Shown here piece after piece: positions 1 through 64,000 of a stretch of 64,000 nucleotides of DNA. The position numbers were made by a program, and so were the translations under genes. Position 1 is the stretch's first letter, and each line of letters opens with the position of its first letter. The DNA lies in assembly GCA_965197585.1 (NCBI GenBank), contig OZ240215.1, positions 2,304,001-2,368,000 on the forward strand, in the 5' to 3' direction. The DNA is from Dehalococcoidia bacterium. Its GTDB lineage: Bacteria; Chloroflexota; Dehalococcoidia; Plut-88900. Under the pieces are notes generated by a model. The model ran no database searches. It saw only the letters and a program-made list of their open reading frames with translations, and was not told the DNA's origin.

Positions 1-1239
1 ACTCCACGTCTCGCTTTTCAGCTGCACGTTCCCCACGGGGTTCAACTCCGAGAGCACTTGTCCCGTCTGCCCGATAAGTAGCTCCACACTCGAGGCATAT
101 TTCAGCTTTCGCGTCCTTACCATCGCCCCGACGATCACCAGCGCAAAGAACGCCATCATCCCTGAGAGTATGGCCACGAGCCAGAAACTGATCCTGAGCA
201 CCGGGGCCCCCGGCCAGTCCGGCTCCCCAACCGAGAATAGCAGCAGCGCCCCCAGCACGAACGCGATCACTCCCCCCACCCCCAGGAACCCTATCCCCGG
301 AACCTGGATCTCCAGGAAGATTAGGATGGCTGCCAGGCCCAGCAGCACCACGCCCGCCCAGTTGAACGGCATCGCGCCAAGGGCCACCAGCCCTACGATT
401 AGCGCCAGCGCCCCGACAACTCCGGGAACGATCAGCCCCGGGTTGAGAAGCTCCACGAAGAGGCCTATTGCCCCAAACGTCAGGAGTAGACCAATAACGT
501 TCGGGTGAGCGACGAAGGAGAAGAACTTCTCAGCAAGGTTCATCTCCACCTCCCGCTCCACTAGCCCCTCGGTCCGCATCGTAACCGTCCCTAACGCCGT
601 CTCCGTCTCACGTCCCTCCAGCTGTTCAAGCAAGTCCTGTACGTCCACAGCCACGAAATCTACTAAGCCAACTTCCACCGCCACAGACGCCGTATAGGCC
701 TCTGCTTCCGTGATCGTCTTGGTCAGGGCTTCCTTGTCGCGGCCTCGCTTCTCTGCAATGCCCTCGGCCATAGCTACGGTTATGTTGATGGCCTTTTCGG
801 ATAAAGTATCGGGCAGGTCTTCTCCGTCCGCTGCCACCGGCGAAGCCGCCCCGATGGACGTGCCCTCGGCCATCACCGCAAAGTTAGCCGCCGCCGTGAC
901 AAACGTCCCTGCCGAGGCCGCAAAGGCGCCAGGTGGATAGACATACACCGCCACAGGCACTTCCGCCCCAAGCAGCCTCTCCACTATGTTCTCCGTGGAG
1001 GAAAGCGACCCCCCCGGCGTGTCCAGCTTGATGACCACCAGCGCCGCCCCGTCGACCTCCGCCATCTCGATGCCGCGGGAAAAATACCGCTCCGCGTTTG
1101 GGCTTATATCCCCATCGTAGGTGAGTACGTAGACTTGCTCTTCCGGGCTCTGGGCATAGGCGGGACTAAGCAGCAACGCCAGCCCTGCAACTAACATCGC
1201 CACCCCGAGTAACAGCCTTACCCACCTAAACGCCGCCAT
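1..1239 (-). CDS. nfeD: NfeD-family membrane-bound ClpP-class protease (C-terminus runs off the window start)
   Basis: Manual translation from ATG at 1239: signal peptide, then VYVLTYDGDISP...KLDTPGG...AASAGTFV...TSIGAASPV, then transmembrane segments. Confidence 0.85.
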   Translation of the reverse strand, partial: MAAFRWVRLLLGVAMLVAGLALLLSPAYAQSPEEQVYVLTYDGDISPNAERYFSRGIEMAEVDGAALVVIKLDTPGGSLSSTENIVERLLGAEVPVAVYVYPPGAFAASAGTFVTAAANFAVMAEGTSIGAASPVAADGEDLPDTLSEKAINITVAMAEGIAEKRGRDKEALTKTITEAEAYTASVAVEVGLVDFVAVDVQDLLEQLEGRETETALGTVTMRTEGLVEREVEMNLAEKFFSFVAHPNVIGLLLTFGAIGLFVELLNPGLIVPGVVGALALIVGLVALGAMPFNWAGVVLLGLAAILIFLEIQVPGIGFLGVGGVIAFVLGALLLFSVGEPDWPGAPVLRISFWLVAILSGMMAFFALVIVGAMVRTRKLKYASSVELLIGQTGQVLSELNPVGNVQLKSETWS

Positions 1240-1269
1240 ATTGACAATTATACATCCCCTCCCCACTTC

Positions 1270-1294
1270 CGTAGGTACGACCGGCCGGTCGCCT
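1270..1294. repeat. GTAG-type REP-like palindrome
   Basis: cGTAGgtaCGACCGGCCGGTCGcc; a related cGTAGgggcg start occurs at ~20967. Confidence 0.55.
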
Positions 1295-1321
1295 TCCTCG
1301 ATAGGAGTGACACCAACCCCC

Positions 1322-1351
1322 TTGACCTTAGATGAACATTCGTGCTAATCT
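1322..1351 (+). promoter_or_regulatory. sigma70-like promoter with overlapping LexA-like box (element copy A)
   Basis: TTGACC(1322)-18 bp-TAATCT with extended TG; GAAC-ATTC-GTGC at 1334-1345 resembles GAAC-N4-GTTC. Confidence 0.6.
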
Positions 1352-1354
1352 CCT

Positions 1355-2030
1355 CACCGTTCGAACACCAACCTAACTATCTCAAGGAGGAACCAAAAAC
1401 CCAGGGAAGCCCACCCGACCCATCCGAGGACTCAACGTCCAAGCCCATCCCAATGGCCCTCCCGCGGCCTGCGGCTCAAGCAAACGCCGCCATCTCCTCA
1501 TCCCATCGGGTCCCGTGCCCCTTCCCTGACCCCCAGGCGATGGAAAGACACTCTGGTTCGTTAAGTTCCATGTGAAGCTCCTTACGGAGAAGCCGCTCCT
1601 TCGAGCGGAATAGCGGTCGGATAGGCCCGGCGCCGAGGCCCTCTCGGTACACCGTCCGCTTAATCAAGCCGGGAGCCGGTGGTCTACGCGCTCCGGGTCG
1701 CACCGGCAAACTTGAACACACTACGCCTGCAGAGGCCCGGCATCGGACGCTGGACGGACCTCCTTGCCGCCCTATAGCGGTGCAGCCAACCCTCGGAGTC
1801 GGGCTCGGACCTGCTGGCCCTGAAGGTCCCTGCCCATGTCCAGCGTATGCAGGGCCACAGGCCGCAGCAGCGGCAGGCGGCTTTAGTCCGCCGTAGTCGG
1901 GCCGGCGCCCTCACCCCGGGGCGTCGGAACACCCGAAGCACATGAACGGGGACAGCGTCCAGCCAGTGTCTTCCATCGCCAAACCCTTCCAAATAAGAAC
2001 CAAAATCCAACCCACAACCGAATAAAGGCC
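1355..2030 (+). ncRNA. Putative large structured ncRNA, copy A (family unknown)
   Basis: Conserved blocks shared with 46540-47115; long-range stem 1536-1552/1965-1980; many internal hairpins; no credible conserved ORF with a start codon. Confidence 0.55.
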
Positions 2031-2067
2031 CTTGCCTGCCCCTGACGTGCCGGACTAGTACATTATG

Positions 2068-2136
2068 TTGCCTAATTGCCTGGAAAATGATACTATGTTC
2101 GTGCCTGAAGTGAAGGTTTTCTACGCTTCACTTCAG
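2068..2136 (+). promoter_or_regulatory. Promoter plus leader hairpin upstream of the amidotransferase-gyrA operon
   Basis: TTGCCT-17 bp-TACTAT with extended TG; 11-bp stem CTGAAGTGAAG/CTTCACTTCAG at ~2105-2136. Confidence 0.55.
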
Positions 2137-2172
2137 TTACCTTGACCCGTCCGTCAAGACCTCGTTTCCCAC

Positions 2173-2856
2173 ATGCCCATAGTAGGTATAACCGCATCCA
2201 GGAAAGCCAAAGGGGCCCGATATATAAGGGTCTTGGAGAAAGTCGGCGCTGAACCCATCATCCTCCGCCCTGATCCCGACGCCAACCTCCCTTCTATCCT
2301 CGATAGCGTAGACGGCCTTCTCCTGTCCGGCGGCGAAGACATAGACCCGCACTACTACGAAGAACCCTTCCTGGACGCGACCCCCGACAAAGAACGGGAT
2401 GCCTTCGAATTGCCCCTGCTGAAAGAAGCTCTGAAGCGGGATATGCCAGTATTCGGCGTCTGCCGTGGCATGGAGGCCCTGAACGTCGTGATGGGCGGCA
2501 AACTGACCCGCAAAATCAAAGGACACCGCTCCCCAGACTTGGTCAAGTCCGTGTTCCACGACGTATACGTGGCGCCCGGCAGCCGCCTGGGTGCGATCTT
2601 CGGCGGCGCCCCTATTCTGCGTGTCAACAGCAGGCACCACCAGGGATTCACCCAGTTCCAGAAGGCCCCCGGCCTCCTGGCCTCCGCCTACGTCCTTGAC
2701 GGCGACCTGATAGAGGCCGTGGAGTCCCTTTCCCACACTTGGGTTTTCGGAGTCCAGTGGCACCCCGAAAGAGAGTCCGAAAACCACCCCAAAAACCTGA
2801 ACCTGTTCCACGCCCTCGCCGAGGCCGCGGAAAGGTTCTCCAGTATCACCGTCTAG
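2173..2856 (+). CDS. Peptidase C26 / gamma-glutamyl-GABA hydrolase-like class I glutamine amidotransferase
   Basis: DGLLLSGGEDIDP, GVCRGM (nucleophile Cys), VNSRHHQ, GVQWHPE. Confidence 0.9.
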   Translation: MPIVGITASRKAKGARYIRVLEKVGAEPIILRPDPDANLPSILDSVDGLLLSGGEDIDPHYYEEPFLDATPDKERDAFELPLLKEALKRDMPVFGVCRGMEALNVVMGGKLTRKIKGHRSPDLVKSVFHDVYVAPGSRLGAIFGGAPILRVNSRHHQGFTQFQKAPGLLASAYVLDGDLIEAVESLSHTWVFGVQWHPERESENHPKNLNLFHALAEAAERFSSITV

Positions 2857-2865
2857 AGGTCTACG

Positions 2866-5346
2866 ATGGTAACCGACATCGGAAAAATCAGGCCTATCAA
2901 AATCGAAGACGAGATGCGGGGCTCTTACCTCGACTACGCGATGAGCGTCATCGTGTCCCGGGCCCTGCCTGATGTGCGCGACGGACTGAAACCCGTCCAT
3001 CGCCGGATCCTCTACGCCATGAACGACCTCCACCTCAACCCCAACAGCGCCTACAAGAAGAGCGCTCGTATCGTCGGTGAGGTCCTCGGTAAATACCACC
3101 CCCACAGCGACAGCCCCGTTTATGATGCTATGGTCCGCATGGCGCAGGAATTCTCCATGCGCTACATGCTCGTCGACGGGCAGGGCAACTTCGGCAGCGT
3201 CGACAACGACCCCCCCGCAGCCATGCGATACACTGAAGCCCGCCTAGCCCAGGTCGCCACCGAGATGCTTGCCGACATCGACATGGAGACCGTCGACTTC
3301 ACGCCCAATTTCGACGACAGCCTCAGCGAACCCACCGTTCTGCCCGCACGGATCCCCAGCCTCCTTATGAACGGAAGTTCCGGCATCGCCGTCGGTATGG
3401 CTACCAACATCCCGCCCCACAATCTCGGCGAGCTGTGCGACGCCCTCGTCAAGCTCATCGACGACCCAGACACCTCCATCGACGACCTTATGGATAGCGT
3501 CCACGGCCCCGACTTCCCCACCCGCGCCGAGATCTGGGGCCGAGAGGGTATCCGCAACGCCTACACCACCGGCCGCGGCAAGATCATAGTTCGCGCCAAG
3601 GCCGACATCGTAGAGACCAATAAGGGCAAACGCAGTCAGATTATCGTCACCGAGCTTCCCTTTCAGCTCAACAAGGCGTCCCTCGTTGAAAAGATCGCCG
3701 ACCTCGTCCGGGACCGCCGGATCGAGGGCATTACCGAGATACGAGACGAGTCGGACCGCGAAGGCCTACGGGTGGTCATCGAGCTTCGAAAGGACCAGTA
3801 CCCGGACGTGGTGCTCAACAACCTCTACCAGAACACCCCGATGCAGTCCTCCTATTTCATCAACATGCTCGCCCTAGTGGACGGCGCACCCCGTGTAATC
3901 GGCCTGAAGTCCGCCCTGGAGAGCTTCATCGACTTCCGGCGGGAAGTCATAGTCAGGCGCTCCCGCTTCGAGCTGCGCAAGGCTCGGGAGCGGGCTCACA
4001 TCCTGGAGGGCTTCAAGATCGCCCTCGACAACCTGGATGCCATAATCGCCACAATCCGCCAGTCCCCGACCGTCGAGGACGCCCGCACCAACTTGGTCCA
4101 GTTCTTCAACTTGACCCAGGTCCAGGCACAGGCCATCCTCGACATGCAGTTGCGCCGAATTGCCCAGCTCGAACGCCAGAAGATCGACGAGGAATACGCC
4201 GACACCATCAAGAAGATCAACTACCTCGAAGACCTGCTGGATAACCCCCGCAAAGTCATGTTCCTCATCAGGGACGATGTGCTGGAGATAAAAGCCAAGT
4301 ACGCCGACCCCCGCCGCACCGTAATCATCGATGAGGAAGCCGGCGCCTTCACCAACGAGGACCTCATACCCCATCAGGAAGTCGTCGTGACCCTGAGTCA
4401 CGGCGGCTACGTCAAGCGCATGCCCAAGGAGACCTACCGTGTCCAAAGGCGCGGTGGAAGGGGTGTCGCCGGCATGGAGACCCGCGGCGACGATGTGGTG
4501 CAGAACATGATGCTCGCCGACACCCACGACATCCTCCTGTTCTTCACCAACAAGGGCCGGGTCACATCCATCAAGTGCCATAGGGTTCCCCCCGCCCAAT
4601 CCCGCACCGCCAAGGGACTGCACGTCAACAATCTGATTAACATGGAGCCGGGCGAAATGATCACCGCCCCCATCCAGGTGAAGGACTTCGAGGCTGGGGG
4701 TTACATACTCATGGCCAGCCGAGGCGGCGAGATCAAGAAGACGCCGCTTGAGGCCTTCGCCAATATCCGCAGCAACGGTCTGAAGGCATTCTCCTTGGAG
4801 CCCGGAGACGAGCTCGTATCTGCAACGCTAGCCACCGATGAAGATGATTACATCATCATCACCAAGCTGGGCCAGGCTCTGATGGCCAACGTCGGACTGC
4901 TGCGCAGCGCCTCCCGAGGCAGTGGTGGCGTACGAGGCATAAAGCTGCAAGGCCGGGACGAGGCCATTGCAATGGACCTTGTTCTTGCCGATCATCACCT
5001 CATAGTCATGTCCATAAACGGGGTCGGCAAGCTGACACGTCTCGATTCTCATCACGTTCAGAAACGCGGTGGAACGGGAGTGCTGTGGTTTAAGGTGACA
5101 GATAAGTCAGGGCCCTTGGTTGCAGCCATGGTCGTGAACCGGGCTCACGAACTGATGGTCATATCCGAACAGGGCACGGTATTCCGCACCATGTTGAAGG
5201 AGATCCGCGTTCTGAGCCGAATCACCCAGGGAGTGAACATCATGAAGCCCGACACAGGCGACAGTGTCGCCTCTCTTGCCTGCTCCGAGGGCCAGAGCGA
5301 ACAGCTCAACGGGGCCGGGTCCAACGGCCACATCCCGTCGAAGTAG
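2866..5346 (+). CDS. gyrA: DNA gyrase subunit A
   Basis: [32 protein letters not shown] catalytic Tyr, GyrA-box QRRGGRG, C-terminal pinwheel repeats. Confidence 0.97.
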
Positions 5347-5356
5347 AGGGAACATA

Positions 5357-6046
5357 ATGAAACTGATATTCATCCACGGGGCCGGCGGCTCGCCCCAGTC
5401 CTACTACTACCAGACCCGCCACTTCGAAGGGTCCGAGGCCGTCGCCCTTCCCGGCCACCCCGAAGGCACCCCCTGTAAGACCATCCCCGCCTACGCCGAA
5501 TGGCTACGAGGCTACATCTGGGGCAAAGGCTACGAGGATGTGGTCCTCTGCGGCCACTCCATGGGTGGCGGCATCACCCTGCAGTACGCCATCAACTATC
5601 CCGATGAGCTTAAGGGCATCATCACCATCGGCAGCGGCGCGCGCCTCCGCGTTCACCCCGCTTACCTCGCCGAAGATCAGGAAGGCATCAGGGACCCCGG
5701 ACCGTGGAACCAGGCCGCCGTCGACGGCGCTGCCGACTACACTCCCGAGGTCCGGGAAATCGTTACCCGTGAGAAGCTGGAGGTCGGCCCCGCAGTCGCC
5801 TACAACGACATGACTGCCTGCGACCAGTTCGACATCATGGACCGTGTCTCGGAGATCAAGCTACCGACCCTCGCCATTTGCGGCACCGAAGACGTGATGA
5901 CCCCCGTGGTCTATTCCAAGTATCTGGAAAAGAACCTCGCCAACTGCCGCACCGTCATCATTGAAGGCGCAACCCACAGCGTACTCCTCGAACGCCCCGA
6001 CATAGTCAACCCCGCCATCGCAGAGTTCATCTCGGGCCTGGGGTAG
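5357..6046 (+). CDS. Alpha/beta hydrolase
   Basis: FIHGAGG, GHSMGG nucleophile elbow, C-terminal D and H; start set at ATG 5357 after an AGAGGG SD. Confidence 0.9.
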   Translation: MKLIFIHGAGGSPQSYYYQTRHFEGSEAVALPGHPEGTPCKTIPAYAEWLRGYIWGKGYEDVVLCGHSMGGGITLQYAINYPDELKGIITIGSGARLRVHPAYLAEDQEGIRDPGPWNQAAVDGAADYTPEVREIVTREKLEVGPAVAYNDMTACDQFDIMDRVSEIKLPTLAICGTEDVMTPVVYSKYLEKNLANCRTVIIEGATHSVLLERPDIVNPAIAEFISGLG

Positions 6047-6089
6047 CCAGGACTCCAGCTATGGGTAGAATGACGGGTTTATACTAAGA

Positions 6090-6473
6090 TTGGGTGACTT
6101 GGACAAGTCCCGAGAGGGATTGGGTCTGGGTCTGTTTATTGTGATTTCCCTGACCTGTCTCGGTTTAGTGATTTGGCATGAGGCAACGGATGGCGAAACG
6201 GGAGGAGTGTTGAGCGCACTGCTATCCGTACTGGAGCGGATGGCAGCGGTTCTTGTAACCTTGAGTTTGACCATATATGCCTCTGTGGAGGGAGCTGCAA
6301 TGCTGTACGAAAAATATGCCAAGAGGCGCTTTCAGGAAGGGAAGCAAAAGGGAGAAGCAGAGCGTGACAGGGAATGGATGTCGTGGATGGAACGCCGGGA
6401 GGAAGCCTTAGCATCCGGTGAACCTTTTGACGAACCCTCACCCGCGGAGAAACCCTCCAAGAATGGACAGTAA
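6090..6473 (+). CDS. Hypothetical membrane protein (2 TM + charged tail)
   Basis: Two hydrophobic segments followed by EKYAKRRFQEGKQKGEAERDREW...EPFDEPSP; start uncertain. Confidence 0.6.
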   Translation: MGDLDKSREGLGLGLFIVISLTCLGLVIWHEATDGETGGVLSALLSVLERMAAVLVTLSLTIYASVEGAAMLYEKYAKRRFQEGKQKGEAERDREWMSWMERREEALASGEPFDEPSPAEKPSKNGQ

Positions 6474-6497
6474 TCCCCTTTCACTGGAATCGCATAG

Positions 6498-6755
6498 ATG
6501 ACGTATCCGGCAATTATCGAAGGCGGGGGAGACGATTACGGCATTGTATTCCCGGACCTGCCCGGAATAGTGGCCATGGGAGACACGCTCGACCAAGTCG
6601 TCCAGAACGCCGAGGAAGCCCTCCGAGACTATGCCATCGAGTCAGAGAGAGATGGCCTTCCACTGGCTACTCCCAGTTCATCCGAAGACGTAGAAGTGCC
6701 TTCTAACTGTACCCTTACGTCTATTCTATTGGTTCGTTCGTCCACTTTGGCCTAG
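6498..6755 (+). CDS. HicB-family antitoxin
   Basis: YPAIIE...YGIVFPDLPG...GDTLDQVVQNAEEAL...GLPLATPS. Confidence 0.85.
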   Translation: MTYPAIIEGGGDDYGIVFPDLPGIVAMGDTLDQVVQNAEEALRDYAIESERDGLPLATPSSSEDVEVPSNCTLTSILLVRSSTLA

Positions 6756-6877
6756 TCTTGGACCAGGTGGCCTGCACCCCCTTAATGATTCCGGCGCCCG
6801 AGCCTGCACACGAAGTACGTCCTAGCCACCCCCTCGTCAGGACATTTGGATAGTCAATTCATGGAATGTGGCTGTGA

Positions 6878-9082
6878 CTACCCCCTCCTCATCCACCTCG
6901 GCGCCCACCAGTTCAAGTCCCCCAGCACCTTCATCAGCGACGGCACCAGCAGAGCCCTCACCACCGTGCTGTCGAGGAATATAGCCAGCGCAATTCCCAG
7001 CCCCAGCGCCTTGATGATTATGATGTCCCCAAACGTGAACGACCCCGCGACCAGTATTAGCACCAGGGCCGCACTCGTTATGATCCGACCCGTCTTCTCC
7101 AAACCCAATGCCACACTGGACGCATTGTCCCCCGACTCATCGTAAATCTCCTTGATACGCGTCAGCAGAAACACCTCGTAGTCCATGGAGAGGCCAAACA
7201 GGATGGTGAACAGGAGGATGGGGATGGTTGCTTCAAGGAACCCCGTCGAGGTGAAGTTGAGCAGCCCCTCCAGGTGCCCCTGCTGGAAGATGAACACCAG
7301 TGCCCCGTAGCTGGCGAACACGCTCATGCCGTTCATAACCAGCGCCTTCAACGGTATCACCACAGACCTGAAAAGAACGGCCAATACGATGTATACCGAG
7401 ACCGTCACCAACACAAGGGCCCACGGGAAGGCGTCGTACATGGCGTCAACCGCATCCATCAAGCTGGCCGTCGCCCCCGACACCAGGAACTCTCCTTCTC
7501 CCTCGTACGCCCGAAGGCTCCGCACCGTGTCACGCGCCTCCTCCGAGTTCATCTCGTAGACGGTGTAGATGCTGACCATCGTGACCCGGCCGCCGCCAAA
7601 CTCTTCCAGCACAGAGGCCAGCTCCGGCGAGGCCCTTGCCTCTGCGCTTGCGTACAGGGCCTGATACTGCTCCACCGTCCACCCGGGCCCGCCATCAACG
7701 ATGCTCTCCAACCGGGTCACGCCCGGAAGTTCCCTTGCCATCTGTGAGTACCTATGGAGCGCAGCCAAGTTATCCGGGTTAACGACTTCCTCCTCGAACC
7801 GGGCCGCAACCAGTATCGGTACAAGTGCCCCTTCCCCAAACTCCTCTGATACCTTCTCCCACCCTTGCCTCGACTCCGCCTCCTCGGGCAGAACGCTGGC
7901 CCACGGGATACCCAGCTTCACCTGCAGGAACGGGATTCCCAACGCCAACAGCACTACAATCACTGGGACCATCACCAGCAGCGGACGTCGGATGACCCAC
8001 GAGGCCAGGGTTCTCCAGAACCGGCCGTTCCGGTATAGGCGCTCTGGAAGTATGGGCAACGCGTCAATCCGCCTCCCGATCACCGACAACAGCGCCGGCA
8101 CCAACGTGAGCGCCACCACCACCGACGCCGCAATCACCACCATCCCCCCAATCCCGATCGACCTCAGCATCGATAGCTCGAATATGAGCAAGCCCATAAG
8201 CCCCAGGGCCGTCGTAATCCCCGAAAAGAGGATCGCCCTCCCCGCAGTCGCCACCGTCACCGCCACACTTTCCTCCACGCCTCTATCCGACAGTTCCTCC
8301 CGATACCTGCTCACCATCAACAGTGAGTAGTCGATGGCTGCCCCCACCCCCAGCAGAGTCGCCGTGTTCATCGCAAAGACCGACATCGGGGTCACGAGTC
8401 CCAGCAAGTAGATAACCGCTAACGTGATCCCGAGTCCCATCGCCCCGATTGCTATGGGCGCTGCTACCGATACCACAGTCCGAAAGATTAGAAGCAGGAC
8501 CAGCGCCACCACCGGGAAGGTGATGATTTCCGCGCGCCTGAGGTCCCGGCCCGTGTATTCGTTGATGTCCGAAAAGATCGCCGAGCCCCCGGTTACCCAC
8601 ACATCCAGCTCCACCTCGGGTATCGACGCCCGGATTTTCGGCACCTCGTCGAGCACGTCGTCCAATGGAATGTCCAACCCGGCAATGGCGAATGTGGTTC
8701 GCCCATCGGGTGAGACCAAGTTCGTGTTGCCCGTCGCGAAGAAGCTATCGACCCTGGCTACACCCGGATAACCGCCAACGGCGGAAAGAACGGTCTGGGC
8801 GCGTGCCTCATAGACAGGGTCTTGTACGGTGAGGCTATCGTGGGATAAGACCAGGATGATTACGGCCTCGTTGAGGATGCCTTCCTCTTCGAGGATCTGG
8901 AAAGCCTGCCGAGCCTCGGTATCCTGCTCCCCAAACCCCGACGTAAGCACGGTACCTACCCTTGGGGCCAACACCCCAACCCCGGCAAGTACAACCACCC
9001 AAAACGCAATGACAAGCCAGCGGTATCTGTATGTCCAACGGCCCAAACGGTAGAAGAAGGAAGTATGGATATCGCGGGCCAG
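6878..9082 (-). CDS. MMPL/RND-family transporter
   Basis: Two 6-TM halves; IDYSLLMVSRYREE, FGLSMDYEVFLLTRIKE. Start placed at CTG 9082 (GGAGGT SD upstream); the ORF track starts at TTG 9046. Confidence 0.9.
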   Translation of the reverse strand: MARDIHTSFFYRLGRWTYRYRWLVIAFWVVVLAGVGVLAPRVGTVLTSGFGEQDTEARQAFQILEEEGILNEAVIILVLSHDSLTVQDPVYEARAQTVLSAVGGYPGVARVDSFFATGNTNLVSPDGRTTFAIAGLDIPLDDVLDEVPKIRASIPEVELDVWVTGGSAIFSDINEYTGRDLRRAEIITFPVVALVLLLIFRTVVSVAAPIAIGAMGLGITLAVIYLLGLVTPMSVFAMNTATLLGVGAAIDYSLLMVSRYREELSDRGVEESVAVTVATAGRAILFSGITTALGLMGLLIFELSMLRSIGIGGMVVIAASVVVALTLVPALLSVIGRRIDALPILPERLYRNGRFWRTLASWVIRRPLLVMVPVIVVLLALGIPFLQVKLGIPWASVLPEEAESRQGWEKVSEEFGEGALVPILVAARFEEEVVNPDNLAALHRYSQMARELPGVTRLESIVDGGPGWTVEQYQALYASAEARASPELASVLEEFGGGRVTMVSIYTVYEMNSEEARDTVRSLRAYEGEGEFLVSGATASLMDAVDAMYDAFPWALVLVTVSVYIVLAVLFRSVVIPLKALVMNGMSVFASYGALVFIFQQGHLEGLLNFTSTGFLEATIPILLFTILFGLSMDYEVFLLTRIKEIYDESGDNASSVALGLEKTGRIITSAALVLILVAGSFTFGDIIIIKALGLGIALAIFLDSTVVRALLVPSLMKVLGDLNWWAPRWMRRG

Positions 9083-9268
9083 GATTACACCTCCGGGGGT
9101 TACGCATTCGAATTATATCAATGCCCCCTCCCCCCGACCCAAATAATTGCGGCATATGCTGTAGAGCAGCATCTGCCGCAACCCAATAAACAGGGCGGAT
9201 GGGGGAACCAAATCGTCGCTCTGGGATGGAAGTGAGCAGGGGCTTGCCCCATGCCCTAGAATTTAAGC

Positions 9269-10417
9269 ATGCGATCCAGGCCCGATATTGAGTACGTCGC
9301 AGATTCCGACGCCCTGCAACGCATCACCAACGATATACTTCGCAGCCCCTTCGTCAGCGTCGACACCGAGTCCAACGGCTTCTTCCGCTATCCCGAACGC
9401 GTCTGCCTCGTCCAGATGGCCACCGACACCGGCTGCTACCTGGTAGACCCCCTTGCCGTAGATATTGCCGAACTCCTTGGCAGCATTCTCCATGACCCTT
9501 CCATCAAGAAGATCCTACACAGTGGAGATAACGACATCCGTACGCTCGACAGGGAATGGGGCCTCACCATCGTCAATCTCTACGATACCTCCATCGGGGC
9601 AAGGTTTCTCGGGCTGGAGAAGCTGGGTCTCGGCAATGTCGCCGAGGAGGTCATCGGGCTAAAGTTGGCCAAGGACAAGCGTCTCCAACGCGCCGATTGG
9701 GGCCTGAGACCCCTGTCTGATGAGGCCCTGGAATATGCCGCCTCCGACGTGTTGCACCTCAAACGGCTCATGGATGAGCTCGTCCGCCGCACCGACGCCC
9801 TCGGGCGCAGCGAGTGGGTCGAAGAAGAGTGCCGCCGCTTCGAGGATGTGCGCTACTCCCCTCCCGACGAACCACAGAGAGCTTTCATATCCATCAAGGG
9901 AAACTCAGGGCTGGACGGCAGGGGCTTGGCCATACTACGTGAGCTGGCCGTTTTCCGTGAGTCTGCGGCGCTCAAGTTGGGCCGCCCGACATTCCGCGTC
10001 ATGCCAGACCAAGCCCTGGCGGCGATAGCCCAGGACCCGAATGCCGACCTGAAGAGCATCTCGGGAATTGGGCAATACGGGGTACGTCGGTACGGCAAGG
10101 CAATAGCCAAGGCGGTGGCCAAAGGCATGGCGTCTGAGCCCGTGGATCGACGTGCCTTCCGAAAACCCTCCCCCCCGAGGCCATCCCACGAGCAGATGTC
10201 CAACCTCAAACAGCTCAAAGTCTGGCGCTCTGCGCAGGCAAAGGAGTTGTCACTGGACCAGTCGCTTATATGGCCCGCCGACAGCCTGGATAGACTGGCT
10301 CGCGGCCCCTCAACACTCGACGAAGAAATGCATGCCCCCGAAGTGCGCCGATGGCAAGTCTCCCGATTCGCCGAATCCTTGCACCACACCGCCAAACGCC
10401 TCCACCCAACCGGCTAA
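9269..10417 (+). CDS. rnd: Ribonuclease D / 3'-5' exonuclease with HRDC domain
   Basis: VDTES, CLVQ, KILHSGDND, YDTSIGA, QRADWGLRPL, YAASDV; C-terminal HRDC. Confidence 0.88.
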   Translation: MRSRPDIEYVADSDALQRITNDILRSPFVSVDTESNGFFRYPERVCLVQMATDTGCYLVDPLAVDIAELLGSILHDPSIKKILHSGDNDIRTLDREWGLTIVNLYDTSIGARFLGLEKLGLGNVAEEVIGLKLAKDKRLQRADWGLRPLSDEALEYAASDVLHLKRLMDELVRRTDALGRSEWVEEECRRFEDVRYSPPDEPQRAFISIKGNSGLDGRGLAILRELAVFRESAALKLGRPTFRVMPDQALAAIAQDPNADLKSISGIGQYGVRRYGKAIAKAVAKGMASEPVDRRAFRKPSPPRPSHEQMSNLKQLKVWRSAQAKELSLDQSLIWPADSLDRLARGPSTLDEEMHAPEVRRWQVSRFAESLHHTAKRLHPTG

Positions 10418-10529
10418 CCCAAAATGGCCAATTCTGCCCTTGATTCACCAGATGGAGGTAATCCGCCAACATGCTAGAATCAACCCCCTCCGAGTGCACA
10501 CTGGGTAGAGAGGTCTCGCACGTTAAGAT

Positions 10530-12557
10530 TTGGAAATGAAAGCGGATATCTCAATTTCGACGCTGAATTCTGCCGACGCGGATTCTGTTGACCAACTTAT
10601 GAAGCGTAATAGCAATACGCTTGGCTTCCTTCCTTTAGTTGTTATTGAGGATCACCTCAACAAGAGGTCGGTATTGGGAGCCAAGGATTTGGACGGCCAA
10701 CTGCTTGGTTACCTTTTATACGCGGCCTATCCAAACCGTTTCCGCATTGCCCATCTCTGCGTCTCGCGTGAGACCAGGGGTCAGGGCCTTGCGGGGAGGC
10801 TAATAGAGGCTCTGATTGAGACCGCAACAACACAGACGATTATCACACTTAGCTGCCGCAATGATTTCGAGGCCCATAAAATGTGGCCAAAGCTCGGGTT
10901 CGCCGCATTGTACGAGAAGGCTGGTAGATCTAAGGAAGGCCTTCCCCTAACCGTGTGGCGTCGTATTATTGCGCTCGATAATCAACTTGGCCTCTTTCAG
11001 GCAAATGTATCAGATGAGGTACTAGATGTCATAATCGACGCCCAGATATTTTTCGACTTCGATGCCCCTCTCAGCGAGCATGCACAGCCTTCCAAAACAC
11101 TGCTGTCAGACTTCTTTATCGATTCGATCAATCTTTGGATAACCGATGAGTTGTTAACCGAAATCAGTCGTAACGACAACCCGGAGGGCCGTGACAATCG
11201 CAGATCGAGGGCCTACGAGTTTCCTGAAGTGAAGTATGATCCTCAGTACTTGGAGTACTTTGTGGAGTTGTTGAAGGGCATTCTACCGAATAGTAATCCA
11301 AGTCAGATGTCAGACATATATCATCTTGCTAAGGCAGCATCCTCCGATGTTCATGTCTTCATTACCAGGGATAATCTCTTATTGAACAAGGCCGAACAAA
11401 TCCACGCGTTGGTAAACGTGGAAGTCATTTCTCCAACTGCCTTGATTCTTAGGGCACGCGAACTTTCCGAGAAGCAAACCCCAGTGCCTGATCGAGTTGC
11501 CGGACTTGGCTTGGAATGGAGACACCTTAACTCGAGTGACTTCACCGCATTCCCATTCCAAAGATTCCTTCTTCAAGGAGAAAAACTAAATCAATTACGA
11601 CAAAGATTGGGTTATCTGTTAGCCAGTCAATCGTCCGATGAATTGGAAGTGCTTTGGGCTCAGAATGAGCCGGTTGCCTTTCGGATTTTGAAAGCGGATG
11701 GGTCAAACTCCCTTATTTTGTCATTGGGTAGAGTTGAAAACTCTAGAGATCAGTCGCTGCTTGGAGGCTTCCTAGTTTCGGATGTCGTTTACAGGGCGAT
11801 GCGCAAAGGTTTGAGCATGGTTAAGGTTAAGGCCGATGCACTCCCACGAAACCTAATCCACAACCTTTCCTATATGGGTTTTATTGAGTGCAACGGTGAC
11901 TTTTTGAGATTTTGCTTTGCCCAGTATTTGGATCGTGAGGATGCTCTAACCGAAATCGGCAATTTGGCTCCTGCAGCTGTGGAATCCTACCAAAGTATTT
12001 CGGCTTCTGAGTTTGACTGCCATTGCTCGCCCCTATTGTCCAACGTGAATCAGAATTGCTCCCTGGTGCCGATTCGGCAGAGATATGCACTTAACCTCTT
12101 CGATAGAGCATTGTCAGCACAAGGCTTATTCGGGGGCGACGAGAACCTACTTATGCGATGGAGCAACATTTACTATCGAAGAAACAATCGTCAGAAAATG
12201 TTTCAGGCACCTGGACGCATCCTCTGGTATGTAAGTGGAACCAGGAAAGCCATTGTAGCTGTATCACATCTTGACGAAGTCGTAATAGATATCCCAAAAG
12301 AGCTCTTTCGTAGGTTTAGAAAAATTGGCACGTTAGCATGGGAGGATCTTTACGAGCTCTGTGATGGTGATGTCTCTAAAAGGCTTATGGCTTTGCGGTT
12401 TTCTCACACCTTTCCATTACAGACAGAGGTTCCTCTAAAAGAAATAAAGAGGGTGTTTAATGACGATGGATTTGGCGTATCAGTACAAGGGCCAATCAGG
12501 GTGCCTTGCAGCAGTCTCAGAAGGCTATATCAACTAGGATATCCTGGGAGACAATGA
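10530..12557 (+). CDS. GNAT acetyltransferase - PIN - degenerate GNAT - EVE/ASCH(PUA)-like multidomain protein
   Basis: HLCVSRETRGQGLA (acetyl-CoA motif); IIDAQIFFD...SDIYHLAKA...FITRD (PIN acidic residues); C-terminal LVPIRQRYA..YYR..PGRILWYVS; AT-richer than flanks. Confidence 0.75.
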   Translation: MEMKADISISTLNSADADSVDQLMKRNSNTLGFLPLVVIEDHLNKRSVLGAKDLDGQLLGYLLYAAYPNRFRIAHLCVSRETRGQGLAGRLIEALIETATTQTIITLSCRNDFEAHKMWPKLGFAALYEKAGRSKEGLPLTVWRRIIALDNQLGLFQANVSDEVLDVIIDAQIFFDFDAPLSEHAQPSKTLLSDFFIDSINLWITDELLTEISRNDNPEGRDNRRSRAYEFPEVKYDPQYLEYFVELLKGILPNSNPSQMSDIYHLAKAASSDVHVFITRDNLLLNKAEQIHALVNVEVISPTALILRARELSEKQTPVPDRVAGLGLEWRHLNSSDFTAFPFQRFLLQGEKLNQLRQRLGYLLASQSSDELEVLWAQNEPVAFRILKADGSNSLILSLGRVENSRDQSLLGGFLVSDVVYRAMRKGLSMVKVKADALPRNLIHNLSYMGFIECNGDFLRFCFAQYLDREDALTEIGNLAPAAVESYQSISASEFDCHCSPLLSNVNQNCSLVPIRQRYALNLFDRALSAQGLFGGDENLLMRWSNIYYRRNNRQKMFQAPGRILWYVSGTRKAIVAVSHLDEVVIDIPKELFRRFRKIGTLAWEDLYELCDGDVSKRLMALRFSHTFPLQTEVPLKEIKRVFNDDGFGVSVQGPIRVPCSSLRRLYQLGYPGRQ

Positions 12558-13021
12558 ATTCACTATCAAAGTCTCTTTTGCTGTCAGTAAAACCGCAATA
12601 TTCTGAATTGATTTTCGCTGGGCGCAAGAGGGCTGAATTAAGGCGAACTAGCCCACCGGATATGGAGAGTCGTGAGGCGTTTATTTATGTCACTAGTCCT
12701 GTGATGCAGCTTACCGGCGGATTCCATGTCGACGAAGTACTAGCCGGAACTCCAGAAGAGGTATGGAGCAAGGTGGCTCACTACGCTGGCGTTCCTAAGT
12801 CAGAATTCGATGCATATTACGCGGGGCGGTCAGTTGCCTATGCTCTAAAGATCACTGAAGTATGGCAATATGAGCATCCGGTCAGGTTGGCTGAATTGAG
12901 GGACAGGTTCGATAACTTCGTGGTTCCCCAGTCCTGGCGATATGTGACGCCTGAAGAACAAACTTCTTTCAAGGAAATGCAGCGAATCTCTTGTGCTTCA
13001 AACCATTACAGGGGACTGTGA
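12554..13021 (+). CDS. ASCH-domain protein
   Basis: LLSVKPQYSELIFAGRKRAELRR, IYVTSPV, PQSWRYV; ATGA overlap with the upstream stop. Confidence 0.88.
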   Translation: MNSLSKSLLLSVKPQYSELIFAGRKRAELRRTSPPDMESREAFIYVTSPVMQLTGGFHVDEVLAGTPEEVWSKVAHYAGVPKSEFDAYYAGRSVAYALKITEVWQYEHPVRLAELRDRFDNFVVPQSWRYVTPEEQTSFKEMQRISCASNHYRGL

Positions 13022-13881
13022 ATGGAGCCCAAATTCTCCAATATCTTCGTAATCGAATACCCCCGATTCAGAGCGTAGAAGTGAATCCCTTCCACCCCGT
13101 TAGCCTTCAAATCGGCAATTTGAGCAGTGGCCAACTCGATTCCCAGCTCCCGCACCGCATTATCATCCTCTCCGAGCTTGTCCAGCCGACCATCAATCTC
13201 CCGGGGGATGGCTGAGCCACACAGCGCCGTGAACCGGCGTATCTGAGCACCGGTCAGGATCGGTAACACCCCGGCAATCACAGGCACTCCTATCCCCGAC
13301 CCCCGCGCCATCTCCAAAAACCGGTAGAAGTCCGAGTTATCGAAGAACAACTGGGTTATCAGGTACTCAGCTCCCCCGTCCACCTTGCGCTTCACGTACT
13401 CTATGTCCGTGCGAAGGTCCGGGGCCTCCGGATGGCCTTCCGGGTAGCACGCCGCAGCGAGACCGAAGTCGAAGTTGCTGCGTATGTGCCTGAGCAGGTC
13501 GGTCGCGTGTGGAAACCCGTTCTCAACGGGCGAGAAAGCATCCTGCCCCCGAGGCGGATCGCCGCGCAGTGCAATCACGTTCTCGATACCCCCGGCCTCG
13601 TATCGAGCCAGAACTTGGTGGACCTCGTCCCGAGACTGGGCAGAGCAGGTAACGTGTGCCATGACCAGCAGCCGCTCCTCCTCCTTGATCCGCAGCGCCA
13701 GCTCCTCAGTCATGGTCTTCGTCGATCCACCCGCCCCGTAAGTCATCGACACGAAGTCGGGCGAGAAGCGTTTGAGGTTCTTAATTGTCCTGTAGAGAGA
13801 GGTCACTCCGGCGGGTGTCTTGGGAGGGAAGAACTCGAACGAGAGGGTGGGTCGGGTGGAGAGGATGTCGATAATCTTCAT
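13006..13881 (-). CDS. metF: Methylenetetrahydrofolate reductase
   Basis: SFEFFPPKT, SMTYGAGGST, ALRGDPP, ACYPEGH, ITQLFFDN, GIHFYALNR. Confidence 0.95.
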   Translation of the reverse strand: MKIIDILSTRPTLSFEFFPPKTPAGVTSLYRTIKNLKRFSPDFVSMTYGAGGSTKTMTEELALRIKEEERLLVMAHVTCSAQSRDEVHQVLARYEAGGIENVIALRGDPPRGQDAFSPVENGFPHATDLLRHIRSNFDFGLAAACYPEGHPEAPDLRTDIEYVKRKVDGGAEYLITQLFFDNSDFYRFLEMARGSGIGVPVIAGVLPILTGAQIRRFTALCGSAIPREIDGRLDKLGEDDNAVRELGIELATAQIADLKANGVEGIHFYALNRGYSITKILENLGSIHSPL

Positions 13882-13907
13882 GCGGGCCGTTGCCCCTACT
13901 CGCTTTT

Positions 13908-14528
13908 CTAGCTGGTAACGACCGCGATGTCGTATTCCAAGCCCGCGTGGTTAAACCATCGGGCTAGGTAGTGAGCGAAGCTGCGTCGCACCACAACGTC
14001 GTAGGTCGGCCTATCGTCAACTTGAATGATCAGGGCGTTGGACTTGGCTATGTGGCTCTGGGCGCACTGCCCGGCCCCGAACGCCCGAGGGTGTAGGTCC
14101 AACGGGCATCCCTTGTTCAGCAGATCCCTCGCCCGTGCCCCGCGCAACCTGATGATCGTCTGTCCGCCCGATATATCATTCACCGAAACATGTAGCGCCG
14201 TCAGCGCCTCTTGCAACTTGGCGGCAAGCCCATCTTTAACATCGGGGGGAGAGACTACTAGCCATTCATCGGGCCCCAGCCATGCAATTAACATATCCCC
14301 GACCCGCGACACCGTGTTGGGCTCAATCGGCGCCCGAGCCCCAATAACACGCTCGACTCCGGCCTGAAACGCCTCGTCGGTCCCATCTCCTCGCAGATTG
14401 ACGTGCCCCCAAAAGGCTCGTTCCCCCATCTCGACGCCCCGCGATTCGTCGGCCTCAACGGGCGGGTGGTCGGCAAGGAACTCCACCAGGGGAGACCCCC
14501 GGCGCATTTCACTGGATTCGCTAGACAT
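13908..14528 (-). CDS. soxG: Sarcosine oxidase gamma subunit
   Basis: WLGPDEWLV, GCPLDLHP, VRRSFAHY; position in the sox operon. Confidence 0.92.
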   Translation of the reverse strand: MSSESSEMRRGSPLVEFLADHPPVEADESRGVEMGERAFWGHVNLRGDGTDEAFQAGVERVIGARAPIEPNTVSRVGDMLIAWLGPDEWLVVSPPDVKDGLAAKLQEALTALHVSVNDISGGQTIIRLRGARARDLLNKGCPLDLHPRAFGAGQCAQSHIAKSNALIIQVDDRPTYDVVVRRSFAHYLARWFNHAGLEYDIAVVTS

Positions 14529-17500
14529 TCTGCCGCTCGTTCTTCGGGTCGTAGAACACAGGATTGGTTACCCTCGCCGTTATCGAATTGCCGTCGTGGA
14601 GCGGTATGTACACCCGTTGCCCCATTCGCGCTTTGCCTCCCTTGACCAGCGCCAAGGCGACAGGATGCCCAAGAGATGCGCTGTAATAGCTCGAAGTCAC
14701 GTGCCCTATCATCTTGATCGGGATCGGGCCCCGAGGATCTTCCACTATTTGCGCCCCGTCCGGTATCACCCTGACCGGATACTCCGATTTCAGCCCCACA
14801 AGTTGCTTCCTGTCCTTCCTCACAATGTCCGGCCGGGACAGCGACCTCTTCCCCAAAAAGTCCTTCCGTTTCGACACCAGCCAGTCCAGCCCAAGGTCCG
14901 ATGGTGTCACCGTCCCGTCCGTGTCCTGCCCGACGATTATGAACGCCTTTTCCGCTCGGAGAATGTGCATCGTCTCAGTGCCATAGGGCGTGATCCCGAA
15001 CTCCGCCCCCGCCTCCATCACCGACTCCCAGACGTGGAGCCCGTAGTCCGCGGGCACGTTTATCTCGAACGTGAGCTCGCCGCTGAAGCTGATGCGGAAC
15101 ACCCGCGCCCGCACCCCGGCCACGGTTCCCTCCCTGAACGACAGGAACGGGAAGGCCTCGCGGGAAAATTCAATGTCGCTGCATATCTTGGCCACCGTGT
15201 CCCGGGCCTTCGGCCCGACAACGGACATCGTAGACCACTGATCGGTGACGGAAGTGAGATATACTTGCAGTTCAGGCCATTCGGTCTGCTGCCACTGTTC
15301 CAGCCAGGACATGACGTTGGCCGCACCACCGGTGGTGGTGAACATATGAAAGCGTCCTGGGGATATGCGGGCGGAGACGCCGTCGTCCATCACCATTCCA
15401 TCCTCCCCGAGCATCAACCCATATCGCGCACGGCCCTCCCCGAGCTTCAGCCAGTTGTTGGAATAGACCCGGTTCAGGAATTCCGCCGCGTCCGGCCCCC
15501 GAACGTCGATCTTCCCCAGCGTCGACTGGTCCAATATAGCCACGGCATGCCGAGCGGAGAGGCATTCCCGGTTCAACGCATCCTGCATCGACTCCCCAGG
15601 TTTCGGGTAATACCACGGTCTCTTCCACTGCCCCACGTTCTCGAACAGAGCTCCGTGGGCCACGTGCCAGGGATGAATCGCCGTCTTTCGCACGGCGTCC
15701 AGCATCTCCCCGACTTCCCCACCCGCAATCGCCCCGAAGGTAACCGGCGCATAGGGCTGCCGAAACGTAACTCCCCCCACTTCGGTAATGTCCTTGCCGA
15801 GGTAGTCGGCCAGCACCCCCATCCCGATTACGTTGCCCAGCTTCCCCTGGTCGGTCCCGAACCCGAGCGTCGTGTACCGGTTCAGCAGCGGCACTGAGTC
15901 ATAGCCCTCTTTGGCGGCCAGTACCACGTCACCCGCGCTCACGTCCTCTTGCAGGTCGATGAACTGCTTGTGTTCGTGAACGGGGTCCTTGCGTGAAGGC
16001 GCCAACCAGACGGTCTTGGGCGGCTCTTCCGTCACGTCGTCGGTTGCCGGAAGCGGGGTCTGCACAACGCCATCCCCGAAACCCGCCCCCCGAGCCGCCC
16101 CCGCACCCGCGGCTAACCCGTCGCCAATGCACGATGCCAGGTCGAAAGCCCCTGCACACGCCCCGACGCTCCTCTCCCGCTGCACCGATTCACCCGGCAC
16201 GAACGCTCCCCGGTTCTCGTCGAATCGTACCTTTCCACCCGACTGTGAGTGAAGGTGTACCGTCGGGTTCCACCCCCCGGAAACCGCAAGTAGATCGCAG
16301 TCTAAGGTCTTCGCATTCCCCCGCACTCCCGTGCCCCTCTGGTCCAAGTCCATGATCACCACACCCTTCACCTTCTTCACACCCTTAACATCCACAATGG
16401 CATGGCTTCCAATAACATGGATTCCCTTGTCCCTAACGAGGGCAGGCAGCGCACCCTGTGGGTTGGGACGGAGGTCTACCACCGCCCTGATTTCCGCGCC
16501 TGCGTCGGCCAGGTCCAGCGCAGTGCGATATCCACTGTCGTTGTTCGTGAACAGTACTGCCCTGCGTCCTGGAAGGACGGCATAACGATTGATGTAGCTC
16601 GACACAGCAGAGGTGAGCATCACCCCCGGCACGTCGTTGTTGGGAAATATCAACGGTCTCTCGAAAGAGCCCGCGGCTATTACAACCTGTTTTGCCCGGA
16701 CCCTCCAGATGCGCTCGTTGGGGTGGTGGGGATGGGAAGCAGCCTGCTCCGGGGTGAAAGACTGAGCTATCGCAAGGAAATTGTGATCGTAATACCCGAA
16801 CACCGAGCTCCGAGGCATCAACTTCACTTCCGGCATCTCCGAAAGTTTCCTGACAGCATCCTCAATCCATTGTTGGGCAGGCAGTCCATCTATCGTTCGA
16901 CGAGAAGACAAAAGACTCCCTCCGAACTCGGCGCCGTCGTCGGCCAATATGACCCGAGCCCCCGTCGCTCCCGCCTCCAGCGCCGCCGCGAGGCCCGACG
17001 GCCCTCCCCCGGCAATCAGAACGTCGCAATGAGCGTTCATCCGGTCGTATTTGTCGGGGTCCGGGGCCCGAGGTGATTCCCCAAGTCCCGCGGCCTTGCG
17101 AATGATCCCTTCATATGTCTTCCACATACTGTGGGGCCACATGAACGTCTTGTAATAGAAGCCGGGAGGCAGGAATCGGGTCAGCTTGCTGTTAATGGCG
17201 GCGAAGTCATGATTCACACTGGGCCAGCAGTTGACGCTCTTCAGTACCATGCCATCGGAGAGTTGCACCTCCGTAGCCCGGAGGTTGGGAGTTGTGCGCG
17301 CTCCCGTGCCGGCCTGCAGCAGTGCGTTCGGCTCCTCCAGCCCCGCCCCCACGATCCCCCGAGGCCGGTGATACTTGAAGCTCCGCCCGACGAGGTGCAC
17401 TCCATTGGCCAGCAGCGCCGACGCCGCAGTGTCGCCTTCGTAACCGCGGTAAGTGCGCCCATTGAATACGAAGGTCAGCGGCCTGTCCCGGTTGATACGG

Positions 17501-17544
17501 CCCCCGCTATCAAGGCGGAAAGGTTGAGGCTTATTGCGAGCCAT
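14521..17544 (-). CDS. soxA: Sarcosine oxidase alpha subunit
   Basis: GDTAASALLANG, RSFKYHRPRG, GFYYKTFMWP, GTDQGKLG, GcvT-like C-terminal domain; start at MARNKP. Confidence 0.95.
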   Translation of the reverse strand: MARNKPQPFRLDSGGRINRDRPLTFVFNGRTYRGYEGDTAASALLANGVHLVGRSFKYHRPRGIVGAGLEEPNALLQAGTGARTTPNLRATEVQLSDGMVLKSVNCWPSVNHDFAAINSKLTRFLPPGFYYKTFMWPHSMWKTYEGIIRKAAGLGESPRAPDPDKYDRMNAHCDVLIAGGGPSGLAAALEAGATGARVILADDGAEFGGSLLSSRRTIDGLPAQQWIEDAVRKLSEMPEVKLMPRSSVFGYYDHNFLAIAQSFTPEQAASHPHHPNERIWRVRAKQVVIAAGSFERPLIFPNNDVPGVMLTSAVSSYINRYAVLPGRRAVLFTNNDSGYRTALDLADAGAEIRAVVDLRPNPQGALPALVRDKGIHVIGSHAIVDVKGVKKVKGVVIMDLDQRGTGVRGNAKTLDCDLLAVSGGWNPTVHLHSQSGGKVRFDENRGAFVPGESVQRERSVGACAGAFDLASCIGDGLAAGAGAARGAGFGDGVVQTPLPATDDVTEEPPKTVWLAPSRKDPVHEHKQFIDLQEDVSAGDVVLAAKEGYDSVPLLNRYTTLGFGTDQGKLGNVIGMGVLADYLGKDITEVGGVTFRQPYAPVTFGAIAGGEVGEMLDAVRKTAIHPWHVAHGALFENVGQWKRPWYYPKPGESMQDALNRECLSARHAVAILDQSTLGKIDVRGPDAAEFLNRVYSNNWLKLGEGRARYGLMLGEDGMVMDDGVSARISPGRFHMFTTTGGAANVMSWLEQWQQTEWPELQVYLTSVTDQWSTMSVVGPKARDTVAKICSDIEFSREAFPFLSFREGTVAGVRARVFRISFSGELTFEINVPADYGLHVWESVMEAGAEFGITPYGTETMHILRAEKAFIIVGQDTDGTVTPSDLGLDWLVSKRKDFLGKRSLSRPDIVRKDRKQLVGLKSEYPVRVIPDGAQIVEDPRGPIPIKMIGHVTSSYYSASLGHPVALALVKGGKARMGQRVYIPLHDGNSITARVTNPVFYDPKNERQNV

Positions 17545-17833
17545 CCTGCTCCTGTCTCCCCTCCCCCGGCGGTTGTTCACCCGTCTTGTACACCGACTTG
17601 ATTACGTAGCTGACCGTATCCCTCTCTGCGTTAAACCAGCGCCGGCACCCGGCGCTGTGCATCCATCTCTCCCGGTAGAGACCGCTGGTGTTGGTCTGCC
17701 CAAACAGGTAATGACTCCATTCCTCGTCGGAAAGCTCGTTCGGGGCCAGGGGCCGAGCTATGTGCGCCTCTCCGCCATAGGAGAACTCGGTCTCTTCCCG
17801 GGGTCCGCAATATGGGCATTCTATGTAAAACAT
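17531..17833 (-). CDS. soxD: Sarcosine oxidase delta subunit
   Basis: IECPYCGPREETEF...ERWMHSAGCRRWFNAERDT zinc motif. Confidence 0.95.
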   Translation of the reverse strand: MFYIECPYCGPREETEFSYGGEAHIARPLAPNELSDEEWSHYLFGQTNTSGLYRERWMHSAGCRRWFNAERDTVSYVIKSVYKTGEQPPGEGRQEQDGSQ

Positions 17834-17849
17834 GATCGTGTCCCGATTC

Positions 17850-19100
17850 TCAGTGCGCCACCGCCGCTGCCCCGTGCTCATCGATAAGCTCTCCCGTGAC
17901 GAACCTGTCCAGCGTAAAGGGAGCATTCAGTTCGTGGGGCTGGTCCTGAGCGATCGTGTGCGCATATACCCACCCCGACCCCGGCGTTGACTTGAAACCG
18001 CCCGTGCCCCAGCCACAGTTCACGTACAGCCCCTTCACCGGAGTCTTCCCGATAATCGGGCTGGCGTCGGGGCAGATGTCCACTGCCCCACCCCAGTGTC
18101 TCAGAAGCCGCAATCGGCTGAATATCGGGAACATCTCCACCACAGCCTCGACAGTCTCCTCCACGACCGAGTAGCTGCCCCTCATCCCGTAGCCGCTATA
18201 TGAGTCAATTCCCGCGCCTATGATCAGTTCCCCCTTGTCGGTCTGGCTGACATAGGCGTGTACGGCGTTGGACATTACAACGCTATCGATGATCGGCTTG
18301 ATCGGCTCCGAGACCAGGGCCTGCAAAGGGTGCGTGGATATGGGAAGCCGGATACCCGCCATGTCGGCGAGAACGGTGGTGTTGCCCGCTACGGCCAGGG
18401 CCACCTTCCCAGCCTTTATCACACCCCGAGTCGTATCGACCCCCGTGACCTCTCCATTGGTGACCTGAATGCCGGTCACTTCGCAGTTCTGGATGATGTC
18501 GATGCCCCGCGCGTCCGCCGCCCGAGCGTATCCCCAGGCCACCGCATCATGCCGCGCCGTCCCTCCCCTCTTCTGGTACGAGGCCCCCAGCACGGGATAC
18601 CGTATGTCCGGCGAGGTGTTGAGGACCGGCACCAGCTCAGCGACTTGGCGCGTATCCAGAAGCTCGGCGTCAATGCCATTCAGCTTGTTGGAGTTGACCC
18701 TCCGCGCCGTGTCTCTAAGCTCCTGCAGGTTGTGGCACAGGTTTAGCACACCTCGTTGGCTGAACATCAGGTTGAAGTTCAACTCCTGGCTCAGTCCCTC
18801 CCAAAGCTTCATCGCGTGCTCGTATAGGAAGGAGGTCTCGTCCCACAGGTAGTTGGACCGGACTATCGTCGTGTTCCTCCCTACACTCCCGCCCCCCAGG
18901 TACCCCTTCTCGACCACTGCCACATCCGTAATCCCGTGATTCTTGGCCAGGTAATATGCGGTTGCCAGCCCGTGTCCCCCCGCGCCCACTATTACAACGT
19001 CGTAGCGCTCTTTAGGCTGAGGGCTGCGCCACACCCGAGGCCAGTTCTCGTGGTGGCTGAACGAGTTGCGTATCAGGTTTAGGAAAGAATAGTTCTTCAT
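17850..19100 (-). CDS. soxB: Sarcosine oxidase beta subunit
   Basis: [54 protein letters not shown]; start MKNYSF at 19100. Confidence 0.96.
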
Positions 19101-19170
19101 ATACGAATGCCAAATCCGCGCGGAGAGCAGACGCGATGATATTTGTACACCATTCCCAATGTCAATCAAC

Positions 19171-19279
19171 CGAAGTGTTATCTGTAAATATCCGACAGCG
19201 CCTGTCATCCTCTCCGCAATGGTGTTTGTAGGCCGAGGCTCAGGTGAGGCCGGTGGAAGTAGTGGCGGTGGGGAAACTC
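19171..19279. repeat. Direct repeat R1 flanking the methyltransferase gene
   Basis: Aligns with 20398-20496: cgaagtgtt..gtaaatat.cgacag..ctgtc.tcctctcc...ttgtag.ccgaggctc.ggtgagg...gtggcgg...gaaactc. Confidence 0.75.
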
Positions 19280-19359
19280 CTCTCGCGACGTAATGAAACC
19301 TCGTGGCGTTTCCAACATTCACTGAAACTAGTACTATATGTTTTATGAGAAACGCTGCC

Positions 19360-20397
19360 ATGCAACTTCGCAAACTATCCAATGGGCTGAAGGCCGCGTA
19401 CCGTGGGTCAAACGTCGCCGGTCGCGTGCAGCACTTCGATGGATGGCTCGATAGAGCGTCTGCCAATGATGCCGATGCCAAGGACTACGACCACGCCGCA
19501 ACCGTCAAGGAATACTACGACCTTTGCAGCGAGTTCATGGTGTTCGGTTGGGGCGAATCCCTGCACTTCGCTCCGCTATCGCACAAGGAGAGTGTGGAAG
19601 ACTCCAAGATCCGGCATCAGCGACTCATGATAGCCAAGCTGGAACTGCGCGAGGGGATGACGGTGGTCGATGTCGGTTGCGGGATCGGCGGCCCGATGCG
19701 CAATGTCGTCCGTGAGTCCGGTGTCAGGGTCCTCGGGGTCAACAGCAATGAAATCCAGCTGGACAAGGCGAAATCGTTGACCTCCGAGGCGGGTCTCGAC
19801 CACATGGTCGACTACCTTGCTTGCAGCTTCATGGACATGGGCGCCATCGCGGACGGCACGTTCGACCGCGCCTACGCTATCGAATCAACCTGCCATGCGC
19901 CGGACAAGGCGGGCGCGTTCGCCGAGATATACCGCGTGCTGAAACCCGGGGCCCTCTTTTGGGGCCAGGAAATGTGCATGACGGACAAGTTCGACCCCAA
20001 CGATAATCGTCACCGGGCTATCAAGCGGGACTTGATGCGTGGCATCGCGCTCAAGGATATCGCGACCATGAGCGAGGTGAACCGAGCCCTCGAAAAGGTT
20101 GGATTTTCTGTCGTCGAGGGGAAGAACCGGGCCATTGATGAGAACATTCTGATCACGCCGTGGTATCAGCCCATGGAGACGCGGCGCAGGACCCTGAACA
20201 ACGGTCTCCGTAGGACCCCCCTCGGCCGCAAGGTGTTCATCGGGGCATCCAGGCTGGCCGAGGCGCTGAGAGTGTTCCCGAAAGGCTCTACGGATGTGGT
20301 CGGACTGCTTGATCGGACCGCCAACGCCTGTGTCGCGGGCGGCAGGGCCGGAATCTTCACGCCATTGTACTGCTTCCTGGCTCGCAAACCCCTTTAG
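19360..20397 (+). CDS. Sterol 24-C-methyltransferase-like SAM-dependent methyltransferase
   Basis: [43 protein letters not shown] match SMT/ERG6 regions I-IV; start 19345 or 19360. Confidence 0.85.
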
Positions 20398-20496
20398 CGA
20401 AGTGTTGTACGTAAATATTCGACAGTCGCTGTCCTCCTCTCCCCAGCGGCGGTTGTAGACCGAGGCTCGGGTGAGGGTGGCGGGGCCGGAAACTCT
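20398..20496. repeat. Direct repeat R2 flanking the methyltransferase gene
   Basis: Begins immediately after the TAG stop; homologous to 19171-19279. Confidence 0.75.
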
Positions 20497-20519
20497 TGCA
20501 TGGCCGTCCCCCAACCACC

Positions 20520-20850
20520 CAGGCGCAACGCCGGCCCCCTCTAGCTTACGGCTCGACCTAACCCCTGTCGTGAATCCGTACCCCACACCCCCAACAATGC
20601 CATGCGGTGGTATGCCGACGTTCCCGTCCGACCTACGTTGATGTCAACTCCCATCTCTACCCGGTCCTCCCGGTCCAGTGCATCGACGAACTCCACCACT
20701 AACCGCACAGGATGATCCTTCAGAGCCATCTCATCCAGGGTCGGAGGCAGCACCCACACCTGCTATCGGCCCATCGGGCGCAGTGGCATCTCGAATAACC
20801 GCCACTCGGAACTTCTCACCTCCAAGTTTACCCTGATGCATAAACCCCCA
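20520..20850 (-). pseudogene. IS1182-family transposase N-terminal remnant
   Basis: MPLRPMGR*QVWVLPPTLDE..DHPVR...AYH..LLGVW/YGFTTGVRSSRKLE; internal stop, frameshift and truncation. Confidence 0.75.
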
Positions 20851-20872
20851 CTCCCTATTGAGACAGGCTCAG

Positions 20873-21045
20873 CCGCTCGCCCTGTCGAAGATGCGCCGAG
20901 GCGTGAGCCCCGTCGAAGGGTCTCAAGAGTGGAATGGGCGGGGCTCCCTCCCTCAAACAGCCTTCCGTAGGGGCGGGGTATTCCGCTCGCCCTGAGCCCC
21001 GTCGAAGGGTCTCAAGAGCGGAATGGGCAGGGCTTCCTCCCTCAT
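20873..21045. repeat. Tandem pair of CCCTGAGC-GTCGAAGGG palindromic repeat units
   Basis: ccgctcgccctg(+21-nt insert)agccccgtcgaagggtctcaagag.ggaatgggc.gggct.cctccctca occurs twice. Confidence 0.8.
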
Positions 21046-21151
21046 ATGGCCCTCGTACAAGCAATTCCCGAATCGCCCTCCCCCCTCCCCTATTGAAAAC
21101 CCCTCACCCTTCCCATTACCATAGCCCCACCCCTCACCCAAGGAGCGACCT

Positions 21152-22726
21152 ATGGCCGGATTCACATGGGAAGCCGCCCGAACCAAGCTCGTCGAGGCCC
21201 GGGAGCGCGCTCTACAACTCGGCGGCCCCGATTCCGTCGCCCGCCAGCGCGCCGCTGGACGCTGGACCATCCGCGAGCGCATCGACCACATCACCGACCC
21301 CCGTTCCTTCCTCGAAGTCGGCACCGTAGCCGTCCATGAGCGCTTCGACCCCGACGGTAACCGCCTTCCGGACACCGCATCCGGCTACGTTATGGGTCTC
21401 GGACAGATCGATGGCCGGGACGTGGCGGTCGGTGGAGAGGACTTCACCGTCGAAGGCGGTGTAATTGACACCCAACATGACCGACTCAAGGGCGGCATGG
21501 CCGGCTTCATTGAGGAACTCGCCCACGAATATCGCATCCCCCTGGTCATGCTCATGGAAGGCGTCGGAGGCGGTGTTGGCTGGGAGGCTCACCAGGGCCA
21601 CGCTCCCCTCGTCAGCGGCCACAAAATCGACGTTTCCTACAAGCTAATGGGAGAGGTCCCGGTAATGGCCGCAGCCATGGGCGCCTGCGCAGGGGTCACC
21701 GGCGCCCGACTCGCCGTCTCCCACTTCAGTGTCATGACCAAGGCCGCCTGCATCTTCGCCGGCGGCCCTCCCCTTGTCGAGCGGGCCTTGGGTCACCGCA
21801 TCGACAAGTTCGAGTTGGGCGGAGCCGAGGTCCACGCAGTCATCTCCGGTGTGGTAGACAACATCGCCGAGGACGACGCCGACGCCATACGCCAGATCAA
21901 GACCGTTCTCAGCTACCTCCCCCAAAACGTCTGGGAGATGCCTCCCTACGTACCCACCGACGACCCCCCTGACCGCCAGGACGAGGTCCTCCTCGAAATC
22001 ATGCCCGAGGACCAAAAGGCCGCCTTCGACGTACGGGACATCATCGAGGTCGTTGCCGACCGCGGCTCCTTCTTCGAAATAGGCGGCCACCGCGCACCGG
22101 CCTTCGTATGCGGCTTCGCCCGTTTCGGAGGCTACCCCGTCGGCATTCTCGCCAACAATCCCATGCACCTCGGCGGTGCCCTCGACGGCCCGGGCTCCGA
22201 GAAGAAGACTCGCTTCATAGACTTCTGCGACACCTTCCACATGCCCATGATCTACTTCGTAGACGTCCCCGGCTTCATGATCGGCCCCGACGCCGAGAGG
22301 GAGGGCACTCTCCGCAAAGGGATGCGCGCTCTCCAGGCCCTCCATGACGCCAACGTTCCCATGGTCTCCGTGTATCTGCACAAGTGCTACGGCATGGCCG
22401 GCCTCGCCACGGGCAACGCCAGCCGCCTGAACCTCCGCCTCGCATGGCCCACCGCCGAGTGGGGAGACATGCCCATCGAAGGCGGCGTCTTTTCAGCCCA
22501 CCGACGCCAGATCCAGGCATCAGACGACCCCGCCGCCTACATCGCCCAGATCGAGGACCGCATGCGTAAGGCCGCATCCCCCTGGAAGACCGCCGAGGCC
22601 TTCGGTGTAGAGGAGATGATCGACCCGACCGAGACCCGCGGTATCATCATCCGCTTCCTCAAAGCCGCACAGGGTGTTGTCAAACAAACCCTCGGCTCTA
22701 ACCCCAGATACGGAGCCCGCCTCTAA
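21152..22726 (+). CDS. Acyl-CoA carboxyltransferase beta subunit family
   Basis: RERIDHITDPRSFLEVG, DFTVEGG, FAGGPPLV, DVPGFMIG, IDPTETR. Confidence 0.9.
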   Translation: MAGFTWEAARTKLVEARERALQLGGPDSVARQRAAGRWTIRERIDHITDPRSFLEVGTVAVHERFDPDGNRLPDTASGYVMGLGQIDGRDVAVGGEDFTVEGGVIDTQHDRLKGGMAGFIEELAHEYRIPLVMLMEGVGGGVGWEAHQGHAPLVSGHKIDVSYKLMGEVPVMAAAMGACAGVTGARLAVSHFSVMTKAACIFAGGPPLVERALGHRIDKFELGGAEVHAVISGVVDNIAEDDADAIRQIKTVLSYLPQNVWEMPPYVPTDDPPDRQDEVLLEIMPEDQKAAFDVRDIIEVVADRGSFFEIGGHRAPAFVCGFARFGGYPVGILANNPMHLGGALDGPGSEKKTRFIDFCDTFHMPMIYFVDVPGFMIGPDAEREGTLRKGMRALQALHDANVPMVSVYLHKCYGMAGLATGNASRLNLRLAWPTAEWGDMPIEGGVFSAHRRQIQASDDPAAYIAQIEDRMRKAASPWKTAEAFGVEEMIDPTETRGIIIRFLKAAQGVVKQTLGSNPRYGARL

Positions 22727-22729
22727 CCT

Positions 22730-23953
22730 ATGGACTCTCCTACCACCCCCCAATCGTCAAACGAGGGCCGCACTCTCCTTGCCACAACCACGGTCGCCGG
22801 CCACGGGCTCAAGCACCTCTATGCCGCCGCCTTCATGATCGTCCTCCCGGAGATCAAGGCCAGCCTCATGCTGTCCAACCTCGCCGCCGGCGCCCTGGTC
22901 ACTGCACGAGACGTCTCTGCCGGGGTCTCCACAATGCCCTCCGGCTTCCTCGCCGACCGCTTCAGCGGCAAGTGGGCCATAATCCTCACCATTTCCTTGG
23001 CCTTTATAGCTGTTGGCTACCTCGCAGCCGGTGCTGTGGAGAGATATTTCGCTGTCGCCATTTCCATCGTTCTTTTCGGCATCGGCGTATCCCTCTGGCA
23101 TCCCTCCGCCATCGCTTCCCTGTCGGCCCGATTCCCAACCAGGATTGGTTTTGCTATCTCCCTCCACGGGTCGGGAGGGTCCGCAGGCGAGATCCTCGGA
23201 CCTCTCATAGCCGGCGCCTTGCTTCTGCTCATCTCCTGGCCCCAACTCTTTCAACTCAGCTTCATCCCCGCAGCCCTCGCCGCCGTATTGGTGTGGTTTG
23301 CTCTCAGGAATCTCAAGGGCCAACAGGGTGTCACCTCCCTCAGGGAGTATTTCGCCACCTCCGGCGTTCTGCTGAAGAACCGGGCCTTTATCGCCGTGAT
23401 CGTCCTCTCGGGCTTTCGCTCTATGAGCAATCACGTCATCACGACCTTCGTCCCCATCTACCTCCGAGAAGACCTCGAGTTTTCCTCCCTCGAAGTCGGG
23501 ATCTACGCATCGCTCCTGCAGGCCATAGGCATAGTTACACACCCCCTTATGGGGTACATTTCCGACAAGTACGGCCGAAAGATCGCCCTTGTCCCGGGCA
23601 TGATATTCTTCGGGCTCCTCTGCATCGCCCTCGCCTACGCCTCCGAGGGCCCCCAATTGATCCTAACCATCATCGCTATCGGCGCGGTGATGTTCACTTT
23701 CCACCACATCTTCGTCGCCTACGCCATAGACCTCTCTCCCCCCGGCGTCCACGGCACCTCCGTGGCCCTCGTCTACACCGGTTCCATGTTATTCGGAGGT
23801 ATCGGTGCGATCCTCGGCGGCCTCCTCGCCGACGAAGTCTCCCTCCCGTCGACCTTTATCTTCGCCGGCATAGTCGTCATAGCTGCCGCATTCCTGCTGA
23901 TCTTCGTCCCAACCCGCGACAACACGGAATCCGCGCCCATAGCCCGCGCATAG
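22730..23953 (+). CDS. MFS transporter
   Basis: 12 TM segments; GFLADRFSG, GYISDKYGRK. Confidence 0.9.
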   Translation: MDSPTTPQSSNEGRTLLATTTVAGHGLKHLYAAAFMIVLPEIKASLMLSNLAAGALVTARDVSAGVSTMPSGFLADRFSGKWAIILTISLAFIAVGYLAAGAVERYFAVAISIVLFGIGVSLWHPSAIASLSARFPTRIGFAISLHGSGGSAGEILGPLIAGALLLLISWPQLFQLSFIPAALAAVLVWFALRNLKGQQGVTSLREYFATSGVLLKNRAFIAVIVLSGFRSMSNHVITTFVPIYLREDLEFSSLEVGIYASLLQAIGIVTHPLMGYISDKYGRKIALVPGMIFFGLLCIALAYASEGPQLILTIIAIGAVMFTFHHIFVAYAIDLSPPGVHGTSVALVYTGSMLFGGIGAILGGLLADEVSLPSTFIFAGIVVIAAAFLLIFVPTRDNTESAPIARA

Positions 23954-23994
23954 TGAACGGAGGCTCTATACCTCCTTAAACGGAGGTGTTGACG

Positions 23995-25197
23995 ATGGAC
24001 CCCTCCACCCAGCCCCCCACTCGCGAACCAGGCCCTAAACTGCTGGCGTTCACCATGGTCACGGGCCACGGGCTCAAACACCTGTACAGCGCTGCCTTTT
24101 CGGTCGTCTTTCCCGAGATCAAGGTCGGGCTGGGGCTTAGCAACCTCGCCGCGGGAGCCCTCGTCATGTCCCGGGACGTCAGCAGCGGCGCGGCCGCAAT
24201 GCCCGGCGGCTTCATCGCCGACCGCTACAGCAGCAAGCGGCCGCTGTTTCTGTTGGCGGCCATTATGCTGGTTGCCCTCGGCTACTTGGCCTCCGGGTCA
24301 CTGCAGACGTACTACGCCATAGCTTTGGCTGTGATTCTGGTCGGCGTGGGCACTTCCATGTGGCACCCTACGGCTATAGCAGCGCTATCCGCACGTTTCC
24401 CTGCAAGAAGAGGCTTGGCCCTCACTATGCACAGGGCAGGGGCCAGTGTGGGAGAGGTGCTGGGCCCCTTGGTGGCTGGAGGGCTCCTCTCAGTCATCCT
24501 GTGGCCTCGGCTTCTCCAGTACAGCTTCTTCCCGGCTGCCCTCGCCGCGATTGTCATATGGCTCGCCCTCCGAGGCCTGAAAGGCCAGCAGGGCGCCGCA
24601 TCGAGCAAAGAATATTTCTCAGCCGTTGTGCCGCTGTTCAAGAACCGGCGTCTAATGGCCGTGTTGGCACTGTGCGGCGTAGTAAGCATGGGCGACTACG
24701 CCATGGTAACCTTCCTGCCGATATATCTTAGGGAACACCTCGAGTTTTCGACCTTCAAAGTTGGCGTGTACATCTCACTCCTGCATACCGTCGGCATAGC
24801 GACACATCCGATCATGGGATTCGTATCGGACCGGTTCGGTCGCAAGTCGGTGCTCGTGCCTGAACTGACAATCTTCGGCCTCCTCTGCGTAGCCTTGGCC
24901 TACGCCGACCCAGGGATTCAACTGCTCCTTACCATTATTGCCATCGCCGCGGTCACCTTCACCTACCTCCCAATTTTCGTCGCCACAGCCATTGACCTGT
25001 CGCCCCCCGGAGTTCACGGCACAACCGTTGGCCTGGTCTATACGGCGTCCATGGCGATCGGCGCATTCGGAGCCGTGATAGGCGGCCTCATCGCCGACCA
25101 CATATCAATACAGTCCACTTTCGTATTCTCCGGAATTACCATCGTGGCCTCCGCCCTGGTCCTAATCATCATCCCCACCCGCTCTCAAGAAACCTAG
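23995..25197 (+). CDS. MFS transporter (tandem paralog)
   Basis: GHGLKHLY, GFVSDRFGRK, DLSPPGVHGT shared with the upstream gene; start 23986-23995. Confidence 0.9.
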   Translation: MDPSTQPPTREPGPKLLAFTMVTGHGLKHLYSAAFSVVFPEIKVGLGLSNLAAGALVMSRDVSSGAAAMPGGFIADRYSSKRPLFLLAAIMLVALGYLASGSLQTYYAIALAVILVGVGTSMWHPTAIAALSARFPARRGLALTMHRAGASVGEVLGPLVAGGLLSVILWPRLLQYSFFPAALAAIVIWLALRGLKGQQGAASSKEYFSAVVPLFKNRRLMAVLALCGVVSMGDYAMVTFLPIYLREHLEFSTFKVGVYISLLHTVGIATHPIMGFVSDRFGRKSVLVPELTIFGLLCVALAYADPGIQLLLTIIAIAAVTFTYLPIFVATAIDLSPPGVHGTTVGLVYTASMAIGAFGAVIGGLIADHISIQSTFVFSGITIVASALVLIIIPTRSQET

Positions 25198-25210
25198 ACC
25201 CCGCATATCC

Positions 25211-25240
25211 CGTCATTCCCGTGCCCCGACACGGGAATCC
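25211..25240. repeat. GTCATTCC...GGAATCC palindromic repeat
   Basis: cgtcATTCCCGTGccccgaCACGGGAATcc; relatives at ~26115, 26258, 32570, 46102 and 46328. Confidence 0.75.
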
Positions 25241-25344
25241 AGAACAACAGCCCGCATCAGTTAAGCCAACCGACTTTTCGACCCCAAAGACTCCTACGCG
25301 TTTATGCTAAAATCGCCCCACACCACCCCCAACGGAGATGCACC

Positions 25345-26055
25345 ATGACCACCGACACCTTCTGGGCAGACCTGAGAGAAGAAATCCAAAGCGAAGCCGT
25401 CGTCAATCACCCCATCTACATCGACCTGGTCAACGGCGTCCTTAAGCCAAACACCCTCGCCGAGCTCTGCGCCCAGCTTAAGCACACCGTAGAAGAGGGC
25501 ATCTCCTCCCTGTCTCTCATCATCCCCCAAGCCCCGAGACACACCCGCATGGAACTCGCCGAAAACCTGTTCGGCGAGTTGACCGGCACTCCTGATGTCC
25601 CTTCTCACTGGGAGTTAGCCATTCGGGCCGGAGCCGCCGCCGGATTCTCGGAAGAGGACGTCGACGCACGCCCCATGATCCCAGAGACCAAGGTCTACCC
25701 CGACACCGTCTCCGCCTACGCCATGCGCGGCAGGTGGGTGGAAGCTCTCAGCTTCGTATCGATGGGCATCGAGGATATGTTCACCGAGTTCTGCGACGGC
25801 GTCACTAAGGGCCTCATCGACAAATACGGCTACACCGAAGCACAGGCCTCATACTTCGCCGTACACGTCGGCGCCGACGAGGTCCACGCTGAGACCGGCT
25901 GGAGCACCGCCGCCGCTCATGCCACCACCCCCGAGCAAAAGGCCTCCGTACGACGCGCAGCCCTTGAAGGCCGTAACATGTGGTGGAACATGTACTCCGC
26001 CGTCTACAAGATGGGCGAAGGCAAAGAAGCCCGGACGCTCAGGATGGACGCCTAG
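25345..26055 (+). CDS. TenA/PqqC/heme-oxygenase-like (iron-containing redox) protein
   Basis: ENLFGE..G...SH, GIE, YFAVHVGADEVH metal-ligand pattern. Confidence 0.75.
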   Translation: MTTDTFWADLREEIQSEAVVNHPIYIDLVNGVLKPNTLAELCAQLKHTVEEGISSLSLIIPQAPRHTRMELAENLFGELTGTPDVPSHWELAIRAGAAAGFSEEDVDARPMIPETKVYPDTVSAYAMRGRWVEALSFVSMGIEDMFTEFCDGVTKGLIDKYGYTEAQASYFAVHVGADEVHAETGWSTAAAHATTPEQKASVRRAALEGRNMWWNMYSAVYKMGEGKEARTLRMDA

Positions 26056-26097
26056 CCGCTTCCGTACGCCTTCCCCCTGCCACTCCCGAGGGGAGCC

Positions 26098-26275
26098 TGT
26101 CCGCCTAAGGCGGATCATTCCGGCTTTCGGCGGCCGGAATCCATCCCTGAGGTGGGGCCGCTCACCCTGAGCACCGTCGAAGGGTCGAGCGGGGGCGGCC
26201 CCAGACAGCTAATCCGTCGTGGTCGTCTACCGACTCTCAACCGAGTCCCTTATCCCCCGTCATTCCGAGGCCCTG
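26098..26275. repeat. Composite palindromic repeat element (homologous to 46102-46345)
   Basis: cattccgg..ccggaatccatcc..ggtggggccg.tcaccctgagcaccgtcgaaggg.cgagcggggg.cggccc..aatccgtcg..ccccgtcattcc. Confidence 0.75.
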
Positions 26276-26302
26276 CGAGGAAGCTGCGGCATACGTCTCA
26301 CC

Positions 26303-29300
26303 CTACCCCACCCCGCGCACCCTCCGACCCGGCCTACCAACCACCGACGCCCCCAACACCTCCAACTTCGCACTCCTCGGCAAAGCCGACCTCTCATTCA
26401 ACCTGCCCCCCTCCACCGACGCCACCGCAACCCCGTTCTGGTACACCACCAGGTTTCCCATCGCCGCCGGCACCCGGGCCCCGGGGCTGATAATCCCCAC
26501 CAGGTTCAACGGATCGCACGCCGACACCTGTACATACCGCCCAGACCCCTCCTGCTTCCGCGTCGAGCGCAACATTTCAATGGCTTCAGGTAGTGCGAAC
26601 TGCTCCCCCACGTGCCCAGATATGAACCTGCCCCCCCTGATCTTCCCCTGAGCCTCGGCCTGCCGGTATATTCTCACTAGCTCTCGCCACGGCGGCGCCA
26701 TCGGCTCCCGGGCCAGCATCTCGTAGAACACCACCCCATATCGGCGGAGCAGTTGGAACGCCCTCCCCGTCACCGACGTCTCGCCATCCCCCAACGGTTG
26801 CAGCAGGGACCAACGGGTCGTCGAAGGCCGATTCCTCGCCCTCCTTCGCAATCGGGTGCTGCGGCGCATACTCGGGGGCGGGCCATTGTTCACATGCCGC
26901 AGGGGCGTGAATCCGTCCGCCGTGGCCCGGCCCGCCGCCACCAGTTGCCACAGACCGTCCTTCACCTCCGAAGGCAGCCGCTTGCTCAGCTTGGCAATGT
27001 CCGACTGGAATGAGGCCCCGCGCTTCGTGAGAACGTTCAGGATATCCCGAGCCGCGCCACCCAGACCCTCATCATCCTCGGGAGTCGGGTCCACCAGCCA
27101 ATCTAGGTTTTCCCGAAGCCCCAGCGTTATCGGCCCGTTCCTCGTTAGTCCCACCTTGGATATGGGCTGATCGGGCATATGCCTGCGTTGTGTCATCCGG
27201 CCCCACACCACCTCCCCCCCAAAGCACAGGTCATCCAGCATCGTAGGCTCGAATCCCGCCACTCGAGCCTTCAGCAAATGCGGTTCCCAAGCTCCCGCCG
27301 CCGCCTCGAATCCCTGCAGCTGCTCGATAACCTCGATCAGCCCCGACACCCCGCTCAACATCCTGTCCGGCTCCACGTGCTGCCAGCGCAACAGGAACCG
27401 CATGAACACTGACTCCGAGACCGGCTCGATCTCCCTCCTCAGCCTCGATACCGTCGCCCTATGTATCCGGGCCAGGATACGCCTGTCACAGTATTCCTCG
27501 CCGGTAGCCCCCGGCCTGAACGACCCCCTCAACACCTGCCCCTCCGATTCCAGCTGCGCCAAGGCGGCCTTTACCGTCCCCTCCGGCAGTGCCAGCATCT
27601 CCCCGATCTCCTTGGCAGTCTGTGGCCCCGATACCTCTGTCCTGCCCCTGACCAACCTCACCGCCGCCTCCCCGGGATCTGCATCCGTGTCGCTCAGGAA
27701 ACGTTCCGGTGGTCTTGGATACAGGTCCGCTTCCGGGTATGCGGGCATCACTTCCCGTACCGTCTCGACCGCCACCCACGCCCGTGACCCATCCGCCCTC
27801 CTAAACGTCGTCACCCTCCCCGATTCCAACAGCTCTTCCAACCACTCTTTAACGACTCCCCCATCCCCACCTCCATACCTCACCGCAATCTCACCATCCG
27901 AGATCTGCCCGACGCTCAATAGCAGGTCGTGCATCTCGTCGGAGTCCCGGGCCGGTGGCCACGCATCCTCCGCCGCAGCAGCTATCGCCTCCGGGTCCAG
28001 GGAGCCCAGGTCTCGGGAGTCCTCCGGCAGTGCCCGCCTCAGCGATACCGCCCTGGACCTCCGCTCCTCCAGCGGGGCGTCGTCCAGAAAGGCGTAGGGC
28101 ATCGCATTCAATATCTGGTGGGAAAACACCGAGGGCTGAGGCGTGTCCCGTGCGAACACCTCCACCGCTCCCCGCTCTATGTCTCCCAGCAGCCGTGTCA
28201 ACTCTTTCAGGTCCATAGCCTCTGTCAGGCAGTCCCGCACCGTCTCAAATACCAGTGGGTGGTCCGGCACCTCGATATCGGCTGTCGGCGCGTTGTCCTG
28301 GCATTGCACCTGCGCCGGAAACACCGACGCCAAAAGGTCGTCGGACCTCATCCGCACCAGCGGAGCCGGCACCTTCTTTCCACCGGAGAACTTGATAATT
28401 GCCAAGGCCCGAGTAGCGTTCCAACGCCATCTCGTCTGGAACAGGGGCGCCTGTAGCGCCGCCTGCGTCAATACCTTCTCGACGTTCTTGGCGCTCAGAT
28501 AGCTGAACAGCTCCTCCAGGGGGAACGACAAATTCGGCCCCAACGAGAAGTTGATCCCGTCGTCCGTCGCCGCCGCCTGTAATTCGAAGTCGAAGCTGCG
28601 GCATATCTGCTTCCGCAGCGCCATCCCCCAGGCCCGGTTCACCCGCGCCCCGAGCGGCGAATGTATCACCACCTGCGTCCCACCCGACTCATCAAAGAAC
28701 CGCTCGGCGTATATCTTGTTCCCCGAAGGTACGCCACCGAGTACCCGCCTCCCCTCATCTACGTATTCGACCACCTGCCGGGCCGCCTCCCCTCCCACCC
28801 CCGACTGATCCGTCACCCACCCTTCCGCCTTGCCATTGTCTCCCAGCCGTTCCTCAATTCCGCCGCGCAGTTCCGTAATCTCCTCCGAAAGCTCCAATGT
28901 CCGACCCGGCGCCTCTCCTAACCAGAAAGGAATCGATGGCGGCAGTCCTTGGGCATCCTCCACCCGTACCCGCCCACTCTCCACCCTGCGGATACGCCAC
29001 GGCGTGTTGCCCAGCAAGAATATGTCGCCGGCCATACTCTCTATTGCGAAGTCTTCATTGACCGTCCCTACGAAAACACCTTCGGGGTCTGCCACAACGT
29101 CATAGTCTGCCGTATCAGGGATCGCTCCCCCGCTAGTCAATGCCGGTATCCGAGCCCCTCGCCTGCCCTTCAACTTACCCCCCACCCCATCCCTATGCAG
29201 GTGCGCCGTCCTCCTCCCTTCCCTCGGGGCCACCCCCTCGGCCAACATCTTCACCACCTCGTCATACTTCTTCCTCGGCAGGTCCCTGTACGGATAGGCT

Positions 29301-30616
29301 CTGCGGACCACCTCAAAGAGTTCGTCTTCGTCCCACTCCTCCGCCACGCATCCGGCTACTATCTGCTGGGCTAGCACGTCCAGCGGCCAGGACGGGATTG
29401 ACAGGGTGTCCAGGTTCTGTCGGCGCACGGCTCTAGCCAGGGCGATGCACTCCACCAGTTCGTCCCGGGTCAACGGGAACATCCGGCCCTTGGGCGTTCC
29501 CTTGATCGTGTGCCCGGAGCGCCCCACCCTTTGCATCAGCAACCCGATAGACCGCGGCGACCCTATCTGACAGACCAGGTCCACCAGCCCCACGTCGATG
29601 CCCAATTCCAGAGAGGCTGTGGCCACGCATATCTTCGTCTTGCCCGTTTTCAAGGCTTGCTCCGTCTGGAACCGCCTCTCCCGCGACATACTGCCATGGT
29701 GGGCCGCTATCGCCTCTTCCCCGAGCCGCTCCGTTAGCTGATGCGCCACTCTTTCCACCAACCGACGCGTGTTGACGAAGACCAGCGTAGTCTCGTGCCC
29801 CTCGGCCAGTTCCACCACCCTGTCCAGCGTCTCTGTCCACAGCTCGTGGCTCGCAATCGGGCCCAACTCCGAACCCGGCATCTCGATAGCTAGGTCAATT
29901 TTCCGGGCGTGCCCGGCATTTACTATCAGGCAGTCGGGATTACTCTTTTCATCAATATGAGCGTTTCCGACCAGGAACCGAGCCACCTCTTCTATCGGCC
30001 TCTGAGTCGCCGAAAGCCCGATCCTGGTCACCGGGCCCTCGGCCAGTGCACACAGCCGCTCCATCGAAAGGCTCAGGTGTGACCCTCTCTTGTCGTCAGC
30101 CACCGCGTGAATCTCGTCGACGATTAGCGTCTTCACCCCCCTCAACCCCTGCCTTCCGCTCTTGGACGTCAGCAAGATGTACAGTGACTCGGGTGTCGTG
30201 ATAAGGATATGCGGCGGCCTCTTGGCCATGCTCTGCCGCTGCGAGGCCTTCGTGTCCCCCGTCCTCAGCCCCACCCGGATCTCCGGCGCCGCTATCCCCA
30301 TCTCCTCCGCTCTCGCCGTTATCTCCGCGAGCGGGCCCGCCAGGTTCCTTTCGATGTCGTTAGAAAGCGCCTTCAACGGGGAGACGTACACGATCTGCGT
30401 CACGTCCTCCAGCCCCGAGTCGAGCCCTTCCCATATCAGATCGTCGATGCACTTCAGGAATGCAGCCAGCGTTTTACCCGACCCCGTCGGCGCCGAGATC
30501 AACGTGTGCTTCCCTTGCGCTATCGACTCCCAGCCCTGCACCTGGGCCTCCGTCGGCCCCTCAAACTTCTCCTCGAACCAAGCCTTTACAACTGGATGAA
30601 AAACACCTGTTCCCAT
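26303..30616 (-). CDS. lhr: Lhr-family DEAD/DEAH-box helicase
   Basis: APTGSGKT, SPLKALSND, TTPES, DEIH, SAT, HHGS, QRVGRSGH; long C-terminal winged-helix/glycosylase-like region. Confidence 0.9.
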   Translation of the reverse strand: MGTGVFHPVVKAWFEEKFEGPTEAQVQGWESIAQGKHTLISAPTGSGKTLAAFLKCIDDLIWEGLDSGLEDVTQIVYVSPLKALSNDIERNLAGPLAEITARAEEMGIAAPEIRVGLRTGDTKASQRQSMAKRPPHILITTPESLYILLTSKSGRQGLRGVKTLIVDEIHAVADDKRGSHLSLSMERLCALAEGPVTRIGLSATQRPIEEVARFLVGNAHIDEKSNPDCLIVNAGHARKIDLAIEMPGSELGPIASHELWTETLDRVVELAEGHETTLVFVNTRRLVERVAHQLTERLGEEAIAAHHGSMSRERRFQTEQALKTGKTKICVATASLELGIDVGLVDLVCQIGSPRSIGLLMQRVGRSGHTIKGTPKGRMFPLTRDELVECIALARAVRRQNLDTLSIPSWPLDVLAQQIVAGCVAEEWDEDELFEVVRRAYPYRDLPRKKYDEVVKMLAEGVAPREGRRTAHLHRDGVGGKLKGRRGARIPALTSGGAIPDTADYDVVADPEGVFVGTVNEDFAIESMAGDIFLLGNTPWRIRRVESGRVRVEDAQGLPPSIPFWLGEAPGRTLELSEEITELRGGIEERLGDNGKAEGWVTDQSGVGGEAARQVVEYVDEGRRVLGGVPSGNKIYAERFFDESGGTQVVIHSPLGARVNRAWGMALRKQICRSFDFELQAAATDDGINFSLGPNLSFPLEELFSYLSAKNVEKVLTQAALQAPLFQTRWRWNATRALAIIKFSGGKKVPAPLVRMRSDDLLASVFPAQVQCQDNAPTADIEVPDHPLVFETVRDCLTEAMDLKELTRLLGDIERGAVEVFARDTPQPSVFSHQILNAMPYAFLDDAPLEERRSRAVSLRRALPEDSRDLGSLDPEAIAAAAEDAWPPARDSDEMHDLLLSVGQISDGEIAVRYGGGDGGVVKEWLEELLESGRVTTFRRADGSRAWVAVETVREVMPAYPEADLYPRPPERFLSDTDADPGEAAVRLVRGRTEVSGPQTAKEIGEMLALPEGTVKAALAQLESEGQVLRGSFRPGATGEEYCDRRILARIHRATVSRLRREIEPVSESVFMRFLLRWQHVEPDRMLSGVSGLIEVIEQLQGFEAAAGAWEPHLLKARVAGFEPTMLDDLCFGGEVVWGRMTQRRHMPDQPISKVGLTRNGPITLGLRENLDWLVDPTPEDDEGLGGAARDILNVLTKRGASFQSDIAKLSKRLPSEVKDGLWQLVAAGRATADGFTPLRHVNNGPPPSMRRSTRLRRRARNRPSTTRWSLLQPLGDGETSVTGRAFQLLRRYGVVFYEMLAREPMAPPWRELVRIYRQAEAQGKIRGGRFISGHVGEQFALPEAIEMLRSTRKQEGSGRYVQVSACDPLNLVGIISPGARVPAAMGNLVVYQNGVAVASVEGGRLNERSALPRSAKLEVLGASVVGRPGRRVRGVG

Positions 30617-30659
30617 ACCCGAATGTTACCACACCCCACCCTATCCACACCCCATAATT

Positions 30660-30688
30660 TTGACCAACTGTGTACTATAGTTTACAAT
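30660..30688 (+). promoter_or_regulatory. TA operon promoter with operator-like palindrome
   Basis: TTGACC-17 bp-TACAAT; TGTA..TACA imperfect inverted repeat overlapping the spacer and -10. Confidence 0.7.
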
Positions 30689-30702
30689 CATCACTTACAA
30701 CA

Positions 30703-30999
30703 ATGACCTTACGGATAGTCCAAAGCACTACGTTCGAAAGATGGCTTGGCAGGCTAAGAGACAAGAGAGCGATAGCCAGAATAAAACTAAGATTGTCGGC
30801 GGTATCCGACGGCAATTTCGGCGATATGAGGTACGTAGGCAATGGAGTAATTGAGCTTCGCATTCACTATGGACCAGGCTATCGGCTTTACCTGGTCCGT
30901 AAAGGTGATGAAGTCATCGTACTGCTTTGCGGTGGTGATAAGTCCACTCAACAGCGGGACATAAACCGAGCTCACGAATTGGCCAGCGAATGGAGGTAG
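30703..30999 (+). CDS. RelE/HigB-family toxin (addiction module killer protein)
   Basis: FERWLGRLRD..ARI..GNFGD..VGNGVIELRIHYGPGYRLY..LLCGGDKSTQQRDI. Confidence 0.92.
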   Translation: MTLRIVQSTTFERWLGRLRDKRAIARIKLRLSAVSDGNFGDMRYVGNGVIELRIHYGPGYRLYLVRKGDEVIVLLCGGDKSTQQRDINRAHELASEWR

Positions 31000-31001
31000 G
31001 T

Positions 31002-31391
31002 ATGAAACTGCCAAAGGGATACACCGTATGGGATGTCACTAATTATCTTCAAACAGAGGAAGATATCAGGATTTACATAGATGTCGCGTGTGAAGATGAT
31101 CCCGGTGATGGCTCCCTGATCCGTTCTGCCTTGCAAGACGTTACCCGAGCCCAAAACATGACCGGGCTCGCCCGACAGGTCGGCATGAGCAGGGCCGGCC
31201 TTTATAAAACCCTCTCGCCCAACGGCAACCCCAGCTTCGCCACCATAATGCACCTCACCCGAGCCTTGGGCATGCAGGTCGTCATTCGTCCCATGCCCAC
31301 CGAGAAATCCCCTCACCCCGACTCCGAAGAGGAGACCTCCCCCGCCAACCTCGAGACTCCATCAACACAGGCTAAATCTCCTGTCGGATAA
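31002..31391 (+). CDS. Addiction module antidote, HTH antitoxin
   Basis: WDVTNYLQTEEDI..ALQDVTRAQNMTGLA..GLYKTLSPNGNPSFATI. Confidence 0.9.
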   Translation: MKLPKGYTVWDVTNYLQTEEDIRIYIDVACEDDPGDGSLIRSALQDVTRAQNMTGLARQVGMSRAGLYKTLSPNGNPSFATIMHLTRALGMQVVIRPMPTEKSPHPDSEEETSPANLETPSTQAKSPVG

Positions 31392-31456
31392 TCTCCCATA
31401 GCTGACTGCATCCAGCTGATGTCGTAGCCCATACCCACTTGTGCTACGATTCCCCC

Positions 31457-32557
31457 ATGGACAACCCCATCGTAATTATCATCATCGACGGCTTTGACCC
31501 CGAGTACCTCCAAGCCTGCAACACCCCTAACATCGACGAGGTGTGCGCCAAGGGTTTCCTGAAAATCGGCCGCTCCATGATGCCGTCCGTCACCAACGTC
31601 AACAACGTCTCCCTCGTCACCGGCCTCTATCCCGAGTCCCACGGCATCAACTGCAACTACTGGCTCGACACCGACACCGGCCTTGAGACCTATATGGAGT
31701 CCGCCGACTTCATCCTCGCCGAGACCCTCTTCCAGAAGGCCGCATCGCTCGGGAAGCGCACCTTGATGGTCTCCTCCAAGGACAAGCTCCGCACCCTCAT
31801 CGGGGCTCACGCAACCGTCGGCTTCTCCTCGGAGCAGCCCCTTGAAGAGGTCGTCTCCGCCCTCGGCCCCCCACCCCCCATCTACTCCCTCGAAGTCAAC
31901 GGCTGGATAGTCCAGGCCGCCGATCACTTAATGTCCAAGAACCCCTTCGACGTCGTATACATCGCCACTACCGACTACGCGATGCACACCTTTCCCCCCG
32001 ACCACCCCGAGTCCCAGCGCCACATGACCATCCTCGACGACACCATTGGAGAGCTTCTTTCGAACCACCCCGACACAACCCTCCTCCTTACCGCTGACCA
32101 CGGCATGTCTGCCAAGGATCATATGGTAGATCTGAAAAGCATCCTCGCAGCCCGCGGCATAGACTCCAATCCCGTGCCCATAATCAAGGACCGCTACGTC
32201 CTTCAGCACTCCAACCTCGGCGGCTGCACCTTTGTATACCTGGACGATAAACACGAGGCCGAGGCCCTGGCCATCCTCCGCGAGACCCCCGGTGTCCACA
32301 GCGCCTTCAGCCATGACGAGGCCGTGCTCGAATACCGCCTCCACCCTGGCAGGCTAGGCAATATCTTCGTTAACGCCGAGAAAAACTTCGTCTTCGGTGA
32401 CCCGACCCAGATCGAAATGCGCCCCGGCCTCCGCTCCCACGCCTCCATCCACGAACGCGATATCCCCCTCATCGCCTACAACTCAGACATCAACTCCGAC
32501 ACCATCGAAGAAAACCGCCACCTAGGTCAATACGCCCTAACCAAGCTCCTCTCCTGA
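31457..32557 (+). CDS. Alkaline-phosphatase superfamily, phosphonoacetate hydrolase (PhnA)-like
   Basis: IDG, PSVTNVNNVSLVTG, TTDYAMH, TADHGM, LRSH. Confidence 0.8.
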   Translation: MDNPIVIIIIDGFDPEYLQACNTPNIDEVCAKGFLKIGRSMMPSVTNVNNVSLVTGLYPESHGINCNYWLDTDTGLETYMESADFILAETLFQKAASLGKRTLMVSSKDKLRTLIGAHATVGFSSEQPLEEVVSALGPPPPIYSLEVNGWIVQAADHLMSKNPFDVVYIATTDYAMHTFPPDHPESQRHMTILDDTIGELLSNHPDTTLLLTADHGMSAKDHMVDLKSILAARGIDSNPVPIIKDRYVLQHSNLGGCTFVYLDDKHEAEALAILRETPGVHSAFSHDEAVLEYRLHPGRLGNIFVNAEKNFVFGDPTQIEMRPGLRSHASIHERDIPLIAYNSDINSDTIEENRHLGQYALTKLLS

Positions 32558-32598
32558 CCTCTCATCCCGCCATTCCCGGCGTCTGGGGGAATCCAGTA

Positions 32599-32636
32599 CC
32601 TTCTCCATCGATGGGAGAGGGCTAGGGTGAGGGTGA
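32599..32636. repeat. CCCTCTCCC...GGGAGAGGG-TAGGGTGAGGGT palindromic repeat
   Basis: Same family at 35042-35079, 62074-62112 and 63074-63118. Confidence 0.8.
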
Positions 32637-32652
32637 CTACGACCCCTACCCT

Positions 32653-33564
32653 CTACCTCACATACGCCATGGCCTGGTCCACGATGTCAATCCCCACAAT
32701 GTCGCTCCATGCCTGAGTGATCTGCTGGAACGCGGGCCCCGGCACCCCAGCTCCGATCTTTATCCCGTTTAGGGACACCACGGGGGATATGTGACTAGGG
32801 GTCGTGGTAATAAACGCCTCGTCGGCCTTGTAGACGTCAAAGGGCGTGTAGTCTCCCTCCTCCGTCTTGAACCCGAGACCCGAGGCTATCTCCAGCACCG
32901 AGTCCATCGTAATCCCCCCCAGCACGTGCCTGCGATTGGGTATGTAAATCGTGTCCTTACGCAGGAATAGAAAATTCGCGCCACTGCTTTCGGCCACGTT
33001 GCCGTCGTAGTCCAGCATCAGGGGCAGGGCCTCTGGGTCGATCGCCTTCGCCTCGAAATCGGCGACCATGTGGTTCATCTTGTTGGATATCTTCGCCTTG
33101 GGGGAAAGACTCTGAGGCGGTGTGCGGCGAGTCGCCGGTGTGATCATCCTGATACCGTCACGGTACCACTTGGCGTACATCGCAAAGGCCAGAGGCTCCG
33201 TGTAGATGACAACAGTTGCCTCTAGCTCCGCCTGCCGAGTCGGCTCTACCACGCCCCGGCTGACTATGTGAGTCACTCCCACGTCCTCCGGCCCCGACCT
33301 CTGGAAGTTGGTATCCACCAACTCATGAGTCGCAGTCTCCAGGGCGTCTATGTCGATGCGCGGATCGATTCTCGTGTACTGGAGTGACCAGTAGAGCCGG
33401 TCCAGGTGCTCGCGCAGCTTCCAGATCTTGCCGCTGAAGGTGCGGGCCATCTCGTAGACCCCATCTCCCCACCGGAAGCCCCTGTCGAATACCGATACCG
33501 AAGCCTGGCTTGCCGGAACAAGCTCTCTATTGACGTAGACCAGGGACTCGCGTGCTTCTTCCAT
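32653..33564 (-). CDS. Class IV (branched-chain/D-amino acid) aminotransferase
   Basis: DRGFRWGDGVYE, HLDRL, AKISN, ESSGANF, LGGITM, ADEAFIT. Confidence 0.9.
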   Translation of the reverse strand: MEEARESLVYVNRELVPASQASVSVFDRGFRWGDGVYEMARTFSGKIWKLREHLDRLYWSLQYTRIDPRIDIDALETATHELVDTNFQRSGPEDVGVTHIVSRGVVEPTRQAELEATVVIYTEPLAFAMYAKWYRDGIRMITPATRRTPPQSLSPKAKISNKMNHMVADFEAKAIDPEALPLMLDYDGNVAESSGANFLFLRKDTIYIPNRRHVLGGITMDSVLEIASGLGFKTEEGDYTPFDVYKADEAFITTTPSHISPVVSLNGIKIGAGVPGPAFQQITQAWSDIVGIDIVDQAMAYVR

Positions 33565-33715
33565 GACAGACTCCTTCTATGATTCTTGGCGGCTTTGCCG
33601 GCAATTGTGGGTTTTGCCCACCTCCCTCGTCAAGGCTGCGACCCGTGTTGACGCTCGGACGCGGCGGCATATATTCTAGTCCGGCTTTCCACGGCTATAA
33701 GGGAAGGACTGGTTC

Positions 33716-34906
33716 ATGGTAAAGAGCACGGCAGAGGTCGTGATAATAGGCGGGGGTGTGATGGGTGCCAGCACTGCCTATCACCTTGCGAAACGCGGCG
33801 TCACGGACGTCGTCCTCGTCGAACAACGATACCTCGCCTCCGGCCCGACGGGCCGCTCCCTTGCCAACCTACGCCCCTATCACGGCGTAGAGGAGACGGT
33901 AAGGATCATCCACGAGTCCTCGAAGATATATCTGAATTTCGACGAGATCATTGGTGGCGGCGGCCAGTTCCGCAACATAGGCCGGGTCTGGGCCGAGCCC
34001 GAGTCCAACAGGGACCTTATGCAGGAAATGGTAGCGCTAACCGGCAAAGTCGGCATGAGAAGCGAGTACCTTGATCCCGACCAACTAGCCGAGATGGTCC
34101 CAGGCCTCAACACCGAGGACCTGGGTCCGATCGTTTATTTCCCCGACGCCGGTTACTCAAACCCGGGAGGCGTGACGGAAGCGTTTGCAGCACGGGCCCG
34201 GGAACAGGGAGTGCAAATAAACGAGGAGACTAAGGTAACTGGAATCGGGCTTTCGGGCGGGCGTGTTCAGTCGGTGGAAACCGACAAGGGAAACATTTCG
34301 GCGTCGGTCGTGATAAATGCTGCGGGGATCTGGGGCCCGGCTATCGGGCGGATGGTAGGTATCGAAATCCCGATCACGCCCACCCGCGGCCAGGGCGTCA
34401 TCTACCAGAGGCATTGGTCCATGCCCGAGTTCCGACCCATCTTCCACGACGGGCGCAGCGACTACATCTTCAGGTGCGAACCCGGCAACCTCATCAACGT
34501 ACTGAACACGCTAGAAATCCGGGATGATGCAGAGATGGTGGACCCCGACACTATGCCCGAAGACGCTGCGCCGGAACTTGTAGACCGGCACCGTATAGAA
34601 GGATCTCAAGCCCTGCCGACGCTGGAAAAGGCAACGCACCGCGGCGGCTATTCCTGCGCATATGACATCACGCCCGACGACTCCCCCATCTTCGAGGAGA
34701 GCGAGGACATCGGAGGGTTCTATAACATGGTCGGCTGGAGCGGGCTGGGAATGCAACAAGGCCCGGTGGCCGGAGACCTGATGGCGGAGCTAATCACCAC
34801 CGGCCGCACGACCCTCGTGGACATGTCTATATTCTCGTTACGCCGCTTCCGGGAAGGCAAGTCGCTGGCCTCAGCGTGGCTGTTCAAGGAAATCGGCCTG
34901 CACTAA
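33716..34906 (+). CDS. FAD-dependent oxidoreductase (DAO/sarcosine oxidase beta-like)
   Basis: IIGGGVMGASTAYHLA, VINAAGIW, TPDDSP, GWSGLG. Confidence 0.88.
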   Translation: MVKSTAEVVIIGGGVMGASTAYHLAKRGVTDVVLVEQRYLASGPTGRSLANLRPYHGVEETVRIIHESSKIYLNFDEIIGGGGQFRNIGRVWAEPESNRDLMQEMVALTGKVGMRSEYLDPDQLAEMVPGLNTEDLGPIVYFPDAGYSNPGGVTEAFAARAREQGVQINEETKVTGIGLSGGRVQSVETDKGNISASVVINAAGIWGPAIGRMVGIEIPITPTRGQGVIYQRHWSMPEFRPIFHDGRSDYIFRCEPGNLINVLNTLEIRDDAEMVDPDTMPEDAAPELVDRHRIEGSQALPTLEKATHRGGYSCAYDITPDDSPIFEESEDIGGFYNMVGWSGLGMQQGPVAGDLMAELITTGRTTLVDMSIFSLRRFREGKSLASAWLFKEIGLH

Positions 34907-35041
34907 TCCTACATGAGACCAACACTTATCCCTGTCAACGGTGACTATAAAAGCCGTCTTGTCCCCTCTCCCTCAATGAGTCGCAGATGCGCCGAGGCAT
35001 GACCTTTGCACAACCCCGAGGGGAAGAGGCGGTGTCCTATA

Positions 35042-35079
35042 CCCTCTCCCTCGATGGGAGAGGGCTAGGGTGAGGGTGA
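35042..35079. repeat. CCCTCTCCC palindromic repeat
   Basis: ccctctccctcgatgggagagggctagggtgagggtga. Confidence 0.8.
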
Positions 35080-35128
35080 TCCTGCTTTTAGAACGCCCGC
35101 ATAAGGACCTATACATGGAGGAGCAAAA

Positions 35129-35542
35129 TTGACTGTAGAACTACCGGATGACGCACGAGAATTATTCCGGGGCAAGAATTTCGCCCACGTGATTTCCCTG
35201 ATGCGGGACGGATCGCCCCAGGCATCCGCCGTATGGTGCGAGGCCGTAGGGAACGACATAGTGATCAACTGCGACGAGGCTACGATCAAGGTCAAAAACT
35301 TTCGCAGAGACCCACGTGTCGCAGTCTCGATTATCGGCCAGGACAAGCCCTACGAAGCCGTCTTTGTCCGGGGCCGGGTCACCGAGATCAAACCCGACCC
35401 CGAGAGCAAACACATCGACAAGCTGGCCAAGAAATACCTCGGCCTGGACGAGTACCCTTTCCACCAGCCCGGCGAGGAGCGACGCGTAGTGGTCATATCC
35501 CCCGACTCCGTGGGTTCGCTTCACAGCCCCCTGACAAACTGA
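35129..35542 (+). CDS. PPOX-class F420-dependent oxidoreductase
   Basis: DGSPQASAVW, KVKNFRRDPRVAVSI, HIDKLAKKYLG. Confidence 0.88.
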   Translation: MTVELPDDARELFRGKNFAHVISLMRDGSPQASAVWCEAVGNDIVINCDEATIKVKNFRRDPRVAVSIIGQDKPYEAVFVRGRVTEIKPDPESKHIDKLAKKYLGLDEYPFHQPGEERRVVVISPDSVGSLHSPLTN

Positions 35543-35549
35543 TAGCGGT

Positions 35550-36740
35550 CTAGTCGAGTATGGCTACCGCCTCCACTTCCAGCATGTACTCGGGCTTGAA
35601 GAAACCCGCGACTACTGTCGTGCTGGTGTAGGCCCCGGGCTTCAGGTATCGGTCCCTAACCCTCCTGACCGCTGGGCCGTGCGCCCGGTCCACGAGGTAG
35701 GACTTGATTCTGACCACCTTGTCCCAGGAAACCCCGACTCCCTTCAGGATATCGTCAAGGTTCTTGTAGACTTGGGCAGCCTGGGCGTCGAAGTCCCCTG
35801 CGCCGACCGTCTCGTCCTGCGAGTTCCTGCCCACCTGTCCCTGCACGTACAGCGTGTTTCCTGCCCTCACGGCGTGGGCCACACCCGGTGATACCGAGAC
35901 CCCCGGCACCGTAAACGACTCCCGCTCCGCCATCGACGCTATGATCTCCGACTCGATCATCCACTCAGGCCCGACCAAGCCGCACACCACCGACGTCGCA
36001 GCCACTTGACCGGGGCGGTGGTAGCGGTAGCGAACGTCCCGGTAGTCATTGATCACGTCGTGCCGGGTGACGTATCCGTGGCTCCAAACCACCTTCTCCC
36101 AACCGGCCCCGTTGGCCTTGAGAATATTGTCGAAATTCTTGTAGACAGCCTCGGTCTGGGCAACGAAATCACCCTTGCCAATGGTTTCCGCTTCATGGGA
36201 CGCGACGTTCCCAAGCCGACCCCCCGACAGAACAGGCTGCTTCCCAGTAATCGGCTGCTGGCCGGTAACGTAGATCGTGTCCCCAACACGCACGGAATGA
36301 GGAGATCCCAGGGGAACGAAGGTGTCCGGCACGTTGCTGAGGCTGAACTTCGGCTGGCCGATATAGGCGATCAGGTCGACCTCTATGAGCAGGTCGGACA
36401 GGAGAAGCGGCATGGATACCGTGGCCCCTGCCCTCTGGTAATAGGGCAAATACTGGAAATGCACCTCCCGCGCCTTTTGCCTGTCCTCGGGGTTGGCGAG
36501 GTAGGTGTTGTACTTGACCACGTCGTTCCACGTGGCCCCGGCGGCCGCCAGTATCGCTTCCAGATTCTGATACACCTGGTGCGCCTGAGCCTCGACATCT
36601 CCCTTCCCTACTATCTCGCCATCCGGCCCCCGAGCCACAATCCCCGACGTATACAGGACGTTGCCCGCCTTGATCCCGTGGGCAAACTTCAGGGCCTCTG
36701 TTGAATAAATGCCTGGGGCGGTGATCTGCTCTTTAGTCAT
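35550..36740 (-). CDS. RidA/YjgF-family protein with three tandem domains
   Basis: Three repeats of xGNxLYxxG...GxGDxxAQxxxVYxNL...W..VV...IEV. Confidence 0.88.
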   Translation of the reverse strand: MTKEQITAPGIYSTEALKFAHGIKAGNVLYTSGIVARGPDGEIVGKGDVEAQAHQVYQNLEAILAAAGATWNDVVKYNTYLANPEDRQKAREVHFQYLPYYQRAGATVSMPLLLSDLLIEVDLIAYIGQPKFSLSNVPDTFVPLGSPHSVRVGDTIYVTGQQPITGKQPVLSGGRLGNVASHEAETIGKGDFVAQTEAVYKNFDNILKANGAGWEKVVWSHGYVTRHDVINDYRDVRYRYHRPGQVAATSVVCGLVGPEWMIESEIIASMAERESFTVPGVSVSPGVAHAVRAGNTLYVQGQVGRNSQDETVGAGDFDAQAAQVYKNLDDILKGVGVSWDKVVRIKSYLVDRAHGPAVRRVRDRYLKPGAYTSTTVVAGFFKPEYMLEVEAVAILD

Positions 36741-36815
36741 GGAAAGCTCCTGCGGAAGTATGTGTGGATCAAAACATATTGAGGTGGCGGCCTGGTGTCA
36801 ACCGTGGCCCGTGCT

Positions 36816-37607
36816 TCAGAATCCCAGGGCCGACTTCGCCAGAAGACTCCCGGACGCCGTCAGCATCATGCCCGTAAGCGCCGCAATGAGCGCCCTTTCG
36901 GGGATTCGGGTCGTAAGCCTGCTCCCGACTATCACTGCGGGCACCGCCCCGATACTCAGGAACAATACCGCACTCCACTCCACCAGGTCCTGGCTCAGAT
37001 AGCCCAGCGTCCCGATTACCATCAGCACCAGCGACACCCCAATCGTCGTACCCACCACCTTGTCCGCAGAGATGCGGAATATCAGCAGCACGGGCGCGGT
37101 CATCAGCGTGCCCGCCCCCACCGAGGTTGCGCCCATGATCAGCCCCAGCACACCCCCCACCCCCGACCCCGCTAACCATTTCTTCGGGCCCAACCCATTT
37201 CCTTCCTGTTCCACGCTTCTGCGTTTTAGCCTTATCTGTACGACCAGAAGAGCGGCCCCTATGAGTACCAGCAACCCGATGAAGAGGTTCACCCACACCT
37301 CCAGCGAATCACCATATTCGGCGAAGAGGCGCGAGAGAAGTGCCACGCCAACCACGGCGCCCGGAACCCCACCCAAAAGCAGTGTAGCCCCCACACGGTA
37401 GTGAAACGTCCCCTGCTTGCTGTGCTGGGCGAACCCCGCAAGTTTGACCGCGGCTGTAAACGGGAACGTCGTGGCTATGGCTTCCACCGTGGAGAAGCCG
37501 AGGAAGAACACGAGGCTCGGCACCGCCAGCGCCGCCCCACCCACCCCCGTCACCCCGACTGCAAACCCCAGCCCCGCCCCGAGAACTATTTCAACTGCGA
37601 TATCTAT
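36816..37607 (-). CDS. TauE/SafE sulfite-exporter family membrane protein
   Basis: GVTGVGG..VPSL, GATSVGAGTL, VVGT; in-frame hydrophobic N-terminus extends to ATA 37607 behind a GAGGT SD. Confidence 0.85.
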   Translation of the reverse strand: MDIAVEIVLGAGLGFAVGVTGVGGAALAVPSLVFFLGFSTVEAIATTFPFTAAVKLAGFAQHSKQGTFHYRVGATLLLGGVPGAVVGVALLSRLFAEYGDSLEVWVNLFIGLLVLIGAALLVVQIRLKRRSVEQEGNGLGPKKWLAGSGVGGVLGLIMGATSVGAGTLMTAPVLLIFRISADKVVGTTIGVSLVLMVIGTLGYLSQDLVEWSAVLFLSIGAVPAVIVGSRLTTRIPERALIAALTGMMLTASGSLLAKSALGF

Positions 37608-37831
37608 GCAATGACCTCATCTCTGGGGCAACAGAATTTTGCCTTGCCTCCGCAGCAACCATTCTACCCGTTCCATAAGACATCTTTTCTTATCTCACCG
37701 GTCCGCGGGAGGGGCCGCTCGTGCTGAGGTTCTCGAAGTATGAGCGGGGGGTGTAGGAAGGCTGTTACAACCGGCCAAAGAGCCTAGGTAAGCAGTTCCG
37801 CAAATGGCTCTTGGAGATGAAGCAAATGAGG

Positions 37832-38752
37832 TCAGGGAACGCGCGCCAACACATCCAGTTGGTGAGCTATATACACAAGCTCCCGAGCCTCCACTTGTGA
37901 ATGACGCACTCTGCTCCACTCATCCAGGGTTTCACGACTAAGCTCTTGGCTGGACTGCAGCGCCCCTTGTACCGTATCGATGATCGCGTGTAGGAAAATA
38001 TCGTCGTCCCCCGAGTAGCCATCAACCCCAGGGTACACCACCCAGTCGGAGGGGCCAGCGTCCAGCACCTGCGCTCCAATTCTTCTCAGCCCGGAGAAAA
38101 GTCTCCGCCCTGTACGGCTGTCCCCCGACGATTTACCGTTGGCCACCCGCTCATCCATCGTCCGGTGGTAAAGCGCTTCTATCCGAGCATCCAACTCCGC
38201 ATCGACAACCGGGTCGAAGATGGTGCCCCCGTCAAAATTGATGCAGAGGTAGATTAGTCCCCCAGGCCTGAGCGACGCACCGATGAGCGGCAAGACGCTA
38301 TCCAGGTCCACGAGGTCGAGAAACGCCTGGGCTATCACCAGATCGTAGACCCCGCGAATGTCGTGCTTCTTAAGAACCTCGACGACATTTGCGGCTTCGA
38401 ATGATAGGTCCATTGAAGTACCCACCCCCGAGAACCGCATCCCCTCCTTCCTCATCTCCTCAACGGAGAGACCCCGCTCTAGTGCCCAGGCCGGCAACCG
38501 ACGCATAGCTTCCCGCACGTTCCCGGCCTCAAGATCAACGGCTCTGTATCGGCAGTCCGTTAACAGCCCCCGTTCGATTACCCTCTGCACCATCGAACCG
38601 ATACCCGCACCCAGTTCCAATACGTTTAGGGAGTCAATTCGGGGAAGTGCACTAGCCAACAAGTCCCAAACCCGAGGGTTCAGAGACCTGTCGTCAATAG
38701 ATTTCTTGGCTGCCAAATATCGGTGATAGTCAGCAGTTCCGGGATTGGGCAC
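37832..38752 (-). CDS. Class I SAM-dependent methyltransferase
   Basis: YLAAKKSIDDRSLN, VLELGAGIG, AFLDLVD. Confidence 0.82.
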   Translation of the reverse strand: MPNPGTADYHRYLAAKKSIDDRSLNPRVWDLLASALPRIDSLNVLELGAGIGSMVQRVIERGLLTDCRYRAVDLEAGNVREAMRRLPAWALERGLSVEEMRKEGMRFSGVGTSMDLSFEAANVVEVLKKHDIRGVYDLVIAQAFLDLVDLDSVLPLIGASLRPGGLIYLCINFDGGTIFDPVVDAELDARIEALYHRTMDERVANGKSSGDSRTGRRLFSGLRRIGAQVLDAGPSDWVVYPGVDGYSGDDDIFLHAIIDTVQGALQSSQELSRETLDEWSRVRHSQVEARELVYIAHQLDVLARVP

Positions 38753-38762
38753 GACGCAATTC

Positions 38763-39827
38763 TCAGCGGGCGATTTTCAGGAGGAAACGGCGGATGGTCT
38801 CGGCGCTCTGCTGCCATGTAGGGTGAGCGGCGTAGGTGTTCAGGGCCGTCTGTCCCATTTCGGCCAGCAGGGTCCGGTCCTGGATCAGTCGAGTTACATG
38901 CTGGGAAAGCCCCGCTATGTCACCGGGTGCGATGAGGAAGCCGTTGTGACCGTGCTGGATGGTCTCAGCCGCAGCCCCGGAAGTCGTCGCTAGAGCCGGG
39001 AGCCCGAACCCCATCCCCTCCATGTAAACAATTCCGAATCCCTCGTAGGTGGACGGGACGGCCAGGACGTGACATTCCCGAAACACTTCTGCCAGGGCCT
39101 CGTCATTCAGCGCACCCCTGAAAGTAATCCTGTTGGACAGGCCTTTCTCGGAGACCAATGCCCTGACCTTGGAGGCATATTTAGGATCGGCGTCCGGCCC
39201 CACCACGTCGAGACGCCACCCGGGTCCCGATATAGCCAGCGCCGATACCAGGGTGTGAAGCCCCTTGCGCGGTATCAGGTTTCCAAGGAACAGGATACGA
39301 AGAGGACCGGCAGCATTGGCTCGTTCGATGACATTCAGGGGCGTGATGGCCGGATTCAGCCTGTCGCCTCCCGGGTAGGCAATGACATTGGTCTTTGGTC
39401 TGCCAATCGCATTGGCGACGTCAGCCCTGGTCGTTCGGCTGTTGAATACGAAGGCGTCCACGGAGGAAAGGTAGCGGTTCTCGGCCCACCGGTAGACAGG
39501 CATTGCCCAACGTGAATGGGCCTCTTTGGACCGTAGATGGTGGACGATTGACACGATGGGGAGACCCCGAAGAGCCCCGTTCAGCCGGAATAGCGAGGGA
39601 TGGTTAAGTTCATCCTGCAAAAGCAGGTCTAACCCCATCCCGGCAATCTTCTTACGCAAGCTTCGCGAGAAATTATGCGCAAGCAGGCGTGGATACCGAT
39701 GCCAGGGCAGCGAGATAACCTCCACCTCGTCCCCCGACTCCCGCAGATATTCCACCAGCTTCCGGTCGTACAGGAATCCGCCCGACATGGTGGATAGATC
39801 GCCGTAAACGACCAGGCCTATGTGCAT
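38763..39827 (-). CDS. Glycosyltransferase family 4
   Basis: SGGFLYDR, LGNLIPRKG, PSTYEGFGIVYMEGM. Confidence 0.9.
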   Translation of the reverse strand: MHIGLVVYGDLSTMSGGFLYDRKLVEYLRESGDEVEVISLPWHRYPRLLAHNFSRSLRKKIAGMGLDLLLQDELNHPSLFRLNGALRGLPIVSIVHHLRSKEAHSRWAMPVYRWAENRYLSSVDAFVFNSRTTRADVANAIGRPKTNVIAYPGGDRLNPAITPLNVIERANAAGPLRILFLGNLIPRKGLHTLVSALAISGPGWRLDVVGPDADPKYASKVRALVSEKGLSNRITFRGALNDEALAEVFRECHVLAVPSTYEGFGIVYMEGMGFGLPALATTSGAAAETIQHGHNGFLIAPGDIAGLSQHVTRLIQDRTLLAEMGQTALNTYAAHPTWQQSAETIRRFLLKIAR

Positions 39828-40204
39828 CAGAGCGCAAGCCGGTAGGAGGCCCAGGCGTCGGCGTCTTCGTACATCTTGACGGTGATGGTAGCGAGGCCCG
39901 CGGTCTTGATTGAGCCTGCGAGAGACTCGCAGGCAATACGCGAAAAGTGCTCGATACTCGGGTTAAGGCCCTCGAACTCGTCGAAGCTGTTCAGCGTGTG
40001 GTCTTCGTAGCGGTCAACCAGGTCTTCCAGGTTAGTTGTAATGTCCACGATGTCGACCAGAAAGCCGTGCTCGTCCAGTTCAGGCCCCTCTAGCAGCACC
40101 TCTATCTCAAAGTGATGAGAGTTGAGGTTATTCTCGGGCCCCCAGTCCCCACCCACCAGGTAGTGCTGGGCTATAAAGTCCCGTTTGACCGATACGGTGT
40201 ACAT
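39827..40204 (-). CDS. 6-pyruvoyl-tetrahydropterin synthase (COG0720/QueD-like) family
   Basis: FIAQHYL..ENNLNSH, GFLVDI, LNSFDEFEGLNPSIEH. Confidence 0.88.
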   Translation of the reverse strand: MYTVSVKRDFIAQHYLVGGDWGPENNLNSHHFEIEVLLEGPELDEHGFLVDIVDITTNLEDLVDRYEDHTLNSFDEFEGLNPSIEHFSRIACESLAGSIKTAGLATITVKMYEDADAWASYRLAL

Positions 40205-40227
40205 TGGTGCTCCTCCCCGTGCGGGAA

Positions 40228-41247
40228 TCAGTTATCGTAGGTAAATAGGACTTGAAGGGCGTTGGCCGGGTCCCGGTCCAGCAGCTCGTAAGCAGCCCCG
40301 GCGTCATTGAGTGGGAATGTGTGGGACACGAGCCGGGACGGACGAAGCTTCTTTATCATCGACCATGCGAGATCAAATCGGCGCTCCTTCGACCACCGCC
40401 CCGACCACTCGGGAGCAATCGTGCTCACCTGGCTGCTGATAAGCTTGATGCGGTCTCTGTGAAACCGCCCCCCGAGTCCCAGCCGAGACTCCTTGGTCCC
40501 GTACCATGACCCGACCACAATCCGCCCGTTGTACCCGGCAGTCTTTACAGCTTGGTCCAGGGCCACAGGGTTGCCCGAAAGCTCAAATGATAGGTCTGCA
40601 CCCCTGTAGCCCCGGCTCCCCTGAAGCGCGTACATGAGACCTGAGTCGTCTGGCGTGAGGCTTGCAGTCGCTCCCAAGGCTAACGACTCCCGTCTGCGCC
40701 TCTCGTGCTGGTCTACCGTCACTAGGCTGGCCAGTGGCATTTCCGACAGGAGCGCCGTGACCAGAAGCCCGACCACACCCTGCCCGAATACCGCCACCTG
40801 CTCCCCGATGGACGGCTGGCCGTCCATCACGAGGTTCACAGCAGTCTCCATTGTGGGCAGAAACGCGGCATCCTCAGCCGAAATGCCATCAGGCGCCTTT
40901 ATCAATTCTGATGTTGGAGAGATAAAACTGCTTTCATGGGGACGGAACGAGAACACCAGGTCCCCCGGCCCGACACCCGCCTCGCCTGCCCCCACTTCTT
41001 CCACTCTCCCGACCGCCGCATAGCCGTACTTGGTTGGATACTGAAAAGTCCCGTTCAACGCCGCTATGGACTCATCGACCGGCATCTCGCCAGGCATTTG
41101 GCCCCGGTACAAGAGCAGCTCCGTGCCCGAGCTGATAGCCGAGACTAGGGTCTTGACTAGCGCCTCACCCGGACCAGGGGATCCGAGAACGGAGCGTTGC
41201 ACCTCAACGCGGTATGGGGCAGCGAAAACTAGCGCGGTGTGGGACAT
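40228..41247 (-). CDS. Zinc-binding alcohol dehydrogenase-like protein
   Basis: SAISSGTELLLYRG, GYAAVG, FGQGVVG, GSWYG, SSQV. Confidence 0.88.
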   Translation of the reverse strand: MSHTALVFAAPYRVEVQRSVLGSPGPGEALVKTLVSAISSGTELLLYRGQMPGEMPVDESIAALNGTFQYPTKYGYAAVGRVEEVGAGEAGVGPGDLVFSFRPHESSFISPTSELIKAPDGISAEDAAFLPTMETAVNLVMDGQPSIGEQVAVFGQGVVGLLVTALLSEMPLASLVTVDQHERRRRESLALGATASLTPDDSGLMYALQGSRGYRGADLSFELSGNPVALDQAVKTAGYNGRIVVGSWYGTKESRLGLGGRFHRDRIKLISSQVSTIAPEWSGRWSKERRFDLAWSMIKKLRPSRLVSHTFPLNDAGAAYELLDRDPANALQVLFTYDN

Positions 41248-41251
41248 GGGG

Positions 41252-42598
41252 TCATCCCTCGAGGGGACGGTCCCAGACAGGGTCCCCCCAGATGACCATG
41301 TCGTCGCCCACCTTCTTGTAGCCCGTGTTGGCTAACCTGGGGAATTCAGGGTAGGCGCCTTCCATTGGCTTGACCGCCCTCATGCCGCCCAAAACAACGG
41401 GCGCGACGGTTAGCACCACGTGGTCTACCAACCGCTCGGTGAAGAAGCTGGTAATGACCCGAGCCCCTCCTTCCACCATGACGCTCCCGACAGACTCGCT
41501 CGCAAGGAGGGCCAAAAGGGCAGGCAAATCGACCCAACCCCTGCTGTTGGACGGAATGCACAGGACGCGGGCCCCTGCTTCCTCCAGGGCCTTTATCCTA
41601 TCTGTAGATGCCTGCTCCGTAGTTGCGATCCAGGGTCGCAGGTTGCTGCCCCCAAGGAGTTGGGCATCAATTGGAAACCTCAGCTTGCTGTCCAGGATTA
41701 CGGGTTGGGGTTGTACCCCTTTAGCAAGCCTGACCGTTAACCCCGGGTCATCCGCTAGCACGGTCCCGATGCCGACCAATATGGCATCGTGGACACCCCG
41801 AACGCTGTGGGTCATCGCCTCGGACTCCGGACTGCTGAGGCGGATTGGGCTGCCCGGCTTCACGGCAATGCAGCCGTCGAGGCTCTGGGCATAAGACAGG
41901 GTTACCGAAGGAATACCCGACTCCGCGTTGCGTCTCTTCGTCTCGCGAGGTGTGTGAGATGTCCCATTCGCCCCCGACTCCATCTGCTTCGGCAAGGACG
42001 GCAGGTCCAGGAGATGGCCGAGACGGGAAGCCTTGGTCTCTATGTAGTCCTTGTTTTCAACAGTGATACGCGGCTGAAGGGCCTCCCTGGACGACACCTC
42101 GATACCGAACTTCTTCAGCCCGTCGATCTTTGAAGGATTATTGGTGAGCACCCGTACGGACTTGACGCCGATGTCCTTCAGAATGAGCGCTGCAACTTCG
42201 TAGTCGCGCAGGTCGGCGACGTGACCCAGGAGGATGTTGGCGTCGACAGTGTCGTAGCCCACGTCTTGAAGGTTGTAAGCCTTTAGCTTTTCCAGAAGCC
42301 CGATACCCCGGCCTTCCTGGCGCAGATAAAGGACCACACCCTGCCCCTCTGCCGCTATGCGCTGAATCGAAAGATTGAGCTGGCTGCCGCAATCGCAGCG
42401 CATGGACCCGAGGACGTCTCCGGTAAAGCACTCGGAGTGGACGCGCACCAGCACATCTTCCTCATCGGTGACGTCACCCGTGACTAGAGCAACGTGCTCC
42501 TTGTCGTCCAGGTTGTTCGAGTAATAGAAGAGACGGAACTCGGCAACGGGAGTGGGGATTCGGGCGGAAACTTTTCTTTCGATGGTCAGCGTTTGCAT
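41252..42598 (-). CDS. ribA: GTP cyclohydrolase II fused to RibD C-terminal reductase
   Basis: RVHSECFTGDVLGSMRCDCG, QEGRGIG, TNNPSK; then AQSLDG, ILVGIGTVLADDP, VEGG. Confidence 0.9.
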   Translation of the reverse strand: MQTLTIERKVSARIPTPVAEFRLFYYSNNLDDKEHVALVTGDVTDEEDVLVRVHSECFTGDVLGSMRCDCGSQLNLSIQRIAAEGQGVVLYLRQEGRGIGLLEKLKAYNLQDVGYDTVDANILLGHVADLRDYEVAALILKDIGVKSVRVLTNNPSKIDGLKKFGIEVSSREALQPRITVENKDYIETKASRLGHLLDLPSLPKQMESGANGTSHTPRETKRRNAESGIPSVTLSYAQSLDGCIAVKPGSPIRLSSPESEAMTHSVRGVHDAILVGIGTVLADDPGLTVRLAKGVQPQPVILDSKLRFPIDAQLLGGSNLRPWIATTEQASTDRIKALEEAGARVLCIPSNSRGWVDLPALLALLASESVGSVMVEGGARVITSFFTERLVDHVVLTVAPVVLGGMRAVKPMEGAYPEFPRLANTGYKKVGDDMVIWGDPVWDRPLEG

Positions 42599-42599
42599 G

Positions 42600-42807
42600 G
42601 GACTCTACAGGTCATAGAAGGATAAAGGATACAAGGGCAACTAATGGGGTTGTCCGGCAAAGTTCCACATTGGTCGGCAATCGGGTCTCGTTATTTGCGG
42701 TTATCGTGGAACGCCGGGACTATGGACTTGGCTCCGCGCAGAACTGAATTGTCCTGCAAAGAAGCGCCTCCAAGTCAATTATTATACTGATAGAACAAAA
42801 CTGTCAA
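42600..42807 (-). promoter_or_regulatory. Promoter and structured 5' leader of the ribA cluster
   Basis: Minus strand TTGACA(42807)...TATAAT(42786) with a short 15-bp spacer; two long stems in the leader. Confidence 0.5.
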
Positions 42808-42842
42808 ATTGAGGAGGGAGCAGGTCCTACAGAAAATTGTGG

Positions 42843-43745
42843 TTACGGCACAAAGATGGGCTGAGTCCAGGCCCGGGACCCGTCTGAGCCAAGCACCCGA
42901 GCCCTAACGTATCCCTCGTCCCCCCGCACGTCGTATGAAGCCCGGAGCCCGTACTCACGGTCCAGCACTCGTCCGCCCCGCGTGACAAACTCGGTGTCGT
43001 AGGCCATGTGCCACTCTTGGCAGATTGCAAGCTCAATTCTGTCCTGAGTTATGACCAGCTCGTCCAGCACAACGCCCGTGGAGGAATAGAACGCCCCCGA
43101 CTCCAGGGCTTCCACTACAGCGTCCCGCTCCAGCACCGGTGCATCGACTATCACCCACCCTCTGCCGGGATTGGCCAGGCTCGGCTTGAAGTCACCCTGA
43201 AAGTGGTGGGAATCATCCACCGCTACGCCGAATATGGGACGGCTGGCGGTGAGCACCATGTCCCAGATCTCCTCACAGCCCGGGCGTCCTCCACCCCCAT
43301 AGTTGTTGAGTACGTTATTACCGTTGAATATCTCCAGCAGATTCGCCCCCGAGACCTGCACTATGTGCCGGTCGTCATAGGCCCACGTATAGTTGGGATG
43401 ATTCAGCGATACGATTCCACCGGCTGCGTGGACGGCATCGATGTTGGCCTGTAGGGTCGGGACGATATCACCGGCGTCCACGGGCTCCACGTAACTCCTG
43501 ATCCCAATCGCACCCAGGTGAATCGATGTCTCCCCACGATTTAGCTCCACCGACACCTCTTCCCCTGGGATCATCAAAGGCCCTTCTACCCCACCACTCC
43601 CGTGCTCTAGAAGCGTCACGTGGTTATGGTCGGTCAGAACCAGGAAGTCGTAGCCGTTTCGCCGGTACCAGTCCACGGCGACTTCGGGCTCGGAGTCACC
43701 GTCGGAGCGGGTGGTGTGGGTGTGTATGTTTCCCTTGAACCACAC
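42843..43745 (-). CDS. PHP-domain (CehA/McbA-like) metallohydrolase
   Basis: KGNIHTHT..SDG, TDHN, GEE, NHP, DDSH; start likely GTG 43745. Confidence 0.85.
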   Translation of the reverse strand: MWFKGNIHTHTTRSDGDSEPEVAVDWYRRNGYDFLVLTDHNHVTLLEHGSGGVEGPLMIPGEEVSVELNRGETSIHLGAIGIRSYVEPVDAGDIVPTLQANIDAVHAAGGIVSLNHPNYTWAYDDRHIVQVSGANLLEIFNGNNVLNNYGGGGRPGCEEIWDMVLTASRPIFGVAVDDSHHFQGDFKPSLANPGRGWVIVDAPVLERDAVVEALESGAFYSSTGVVLDELVITQDRIELAICQEWHMAYDTEFVTRGGRVLDREYGLRASYDVRGDEGYVRARVLGSDGSRAWTQPIFVP

Positions 43746-43749
43746 CGTG

Positions 43750-44850
43750 CTAGTTGTGGCAGCCCCTGGCCGTGATGTCCCAGACGGCTTCCACTGAGCC
43801 ATCCCGCACGGCGACGTACTGGTCCCAGCGATTGGTCAACATGTCCTGCTGCCCGCTGATGAGCGCCAACTTATCCCCGACCTCCGGCGTCGGGCCTCCG
43901 TCGCACTTGAAGACTATGTGCTCCTCGTGCAGTGCTTCAGCAGTCAGATACGGCATGTCTTCGACGAAGGGCTTGACTCCTCCCGGCGAAGCAAGCGCCC
44001 GTGACCCGACATCCGCCACGACTATCCCGGGTCTCGGAGCGCTGACAACCGTGCACAGGATTTTTGCAGCGTAGCGAAGGTCGTCCATATAGTCGAAATT
44101 GTGGGACATCAGGGCATACGTGCCCCCTTCCACCTCCGTTACGCCGGGGATGGTGGCGGCAACGTCGATAGTGAAGGTCTCCCCCGATGACACAACCTCT
44201 ACGGGGATGCCCTCGGCTTCTATCGCATCCTTCACGTCGAGGCACTGCTGGATGTATTTGCGGCCCCAGATGTAGCGGGTCTCCCTGTCGGGTGAGCCGT
44301 CCAGGGTCTGGTGACTCATCACTCCCTTGAAATCGACCCCCGGCAGCGAGTGGGCAAGCTTGGCCAGCTCGACGCCCTGCTCCTTGTTCCGTATACCTGC
44401 CCGTCCCATCGACGTGTCGACTTCAATCACCACCCCGATGTTGACGCCCCGCTCGGAGGCTATCCGAGATAGATTCCGAACGTTCTCCGCGTTATCTATT
44501 CCAACCGTAACCTTGGCCCGTTCGGCCACGGAGCACAGGCGGGTGATCTTGTCGTCGGTTACCACTTGGTTCGGAATGAGAATATCTTCTATTCCGCCTT
44601 CCGTCATAACCTCCGCCTCGGCAACTTTGGCCGTGCAGACCCCCCCGACCGTGCCACCCTCCCGGATCTGTAAATGTGCCACGATCGGGCTCTTGGTGTT
44701 CTTCACGTGGGCCCGCATCTTGCATTGGGAGTCCTTGTAGGTCTCGGCAACGAAGCGGTAGTTGTGCTCCAGTGCCTCCATGTCGATCATGAGGCATGGC
44801 GTGTCGAGCTCTTGAATCGAAGTGCCGACGGCGGGTCTGTAGTTCTCCAA
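43750..44850 (-). CDS. Fold-III PLP enzyme, D-threonine aldolase/D-serine dehydratase (DSD1)-like
   Basis: LDTP, RAHVK (PLP Lys), AKVAEAE, EVD..GRAG, EEH. Confidence 0.85.
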   Translation of the reverse strand: MENYRPAVGTSIQELDTPCLMIDMEALEHNYRFVAETYKDSQCKMRAHVKNTKSPIVAHLQIREGGTVGGVCTAKVAEAEVMTEGGIEDILIPNQVVTDDKITRLCSVAERAKVTVGIDNAENVRNLSRIASERGVNIGVVIEVDTSMGRAGIRNKEQGVELAKLAHSLPGVDFKGVMSHQTLDGSPDRETRYIWGRKYIQQCLDVKDAIEAEGIPVEVVSSGETFTIDVAATIPGVTEVEGGTYALMSHNFDYMDDLRYAAKILCTVVSAPRPGIVVADVGSRALASPGGVKPFVEDMPYLTAEALHEEHIVFKCDGGPTPEVGDKLALISGQQDMLTNRWDQYVAVRDGSVEAVWDITARGCHN

Positions 44851-44874
44851 GGTTTACCTCCGTGAGGCCAGGGC

Positions 44875-45984
44875 TTACCTGTAAAGCCCCCGGCCCGTGA
44901 TCTGCCAGACCGTCTCCAGCTTCCCGTCCCTGACCGCATGCATATAGTCGTACAGGTTTGCGCACGTCCCGATATCCGATGGGACAAGCCAGACGTGGTC
45001 GCCCATATGCAGTTTCTCAGCCTCATCATCGTGGAGCGTAAGGCTGCCATGCTCGGCGCTGAGTGATTTAAGGGTTGCGTTGACATCGACATCCAAAGCG
45101 GCGAGTCCAGTGTCGGCTCCCACCGCCTTCTGACCGGTGTCGGTGATGGCCAGGCCCGGCTCCGGGCGGCTGGTTACCGTGGCCATGATCCGGGCCGCGG
45201 GTCTGAGTTCGGGTCGCTGGGGCGCGTACCGGCAATCCAGCAGAGCGTAGGCTCCTGCACAAACCTCGGTGATGCCCGGGACGGCGCCCATGATCTCGTA
45301 GTTATGCGTCCCGCCCGCCGACAGCACCTCTACGTTCAGCCCCGACTCCTCCGCCATCCTCTTGGTCTCAACCAACATCGAGGCAACATCCTGAGATTCA
45401 TCGGCTAGCTTGCCAGGGTCATCGGATGAAAGCCGACCCTCGTAGGTGGCAAACCCGGCAAATACAAGGCCCTCAAGCCTTTCAATCGCCTGGGCAATGT
45501 CCACAGCCGCATGCCCTGGTTCGACACCGCAGACGTGCAGACCAGTGTCTATTCCCACAACCGCCCTAAGGGTGACTCCGAGGGACGCTGCGGCGTTGGA
45601 GATAACCTCGGCATTGCGTGCGTTGTCCACGTAGACAGTTATCGAGACGCGTCGCGCCAGGCGGCACAACCTCTCTATCTTCAGCCCGGTGACTATCGGA
45701 TTGGCGATGAAAATATCTTTGATACCGTCGTTGGCGAAATGCTCTGCCAGTCCGACCGTGTTCACCGAAATCCCCCCCACCGTCCCCTCCGAGGCCAATT
45801 GCAAACTCGCTATTGCCGGACACCGGTGCGTCTCAACGTGGGGCCTCAGCCCCACATCCCGCCCCCGAAAGAAGGAATGTACCGTCTCAATGTTCTGGTC
45901 CAGAGCATCGAGATCGATAACCAGGGCAGGCGTGTCCAGCTTTTCGACTGGCGTGCCGGGTGCTTTGAAAATTGGGCGTTCCAT
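44875..45984 (-). CDS. DSD1-like paralog lacking the PLP lysine
   Basis: LDTPAL, RPHVETHR (E at the K position), GGT, SAEHG, CANLY. Confidence 0.82.
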   Translation of the reverse strand: MERPIFKAPGTPVEKLDTPALVIDLDALDQNIETVHSFFRGRDVGLRPHVETHRCPAIASLQLASEGTVGGISVNTVGLAEHFANDGIKDIFIANPIVTGLKIERLCRLARRVSITVYVDNARNAEVISNAAASLGVTLRAVVGIDTGLHVCGVEPGHAAVDIAQAIERLEGLVFAGFATYEGRLSSDDPGKLADESQDVASMLVETKRMAEESGLNVEVLSAGGTHNYEIMGAVPGITEVCAGAYALLDCRYAPQRPELRPAARIMATVTSRPEPGLAITDTGQKAVGADTGLAALDVDVNATLKSLSAEHGSLTLHDDEAEKLHMGDHVWLVPSDIGTCANLYDYMHAVRDGKLETVWQITGRGLYR

Positions 45985-46101
45985 AAGTTTGTATAAGTGG
46001 TCAGGGGTGAATTGGAAACCTTGAACTATGGAGCGAGAATATTATACCCCCTTGAGGGCGTCCACACACTAAGACCTTTCCATAAACCCCACCCCCTCCC
46101 C

Positions 46102-46420
46102 CGTCATTCCGGCCCCCGAGCCGGTAGAAGATGCTGCAAGCGGAACGTCCGCCTCGGGAGGATGCGCCTGTGGCGTGCGCCGAGGCGTGAATCCATCCTT
46201 GGGGTGGGGCCGTTCACCCTGTCGTAGATCCGCCGAGGCGGGAGCACCGTCGAAGGGCCGAGCGGGGGGCGGCCCACCACTGCAAATCCGTCGCGTCCCT
46301 AGAAAGCCACCCCACCCCTTTCTCCCCCGTCATTCCTGCGGAGGCAGGTCGCAGATGCGCCAAGGCGTGAACCCATCCCTCCTGAAGGCGCACCTCCCGC
46401 CGAGCCGGAATCCATCCCCT
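46102..46420. repeat. Nested cluster of palindromic repeats with 21-nt inserts
   Basis: GTCATTCC/GGAATCC and CCCTG/GTCGAAGGG units interrupted by TCGNAGATSCGCCRAGGCGKG. Confidence 0.8.
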
Positions 46421-46504
46421 CTCCCGTAGCCCTCACCTCCGCGAAAACTCACCTTCCGCCTCTACCGCATCAAGCCATGTCCAGCCAAATGTGACACGAA
46501 CCCC

Positions 46505-46534
46505 TTGACCAAAGCAAAACACATGTACTATATT
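46505..46534 (+). promoter_or_regulatory. sigma70-like promoter with overlapping LexA-like box (element copy B)
   Basis: TTGACC-18 bp-TATATT; AAAC-ACAT-GTAC at 46517-46528, same offset as in copy A. Confidence 0.6.
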
Positions 46535-46539
46535 CACTC

Positions 46540-47115
46540 CCGACTGGCCAGTTACCCACCCCAAGGCCAAGGAGGAACCACAACCCAGGGGGAACACCAT
46601 CCCCGGCCCCCGAGGACTCAACGTCCCAGCCCATCCCAAAGAGCGGCGTTAGCCGCTCCCAGGCTCAAGCGAAAGCCGCCATCTCCTCACCTAAAGGCCC
46701 CGGCTCACCCCCCCCCAACCATCAGGCGATGGAAGGTCCATCGACTCTACGCGGCATGTAGGCTTACGAGACCAGCCTACTCGACGCACCACTCACCCGG
46801 CGCGTTCGAGTCAACGCTATGCGCATAGCACGCGAATATACGGAGCCCTCCATTGCAGGGCTAGGCTAGGGGCCTTCGTGCCCCCGGCATACTCCACCGC
46901 CGTTCCCTTCGGAGGTCCCCACCCAGCGGCGGAAGTGAGTAGGCGCTCCCATCCCTCCGAATGGTCGAGCGCAGGCTTGTGGACGAGACACCCCGCCTCT
47001 CTCGCCCGCCTCAGCAAAGACACGTGGGGTAATCGCAGGCTGGTCTCCCGCCCCTGCCCAAGAGTCTCGGACCTTCCATCGCCTACCCCCCAATAACCAA
47101 ACCAAACCCGGAACC
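46540..47115 (+). ncRNA. Putative large structured ncRNA, copy B
   Basis: Blocks shared with copy A; stems 46724-46748/47061-47084 and 46768-46778/47037-47047. Confidence 0.55.
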
Positions 47116-47179
47116 CCAATCGAAGATCCGCCTCAGGAGGACTTAATAACCCCAAGCCCGTAGCGGTGACGTAGGCAAA

Positions 47180-47893
47180 CTACCTGAACTCCCTTGCCCA
47201 CAGTGCCTGCAGGATGGGCACCTCGTCCAGTTTATCCCCCAAGTCTTCCCAAATTATCCCCGTTGGCCTGTGAAATCCTCCTTCACACGCCACCAACTCC
47301 TCCGGCGTTCCTATGTAGTCCAGGGAAATATCGTGAGATGTCATGGGCAGCTCTTCCGACAAAAGCTGCACAGGATGAACGGTAGTTACTATCGGCGTAC
47401 TCTTAGATATCAGGCCTAGGGTCAAGGCAACAGCGTATTCAAGGTCCGAATACCCGCCGCCCTTGCCCAGCCGAGCCCCTTTCCTGTTCACCGCCACCGA
47501 CCCGCAGACAATCAGGTCAATGCGCTGCATTTCATCAGGGTGCACGAGCCTGCCTAGCTGTGCAGCGCCCTTGATGCTGCTGGCCAACCGGTAGTCGCTG
47601 ATACGGGCCGGGTCCAGTTCAACGAAGCACTTCTCCTGCGTGAGCCGGGGCACGGCCATGTAGACGGTCTTACCCTGCTCCAGGGCGAGCCTTCTCAGGG
47701 GCCTCTGAGGCAGATCGGGGTTCGACTTAATCACCCGGGCGTTCTTCCATATCTCCAACTCGGCAAGCTGAAGATGTGCCCGACCCGAGCCCGTGAAGTT
47801 TGGTATCCGACCCACGGCTCCCGGAAACGCGGCGACACCCGCATCCCTCATCGACTGCCACACATCCTTCCGTATTTCGTCCTTGTCTCTCAT
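47180..47893 (-). CDS. 5-formyltetrahydrofolate cyclo-ligase
   Basis: RIPNF, NPDLPQ, AVPRL, GSVAV..GARLGKGGGYSDLEY, HD. Confidence 0.88.
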   Translation of the reverse strand: MRDKDEIRKDVWQSMRDAGVAAFPGAVGRIPNFTGSGRAHLQLAELEIWKNARVIKSNPDLPQRPLRRLALEQGKTVYMAVPRLTQEKCFVELDPARISDYRLASSIKGAAQLGRLVHPDEMQRIDLIVCGSVAVNRKGARLGKGGGYSDLEYAVALTLGLISKSTPIVTTVHPVQLLSEELPMTSHDISLDYIGTPEELVACEGGFHRPTGIIWEDLGDKLDEVPILQALWAREFR

Positions 47894-47977
47894 TACGTGT
47901 CTCCGCCCAAATTATAGTCTCGTCCCCTCCTGCAAAGCAGGCCCGGTCCACCGTTTCCCTGTGATATATTCGCTGCC

Positions 47978-49036
47978 ATGAGTATCCCCTTTCAGACCAC
48001 CGTAATCGGTAGCCTCCCCAAACCGCCTTGGCTTTATGATTCTTCCGGCTTTTCTACGAAAGTGAAAGGGCTACACGGCAAGGGTGGTACGTGGGCCTAT
48101 TCTGGGGAGGAGCTTCGGGAGGCGCATGACGACGCCGTTAGGCTTGCCATCGGCATGCAGGAGTCAGCCGGGCTTGACGAGATGACCGACGGCGAGCAAA
48201 GACGCGAGTCCTACCTGAGCTACGTGGTGCGAAGGCTAAACGGCTTCGACTACGAGAATTTTGGGGAGAAGTGGGTAAGAGGCGGGAGACGCTTGGCCCA
48301 GGTAGGCCGATGCACCGGCCCCATCACCTGGCCGTGCCCCATGCTGGTCGAAGACCTGCGCTTCACGATTAAACACTCTCGCACACCGGTAAAGGTAACC
48401 CTCCCAGGCCCGATGACCGTCTGCGATTCCATCCTCGACGAATTTTACGGCAACGAAGAGTCCATGGCCATGGCCGTCGCTGATGCACTAAACATGGAGG
48501 CGAAAGCCCTGGCGTTGGAGGGCGCGTCGGTAGTCCAGTTCGACGAGCCCGTCTTCAGCCGATACCCGGATAAGGTTCTTGCCTGGGGTATCGAGGCCCT
48601 GGACAGATCGGCACACGGGGTGAACGCTCAGACCGCAGTGCACGTGTGCTATAGCTACCCCCTTCCCGGAGTCCCCCGCCCCATAGTGCCTAGCTACCCG
48701 ACTATCCTCCCGGCCCTCGAGCACTCTTCAATAAATCAGCTAGCCCTGGAATTCGAAGCGCCGATGCTCTCCGTCGATCTCCTGGCCCTGTGCCCCTCCA
48801 AGACCGTACTCTTCGGGTGCATAACCAACACGTCGGAAGAGGTGGAAGATGCGGATCGAATAGCCAACCGACTCCTGGAAGCGGCCAAGTGCCATCCCGC
48901 TGATCAACTGAAAGTCGCTCCCGACTGCGGTCTCATCCCCGTCTCTGGAGCATCAGCTAGAAGCAAATTGAGGGCGTTGGTGGAAGGAGCTCGGCTAGCA
49001 AGAGCGAGGCTGACTAAGAAGTCTCCCAAGGATTGA
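47978..49036 (+). CDS. Cobalamin-independent methionine synthase II (single catalytic barrel)
   Basis: IGSLPKP, TDGEQRR, PGPMT, QFDEP, HVC...E...PDCG zinc ligands. Confidence 0.88.
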   Translation: MSIPFQTTVIGSLPKPPWLYDSSGFSTKVKGLHGKGGTWAYSGEELREAHDDAVRLAIGMQESAGLDEMTDGEQRRESYLSYVVRRLNGFDYENFGEKWVRGGRRLAQVGRCTGPITWPCPMLVEDLRFTIKHSRTPVKVTLPGPMTVCDSILDEFYGNEESMAMAVADALNMEAKALALEGASVVQFDEPVFSRYPDKVLAWGIEALDRSAHGVNAQTAVHVCYSYPLPGVPRPIVPSYPTILPALEHSSINQLALEFEAPMLSVDLLALCPSKTVLFGCITNTSEEVEDADRIANRLLEAAKCHPADQLKVAPDCGLIPVSGASARSKLRALVEGARLARARLTKKSPKD

Positions 49037-49362
49037 AGACATCGGAATCTGGGAGATAACCCGTCATTCGTCGTCTTAGTAGTCTATGAACGGAATCGGC
49101 CTGTCTTTCTCTCGGCGACTCGGGATTTCGAGATTTGTCCCACAAGGCATATTGTCAATCAACCATTGTCCAAGAGGTTTGCGCGGCAAGGCGTCACCCT
49201 TGGAAGAAGAATCGTGACCCTGCCATACGCTCTCGGGACAACTACGAACGACTTCCGCGTCCCAATGCGTTGCGGCCCCTCCTCTTCGGAAAGGCGCAGG
49301 ATTTCCGACAGCCGGGCCTTGGCCTCAGTTACAGTCCATACTCTAGGGTCGGCTTGGGTCAA
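49030..49362 (-). pseudogene. Decayed Phd-antitoxin / VapC toxin pair
   Basis: WTVTEAKARLSEIL..EGPQRIG; a 1-bp frameshift restores ..KPLGQWLIDNMP..IPF* (stop 49076); next ATG 49067 gives MTGYLPDSDV, a VapC-like start that is truncated. Confidence 0.7.
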
Positions 49363-49419
49363 AACAAGATACTCCTGCGGTCAGCGTACACCTGTTTATT
49401 ATAGGACAGATTGAAGCTG

Positions 49420-50184
49420 CTACAGAATCTGCGACAAGAAAAGCTTCGTCCGGTCGTTCTGCGGGTCTTCGAAGATTTGATGTGGCGTCCCTTCCTCCAC
49501 GATAATCCCCTCGTCGAACATCATCATCCGGTTCGCCACCTCTCGCGCAAAGCCCATTTCGTGGGACACGACAATCATCGTCATCCCCGACTCCGCCAGC
49601 TCCTTCATCACGTCCAGCACTTCCTTGATCATCTCCGGGTCCAGCGCCGACGTCGGCTCGTCGAACAGCATGATGTTCGGCTTCATCGCCAAGGCCCGCG
49701 CTATCGCCACCCGCTGCTGCTGCCCTCCAGATAACTCCTTGGGGTACTTGTCAGCCTGGTCCGGTATCCCGACTCGCTCCAGCAATTCCATCGCGATCTT
49801 CTCCGCCTCCGCCGCTGGTATCTTTCGCACTTTAGTAGGGGCCAGGGTTATGTTCCGCATGATCGTCAAGTGCGGAAACAGGTTGAAAGATTGGAACACC
49901 ATCCCCACGTCCCGGCGAATTGCGTCGATGTTACGCACGTCGTCCGACATCTCTATGCCATCGACGATGATCTGTCCCTTTTGATGCTCCTCCAGCCTGT
50001 TGATGGTGCGGATGAACGTCGACTTTCCTGACCCAGAGGGCCCGAACACCACCACAACCTCCCCTTTCTTGATCGTCGTCGTCACCCCACGTAGCGCGTG
50101 GAACTCCCCGTACCACTTATGCACGTCTCGGCAGATTATTATGTCCTCGGAGCCGTTCTTGCTTTCTCTGGAAGTCATCTCCAA
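49420..50184 (-). CDS. Polar amino-acid ABC transporter ATP-binding protein (AapP/BztD-like)
   Basis: [35 protein letters not shown]. Confidence 0.95.
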
Positions 50185-50191
50185 CCCTCGA

Positions 50192-51442
50192 CTATCTCTC
50201 TCCCACGCCTAGGTGCCGTTCGACATGGCGGCTAACGTAAGACATCCCGAATGTGAATATCCAAAATGAGAAGGCCAGGAATACAAACAGCTCTTTTTGG
50301 CTTGATAGGTATTGCGGGTTCCCCTGGATGAACGCCCTGCTGAACTCCAGGATGTCTAGCATCCCTATTATCGTGACCAGTGTCGTGTCCTTGAACAGGG
50401 CGATGAACTGCCCGACAATCGCAGGTATCACGTTGCGGATGGCCTGCGGCAGGGAAATGGCAATCATCGTCTGCCAGCTTGCAAGGCCCAACGCTCTCGC
50501 CGCTTCCGCCTGGCCTGGGTGCAGTGCCTGTAGTCCGCCCCGTATGTTCTCGGCAGTGTAAGCCGCACTGAACAACGTAATGATGATAGCGGCACGCAGT
50601 AGGCTGTTTACAGGAAAGTCCTCGGGGAAGGCCAGGGGCACCAGCACCTGCGACATGAACAACAGCGTTATTAGCGGCACACCCCGAAATACCTCTATGA
50701 ACGCCACGCAGATAACCTTTACCACGGGCAGCTTCGACCGCCGACCCAGCGCCAGCGCTATCCCTATCGGAAAACTGAACACTATACCCACCACCGCAAG
50801 CAGCAGGTTCAGCATCATTCCGCCCCAATAGATTACTGATACAGGCTGAAGCCCGGGTATGCCCGACACCCCTCGGAGCAAAATCAGGATGAGCACAAAA
50901 GCACCTATGCTCAGTAAAACGACGCGATTAGGCGTCCCCAGACGCGTGTACCGACCCAGTGCCCACCCGATTGCCACCGCAGGCACGTTGGCCAGGAGAA
51001 GCAACCGGACGTCCAGGTCCAATCGGTCCAGGTTATATGGCAAGAACGCGATTACCACCAGTGCGGCAGTCACAATGATTGTGATTCGCTTCGTCAGTCC
51101 TCCCCCTGCAGTTGCCCAGGCCAACCCGGCCAGCGCCATAACCAGCATTAGGCTGGCCTGAGGTCTCCAGAAGCAGTTTTGCCCTTCACACGCCGCTTCG
51201 ATGTTGTACGGGCCGATGACGAGCCGCCCCCCTAGGGTCGGTATCACCCCCCACTGTGCATCCAGCAGGATCCAGCCCAGTCCATACCATAGACCTGCAA
51301 GCACAAGGCAAGCCGTAACTACCGTCAACAGCGCGTGGTACCACGCGCTGAAAAGATTTTCGCGCGCCCATCCCATCACCCCTCTATTTAATAGAGGCGG
51401 AGGCAGAGACGGCGGACGACCAAAATTAGAGTTCGTTGCCAT
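50192..51442 (-). CDS. Amino-acid ABC permease (AapM-like)
   Basis: [37 protein letters not shown]. Confidence 0.92.
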
Positions 51443-51469
51443 CTCGCTGCTTTATATCACCCGTCTTCT

Positions 51470-52669
51470 TCAAAAAGCTATCCGCCGGTTATAGAAGTTC
51501 CCTATCAGAGAGTAAGTCAAGCTCATGGCGAGATAGGCCGCCATTACCAATATGAAAATCGACACCGCGGGCGCCGTCTGCGTCATGGTCTTGGCCACGT
51601 TCGTGAGTTCGCTGTAGCCAATCGCCGCCGCAAGGCTGCTGTTCTTAGTCAGATTCAAATACTGGCTGATGGTCGGAGGCACAATGACTCGGAGAGCTTG
51701 GGGAAAGGTTACGCTTCTTATAGTCCCCATCCCCGATAGCCCCAAAGACCTTGAAGCCTCCGTCTGCCCCTTCCCCACCGACTGTATCCCCGCCCTGACG
51801 ATCTCTGCAATGAATGCCGCGGTGTACATCACCAGTCCGAGCAGCAAGGCCATCAGTCCACCCGATAGTTCGAAGCCACCCTCTAGCCTCCCAAAAGTCC
51901 CATGCGGAGCCGGCGTCGTAATGGTAAGTGGGAATCCTCCGTTTATCGCTGTGATGATGAACCACCCAACAAGGCCAACCAGAACGGTAGAACCCACACC
52001 TGTCAATAATGGATAAGAAGTCGAACCTGTCTGTTCTTCCCGCCTGGCCATTGCTTTGTGTGCCAGCACGCCCACAGCAATGGCCACAGCCGCAGATACT
52101 AGCCAAATCAGTCCCTGAGCTACCCCGTCCCCGGTTGGAATGGGTACCGATATCCCGGCATTGTTCAAGTACAACCGGTCGGCTATAACGTAACCCTCTC
52201 TTACGGGTGGCAACGCCAGCACTATGTAAAACCAGAAGAAAAGCTGTATCAGAAGCGGCACGTTTCGGAAGAATTCGATATAGACCAGGGCGATTTTCGA
52301 TACCAGCCAGTTGCCGGATAGGCGAGACACGCCAATGAATACCCCAAGCGCCGTCGCCGCAATTACCCCTATCGCCGAGACGAAAATCGTATTCGTCGCC
52401 CCAACGACCAACGCATAGAGGAACGAATCAGACGACTCAAAAGGCAGGAAATGCTGACCTATTGGAGTCTGGTACGCCCGACCCAGAAATCCAAAGCCGA
52501 AAGGTATGTCCCGGTCACTTATCGCGTTCGCTATATTCGCAAAGAACCAGAACACCAGGACAACCACCAGGACCCCTGAAACGATCTGCGCGACCCACTG
52601 GATTACCTGGGCGTGTCGCCAAACGGGAATCCCCTTATAGGTAATGTTAGGTAGCCGTGATGTAATCAA
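51470..52669 (-). CDS. Amino-acid ABC permease (AapQ-like)
   Basis: FGFGFL, FRNVPLL, AEIVRAGIQSV..GQTEA, KNSSLA. Confidence 0.92.
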   Translation of the reverse strand: MITSRLPNITYKGIPVWRHAQVIQWVAQIVSGVLVVVLVFWFFANIANAISDRDIPFGFGFLGRAYQTPIGQHFLPFESSDSFLYALVVGATNTIFVSAIGVIAATALGVFIGVSRLSGNWLVSKIALVYIEFFRNVPLLIQLFFWFYIVLALPPVREGYVIADRLYLNNAGISVPIPTGDGVAQGLIWLVSAAVAIAVGVLAHKAMARREEQTGSTSYPLLTGVGSTVLVGLVGWFIITAINGGFPLTITTPAPHGTFGRLEGGFELSGGLMALLLGLVMYTAAFIAEIVRAGIQSVGKGQTEASRSLGLSGMGTIRSVTFPQALRVIVPPTISQYLNLTKNSSLAAAIGYSELTNVAKTMTQTAPAVSIFILVMAAYLAMSLTYSLIGNFYNRRIAF

Positions 52670-52747
52670 GTTCTGCCAATTAGCGGGCCCGGTGTCGGGC
52701 CGATTCTATTGCAAACCCATGACTTGTGTGCATGCCTAAATACATTG

Positions 52748-52780
52748 AGGGGCGGCCAGCATTCGCTTGGCCGCCCCTCT
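52748..52780. terminator. GC-rich hairpin between the binding-protein and permease genes
   Basis: GAGGGGCGGCCA...TGGCCGCCCCTC 12-bp stem. Confidence 0.65.
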
Positions 52781-52808
52781 GATTGCTTCACTTAAGTCCA
52801 GTGGGGCG

Positions 52809-53876
52809 CTAACGCAGCGGCGCTGCGTATATCTGACCGCCTTTCGGGCAATCCGTGCACGGAGCGTCGGACCACAGCGCGTTTCGCCCTCCCTCCCTCG
52901 GGAGGTTTATCCCGCCGGGACCCAGGTTGCGTTCGTAGATCTCCCCGTAGTTCCCTACTGCGCCAATCACGTCCTGGGCGACAGTCTGTTCAAGACCCAG
53001 CACGTCCTGTCCGAAGGATCCCTCCAGACCGAACAGCCGGTCAACCTTGGTGTCTCCCGTAGTCGAGGTGGGGACGTCGCTGGAGTCCACTCCGTAGGCC
53101 TCAGAGTAGATCAGGATGCCCATTACGGTCTTCACTATGTCAAACCACTGGTCGTCGCCGTGAGGCACAACAGGCCCGAGGGGCTCTTCCGAGATGGTCT
53201 CAGGAAGAATAGTGTGAGCGTCCCGGTCCTGCAGCGCCGTGCCCAGCGCGGCCAACTGGGAGTTGTCATTCGTAAATGAATCACACTGCCCCTGCTCATA
53301 GGCGGCTAGGACAGCGTCAGTGTCCTCAAAGGTTAGAGGAGTAATATTCAGGTCGTTCTGGTTGGAAAAGTCCTGGAGATTCAGCTCCGTAGTGGTACCC
53401 TGCGTCACGCAAACACTTGTGTCCTTGAGCTCCAGGGCGCTGGATATTCCCAGACTCTTAGGTACCATGAATCCCTGCCCATCGTAGAACATCGTCTGGA
53501 CGTAGTTGCCCCAACTAGCATCACGGGAGGTGGTCCAGGTAACGGTCCTTACAAGCATGTCCACTTCGCCGGACTGGATCGTCGGGCCACGTTCCGCCGC
53601 CGTTATCAGCCGGATCTCGAATGCGTTGGGATCGCCCAGGACCGCCGCCGCTAAGGCCCGGCACAGGTCTATGTCGAATCCAACGTTGTTTCCGGCCTCG
53701 TCAAGGTACCCGTATCCGGGCACGTCGTTCCTGCTCGCGCATATCACATTGCCCCGGTCCTGCACCGCCGCAAGCCTCTCGCCCGACTCCGTCTCCGAGT
53801 CCCCTCCCCCGCAAGCCACAGCGATTGCCAAGAGCAGTGCAAGCCCCAGAATCGCAATAAGTATTCTGTACTTCAT
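52809..53876 (-). CDS. Amino-acid ABC substrate-binding lipoprotein (AapJ-like)
   Basis: Lipobox AVAC; GFDIDLCRA, YDGQGF, GTTTELN, ISEEPLGP, VGNYGEIY. Confidence 0.93.
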   Translation of the reverse strand: MKYRILIAILGLALLLAIAVACGGGDSETESGERLAAVQDRGNVICASRNDVPGYGYLDEAGNNVGFDIDLCRALAAAVLGDPNAFEIRLITAAERGPTIQSGEVDMLVRTVTWTTSRDASWGNYVQTMFYDGQGFMVPKSLGISSALELKDTSVCVTQGTTTELNLQDFSNQNDLNITPLTFEDTDAVLAAYEQGQCDSFTNDNSQLAALGTALQDRDAHTILPETISEEPLGPVVPHGDDQWFDIVKTVMGILIYSEAYGVDSSDVPTSTTGDTKVDRLFGLEGSFGQDVLGLEQTVAQDVIGAVGNYGEIYERNLGPGGINLPREGGRNALWSDAPCTDCPKGGQIYAAPLR

Positions 53877-53911
53877 AGTCGCTATGTTCTCCCTCTCCAG
53901 ATTGGAATCTA

Positions 53912-53997
53912 GCGGAAACCCTAGTTGTGAGGATTATATCAGCGCAGTCTTGTTGCGGAAACCCTAAGTGTGAGAATTATGTCAGTGCAGTCTTATT
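53912..53997. repeat. 43-bp tandem duplication containing minus-strand extended -10 boxes
   Basis: gcggaaaccctagttgtgaggattatatcagcgcagtcttgtt / gcggaaaccctaagtgtgagaattatgtcagtgcagtcttatt. Confidence 0.85.
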
Positions 53998-54074
53998 AGG
54001 GAAAGAGTAATTCGTATGAATCGTAGACAGGATACCCTTATCAGGCTAACATGACGCCAACTTGGGGAGACACT

Positions 54075-54251
54075 ATGTCGGAAAAAGAACACGACCATGA
54101 CTCCCACGCCGGTCATGACCACGGCCACGGCCACGACGCCCACACCATACTCCCTTCATATAGTTGGGTTGGTTGCATCCGGGCAACGGTCTCGGCACGG
54201 ATATCTGACTCCCCACTTCGAACGCATAACTGGTTAAACTGTCGGTCTTAA
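54075..54251 (+). CDS. Small His-rich ORF or truncated metal-transporter N-terminus
   Basis: GGGGAGA SD, then MSEKEHDHDSHAGHDHGHGHDAH. Confidence 0.45.
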   Translation: MSEKEHDHDSHAGHDHGHGHDAHTILPSYSWVGCIRATVSARISDSPLRTHNWLNCRS

Positions 54252-55075
54252 CCTCCAGACTTGGCGAATATGCCCTTCTTTACAACTGCTGCTACTGCGA
54301 AGAAACCCGTCGCTACCAGTGCCATGGCCGGGCCCGAGGGCAGATCGGCGTAGTAGGAAAGGTAAAGACCCACTATCGCCGATACCGCTCCAATAACCGC
54401 CCCTATGACCATCACCCCCACAAACCGTCTCGCCAGCAAGTACCCAGCCGCCGCAGGAGTGATAAGCATCGCCATCACCAGCACTATACCCGCCGCCTGA
54501 ATCCCGATAACAATCACGAGAGCGAGAAGGGCCAAGAGCACGTATTCTATGAACCTGGTCTTGATGCCCACCACCGCCGCCCCCACCGCATCGAACGTCG
54601 TGTAGACCAGCTGTCGGTGAAACGCGTAAAGACCCACCAGCACAAGGGCCGTCAGGCCCAGCGACACATATACGTCCGTCTGTGACACTCCCAGGACTTG
54701 CCCAAGAAGCAAGTCCTCTATGTCGACGTTGATGTTCGTCGCCCTGGAAAGCATCACCAGGCCCAGCGCAAACATGCCGGCGAAGATTATCCCAATCGAT
54801 GTGTCTTCGCTGATCCCCGTGCGTCGGCTAACTGCTCCCATCAGCAACGCGATCAGGATTCCCGCCGGCACCGCAGCGAAGAATGGGCTGATCCCCAGCA
54901 GGAAGGCCACAACCATAGCGGGTAGCACGGAATGCGCCAGTGCATCCCCCATGAAGGATCGGCCCCTTGTGATGACGTAAGCCCCCAGGATCGGACACAT
55001 CACCCCCACGAGCACCGACACAATCAGTGCCCGCACCATGAAACCGTATTCAAATGGCCCTACGATGTAGTCCAT
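54248..55075 (-). CDS. znuB: Zn/Mn ABC permease
   Basis: SFMGDALAHSVLP, EDTSIGI, LLG, LITPAA. Confidence 0.88.
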   Translation of the reverse strand: MDYIVGPFEYGFMVRALIVSVLVGVMCPILGAYVITRGRSFMGDALAHSVLPAMVVAFLLGISPFFAAVPAGILIALLMGAVSRRTGISEDTSIGIIFAGMFALGLVMLSRATNINVDIEDLLLGQVLGVSQTDVYVSLGLTALVLVGLYAFHRQLVYTTFDAVGAAVVGIKTRFIEYVLLALLALVIVIGIQAAGIVLVMAMLITPAAAGYLLARRFVGVMVIGAVIGAVSAIVGLYLSYYADLPSGPAMALVATGFFAVAAVVKKGIFAKSGG

Positions 55076-55842
55076 TAAGAGCCACCGAGAGTCGGGTCAA
55101 AGTGATTAGCGGCGAACTCTATGCCATGAGAGCCGTAAAGCTCTTCAAGGACCTCGGGCGTAAACGCCACGTCGGGTGGCCCTTGGGCGCACACATGGTG
55201 ATTGATGCAGAGGATCTGGTCGAAGCGTTGGGCCATGTTGGTGAGGTCGTGGGTCGCCAGCAATACTACGCGGCCCTCATCTCGAAGGGTCTGGAGCACC
55301 TCGATAATCCCCTCCTGCGCCCCAACGTCCACCCCGCTGAAAGCCTCGTCCAGCAGGATTATGCTGGCCTCCTGGGCCAGGGCCCGGGCAATGAAGACCC
55401 GCTGGCGCTGCCCTCCGGACAGCTCGGTGACGAGAGACTTGCGCTTGTCCCACAGGTCCACCCGGTCCAGGCATTCCCGCACCATCTCTCGGTCTCCTCT
55501 CCCCGGCTGCCTGAACCACCCGACATTCCAGCCTCGCCCCATGGTCACCACGTCCTGGACAGTGGCGGGAAACTGCCAGTTGATCTTGTCTCGCTGTGGC
55601 ACGTAGGCCACTCCACCATTTTCGTTGGCGGAGCCGTGAAGCTTCACCGTACCTTTTGCAAGGGGCAGCAGGCCGACTATGGCCTCGAACAGGGTGCTCT
55701 TGCCCGCCCCATTGGGCCCCAGGACTCCCATCAGGGTGCCCGGCCCCACGGAGAAGGTGACTCCGGTTAGAGCGGTATGGCCGCCGCGTACCACGGTCAC
55801 GTCTTCCATGCTTATGCCCGGATCATTTACCGTCTTTACCAT
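55075..55842 (-). CDS. znuC: Zn/Mn ABC ATPase
   Basis: GPNGAGKST, YVPQR, LSGGQRQRVFIARALAQ, LDEAF, THD. Confidence 0.88.
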   Translation of the reverse strand: MVKTVNDPGISMEDVTVVRGGHTALTGVTFSVGPGTLMGVLGPNGAGKSTLFEAIVGLLPLAKGTVKLHGSANENGGVAYVPQRDKINWQFPATVQDVVTMGRGWNVGWFRQPGRGDREMVRECLDRVDLWDKRKSLVTELSGGQRQRVFIARALAQEASIILLDEAFSGVDVGAQEGIIEVLQTLRDEGRVVLLATHDLTNMAQRFDQILCINHHVCAQGPPDVAFTPEVLEELYGSHGIEFAANHFDPTLGGS

Positions 55843-55882
55843 CTGCTGTCCTGCCTTGTCGTTGCCTTTATACTGCCGACGC

Positions 55883-57082
55883 TTACTTGAGAGCCCTGAC
55901 TATGCGCTCGACATTCGTCCGCATCATGTCCAGGTAAGTCTCTGCCCCACTCCCCTCTACCCCTAGAGACCCAGAATAGAGTCGTATGAGCTCCGCCCCC
56001 GACTCCTCGGCGATGGATGTGGCCAGCCGTTCGCTCACTGTCGCCTCTCCGAACACCGCGGGCACGTTGTATTTCTCCACCACTTCAACAAGCTCCGTCA
56101 GGTGCTCCGCCGACGGCTCCGCTTCCGTGGTGGTGGACAGAATAACCCCCACCACTTCGAACCCGTACCTCTCTGCGAAGTATCCGAAGCTGTCGTGGGA
56201 GGTCACAAGGAACCTGCGGGCGTCGGGCACCGATGCCACCTGCTCCTGGGTCCACGCGTCCAGCTCATCAAGCTCGGCGTTGTATTCGGAGGCGTTTGCG
56301 GCGTAGCCATCGGCGCCATCAGGATCGAGGGTCGAGAACTGCTCCGAGATGTAGCCCACTGCCAGCTTCACCCGGAGCGGATCGAACCAGAAGTGCGGGT
56401 CTTCCACACCATGCCCGTGGCCCTCGTGCTCATCCTCTCCTTCGGAAATCAGGTGTTCAATCTCCTCAATGGCTTCATCAGGGGCCATTGCGCCACTGTC
56501 TACCTGATCAATTATTGCCTGGACCATGACGGTCTCTTCTTCCTCCTCGGTAGCAGTGAGCAGACCCTTTATCTCTTCGATAGCGGCATCGGGCGTGAGT
56601 TCCTCTTTTTCCACCTCATGTACAACCTCACCAATGTGCTCAAGAAGCTCCACGTCTTCCTTGTGAGATTCAGCGAACTCAATAGGCTCTATGGCGTCGC
56701 TGAGTTCAATAATGCTGGACGGGTCCCGAGCCGCATTCTCCAGCAGTTCCGTCAGCCAGGACCCTTCAAGACTGAGCCCGACACTGAAGACAATATCGGC
56801 ATCCGCGATCTTAGCAACGTCCCGGGCCCCGGGCTGAAACCCGTGGGGGTCGGCGCCGGTCGGAACAAGGCTGAACACCTCCACTCGGTCACCGCCCACG
56901 TTCTCCGCCCAGTCTGCTATGAAACTGGTAGTAGTGACCACCTGGGCCACTGCGGGCTCTCCCCCACCGTCCGTGCCATCCCCACCCGAGCAACCTGCAA
57001 CCACCGCAATTGCCAATAGGCCCGCCAGGACCAGCGTCAGAGCATTAGCTGACAGATGAAATCTATTGGCATGTAATATCAT
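55883..57082 (-). CDS. znuA: Zn/Mn ABC substrate-binding lipoprotein
   Basis: DPHGF, His-rich loop then DPHFWFDP, SHDSFGYF, EPS. Confidence 0.88.
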   Translation of the reverse strand: MILHANRFHLSANALTLVLAGLLAIAVVAGCSGGDGTDGGGEPAVAQVVTTTSFIADWAENVGGDRVEVFSLVPTGADPHGFQPGARDVAKIADADIVFSVGLSLEGSWLTELLENAARDPSSIIELSDAIEPIEFAESHKEDVELLEHIGEVVHEVEKEELTPDAAIEEIKGLLTATEEEEETVMVQAIIDQVDSGAMAPDEAIEEIEHLISEGEDEHEGHGHGVEDPHFWFDPLRVKLAVGYISEQFSTLDPDGADGYAANASEYNAELDELDAWTQEQVASVPDARRFLVTSHDSFGYFAERYGFEVVGVILSTTTEAEPSAEHLTELVEVVEKYNVPAVFGEATVSERLATSIAEESGAELIRLYSGSLGVEGSGAETYLDMMRTNVERIVRALK

Positions 57083-57221
57083 GTGCAGTGTGTATCACTT
57101 GATATTTAGTATCTATAGACAGTCATTTAAGGGTGATCGACTTAGCTTGTATGACATAATAAAATCACCTGAAACTCTTGTCAAGTCGTACCAATTACCA
57201 GTGGCAGTCAGGGTAGCAGTA

Positions 57222-57239
57222 GCAATGAATCATTATTGC
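57222..57239. promoter_or_regulatory. Fur/Zur-like operator
   Basis: Imperfect AT-rich palindrome GCAATGAATCATTATTGC upstream of the znuA-like gene. Confidence 0.55.
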
Positions 57240-57501
57240 GATTAAATATCAGTAATGCATTAGCTTCTAAAGTTATGGGGCTCAACTACAGGGCATTAAG
57301 AGTTCATTTCTGCACCCCACCCCCGACTCCCCCGCAACCTGATCTGATTCCCTTCCCCGTTCGCGCCGGGGCATGAATGGGCAAATAGGCCCGGGGCTGG
57401 GGTGCAGGGGGGATGGCAATAGGCACAAATTTACCTACGGGCCGAAAGTGTATAATGTGCTAGGAGTGTCCCCTGGTATTTGGCCTGCGAATAATTTAGA
57501 T

Positions 57502-58380
57502 ATGGGCCCTACAACTATCTCCACAAAATCCTCCCCACCCTCCCGACGCCCCCCGTGGCTGAAGGTCCGCCTCAAAACTGGCCCCAACTACCTGGAGCTG
57601 AAGTCGTTGATGCGGAAGATGACCCTCAACACGGTCTGTGAGGAGGCCAACTGCCCCAACATCTTCGAATGCTGGCAGAACCGCACCGCTACTTTCATGA
57701 TCCTCGGTGACGTCTGCACCCGAGCCTGCCGCTTCTGCGCCGTAACCAGCGGCAAGCCCACTTGGAACGACCCCCTGGAGCCCGAGCGCGTCGCCCGAGC
57801 CGTCGAGAAGATGAACCTCTCCCACGTCGTCATTACATCCGTGGCCCGGGACGATCTGCCCGACGGCGGCGCCTCCGCATTCGGCGAGGTGATAAGCAGG
57901 ACCCGGGTCCGCAATCCCAAAACCCGTATCGAGGTGCTTATACCCGACTTTGGCGGCTCCGAGTCCAGCTTGGACACCGTCCTTGCAGCTGGCCCCGATA
58001 TCCTCAATCACAACATCGAGACCGTCGCCCGTCTCCAGAAGGTTGTCCGCTCCCGGGCCACATACGAAAGATCGTTGCAGCTACTGGAGAGGGCCAAGAG
58101 CAAGTCGCCGGATAAGCTGACCAAATCCGGCATGATGTTGGGTGTCGGTGAGGAAGTTGAAGAGGTACTGCAGTCCATGCACGACCTGCATGACGTCGGC
58201 TGCGACATTCTGACCATCGGCCAGTACCTCCGCCCCTCCGAGTCCCACCTCCCCATATCTCGCTACTACACCCCCGAAGAGTTCGCCGAGCTGAAGGAAG
58301 AGGGCAAAAGGATGGGCTTCCGCCACGTCGAGTCCGGCCCATTGGTCCGCAGCTCCTACCACGCTCACGAGCAGGTCTAG
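57502..58380 (+). CDS. lipA: Lipoyl synthase
   Basis: [26 protein letters not shown]. Confidence 0.96.
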
Positions 58381-58396
58381 GTAGTATCCTGTAAGC

Positions 58397-59776
58397 ATGA
58401 AAAGTTATGACATAGTCGTCATTGGTGGGGGCCCGGGGGGCTACGTTGCCGCCATCCGCGGGGCCCAGCTAGGCCTCCGCGCTGCCATAGTCGAAAAGGA
58501 AGAGATCGGGGGCCTATGCCTGAACTGGGGCTGCATACCCAGCAAGGCCCTCCTGCGCAACGCCGAGGTCCTTTCTCTCTTCCACCGAGCCAACGAGTTC
58601 GGCATCTCCTTCGACAACCTCACCGTCGATTATGGCAAGGCCGTCGACCGCAGCCGCCAGGTCGTGAAGAGACTGGTAGGCGGCCTGAAGTCCCTTATGA
58701 AACGCTACGGCATCGATGTTATCCCCGGAATGGCCTCGATTCCTGCCCCCGGCCGCGTATTGGTCGACGGCCAGGAAGAGATCGAAGCCGGAGACATCAT
58801 CGTCGCCACCGGCGCCCTCAACAAAGGTCTACCCCCCCTCCCCGTTGACGGCGAACGTATCATCACTACCCGCGAAGCCCTTGCGATGAAGGAGCTTCCC
58901 GGACGCACGGCCATTGTCGGGGGCGGCGCCGCGGGTGCCGAGTTCGCATATCTCTGGTCGACCTACGGCTGCGAGGTTACCATCATCGAGCTCCTGCCCC
59001 ACCTCCTCCCCAACGAGGATCCTGAGATAAGCGAAACTCTCGAAAAGTCCTTCCAGAAACAGGGCATCAATATCATGACCGGCTCCCGTGTCGAGGCTTC
59101 CGACTTCACCAACGGCGTAGGCACCCTCACCGTATCCACCGGCTCCGACACCTCCCAGGTCCACTGCGATAAAGTCCTCGTTGCCGTAGGGCTGGAGGGC
59201 AACGTAGCAGGTACTGGCCTGCCGGAGCTTGGCATTGAGATGCGCAACGGCTTCATCGCCGTCGACGACGTGATGCGCACCAATCTTTCTAATGTATTCG
59301 CCGTCGGAGACGTCACCGGCGCTCCTCTCCTCGCCCACACGGCCTTCGCCCAGGGCCACATCGCCGTCGAGACCATCGCCGGCCTCCCGACAACTAAGCT
59401 GGTCTCTGAAAACATACCCAAGGCAACCTACTGCCAACCCCAGGTCGCCAGCGTCGGCATTACCGAGGCCCAGGCTCGAGAGCGCGGCCTCGACGTCAAG
59501 GTCGGCAAGTTCCCCTTCATGGCCAGCGGGAAAGCCCTCGGACTGGGTGACAGGGAGGGGTTCGTAAAAGTCGTTGCCGGGGCAGAATACGGCGAGATAC
59601 TTGGAGCCCATATGATCGGGCCGGAGGTTACGGAGCTTCTGGGAGAGGTGTCGGTGGCCCAGGCCCTCGATGCGACGGTCGAGGACATCGGCCTAGCTAT
59701 ACACCCCCACCCCACCCTTTCCGAAGCGCTTAAAGAAGCAGCCCTGGCAGCAATGGGCCAGGTTATTCACATGTAG
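58397..59776 (+). CDS. lpdA: Dihydrolipoamide dehydrogenase (E3)
   Basis: GGGPGGYVAA, CLNWGCIPSK, HPHPTLSE. Confidence 0.96.
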   Translation: MKSYDIVVIGGGPGGYVAAIRGAQLGLRAAIVEKEEIGGLCLNWGCIPSKALLRNAEVLSLFHRANEFGISFDNLTVDYGKAVDRSRQVVKRLVGGLKSLMKRYGIDVIPGMASIPAPGRVLVDGQEEIEAGDIIVATGALNKGLPPLPVDGERIITTREALAMKELPGRTAIVGGGAAGAEFAYLWSTYGCEVTIIELLPHLLPNEDPEISETLEKSFQKQGINIMTGSRVEASDFTNGVGTLTVSTGSDTSQVHCDKVLVAVGLEGNVAGTGLPELGIEMRNGFIAVDDVMRTNLSNVFAVGDVTGAPLLAHTAFAQGHIAVETIAGLPTTKLVSENIPKATYCQPQVASVGITEAQARERGLDVKVGKFPFMASGKALGLGDREGFVKVVAGAEYGEILGAHMIGPEVTELLGEVSVAQALDATVEDIGLAIHPHPTLSEALKEAALAAMGQVIHM

Positions 59777-59794
59777 CGGGACGCGGAGCAGGCC

Positions 59795-60775
59795 ATGAAA
59801 GTACTCAGCAAGCCCATCATGGAAAAATGGCAGTATACGGACCTCCTCAAACAGATGCTGCTCATCCGCAGATTTGAGGAGAAGGCCGCCGAAATGTACA
59901 TGAGAGGCAAAATCGGCGGGTTTCTGCACCTGTACATAGGCGAAGAGGCCATGGCCGTAGGCTCGATTTCTACTCTGAAACCCCAGGACTACATAGTCAG
60001 CCACTACCGGGAGCACGGCCACGCCCTCGCCCGGGGCATCGAGCCCCAACGCATAATGGCCGAGCTCTTCGGTCGTGCCACCGGCACCAGCAAGGGCAAG
60101 GGCGGCTCCATGCACCTGTTCGATGCCGAACGAGGCTTCCTGGGGGGCTACGCCATAGTCGGCGGCATGATGCCCATAGCAGTGGGCCTCGGCCTCGCTG
60201 CCCAGCAGCAGGGCAACGATAGTGTGACCCTCTGCTTCTTCGGCGACGGCGCAGTCAACGAGGGCGAGTTCCACGAGTCCCTCAACCTCGCCGCCCTATG
60301 GAACCTGCCCGTCGTCTTCTTCTGCGAAAACAACGGCTATGGCATGGGCTCCCCCATCTCCGACACCTTCGCCGGCACCGATATCTTCCGCTTCGCTCCC
60401 GTCTACGGCATCAACACCCCCGGCAAGATCGACGGCATGGACGTTTTCGAGGTAATGGAAGCGACCAGGGAAGCCGTCGACCGCGCCCGCAAGGGCCAGG
60501 GGCCCACTTTCATTGAGGCGATCTCCTACCGCTTCCGAGGCCACTCAATGGCCGACCCTATGGTCTACCGCAAGAAGACCGAGGAAGAGGAGTGGCGCAA
60601 CAAGGGTCCCATTGTCCGCATGAAACGCCACATGGAAGAGCTTGGCTTGCTGGACGAAGCCGAAATGAAGGCCTTGGAAGCCGAGATTGACGAAGTTATT
60701 GAGGACGCCGTCCGCTTCGCCGACGAAAGCCCCGTCCTCCCCTACGAATCCATCTCCGACGACGTATACGCCTAG
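59795..60775 (+). CDS. pdhA: Pyruvate dehydrogenase E1 alpha
   Basis: GGFLHLYIGEEA, GKGGSMH, GDGAVNEG..N, YRFRGHSMADP. Confidence 0.93.
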   Translation: MKVLSKPIMEKWQYTDLLKQMLLIRRFEEKAAEMYMRGKIGGFLHLYIGEEAMAVGSISTLKPQDYIVSHYREHGHALARGIEPQRIMAELFGRATGTSKGKGGSMHLFDAERGFLGGYAIVGGMMPIAVGLGLAAQQQGNDSVTLCFFGDGAVNEGEFHESLNLAALWNLPVVFFCENNGYGMGSPISDTFAGTDIFRFAPVYGINTPGKIDGMDVFEVMEATREAVDRARKGQGPTFIEAISYRFRGHSMADPMVYRKKTEEEEWRNKGPIVRMKRHMEELGLLDEAEMKALEAEIDEVIEDAVRFADESPVLPYESISDDVYA

Positions 60776-60785
60776 GCCCACCGAC

Positions 60786-61760
60786 ATGGCATCAATTACC
60801 TACAGGAAAGCCATCAGCCGAGTCCTTAAGGAGACCCTGGACAACGACCCCCGCGCCTTCATGATGGGCGAGGATATCGGCACCTATGAAGGGGCCTACG
60901 CCGTCACCAAGGGTTTTCTGGACAAGTACGGCCGAGAGAGGATCAAGGACACGCCCATATCCGAATCAGTGATAGTGGGCGCGGGTATCGGCGCTGCAAT
61001 GGGAGGTTCCCGCCCCATCGTCGAGCTAATGACCATCAACTTCAGCCTGCTTGCCATCGACCAGATCGTTAACAGCGCCGCCAAGCTCCACTACATGTCC
61101 GGCGGCCAGGTCACCGTGCCACTGGTCATTCGCACCGTCAGCGGTGGTGGCAACCAGCTCGCCGCCTCCCACTCCCAGAGCCTCGAGGGCTGGTACGCCC
61201 ACGTCCCCGGTCTCCGCGTAGTCGCACCCTCCACCCCCGCCGACGCCATAGGCCTTTTCAGGACCGCCTACCGTGACCCGAACACTGTTATGTTCATCGA
61301 GCACTCTCTTCTCTACGGGTCCCGAGGCGAAGTCCCCGAAGACCCCGACTTCACCATCCCCTTCGGCAAGGCTGACATCAAGCGCGATGGCTCGGACGTC
61401 ACCATAATCACCTACTCCCGGATGACCAGGGTCTCCCTGGACGCCGCCGAGAAGCTGGCCGAGGAGGGTATAGAGGCTGAGGTGGTGGACCTCCGCAGCC
61501 TGCGCCCCATGGACACCGAAACGATTATCGAGTCGGTGAAAAAGACCAGCCGGGCCGTCGTCGTCGAGGAAGGTTGGAAGCCCATGGGAATCGGCGCAGA
61601 GGTCTCCGCCCTTATCATGGAAAACGCCCTCGAATACCTCGATGCTCCCGTTCAAAGGGTCGCCTCTCTCGACATTCCCATGCCCTACGCCCGTTCCCTG
61701 GAGCAGGCCGCTATGCCCAGCGAAGCCCGAGTCATCGAGGCTGTCCACCGCCTCTTCTAG
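60786..61760 (+). CDS. pdhB: Pyruvate dehydrogenase E1 beta
   Basis: GEDIG, DTPISE, HSQS, DLRSLRP. Confidence 0.93.
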   Translation: MASITYRKAISRVLKETLDNDPRAFMMGEDIGTYEGAYAVTKGFLDKYGRERIKDTPISESVIVGAGIGAAMGGSRPIVELMTINFSLLAIDQIVNSAAKLHYMSGGQVTVPLVIRTVSGGGNQLAASHSQSLEGWYAHVPGLRVVAPSTPADAIGLFRTAYRDPNTVMFIEHSLLYGSRGEVPEDPDFTIPFGKADIKRDGSDVTIITYSRMTRVSLDAAEKLAEEGIEAEVVDLRSLRPMDTETIIESVKKTSRAVVVEEGWKPMGIGAEVSALIMENALEYLDAPVQRVASLDIPMPYARSLEQAAMPSEARVIEAVHRLF

Positions 61761-61816
61761 CTTTTTGCGCCTTTCTACGTATCAGCAATCGCTTAGATTT
61801 CATAGGAGGCAGACCA

Positions 61817-63037
61817 TTGGCCACCGACGTAATAATGCCCCAGATGGGCTTCGATATGGAGGAGGGCACCGTCGTCCGCTGGCTCAAGGCGGAAGGCGAT
61901 AACGTCGACAGGGGCGAACCCATCGTCGAGATAGAGACCGACAAGGCTACCGTAGAAGTCGAGTCCTTCGCCTCCGGTCTCCTGCGTCGTATCGTAGTCA
62001 CGGAAGGCATCACCGTACCCGTCGGCCAGATCATTGGCATCATCGCCTCCGCCGACGAAGACCTCCCCCAAATCCCCTCTCCCTCGATGGGAGAGGGTCA
62101 GGGTGAGGGTGACTCTCCCACCCCCTCCACCGCAGCCACTCCTGCATCAGTTATTTCTAAGCCTACCCCCACTCCCCCCACCCCCTCCAAGGGCGACCGC
62201 ATTCTCGTATCCCCCTTGGCAAAACGCATAGCCGAGGAGAAGGGCGTAGACCTTTCCACAGTCACGGGCACGGGGCCCAAAGGCAGAATCACCAAAGAGG
62301 ACGTCCTCGCCGCCGCCGAGGCAGACCAGGTCCCGGCCCCCGCACCGTCAGCAGTGGCAGATGTCACCGAGCTCTCCAGGATGCGCCAGACCATCGCCCG
62401 GCGCATGACCCAGAGCAAGCAGGAGATGCCCCACTTCTACGTCACCGCCAGCATAGACATGACCCGCGCCATGGCCCTCCGCGAGGAGCTCAACGAGCTC
62501 TGGACAGGCGAGGCCCGCCTCACCGTCAACGACCTTATCATCAAGGCCTCCGCCCTTGCCCTCGCCAAGTTCCCTGCCTTCAACTCCCACTACGCTGACG
62601 GCAAGATAAAGCACAACCCTTCTCTCAACATCGGCGTCGCCATAGCGCTGGAAGACGGCCTCATCGCCCCCGCCATCCTCGACTGCGGAGGCAGGAGCCT
62701 GAAAGATATCTCGGCGGCCAGCCGGGACCTTAGCACCCGGGCCCGAAATGGAGTCCTCAAGCCCCAGGAGTACACCGAGGCCACCATAGCCATAAGCAAC
62801 CTCGGAATGTTCCAGATCGATAGTTTCATCGCCATCATCAACCCCAAGCAGAGCGCCAGCATCGCCGTGGGAAGCGTGACGAAACAACCCGTCGTCCGGG
62901 ACGGCCAGATCACCATCGCCGACATCATGCAGTGCACCATCTCCGCCGACCACCGCGTCGTCAACGGCGCAGAGGCCGCCCAGTTCGTCAACGAGATCAA
63001 GGCCTACCTGGAAAAACCCTCCAGCCTCCTCCTTTAG
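61817..63037 (+). CDS. pdhC: Dihydrolipoamide acetyltransferase (E2)
   Basis: TTG start after AGGAGG; ETDKA lipoyl site, GTGPKGRI, DHRVVNG. Confidence 0.93.
   Translation: MATDVIMPQMGFDMEEGTVVRWLKAEGDNVDRGEPIVEIETDKATVEVESFASGLLRRIVVTEGITVPVGQIIGIIASADEDLPQIPSPSMGEGQGEGDSPTPSTAATPASVISKPTPTPPTPSKGDRILVSPLAKRIAEEKGVDLSTVTGTGPKGRITKEDVLAAAEADQVPAPAPSAVADVTELSRMRQTIARRMTQSKQEMPHFYVTASIDMTRAMALREELNELWTGEARLTVNDLIIKASALALAKFPAFNSHYADGKIKHNPSLNIGVAIALEDGLIAPAILDCGGRSLKDISAASRDLSTRARNGVLKPQEYTEATIAISNLGMFQIDSFIAIINPKQSASIAVGSVTKQPVVRDGQITIADIMQCTISADHRVVNGAEAAQFVNEIKAYLEKPSSLLL
62074..62112. repeat. CCCTCTCCC repeat located in frame inside the pdhC linker
   Basis: cccctctccctcgatgggagagggtcagggtgagggtga, encoding PSPSMGEGQGEG. 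Confidence 0.85.
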
Positions 63038-63073
63038 TTTCCATGTCGAGGGCGGTGGTGGGCGTCCTTTTAT

Positions 63074-63118
63074 CCCCTCTCCCTTGACGGGAGAGGGTTA
63101 GGGTGAGGGTGAGGGTGA
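63074..63118. repeat. CCCTCTCCC palindromic repeat
   Basis: cccctctcccttgacgggagagggttagggtgagggtgagggtga. Confidence 0.8.
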
Positions 63119-63126
63119 ATCCACCC

Positions 63127-64000
63127 ATGAAAATCAAATCCGTCCACGCAGCCCCAATAACCAACGACAGGGTCCTCTGCGGCCCCGAGACCCCCAAGGC
63201 CGACTGGTATCATGAAATCTCCACCAGGGGTGGTGTCTGGGCATCCAATCGGGTCCCGCCCTGGGGCCATGTCGCCTGCGTCATCACCGCCGAGGACGGA
63301 ACGTGGGGCCTGGGCATGACCAGCAACGCTGGGCCTGTTGCCTCCATCATCAACGATCATTACGCGACCTTCCTGACCGGCGAGAACTGCATGGCCACCG
63401 AGAAGCTGTGGACCTTGATGGTCGACTCCTCCGTCCATTACAGCGCCGCGGGCCTCGCGGGCTACGCCATCAGCGCCGTTGACCTGGCCCTATGGGACCT
63501 CAAGGGCAAGCTGCTCGGCAGGCCCGTCTACGAACTCCTGGGAGGCCCCATCCAGGATGCCCTCTTCTGCTATGCCACCGGCCACGACATCGAGTGGTAC
63601 AAGGAGCTCGGGTTTCGGGCAGCCAAGCTGGGGCTTCCCGCCTCCGAGACCCATGACCCCGGCATAATCGGCGAAACTGAAGACACCATCGCCGCCGCCC
63701 GCGAGGCCCTCGGCCCGGACCGAGAACTCATGCTCGACTGCTACGCCGTAACCTCGGACCAGGACTTCATCGTACGCCTCGCCGAACGCCTGCGGCCCTA
63801 CAATCTCAAGTGGATCGAAGACTACCTGCTCCCGGAAGACCTTCAAGGCTACGATTCGGTGCGGCGTCGGCTCCCGTGGCAGACCCTCGCCTCGGGTGAG
63901 CGCTGGTACATGCTGGCGCCATTTTCCGCGGCGGCAGCGGGGCACCTCGTAGACATCATGCAGCCGGACATCCGTTACGCCGGAGGTATGACCGCATGCG
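63127..64000 (+). CDS. Mandelate racemase/enolase-superfamily dehydratase (L-rhamnonate dehydratase-like), partial
   Basis: Manual translation: AISAVDLALWDLKGKLLGRPVYELLGG, YATG, AKL, LMLDC, WIED, GERWY, QPD. Confidence 0.85.
   Translation, partial: MKIKSVHAAPITNDRVLCGPETPKADWYHEISTRGGVWASNRVPPWGHVACVITAEDGTWGLGMTSNAGPVASIINDHYATFLTGENCMATEKLWTLMVDSSVHYSAAGLAGYAISAVDLALWDLKGKLLGRPVYELLGGPIQDALFCYATGHDIEWYKELGFRAAKLGLPASETHDPGIIGETEDTIAAAREALGPDRELMLDCYAVTSDQDFIVRLAERLRPYNLKWIEDYLLPEDLQGYDSVRRRLPWQTLASGERWYMLAPFSAAAAGHLVDIMQPDIRYAGGMTAC

Follow-up and report, generated by a model that had tools for sequence, protein, structure and literature searches.

What occupies the two intergenic regions of this Dehalococcoidia genome that carry the same succession of sequence blocks? 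The window analysed here is a 64,000-nt stretch of a Dehalococcoidia bacterium (assembly GCA_965197585.1, contig OZ240215.1, positions 2,304,001–2,368,000 of the forward strand), and the two regions, copy A (1307–2030 as first drawn, 1276–2062 here) and copy B (46491–47115 as first drawn, 46491–47149 here), had been put forward in an original prediction as a two-copy, promoter-equipped element specifying a new family of large structured RNA. The collinear blocks on which that proposal was built are all present. The block GTGACAC..TTGACC starts at 1307 in copy A and 46491 in copy B, CAAGGAGGAACCA at 1383 and 46568, CCGAGGACTCAACGTCC..AGCCCATCCCAA at 1424 and 46610, and GGCTCAAGC..GCCGCCATCTCCTCA at 1473 and 46662; CAGGCGATGGAA, further on TTCCATCGCC, and an A/C-rich tail are also common to both. 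The two copies have unrelated flanking genes and contain no conserved ORF, the shared blocks shifting frame between them. These parts of the observation stand, whereas the copy number, the length and the hairpin do not, and the promoter reading differs from copy to copy. We conclude, at a probability of about three in four, that copies A and B are members of a high-copy, non-autonomous DNA transposon family that resembles an oversized MITE, is moved in trans and is targeted to promoters.

The two copies and their borders are laid out as follows.

1276–1306, + strand: degenerate left border of copy A; homology to the empty sites of the congeneric genomes G001 and G003 stops near 1275
1307–1356, + strand: inner left end GTGACAC and predicted inward promoter of copy A, from the sequence and the family consensus
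1357–1535, + strand: conserved 5' module of copy A, from the family alignment
1536–1551, + strand: closing helix (inverted repeat) of copy A, 5' strand GGCGATGGAAAGACAC
1552–1965, + strand: variable GC-rich domain of copy A, class 5 (6 members in the genome)
1966–1980, + strand: closing helix of copy A, 3' strand GTGTCTTCCATCGCC
1981–2062, + strand: A/C-rich tail and degenerate right end of copy A (…CCGGACTAGTACA)
2063–2096, + strand: host flank of copy A, TTATG (5 nt) and then the host promoter
46491–46539, + strand: inner left end GTGACAC and predicted inward promoter of copy B
46540–46724, + strand: conserved 5' module of copy B
46725–47073, + strand: closing helix of copy B around a class-2 variable domain
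47074–47149, + strand: A/C-rich tail of copy B with one TCCGCCTCAGGAGGA hairpin unit and CTTAATAA

Copy A was first thought to end at 2030. Its actual end is at 2062, so the element is longer than claimed, and the empty-site alignment places the rearranged stretch at about 1276–2062. In its left border a small palindromic repeat, GACCGGCCGGTC, replaces the outer left repeat of the family, TGATCCCGTTCACATAGAGGG, and its right end, …CCGGACTAGTACA, is a diverged form of the family right repeat GTGTCACTAATCTACCGAACGAGTACA. Besides the invariant GAGGACTCAACG..AGCCCATCCCAA and GCCATCTCCTCA, the 5' module contains a variable hairpin and an SD-like AAGGAGG that is followed by no start codon. The host promoter beyond copy A (-35 TTGCCT at 2068–2073, -10 TACTAT at 2091–2096) serves the gene at 2173–2856. 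In copy B the strands of the closing helix are GGCGATGGAAGGTCC (46725–46739) and GGACCTTCCATCGCC (47059–47073), the right repeat past 47149 is degenerate, and the next gene (47180–47893) lies on the opposite strand.

Just inside the left end of the element is a predicted sigma-70-type promoter that points inward. A consensus scan accepts it in copy B (TTGACC-18-TATATT, 46505–46534, 10 of 12 matches) and accepts no + strand promoter in copy A, in which a -35 TTGACC (1322–1327) is followed by a TG (1343–1344) and a weak -10, TAATCT (1346–1351). Read from this promoter, the order is the conserved 5' module, the variable domain bounded by inverted repeats, and the A/C-rich tail. A pattern scan finds no intrinsic terminator on the + strand of either copy and one terminator-like site on the - strand, within the 5' module of copy A.

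The element is far from being confined to two copies. Iterated nhmmer with the 5' module returns 79 matches, 57 of them full length, in the 3.43-Mb genome under study (G000; G001–G006 and G008 denote other species of the same genus). Complete copies measure 739–1,103 bp; the family as a whole is put at 0.74–0.88 kb and a typical copy at roughly 0.75 kb, and by simple arithmetic (some 57 copies at about 0.75 kb each, out of 3.43 Mb) the family makes up about 1% of the genome. A genome search finds the element in 8/8 other congeneric species, with 40–81 first-look candidates in each of the eight genomes, and in none of the 32 genera searched outside the genus (0/3 genera of the same family and 0/29 of other families). 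A pattern scan gives at least 80 element loci, which, among the matches listed, all fall within eight records titled Dehalococcoidia MAG. The family is therefore confined to one Dehalococcoidia genus, known from metagenome-assembled genomes.

The ends of the family are those of a transposable element. The termini read 5'-TG…CA-3' and form imperfect terminal inverted repeats of about 27–30 bp, in which TGATCCCGTTCACATAGAGGGGTGACAT… and …GTGTCACTAATCTACCGAACGAGTACA pair at about 24 of 32 positions when aligned by eye. We found 16 left and 25 right boxes in G000, with both in 13 copies; no right box lies outside an element. The 13 complete copies are flanked by a perfect 5-bp target duplication in seven cases and by a four-of-five match in three more (scored by eye); among the relatives' loci listed, ten copies have both ends, and their flanks agree at 5/5 positions in four and at 4/5 in three. 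G000, G005 and G002 carry the insertion at locus A, and the site is empty in G001 and G003, where about 115 nt stand in the element's place and the host TTATG-TTGCCT is retained; the insertion is not a clean one, about 100 nt of the ancestral spacer being gone. At the uvrA locus the full 5' module is present in G000, G001 and G008, weak or partial matches are seen in G004 and G006, and G003 has none. The terminal inverted repeats, the 5-bp duplications and the empty orthologous sites together identify a transposable element. In copies A and B themselves the outer left repeat is missing and the right end is degenerate, and we therefore infer their own transposition from family membership and empty sites. 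Among the findings that the original prediction had listed as adverse to an RNA family was that the copies be the eroded end of a known IS; most of that list has come true, inasmuch as the copies belong to a transposable element, yet not to the eroded end of any named IS.

A transposase had been reported absent from both copies, and this extends to the element bodies of the whole family. None is found by blastx, no copy of up to 1,103 bp contains an rve ORF, and the sole transposase inside any of the 57 copies belongs to a secondary IS that interrupts copy c660651p; this IS is also the only case in which element-type ends lie beside an rve ORF. No cognate autonomous IS with matching ends occurs in G000 or among the relatives' 80 loci listed. 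The element would be moved in trans by a DDE transposase of the rve (retroviral-integrase) type; two resident rve IS families also have TGTA…TACA ends and 4–5-bp duplications. G000 holds 29 rve ORFs, and two IS are candidate helpers: an IS481-like IS of 1.07 kb, with a 329-aa transposase, is present in about 20 copies with TGTAAG…CCACA ends and an ATTCC duplication, and an IS with a 380-aa rve protein has 50-nt inverted repeats, TGTACAG…TATACA. The element resembles these IS481/IS3-type residents in its TG(T)…(A)CA termini, in the length of its duplications and in an inner GT(A/G)ACA motif within the terminal repeats. It differs from them in lacking an rve ORF and in the repeats themselves, which agree at about 17/27 and 17/23 positions, or about 63–74% (aligned by eye). 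Target choice is likewise a trait of the residents, the IS481-like IS always lying within a GTCATTCC…GGAATC hairpin repeat.

The element also seems to choose its target. A TTGAC -35 hexamer follows the right end after exactly 5 bp in 17 of 25 copies; a match to TTGACA at four or more of the six positions is seen there in 17/25, compared with 3.3% of the 1,499 control positions that were scored upstream of genes. From +6 to +10 past the right end the counts are T 23, T 21, G 21, A 17 and C 17 (n=25), and among the relatives' loci listed 17/21 have a -35 match after the right end. The element is co-oriented with the downstream gene in 45/57 copies, and in all 23 that have a right box by a looser pattern; none of the 57 overlaps a called gene, genes having been called with a home-made codon-usage caller. 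The downstream genes are functionally unrelated and include uvrA, leuS, glnS, def, ribF and eight amidohydrolase-like paralogues (judged by eye from their N-termini). Integration would thus be aimed at promoters, with either the -35 sequence itself or something bound there being recognised.

Bacterial MITEs and other non-autonomous IS derivatives, such as the Correia/CREE elements, RUP and MITEAba12, are the nearest known systems (compare PMC6382973, PMC5896051 and PMC3184786). MITEs are by convention usually under about 0.5 kb; at 739–1,103 bp the complete copies exceed that size, and the element is three to eight times the typical MITE length. It also departs from MITEs in its conserved inward promoter, its interior of some 650 nt, one domain of which can be exchanged, its single orientation at a fixed distance from -35 hexamers, and the fact that a cognate IS with matching ends was not found in G000 or at the relatives' loci listed. 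Like MITEs, it ends in inverted repeats, duplicates a short target, lacks a transposase and occurs in many intergenic copies, with a possible influence on the expression of neighbouring genes. Autonomous 1.5-kb IS elements that target recombination sites also insert in a set orientation, 5 bp away from a short DNA site to which a protein binds; unlike them, the element has no transposase, and the adjoining site is a promoter -35 hexamer. By analogy, it also recalls Ty3, the yeast LTR retroelement that integrates at RNA polymerase III promoters via TFIIIB, in that both would integrate at a precise position relative to the DNA site of the transcription-initiation machinery; Ty3 is a eukaryotic, TFIIIB-targeted retroelement, whereas our element is a bacterial DNA transposon.

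The alternative that survives best, although we consider it unlikely, is that a genuine large structured RNA family of about 650–750 nt is carried on the mobile unit and that the RNA is the selected product, which would act as a cis leader or in trans, for example via C-rich anti-SD-like stretches. Such an RNA would have its own predicted promoter and, by the scan, no + strand terminator in either copy. The folds are more stable than those of shuffled sequences (z = -3.1 for copy A with 20 shuffles and -5.1 for copy B with 100), and the closing helix, 15–17 bp long, is retained in 50 copies belonging to two sequence types whose strands are both different (GACGCC/GGCGTC and GGTCC/GGACC); its common variants, counted by eye, are G.U wobbles on the sense strand. 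At the variable hairpin of the 5' module, at least four distinct self-complementary stems can be recognized by eye. Orthologous copy A differs from its G005 and G002 counterparts at about 2% of sites, while the third codon positions of the flanking genes differ at 10–15%, so that it is 5–7 times more conserved than synonymous sites; the pair 1550/1967 within the closing helix is A-U in copy A and G-C in both orthologues. The closing helix and this one compensatory change remain in favour of a hairpin at the RNA or DNA level, and together with the slow change of the orthologues they are signs of a constraint not to be expected of an element that is purely selfish and in decay. Pieces of family members, corresponding to about 1404–1875, also turn up in contigs from four RNA libraries of three studies, and these contigs show neither ends nor strand; none covers 1232–1395 or 1888–1969. 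Their depth is highest where the element is most conserved and most often repeated, and copy number inflates it, so that start, end, strand and expression level are not readable from these contigs, and they cannot prove transcription.

Most of the comparative evidence runs against an RNA as the selected product. Rfam in gathering mode gives no match in the 64-kb window, and in E-value mode the best hit, Chloroflexi-1, is noise (22 bits against a cutoff of 80, on the minus strand); the absence of real matches in both modes bears out the claim that the element lies outside the known RNA families and at the same time leaves the RNA reading without a family to join. Covariation, which the original prediction had called for, is almost nil in the 5' module, with changes on both sides in 2/29 predicted pairs and a covariation term of -0.21 kcal/mol. 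The GGAC-TCAAC-GTCC hairpin singled out at the start is not conserved in its pairing: among 31 aligned copies the position reads ACGT in 14, ACGC in 16 (an A.C mismatch) and ACAC in one, so that the pairing is broken in 17. In the variable domains, tested against the structure of one reference sequence, compensatory changes at predicted pairs occur in 39 columns, G.U in 81, A.C in 98 and mismatches of other kinds in 155, and the substitutions look neutral. At the uvrA site different species carry different, unrelated classes of variable domain, and the 5' module there has diverged by 19–27%, close to the 25–30% at third codon positions. The class-2 domain, moreover, is a decayed gene fragment. 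The proposal of a large structured RNA family therefore keeps its non-coding character, its putative promoter, its lack of an Rfam family and its low fold energy, and is weakened by the mobility of the element and the scant covariation; the transposon is the best reading, in preference to a functional RNA.

The origin of the variable domain brings in a second alternative, which we judge very improbable: that the elements are what reduction has left of a transposable Mu-like phage or of a phage satellite, namely phage ends, an early or late phage promoter and scraps of packaging genes, mobilised by a phage-type transposase. TG…CA ends with 5-bp duplications are hallmarks of Mu and are present here, and the promoter type of the element, GTGACAC-N7-TTGAC-N17/18-TAnTATnnT, also precedes two terminase-like operons and a capsid-like cluster at about 2.865–2.874 Mb. 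The class-2 variable domain of copy B is a frameshifted internal fragment of a gene resembling that for the terminase large subunit; copy B itself has short nucleotide matches to the terL locus, and among its class mates the match extends to as much as 414 nt, the 414-nt alignment, at 66% identity, running exactly from one helix strand to the other. Domains of class 2 and class 6, together with two that belong to no class, align to residues ~197–377 of TerL-like proteins, and three terminase-large-subunit families of PHROGs give weak-to-moderate hits to the TerL-like protein (best E = 7e-6). Pfam, however, has no match for the TerL-like protein or for ORF1 of the terminase-like operon, and the domains of classes 0, 1, 4 and 5, copy A's class among them, have no similarity to terL or to the genome's own proteins at E <= 1e-3. 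None of the 29 listed rve ORFs lies near the phage-like clusters, which lack adjoining element-type ends (blastn-short gives just 10–14-nt matches in 2.84–2.90 Mb), so that at these clusters no MuA-type (rve) transposase is linked to a phage body between the same ends. On the transposon reading the interior would be a mosaic of phage- and repeat-derived DNA, as opposed to an RNA gene under strong structural selection.

Weaker candidates fail outright: a group II intron or large ribozyme (no Rfam intron or ribozyme match even at E <= 10), a protein-coding 5' module (the shared blocks do not keep one frame from A to B, and the SD-like motif lacks a start codon after it), a riboswitch or leader specific to one function (apart from the eight amidohydrolase-like paralogues, the downstream genes are unrelated), a segment inverted between the repeats (0 minus-strand matches of at least 40 nt between domains), and derivation of the 5' module from ORF1, which is plausible by eye and was dropped because blastn aligned the promoter part only (m1 47–127).

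The promoter-targeted transposon may have a further side. Transcription from the element would continue into the host promoter region, so that with each insertion the gene beyond would gain a long leader and a further promoter upstream of its own. Over time the same upstream module would come to stand before dozens of unrelated genes, housekeeping genes included. It is possible, and we propose it tentatively, that the element reads promoters, sensing the -35 hexamer or the sigma factor or RNA polymerase bound to it, and by inserting a promoter with a foldable leader has acquired a selected role in gene control; that the closing helix is conserved and that the orthologues evolve slowly would then reflect that role of the transcribed cassette. 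More generally, high-copy, promoter-bearing repeats of uncultured lineages may mimic new RNA families when a single window is read by itself. A shallow literature search found no case of a promoter-homing bacterial mobile element, and a prior report may exist. If the targeting of -35 hexamers is true, this family would be a rare bacterial example of such an element, and it could rewire the expression of many genes together, for example those like uvrA, leuS, glnS and def.

The element is a genus-specific, high-copy, transposase-less and promoter-carrying transposon. In the window it occurs as copy A (~1276–2062) and copy B (46491–47149), between which all the named blocks are collinear and which are present as described in the original prediction, which had proposed a two-copy, promoter-bearing large structured RNA family. 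Identity is high across the first ~250 nt and at background level in the GC-rich middle part, whose 5' border (GGCGATGGAAG) and 3' border (CTTCCATCGCC) are mutually complementary. As had been claimed, neither copy holds a conserved ORF or resembles a known RNA family: Rfam gave no match at gathering level in the whole window, and at E <= 10 nothing beyond noise on the two copies. The copy number had been put far too low. BLAST with the element's 5' part against the window's own genome (G000; 3.43 Mb, one contig) gave 41 matches out of 82 candidates, and an iterated nhmmer profile gave 79 hits, of which 57 span the whole ~240-nt module with scores >150. The finding was real, but a transposable element had been misread as an RNA family. 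The parts of the element are as follows.

Outer left repeat: TGATCCCGTTCACATAGAGGG in the best-kept copies
Promoter region: GTGACA(C/T), 7 nt, TTGAC(C/A/T), a 17–18-nt spacer and TA(C/T)TAT-type -10 boxes
Conserved 5' module: directly after the promoter, before the closing helix
Closing helix: detected in 53 of 57 copies, 50 kept for clustering
Variable domain: ~330–530 nt; six classes with 6–12 members each (copy A in class 5, copy B in class 2) and two singletons
A/C-rich tail: ~50 nt, final letters CACAA
Small hairpin units: 0–3 per copy, TCCGCCTCAGGAGGA
Right end: CTGAAKAAAA, then the right repeat GTGTCACTAATCTACCGAACGAGTACA

Of the 25 right repeats in G000, 24 belong to full copies and one to a truncated copy; every one lies 690–850 nt downstream of an element start on the same strand. 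We found the element in all eight other species of the genus (40–81 first-look candidates per species), whereas BLASTN detected it neither in the three further genera of the family that were searched nor in 29 families elsewhere in the class. Scanning 185,579 species genomes for an exact pattern gave at least 80 loci; among the matches listed, all come from eight 'MAG: Dehalococcoidia bacterium' records.

The weaker nhmmer hits comprise truncated element copies, promoter-only matches ahead of real genes, and a second repeat family with only the promoter in common with the element. This second family has ~14 copies in G000 and none in the window (examples at 62860, 505610, 684518, 1445638, 1577663, 1590859, 2280200, 3022084, 3035253, 3062928 and 3386770). 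Its 5' part, unlike the element's, reads …CAGGCCCGAC…GTCGGCCCTAATCAAGGAAAGG…AAAGGAGTCCCATGAGTCGCAC…CCGAGCGGTATGGGACCGCCCGG…, and a Shine–Dalgarno sequence plus ATG opens a conserved Arg-rich reading frame (MSRTSL.RPRR.RAV…). The copies at 684518 and 1590859 continue into the element's GCGATGGAAGG helix strand. In the upstream flanks of many copies (for example window 46200–46490 and 1276–1306), the intergenic DNA around the elements is a mosaic built from at least four further families of short repeats: the hairpins CCCCCTCTCCCTT…AAGGGAGAGGGGG and GATATATCAGCCATGTTGC…GCAACATGGCTGATATATC, the unit …GTCGAAGGGTCTCAAGAACGGAATGG… and the palindrome GACCGGCCGGTC.

The element's ends are imperfect inverted repeats (~24/32 matching by eye) with TG…CA termini. 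In the 13 complete G000 copies with both ends, which lie 739–1,103 bp apart, the 5-nt outer flanks as read by eye are identical in seven (TCAGC, TGCTT, CTCCC, CCCCC, GAGGC, GCATT and TACCC) and match at 4/5 in three more; by our own estimate, ~0.1% of pairs would share a 5-mer by chance. The 80 listed loci of the relatives hold 10 further complete copies, some of them orthologues of G000 copies, with flanks matching 5/5 in four and 4/5 in three.

Locus A, the site of copy A, is occupied in G000 and in two other species (G005 and G002), and there 3 kb with both flanking genes aligns at 95–96% identity. It is empty in G001 and G003, where only ~115 nt of unrelated spacer separates the same two genes. 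Homology with the empty sites restarts exactly past …CTAGTACA, at window position 2062/2063, and the TTATG and -35-like TTGCCT beyond this point are also found in the empty sites, so the promoter there is the host's and not the element's. The insertion is not clean, as ~100 nt of ancestral spacer is missing from G000. At the uvrA site, by the profile, G000, G001 and G008 have a full 5' module, G004 and G006 give weak or partial matches, and G003 gives none. Elements at this site carry different domain classes in five species, a pattern consistent with repeated insertion at one promoter or with copies exchanging their domains.

The right end is followed by the duplicated target, five nucleotides of variable sequence, and next by TTGAC, with T 23, T 21, G 21, A 17 and C 17 at positions +6 to +10 (n = 25). 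TTGACA is matched at 4/6 or better in 17/25 right ends vs 3.3% of 1,499 control positions placed 40–150 nt ahead of called genes; a -10-like hexamer (at least 4/6) follows 16–18 nt further on in 18/25, a figure without a control. Among the listed loci of the relatives, the -35 match is present in 17/21. By a crude self-made codon-usage caller (2,681 genes in G000), none of the 57 copies overlaps a called gene, and the downstream gene, usually starting 40–150 nt past the element, has the element's orientation in 45 of 57 copies and in 23/23 of those whose right box a looser pattern found. These genes are unrelated in function, with N-termini resembling by eye UvrA, LeuRS, GlnRS, peptide deformylase, RibF, transporters and oxidoreductases; eight belong to a single amidohydrolase-like paralogue family. 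Selection by itself could enrich for copies that are intergenic and co-oriented, yet it cannot give a fixed 5-bp phase, and we therefore infer targeted integration, which would be directed to a set distance upstream of the host's promoters. A solo left end (TGATCCCGTTCACATAGAGGGGTGACATCACCCCC; G000 3404962–3405100, plus strand) is joined directly to a TTGCGA-17-TAAAAT promoter, followed by what we take to be a CIRCE-like inverted repeat (TTAGCACTC-N9-GAGTGCTAA) upstream of groES- and groEL-like genes.

No element-type end pair in G000 encloses a transposase, and the natural candidate for moving the element would be an rve transposase acting in trans. The genome has 29 rve-domain ORFs, ~20 of which belong to one near-identical (99+%) 1.07-kb IS481-like insertion sequence (for example 3178067–3179136), with a 320-aa product matching rve_3, rve and rve_2, ends TGTAAGTGTTAGGTAATTCGTTGACAG…CCACA and the duplication ATTCC; it sits in every case within a GTCATTCC…GGAATC hairpin repeat. 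Another IS, with a 380-aa rve product, carries inverted repeats of 50 nt (TGTACAG…TATACA) and makes a 4–5-bp duplication. Both ISs begin, like the element, with TG(T)A and share its inner GT(A/G)ACA motif, but overall they resemble the element's ends at only ~63–74% by eye. Copies of the GTCATTCC…GGAATC repeat also lie within class-0 variable domains, and one 1.07-kb IS lies directly downstream of element c2681812m. A different rve-type IS (~423–438 aa, minus strand; G000 659340–660640) lies within element c660651p between its GTGACATCACC and -35 hexamer, a position just upstream of the -35 of the kind the element itself picks in host promoters.

Decayed phage DNA makes up at least part of the element's foldable interior. 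The element's promoter type also precedes two operons (~1.118–1.120 Mb and 2.872–2.874 Mb), each with a 132-aa ORF, a small ORF and a 430–464-aa ORF; this large ORF has no Pfam match and matches three PHROG terminase-large-subunit families (E = 7e-6, 0.002 and 0.009). Several variable domains (class 2 members, the class-6 singleton and two unclassified copies) give frameshifted translated matches at 31–59% identity to residues ~197–377 of the terminase-like proteins; class 3 matches weakly (E 0.25–0.48), and classes 0, 1, 4 and 5 have no match among the genome's own proteins. One class-2 copy aligns with terL over 414 nt at 66%, exactly from the 5' to the 3' helix strand, and copy B in two short pieces only. 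The terL gene itself contains ACGATGGAAG…CTTCCATCGT, an internal complementarity of 10 bp or more that is the counterpart of the closing helix. What the domain classes have in common is limited to the ends and short mosaic pieces, and no domain occurs inverted. Phage- or GTA-like clusters stand behind an element-type promoter at G000 1117829–1119956 and 2865300–2874405 (both minus strand), the latter with a capsid-like ORF near 2865336 by eye.

The transcribed cassette may also have a selected function, with the closing helix at its core. Folding gives z-scores of -3.1 for copy A (20 shuffles) and -5.1 for copy B (100 shuffles). By eye, the closing helix is paired in 50/50 listed copies and comes in two sequence types, distinct on either strand; its common variants are G.U wobbles of the sense strand, with A.C mismatches as singletons only, and the hairpin past AGCCCATCCCAA takes several different self-complementary stems. 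However, the 5' module consensus has 29 pairs with both-side changes in only two (covariation term -0.21 kcal/mol), and the predicted GGAC/GTCC hairpin is intact in at most 14/31 copies. When members of each variable-domain class were scored at the Watson–Crick pairs of one reference structure, columns gave 81 G.U, 98 A.C and 155 other mismatches with 39 compensatory, and cells gave 167, 208 and 409 (21%, 27% and 52%), approximately the split that unconstrained substitution with a transition bias yields.

Divergence points both ways. Copy A differs from its G005 and G002 orthologues at ~2% of sites vs 10–15% at third codon positions in the genes on either side, and pair 1550/1967 has changed on both sides, whereas the uvrA 5' module diverges by 19–27% between species vs 25–30% at third codon positions. 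The whole intergenic region of locus A (window 1267–2172 vs loci L032 and L033; three species) is far less diverged than flanking third codon positions, and this could reflect recent recombination or strong constraint; because the low divergence reaches the host's own promoter and leader (0/110 differences), recombination rather than RNA constraint may explain it. Pieces of family members occur in contigs of four RNA libraries from three studies, three of the sources being labelled sponge metagenome; these contigs are silent on transcript ends, strand and level.

As a non-autonomous DNA transposon, the element is ordinary in kind; it is unusual in its size, its cargo and, above all, its apparent promoter targeting.
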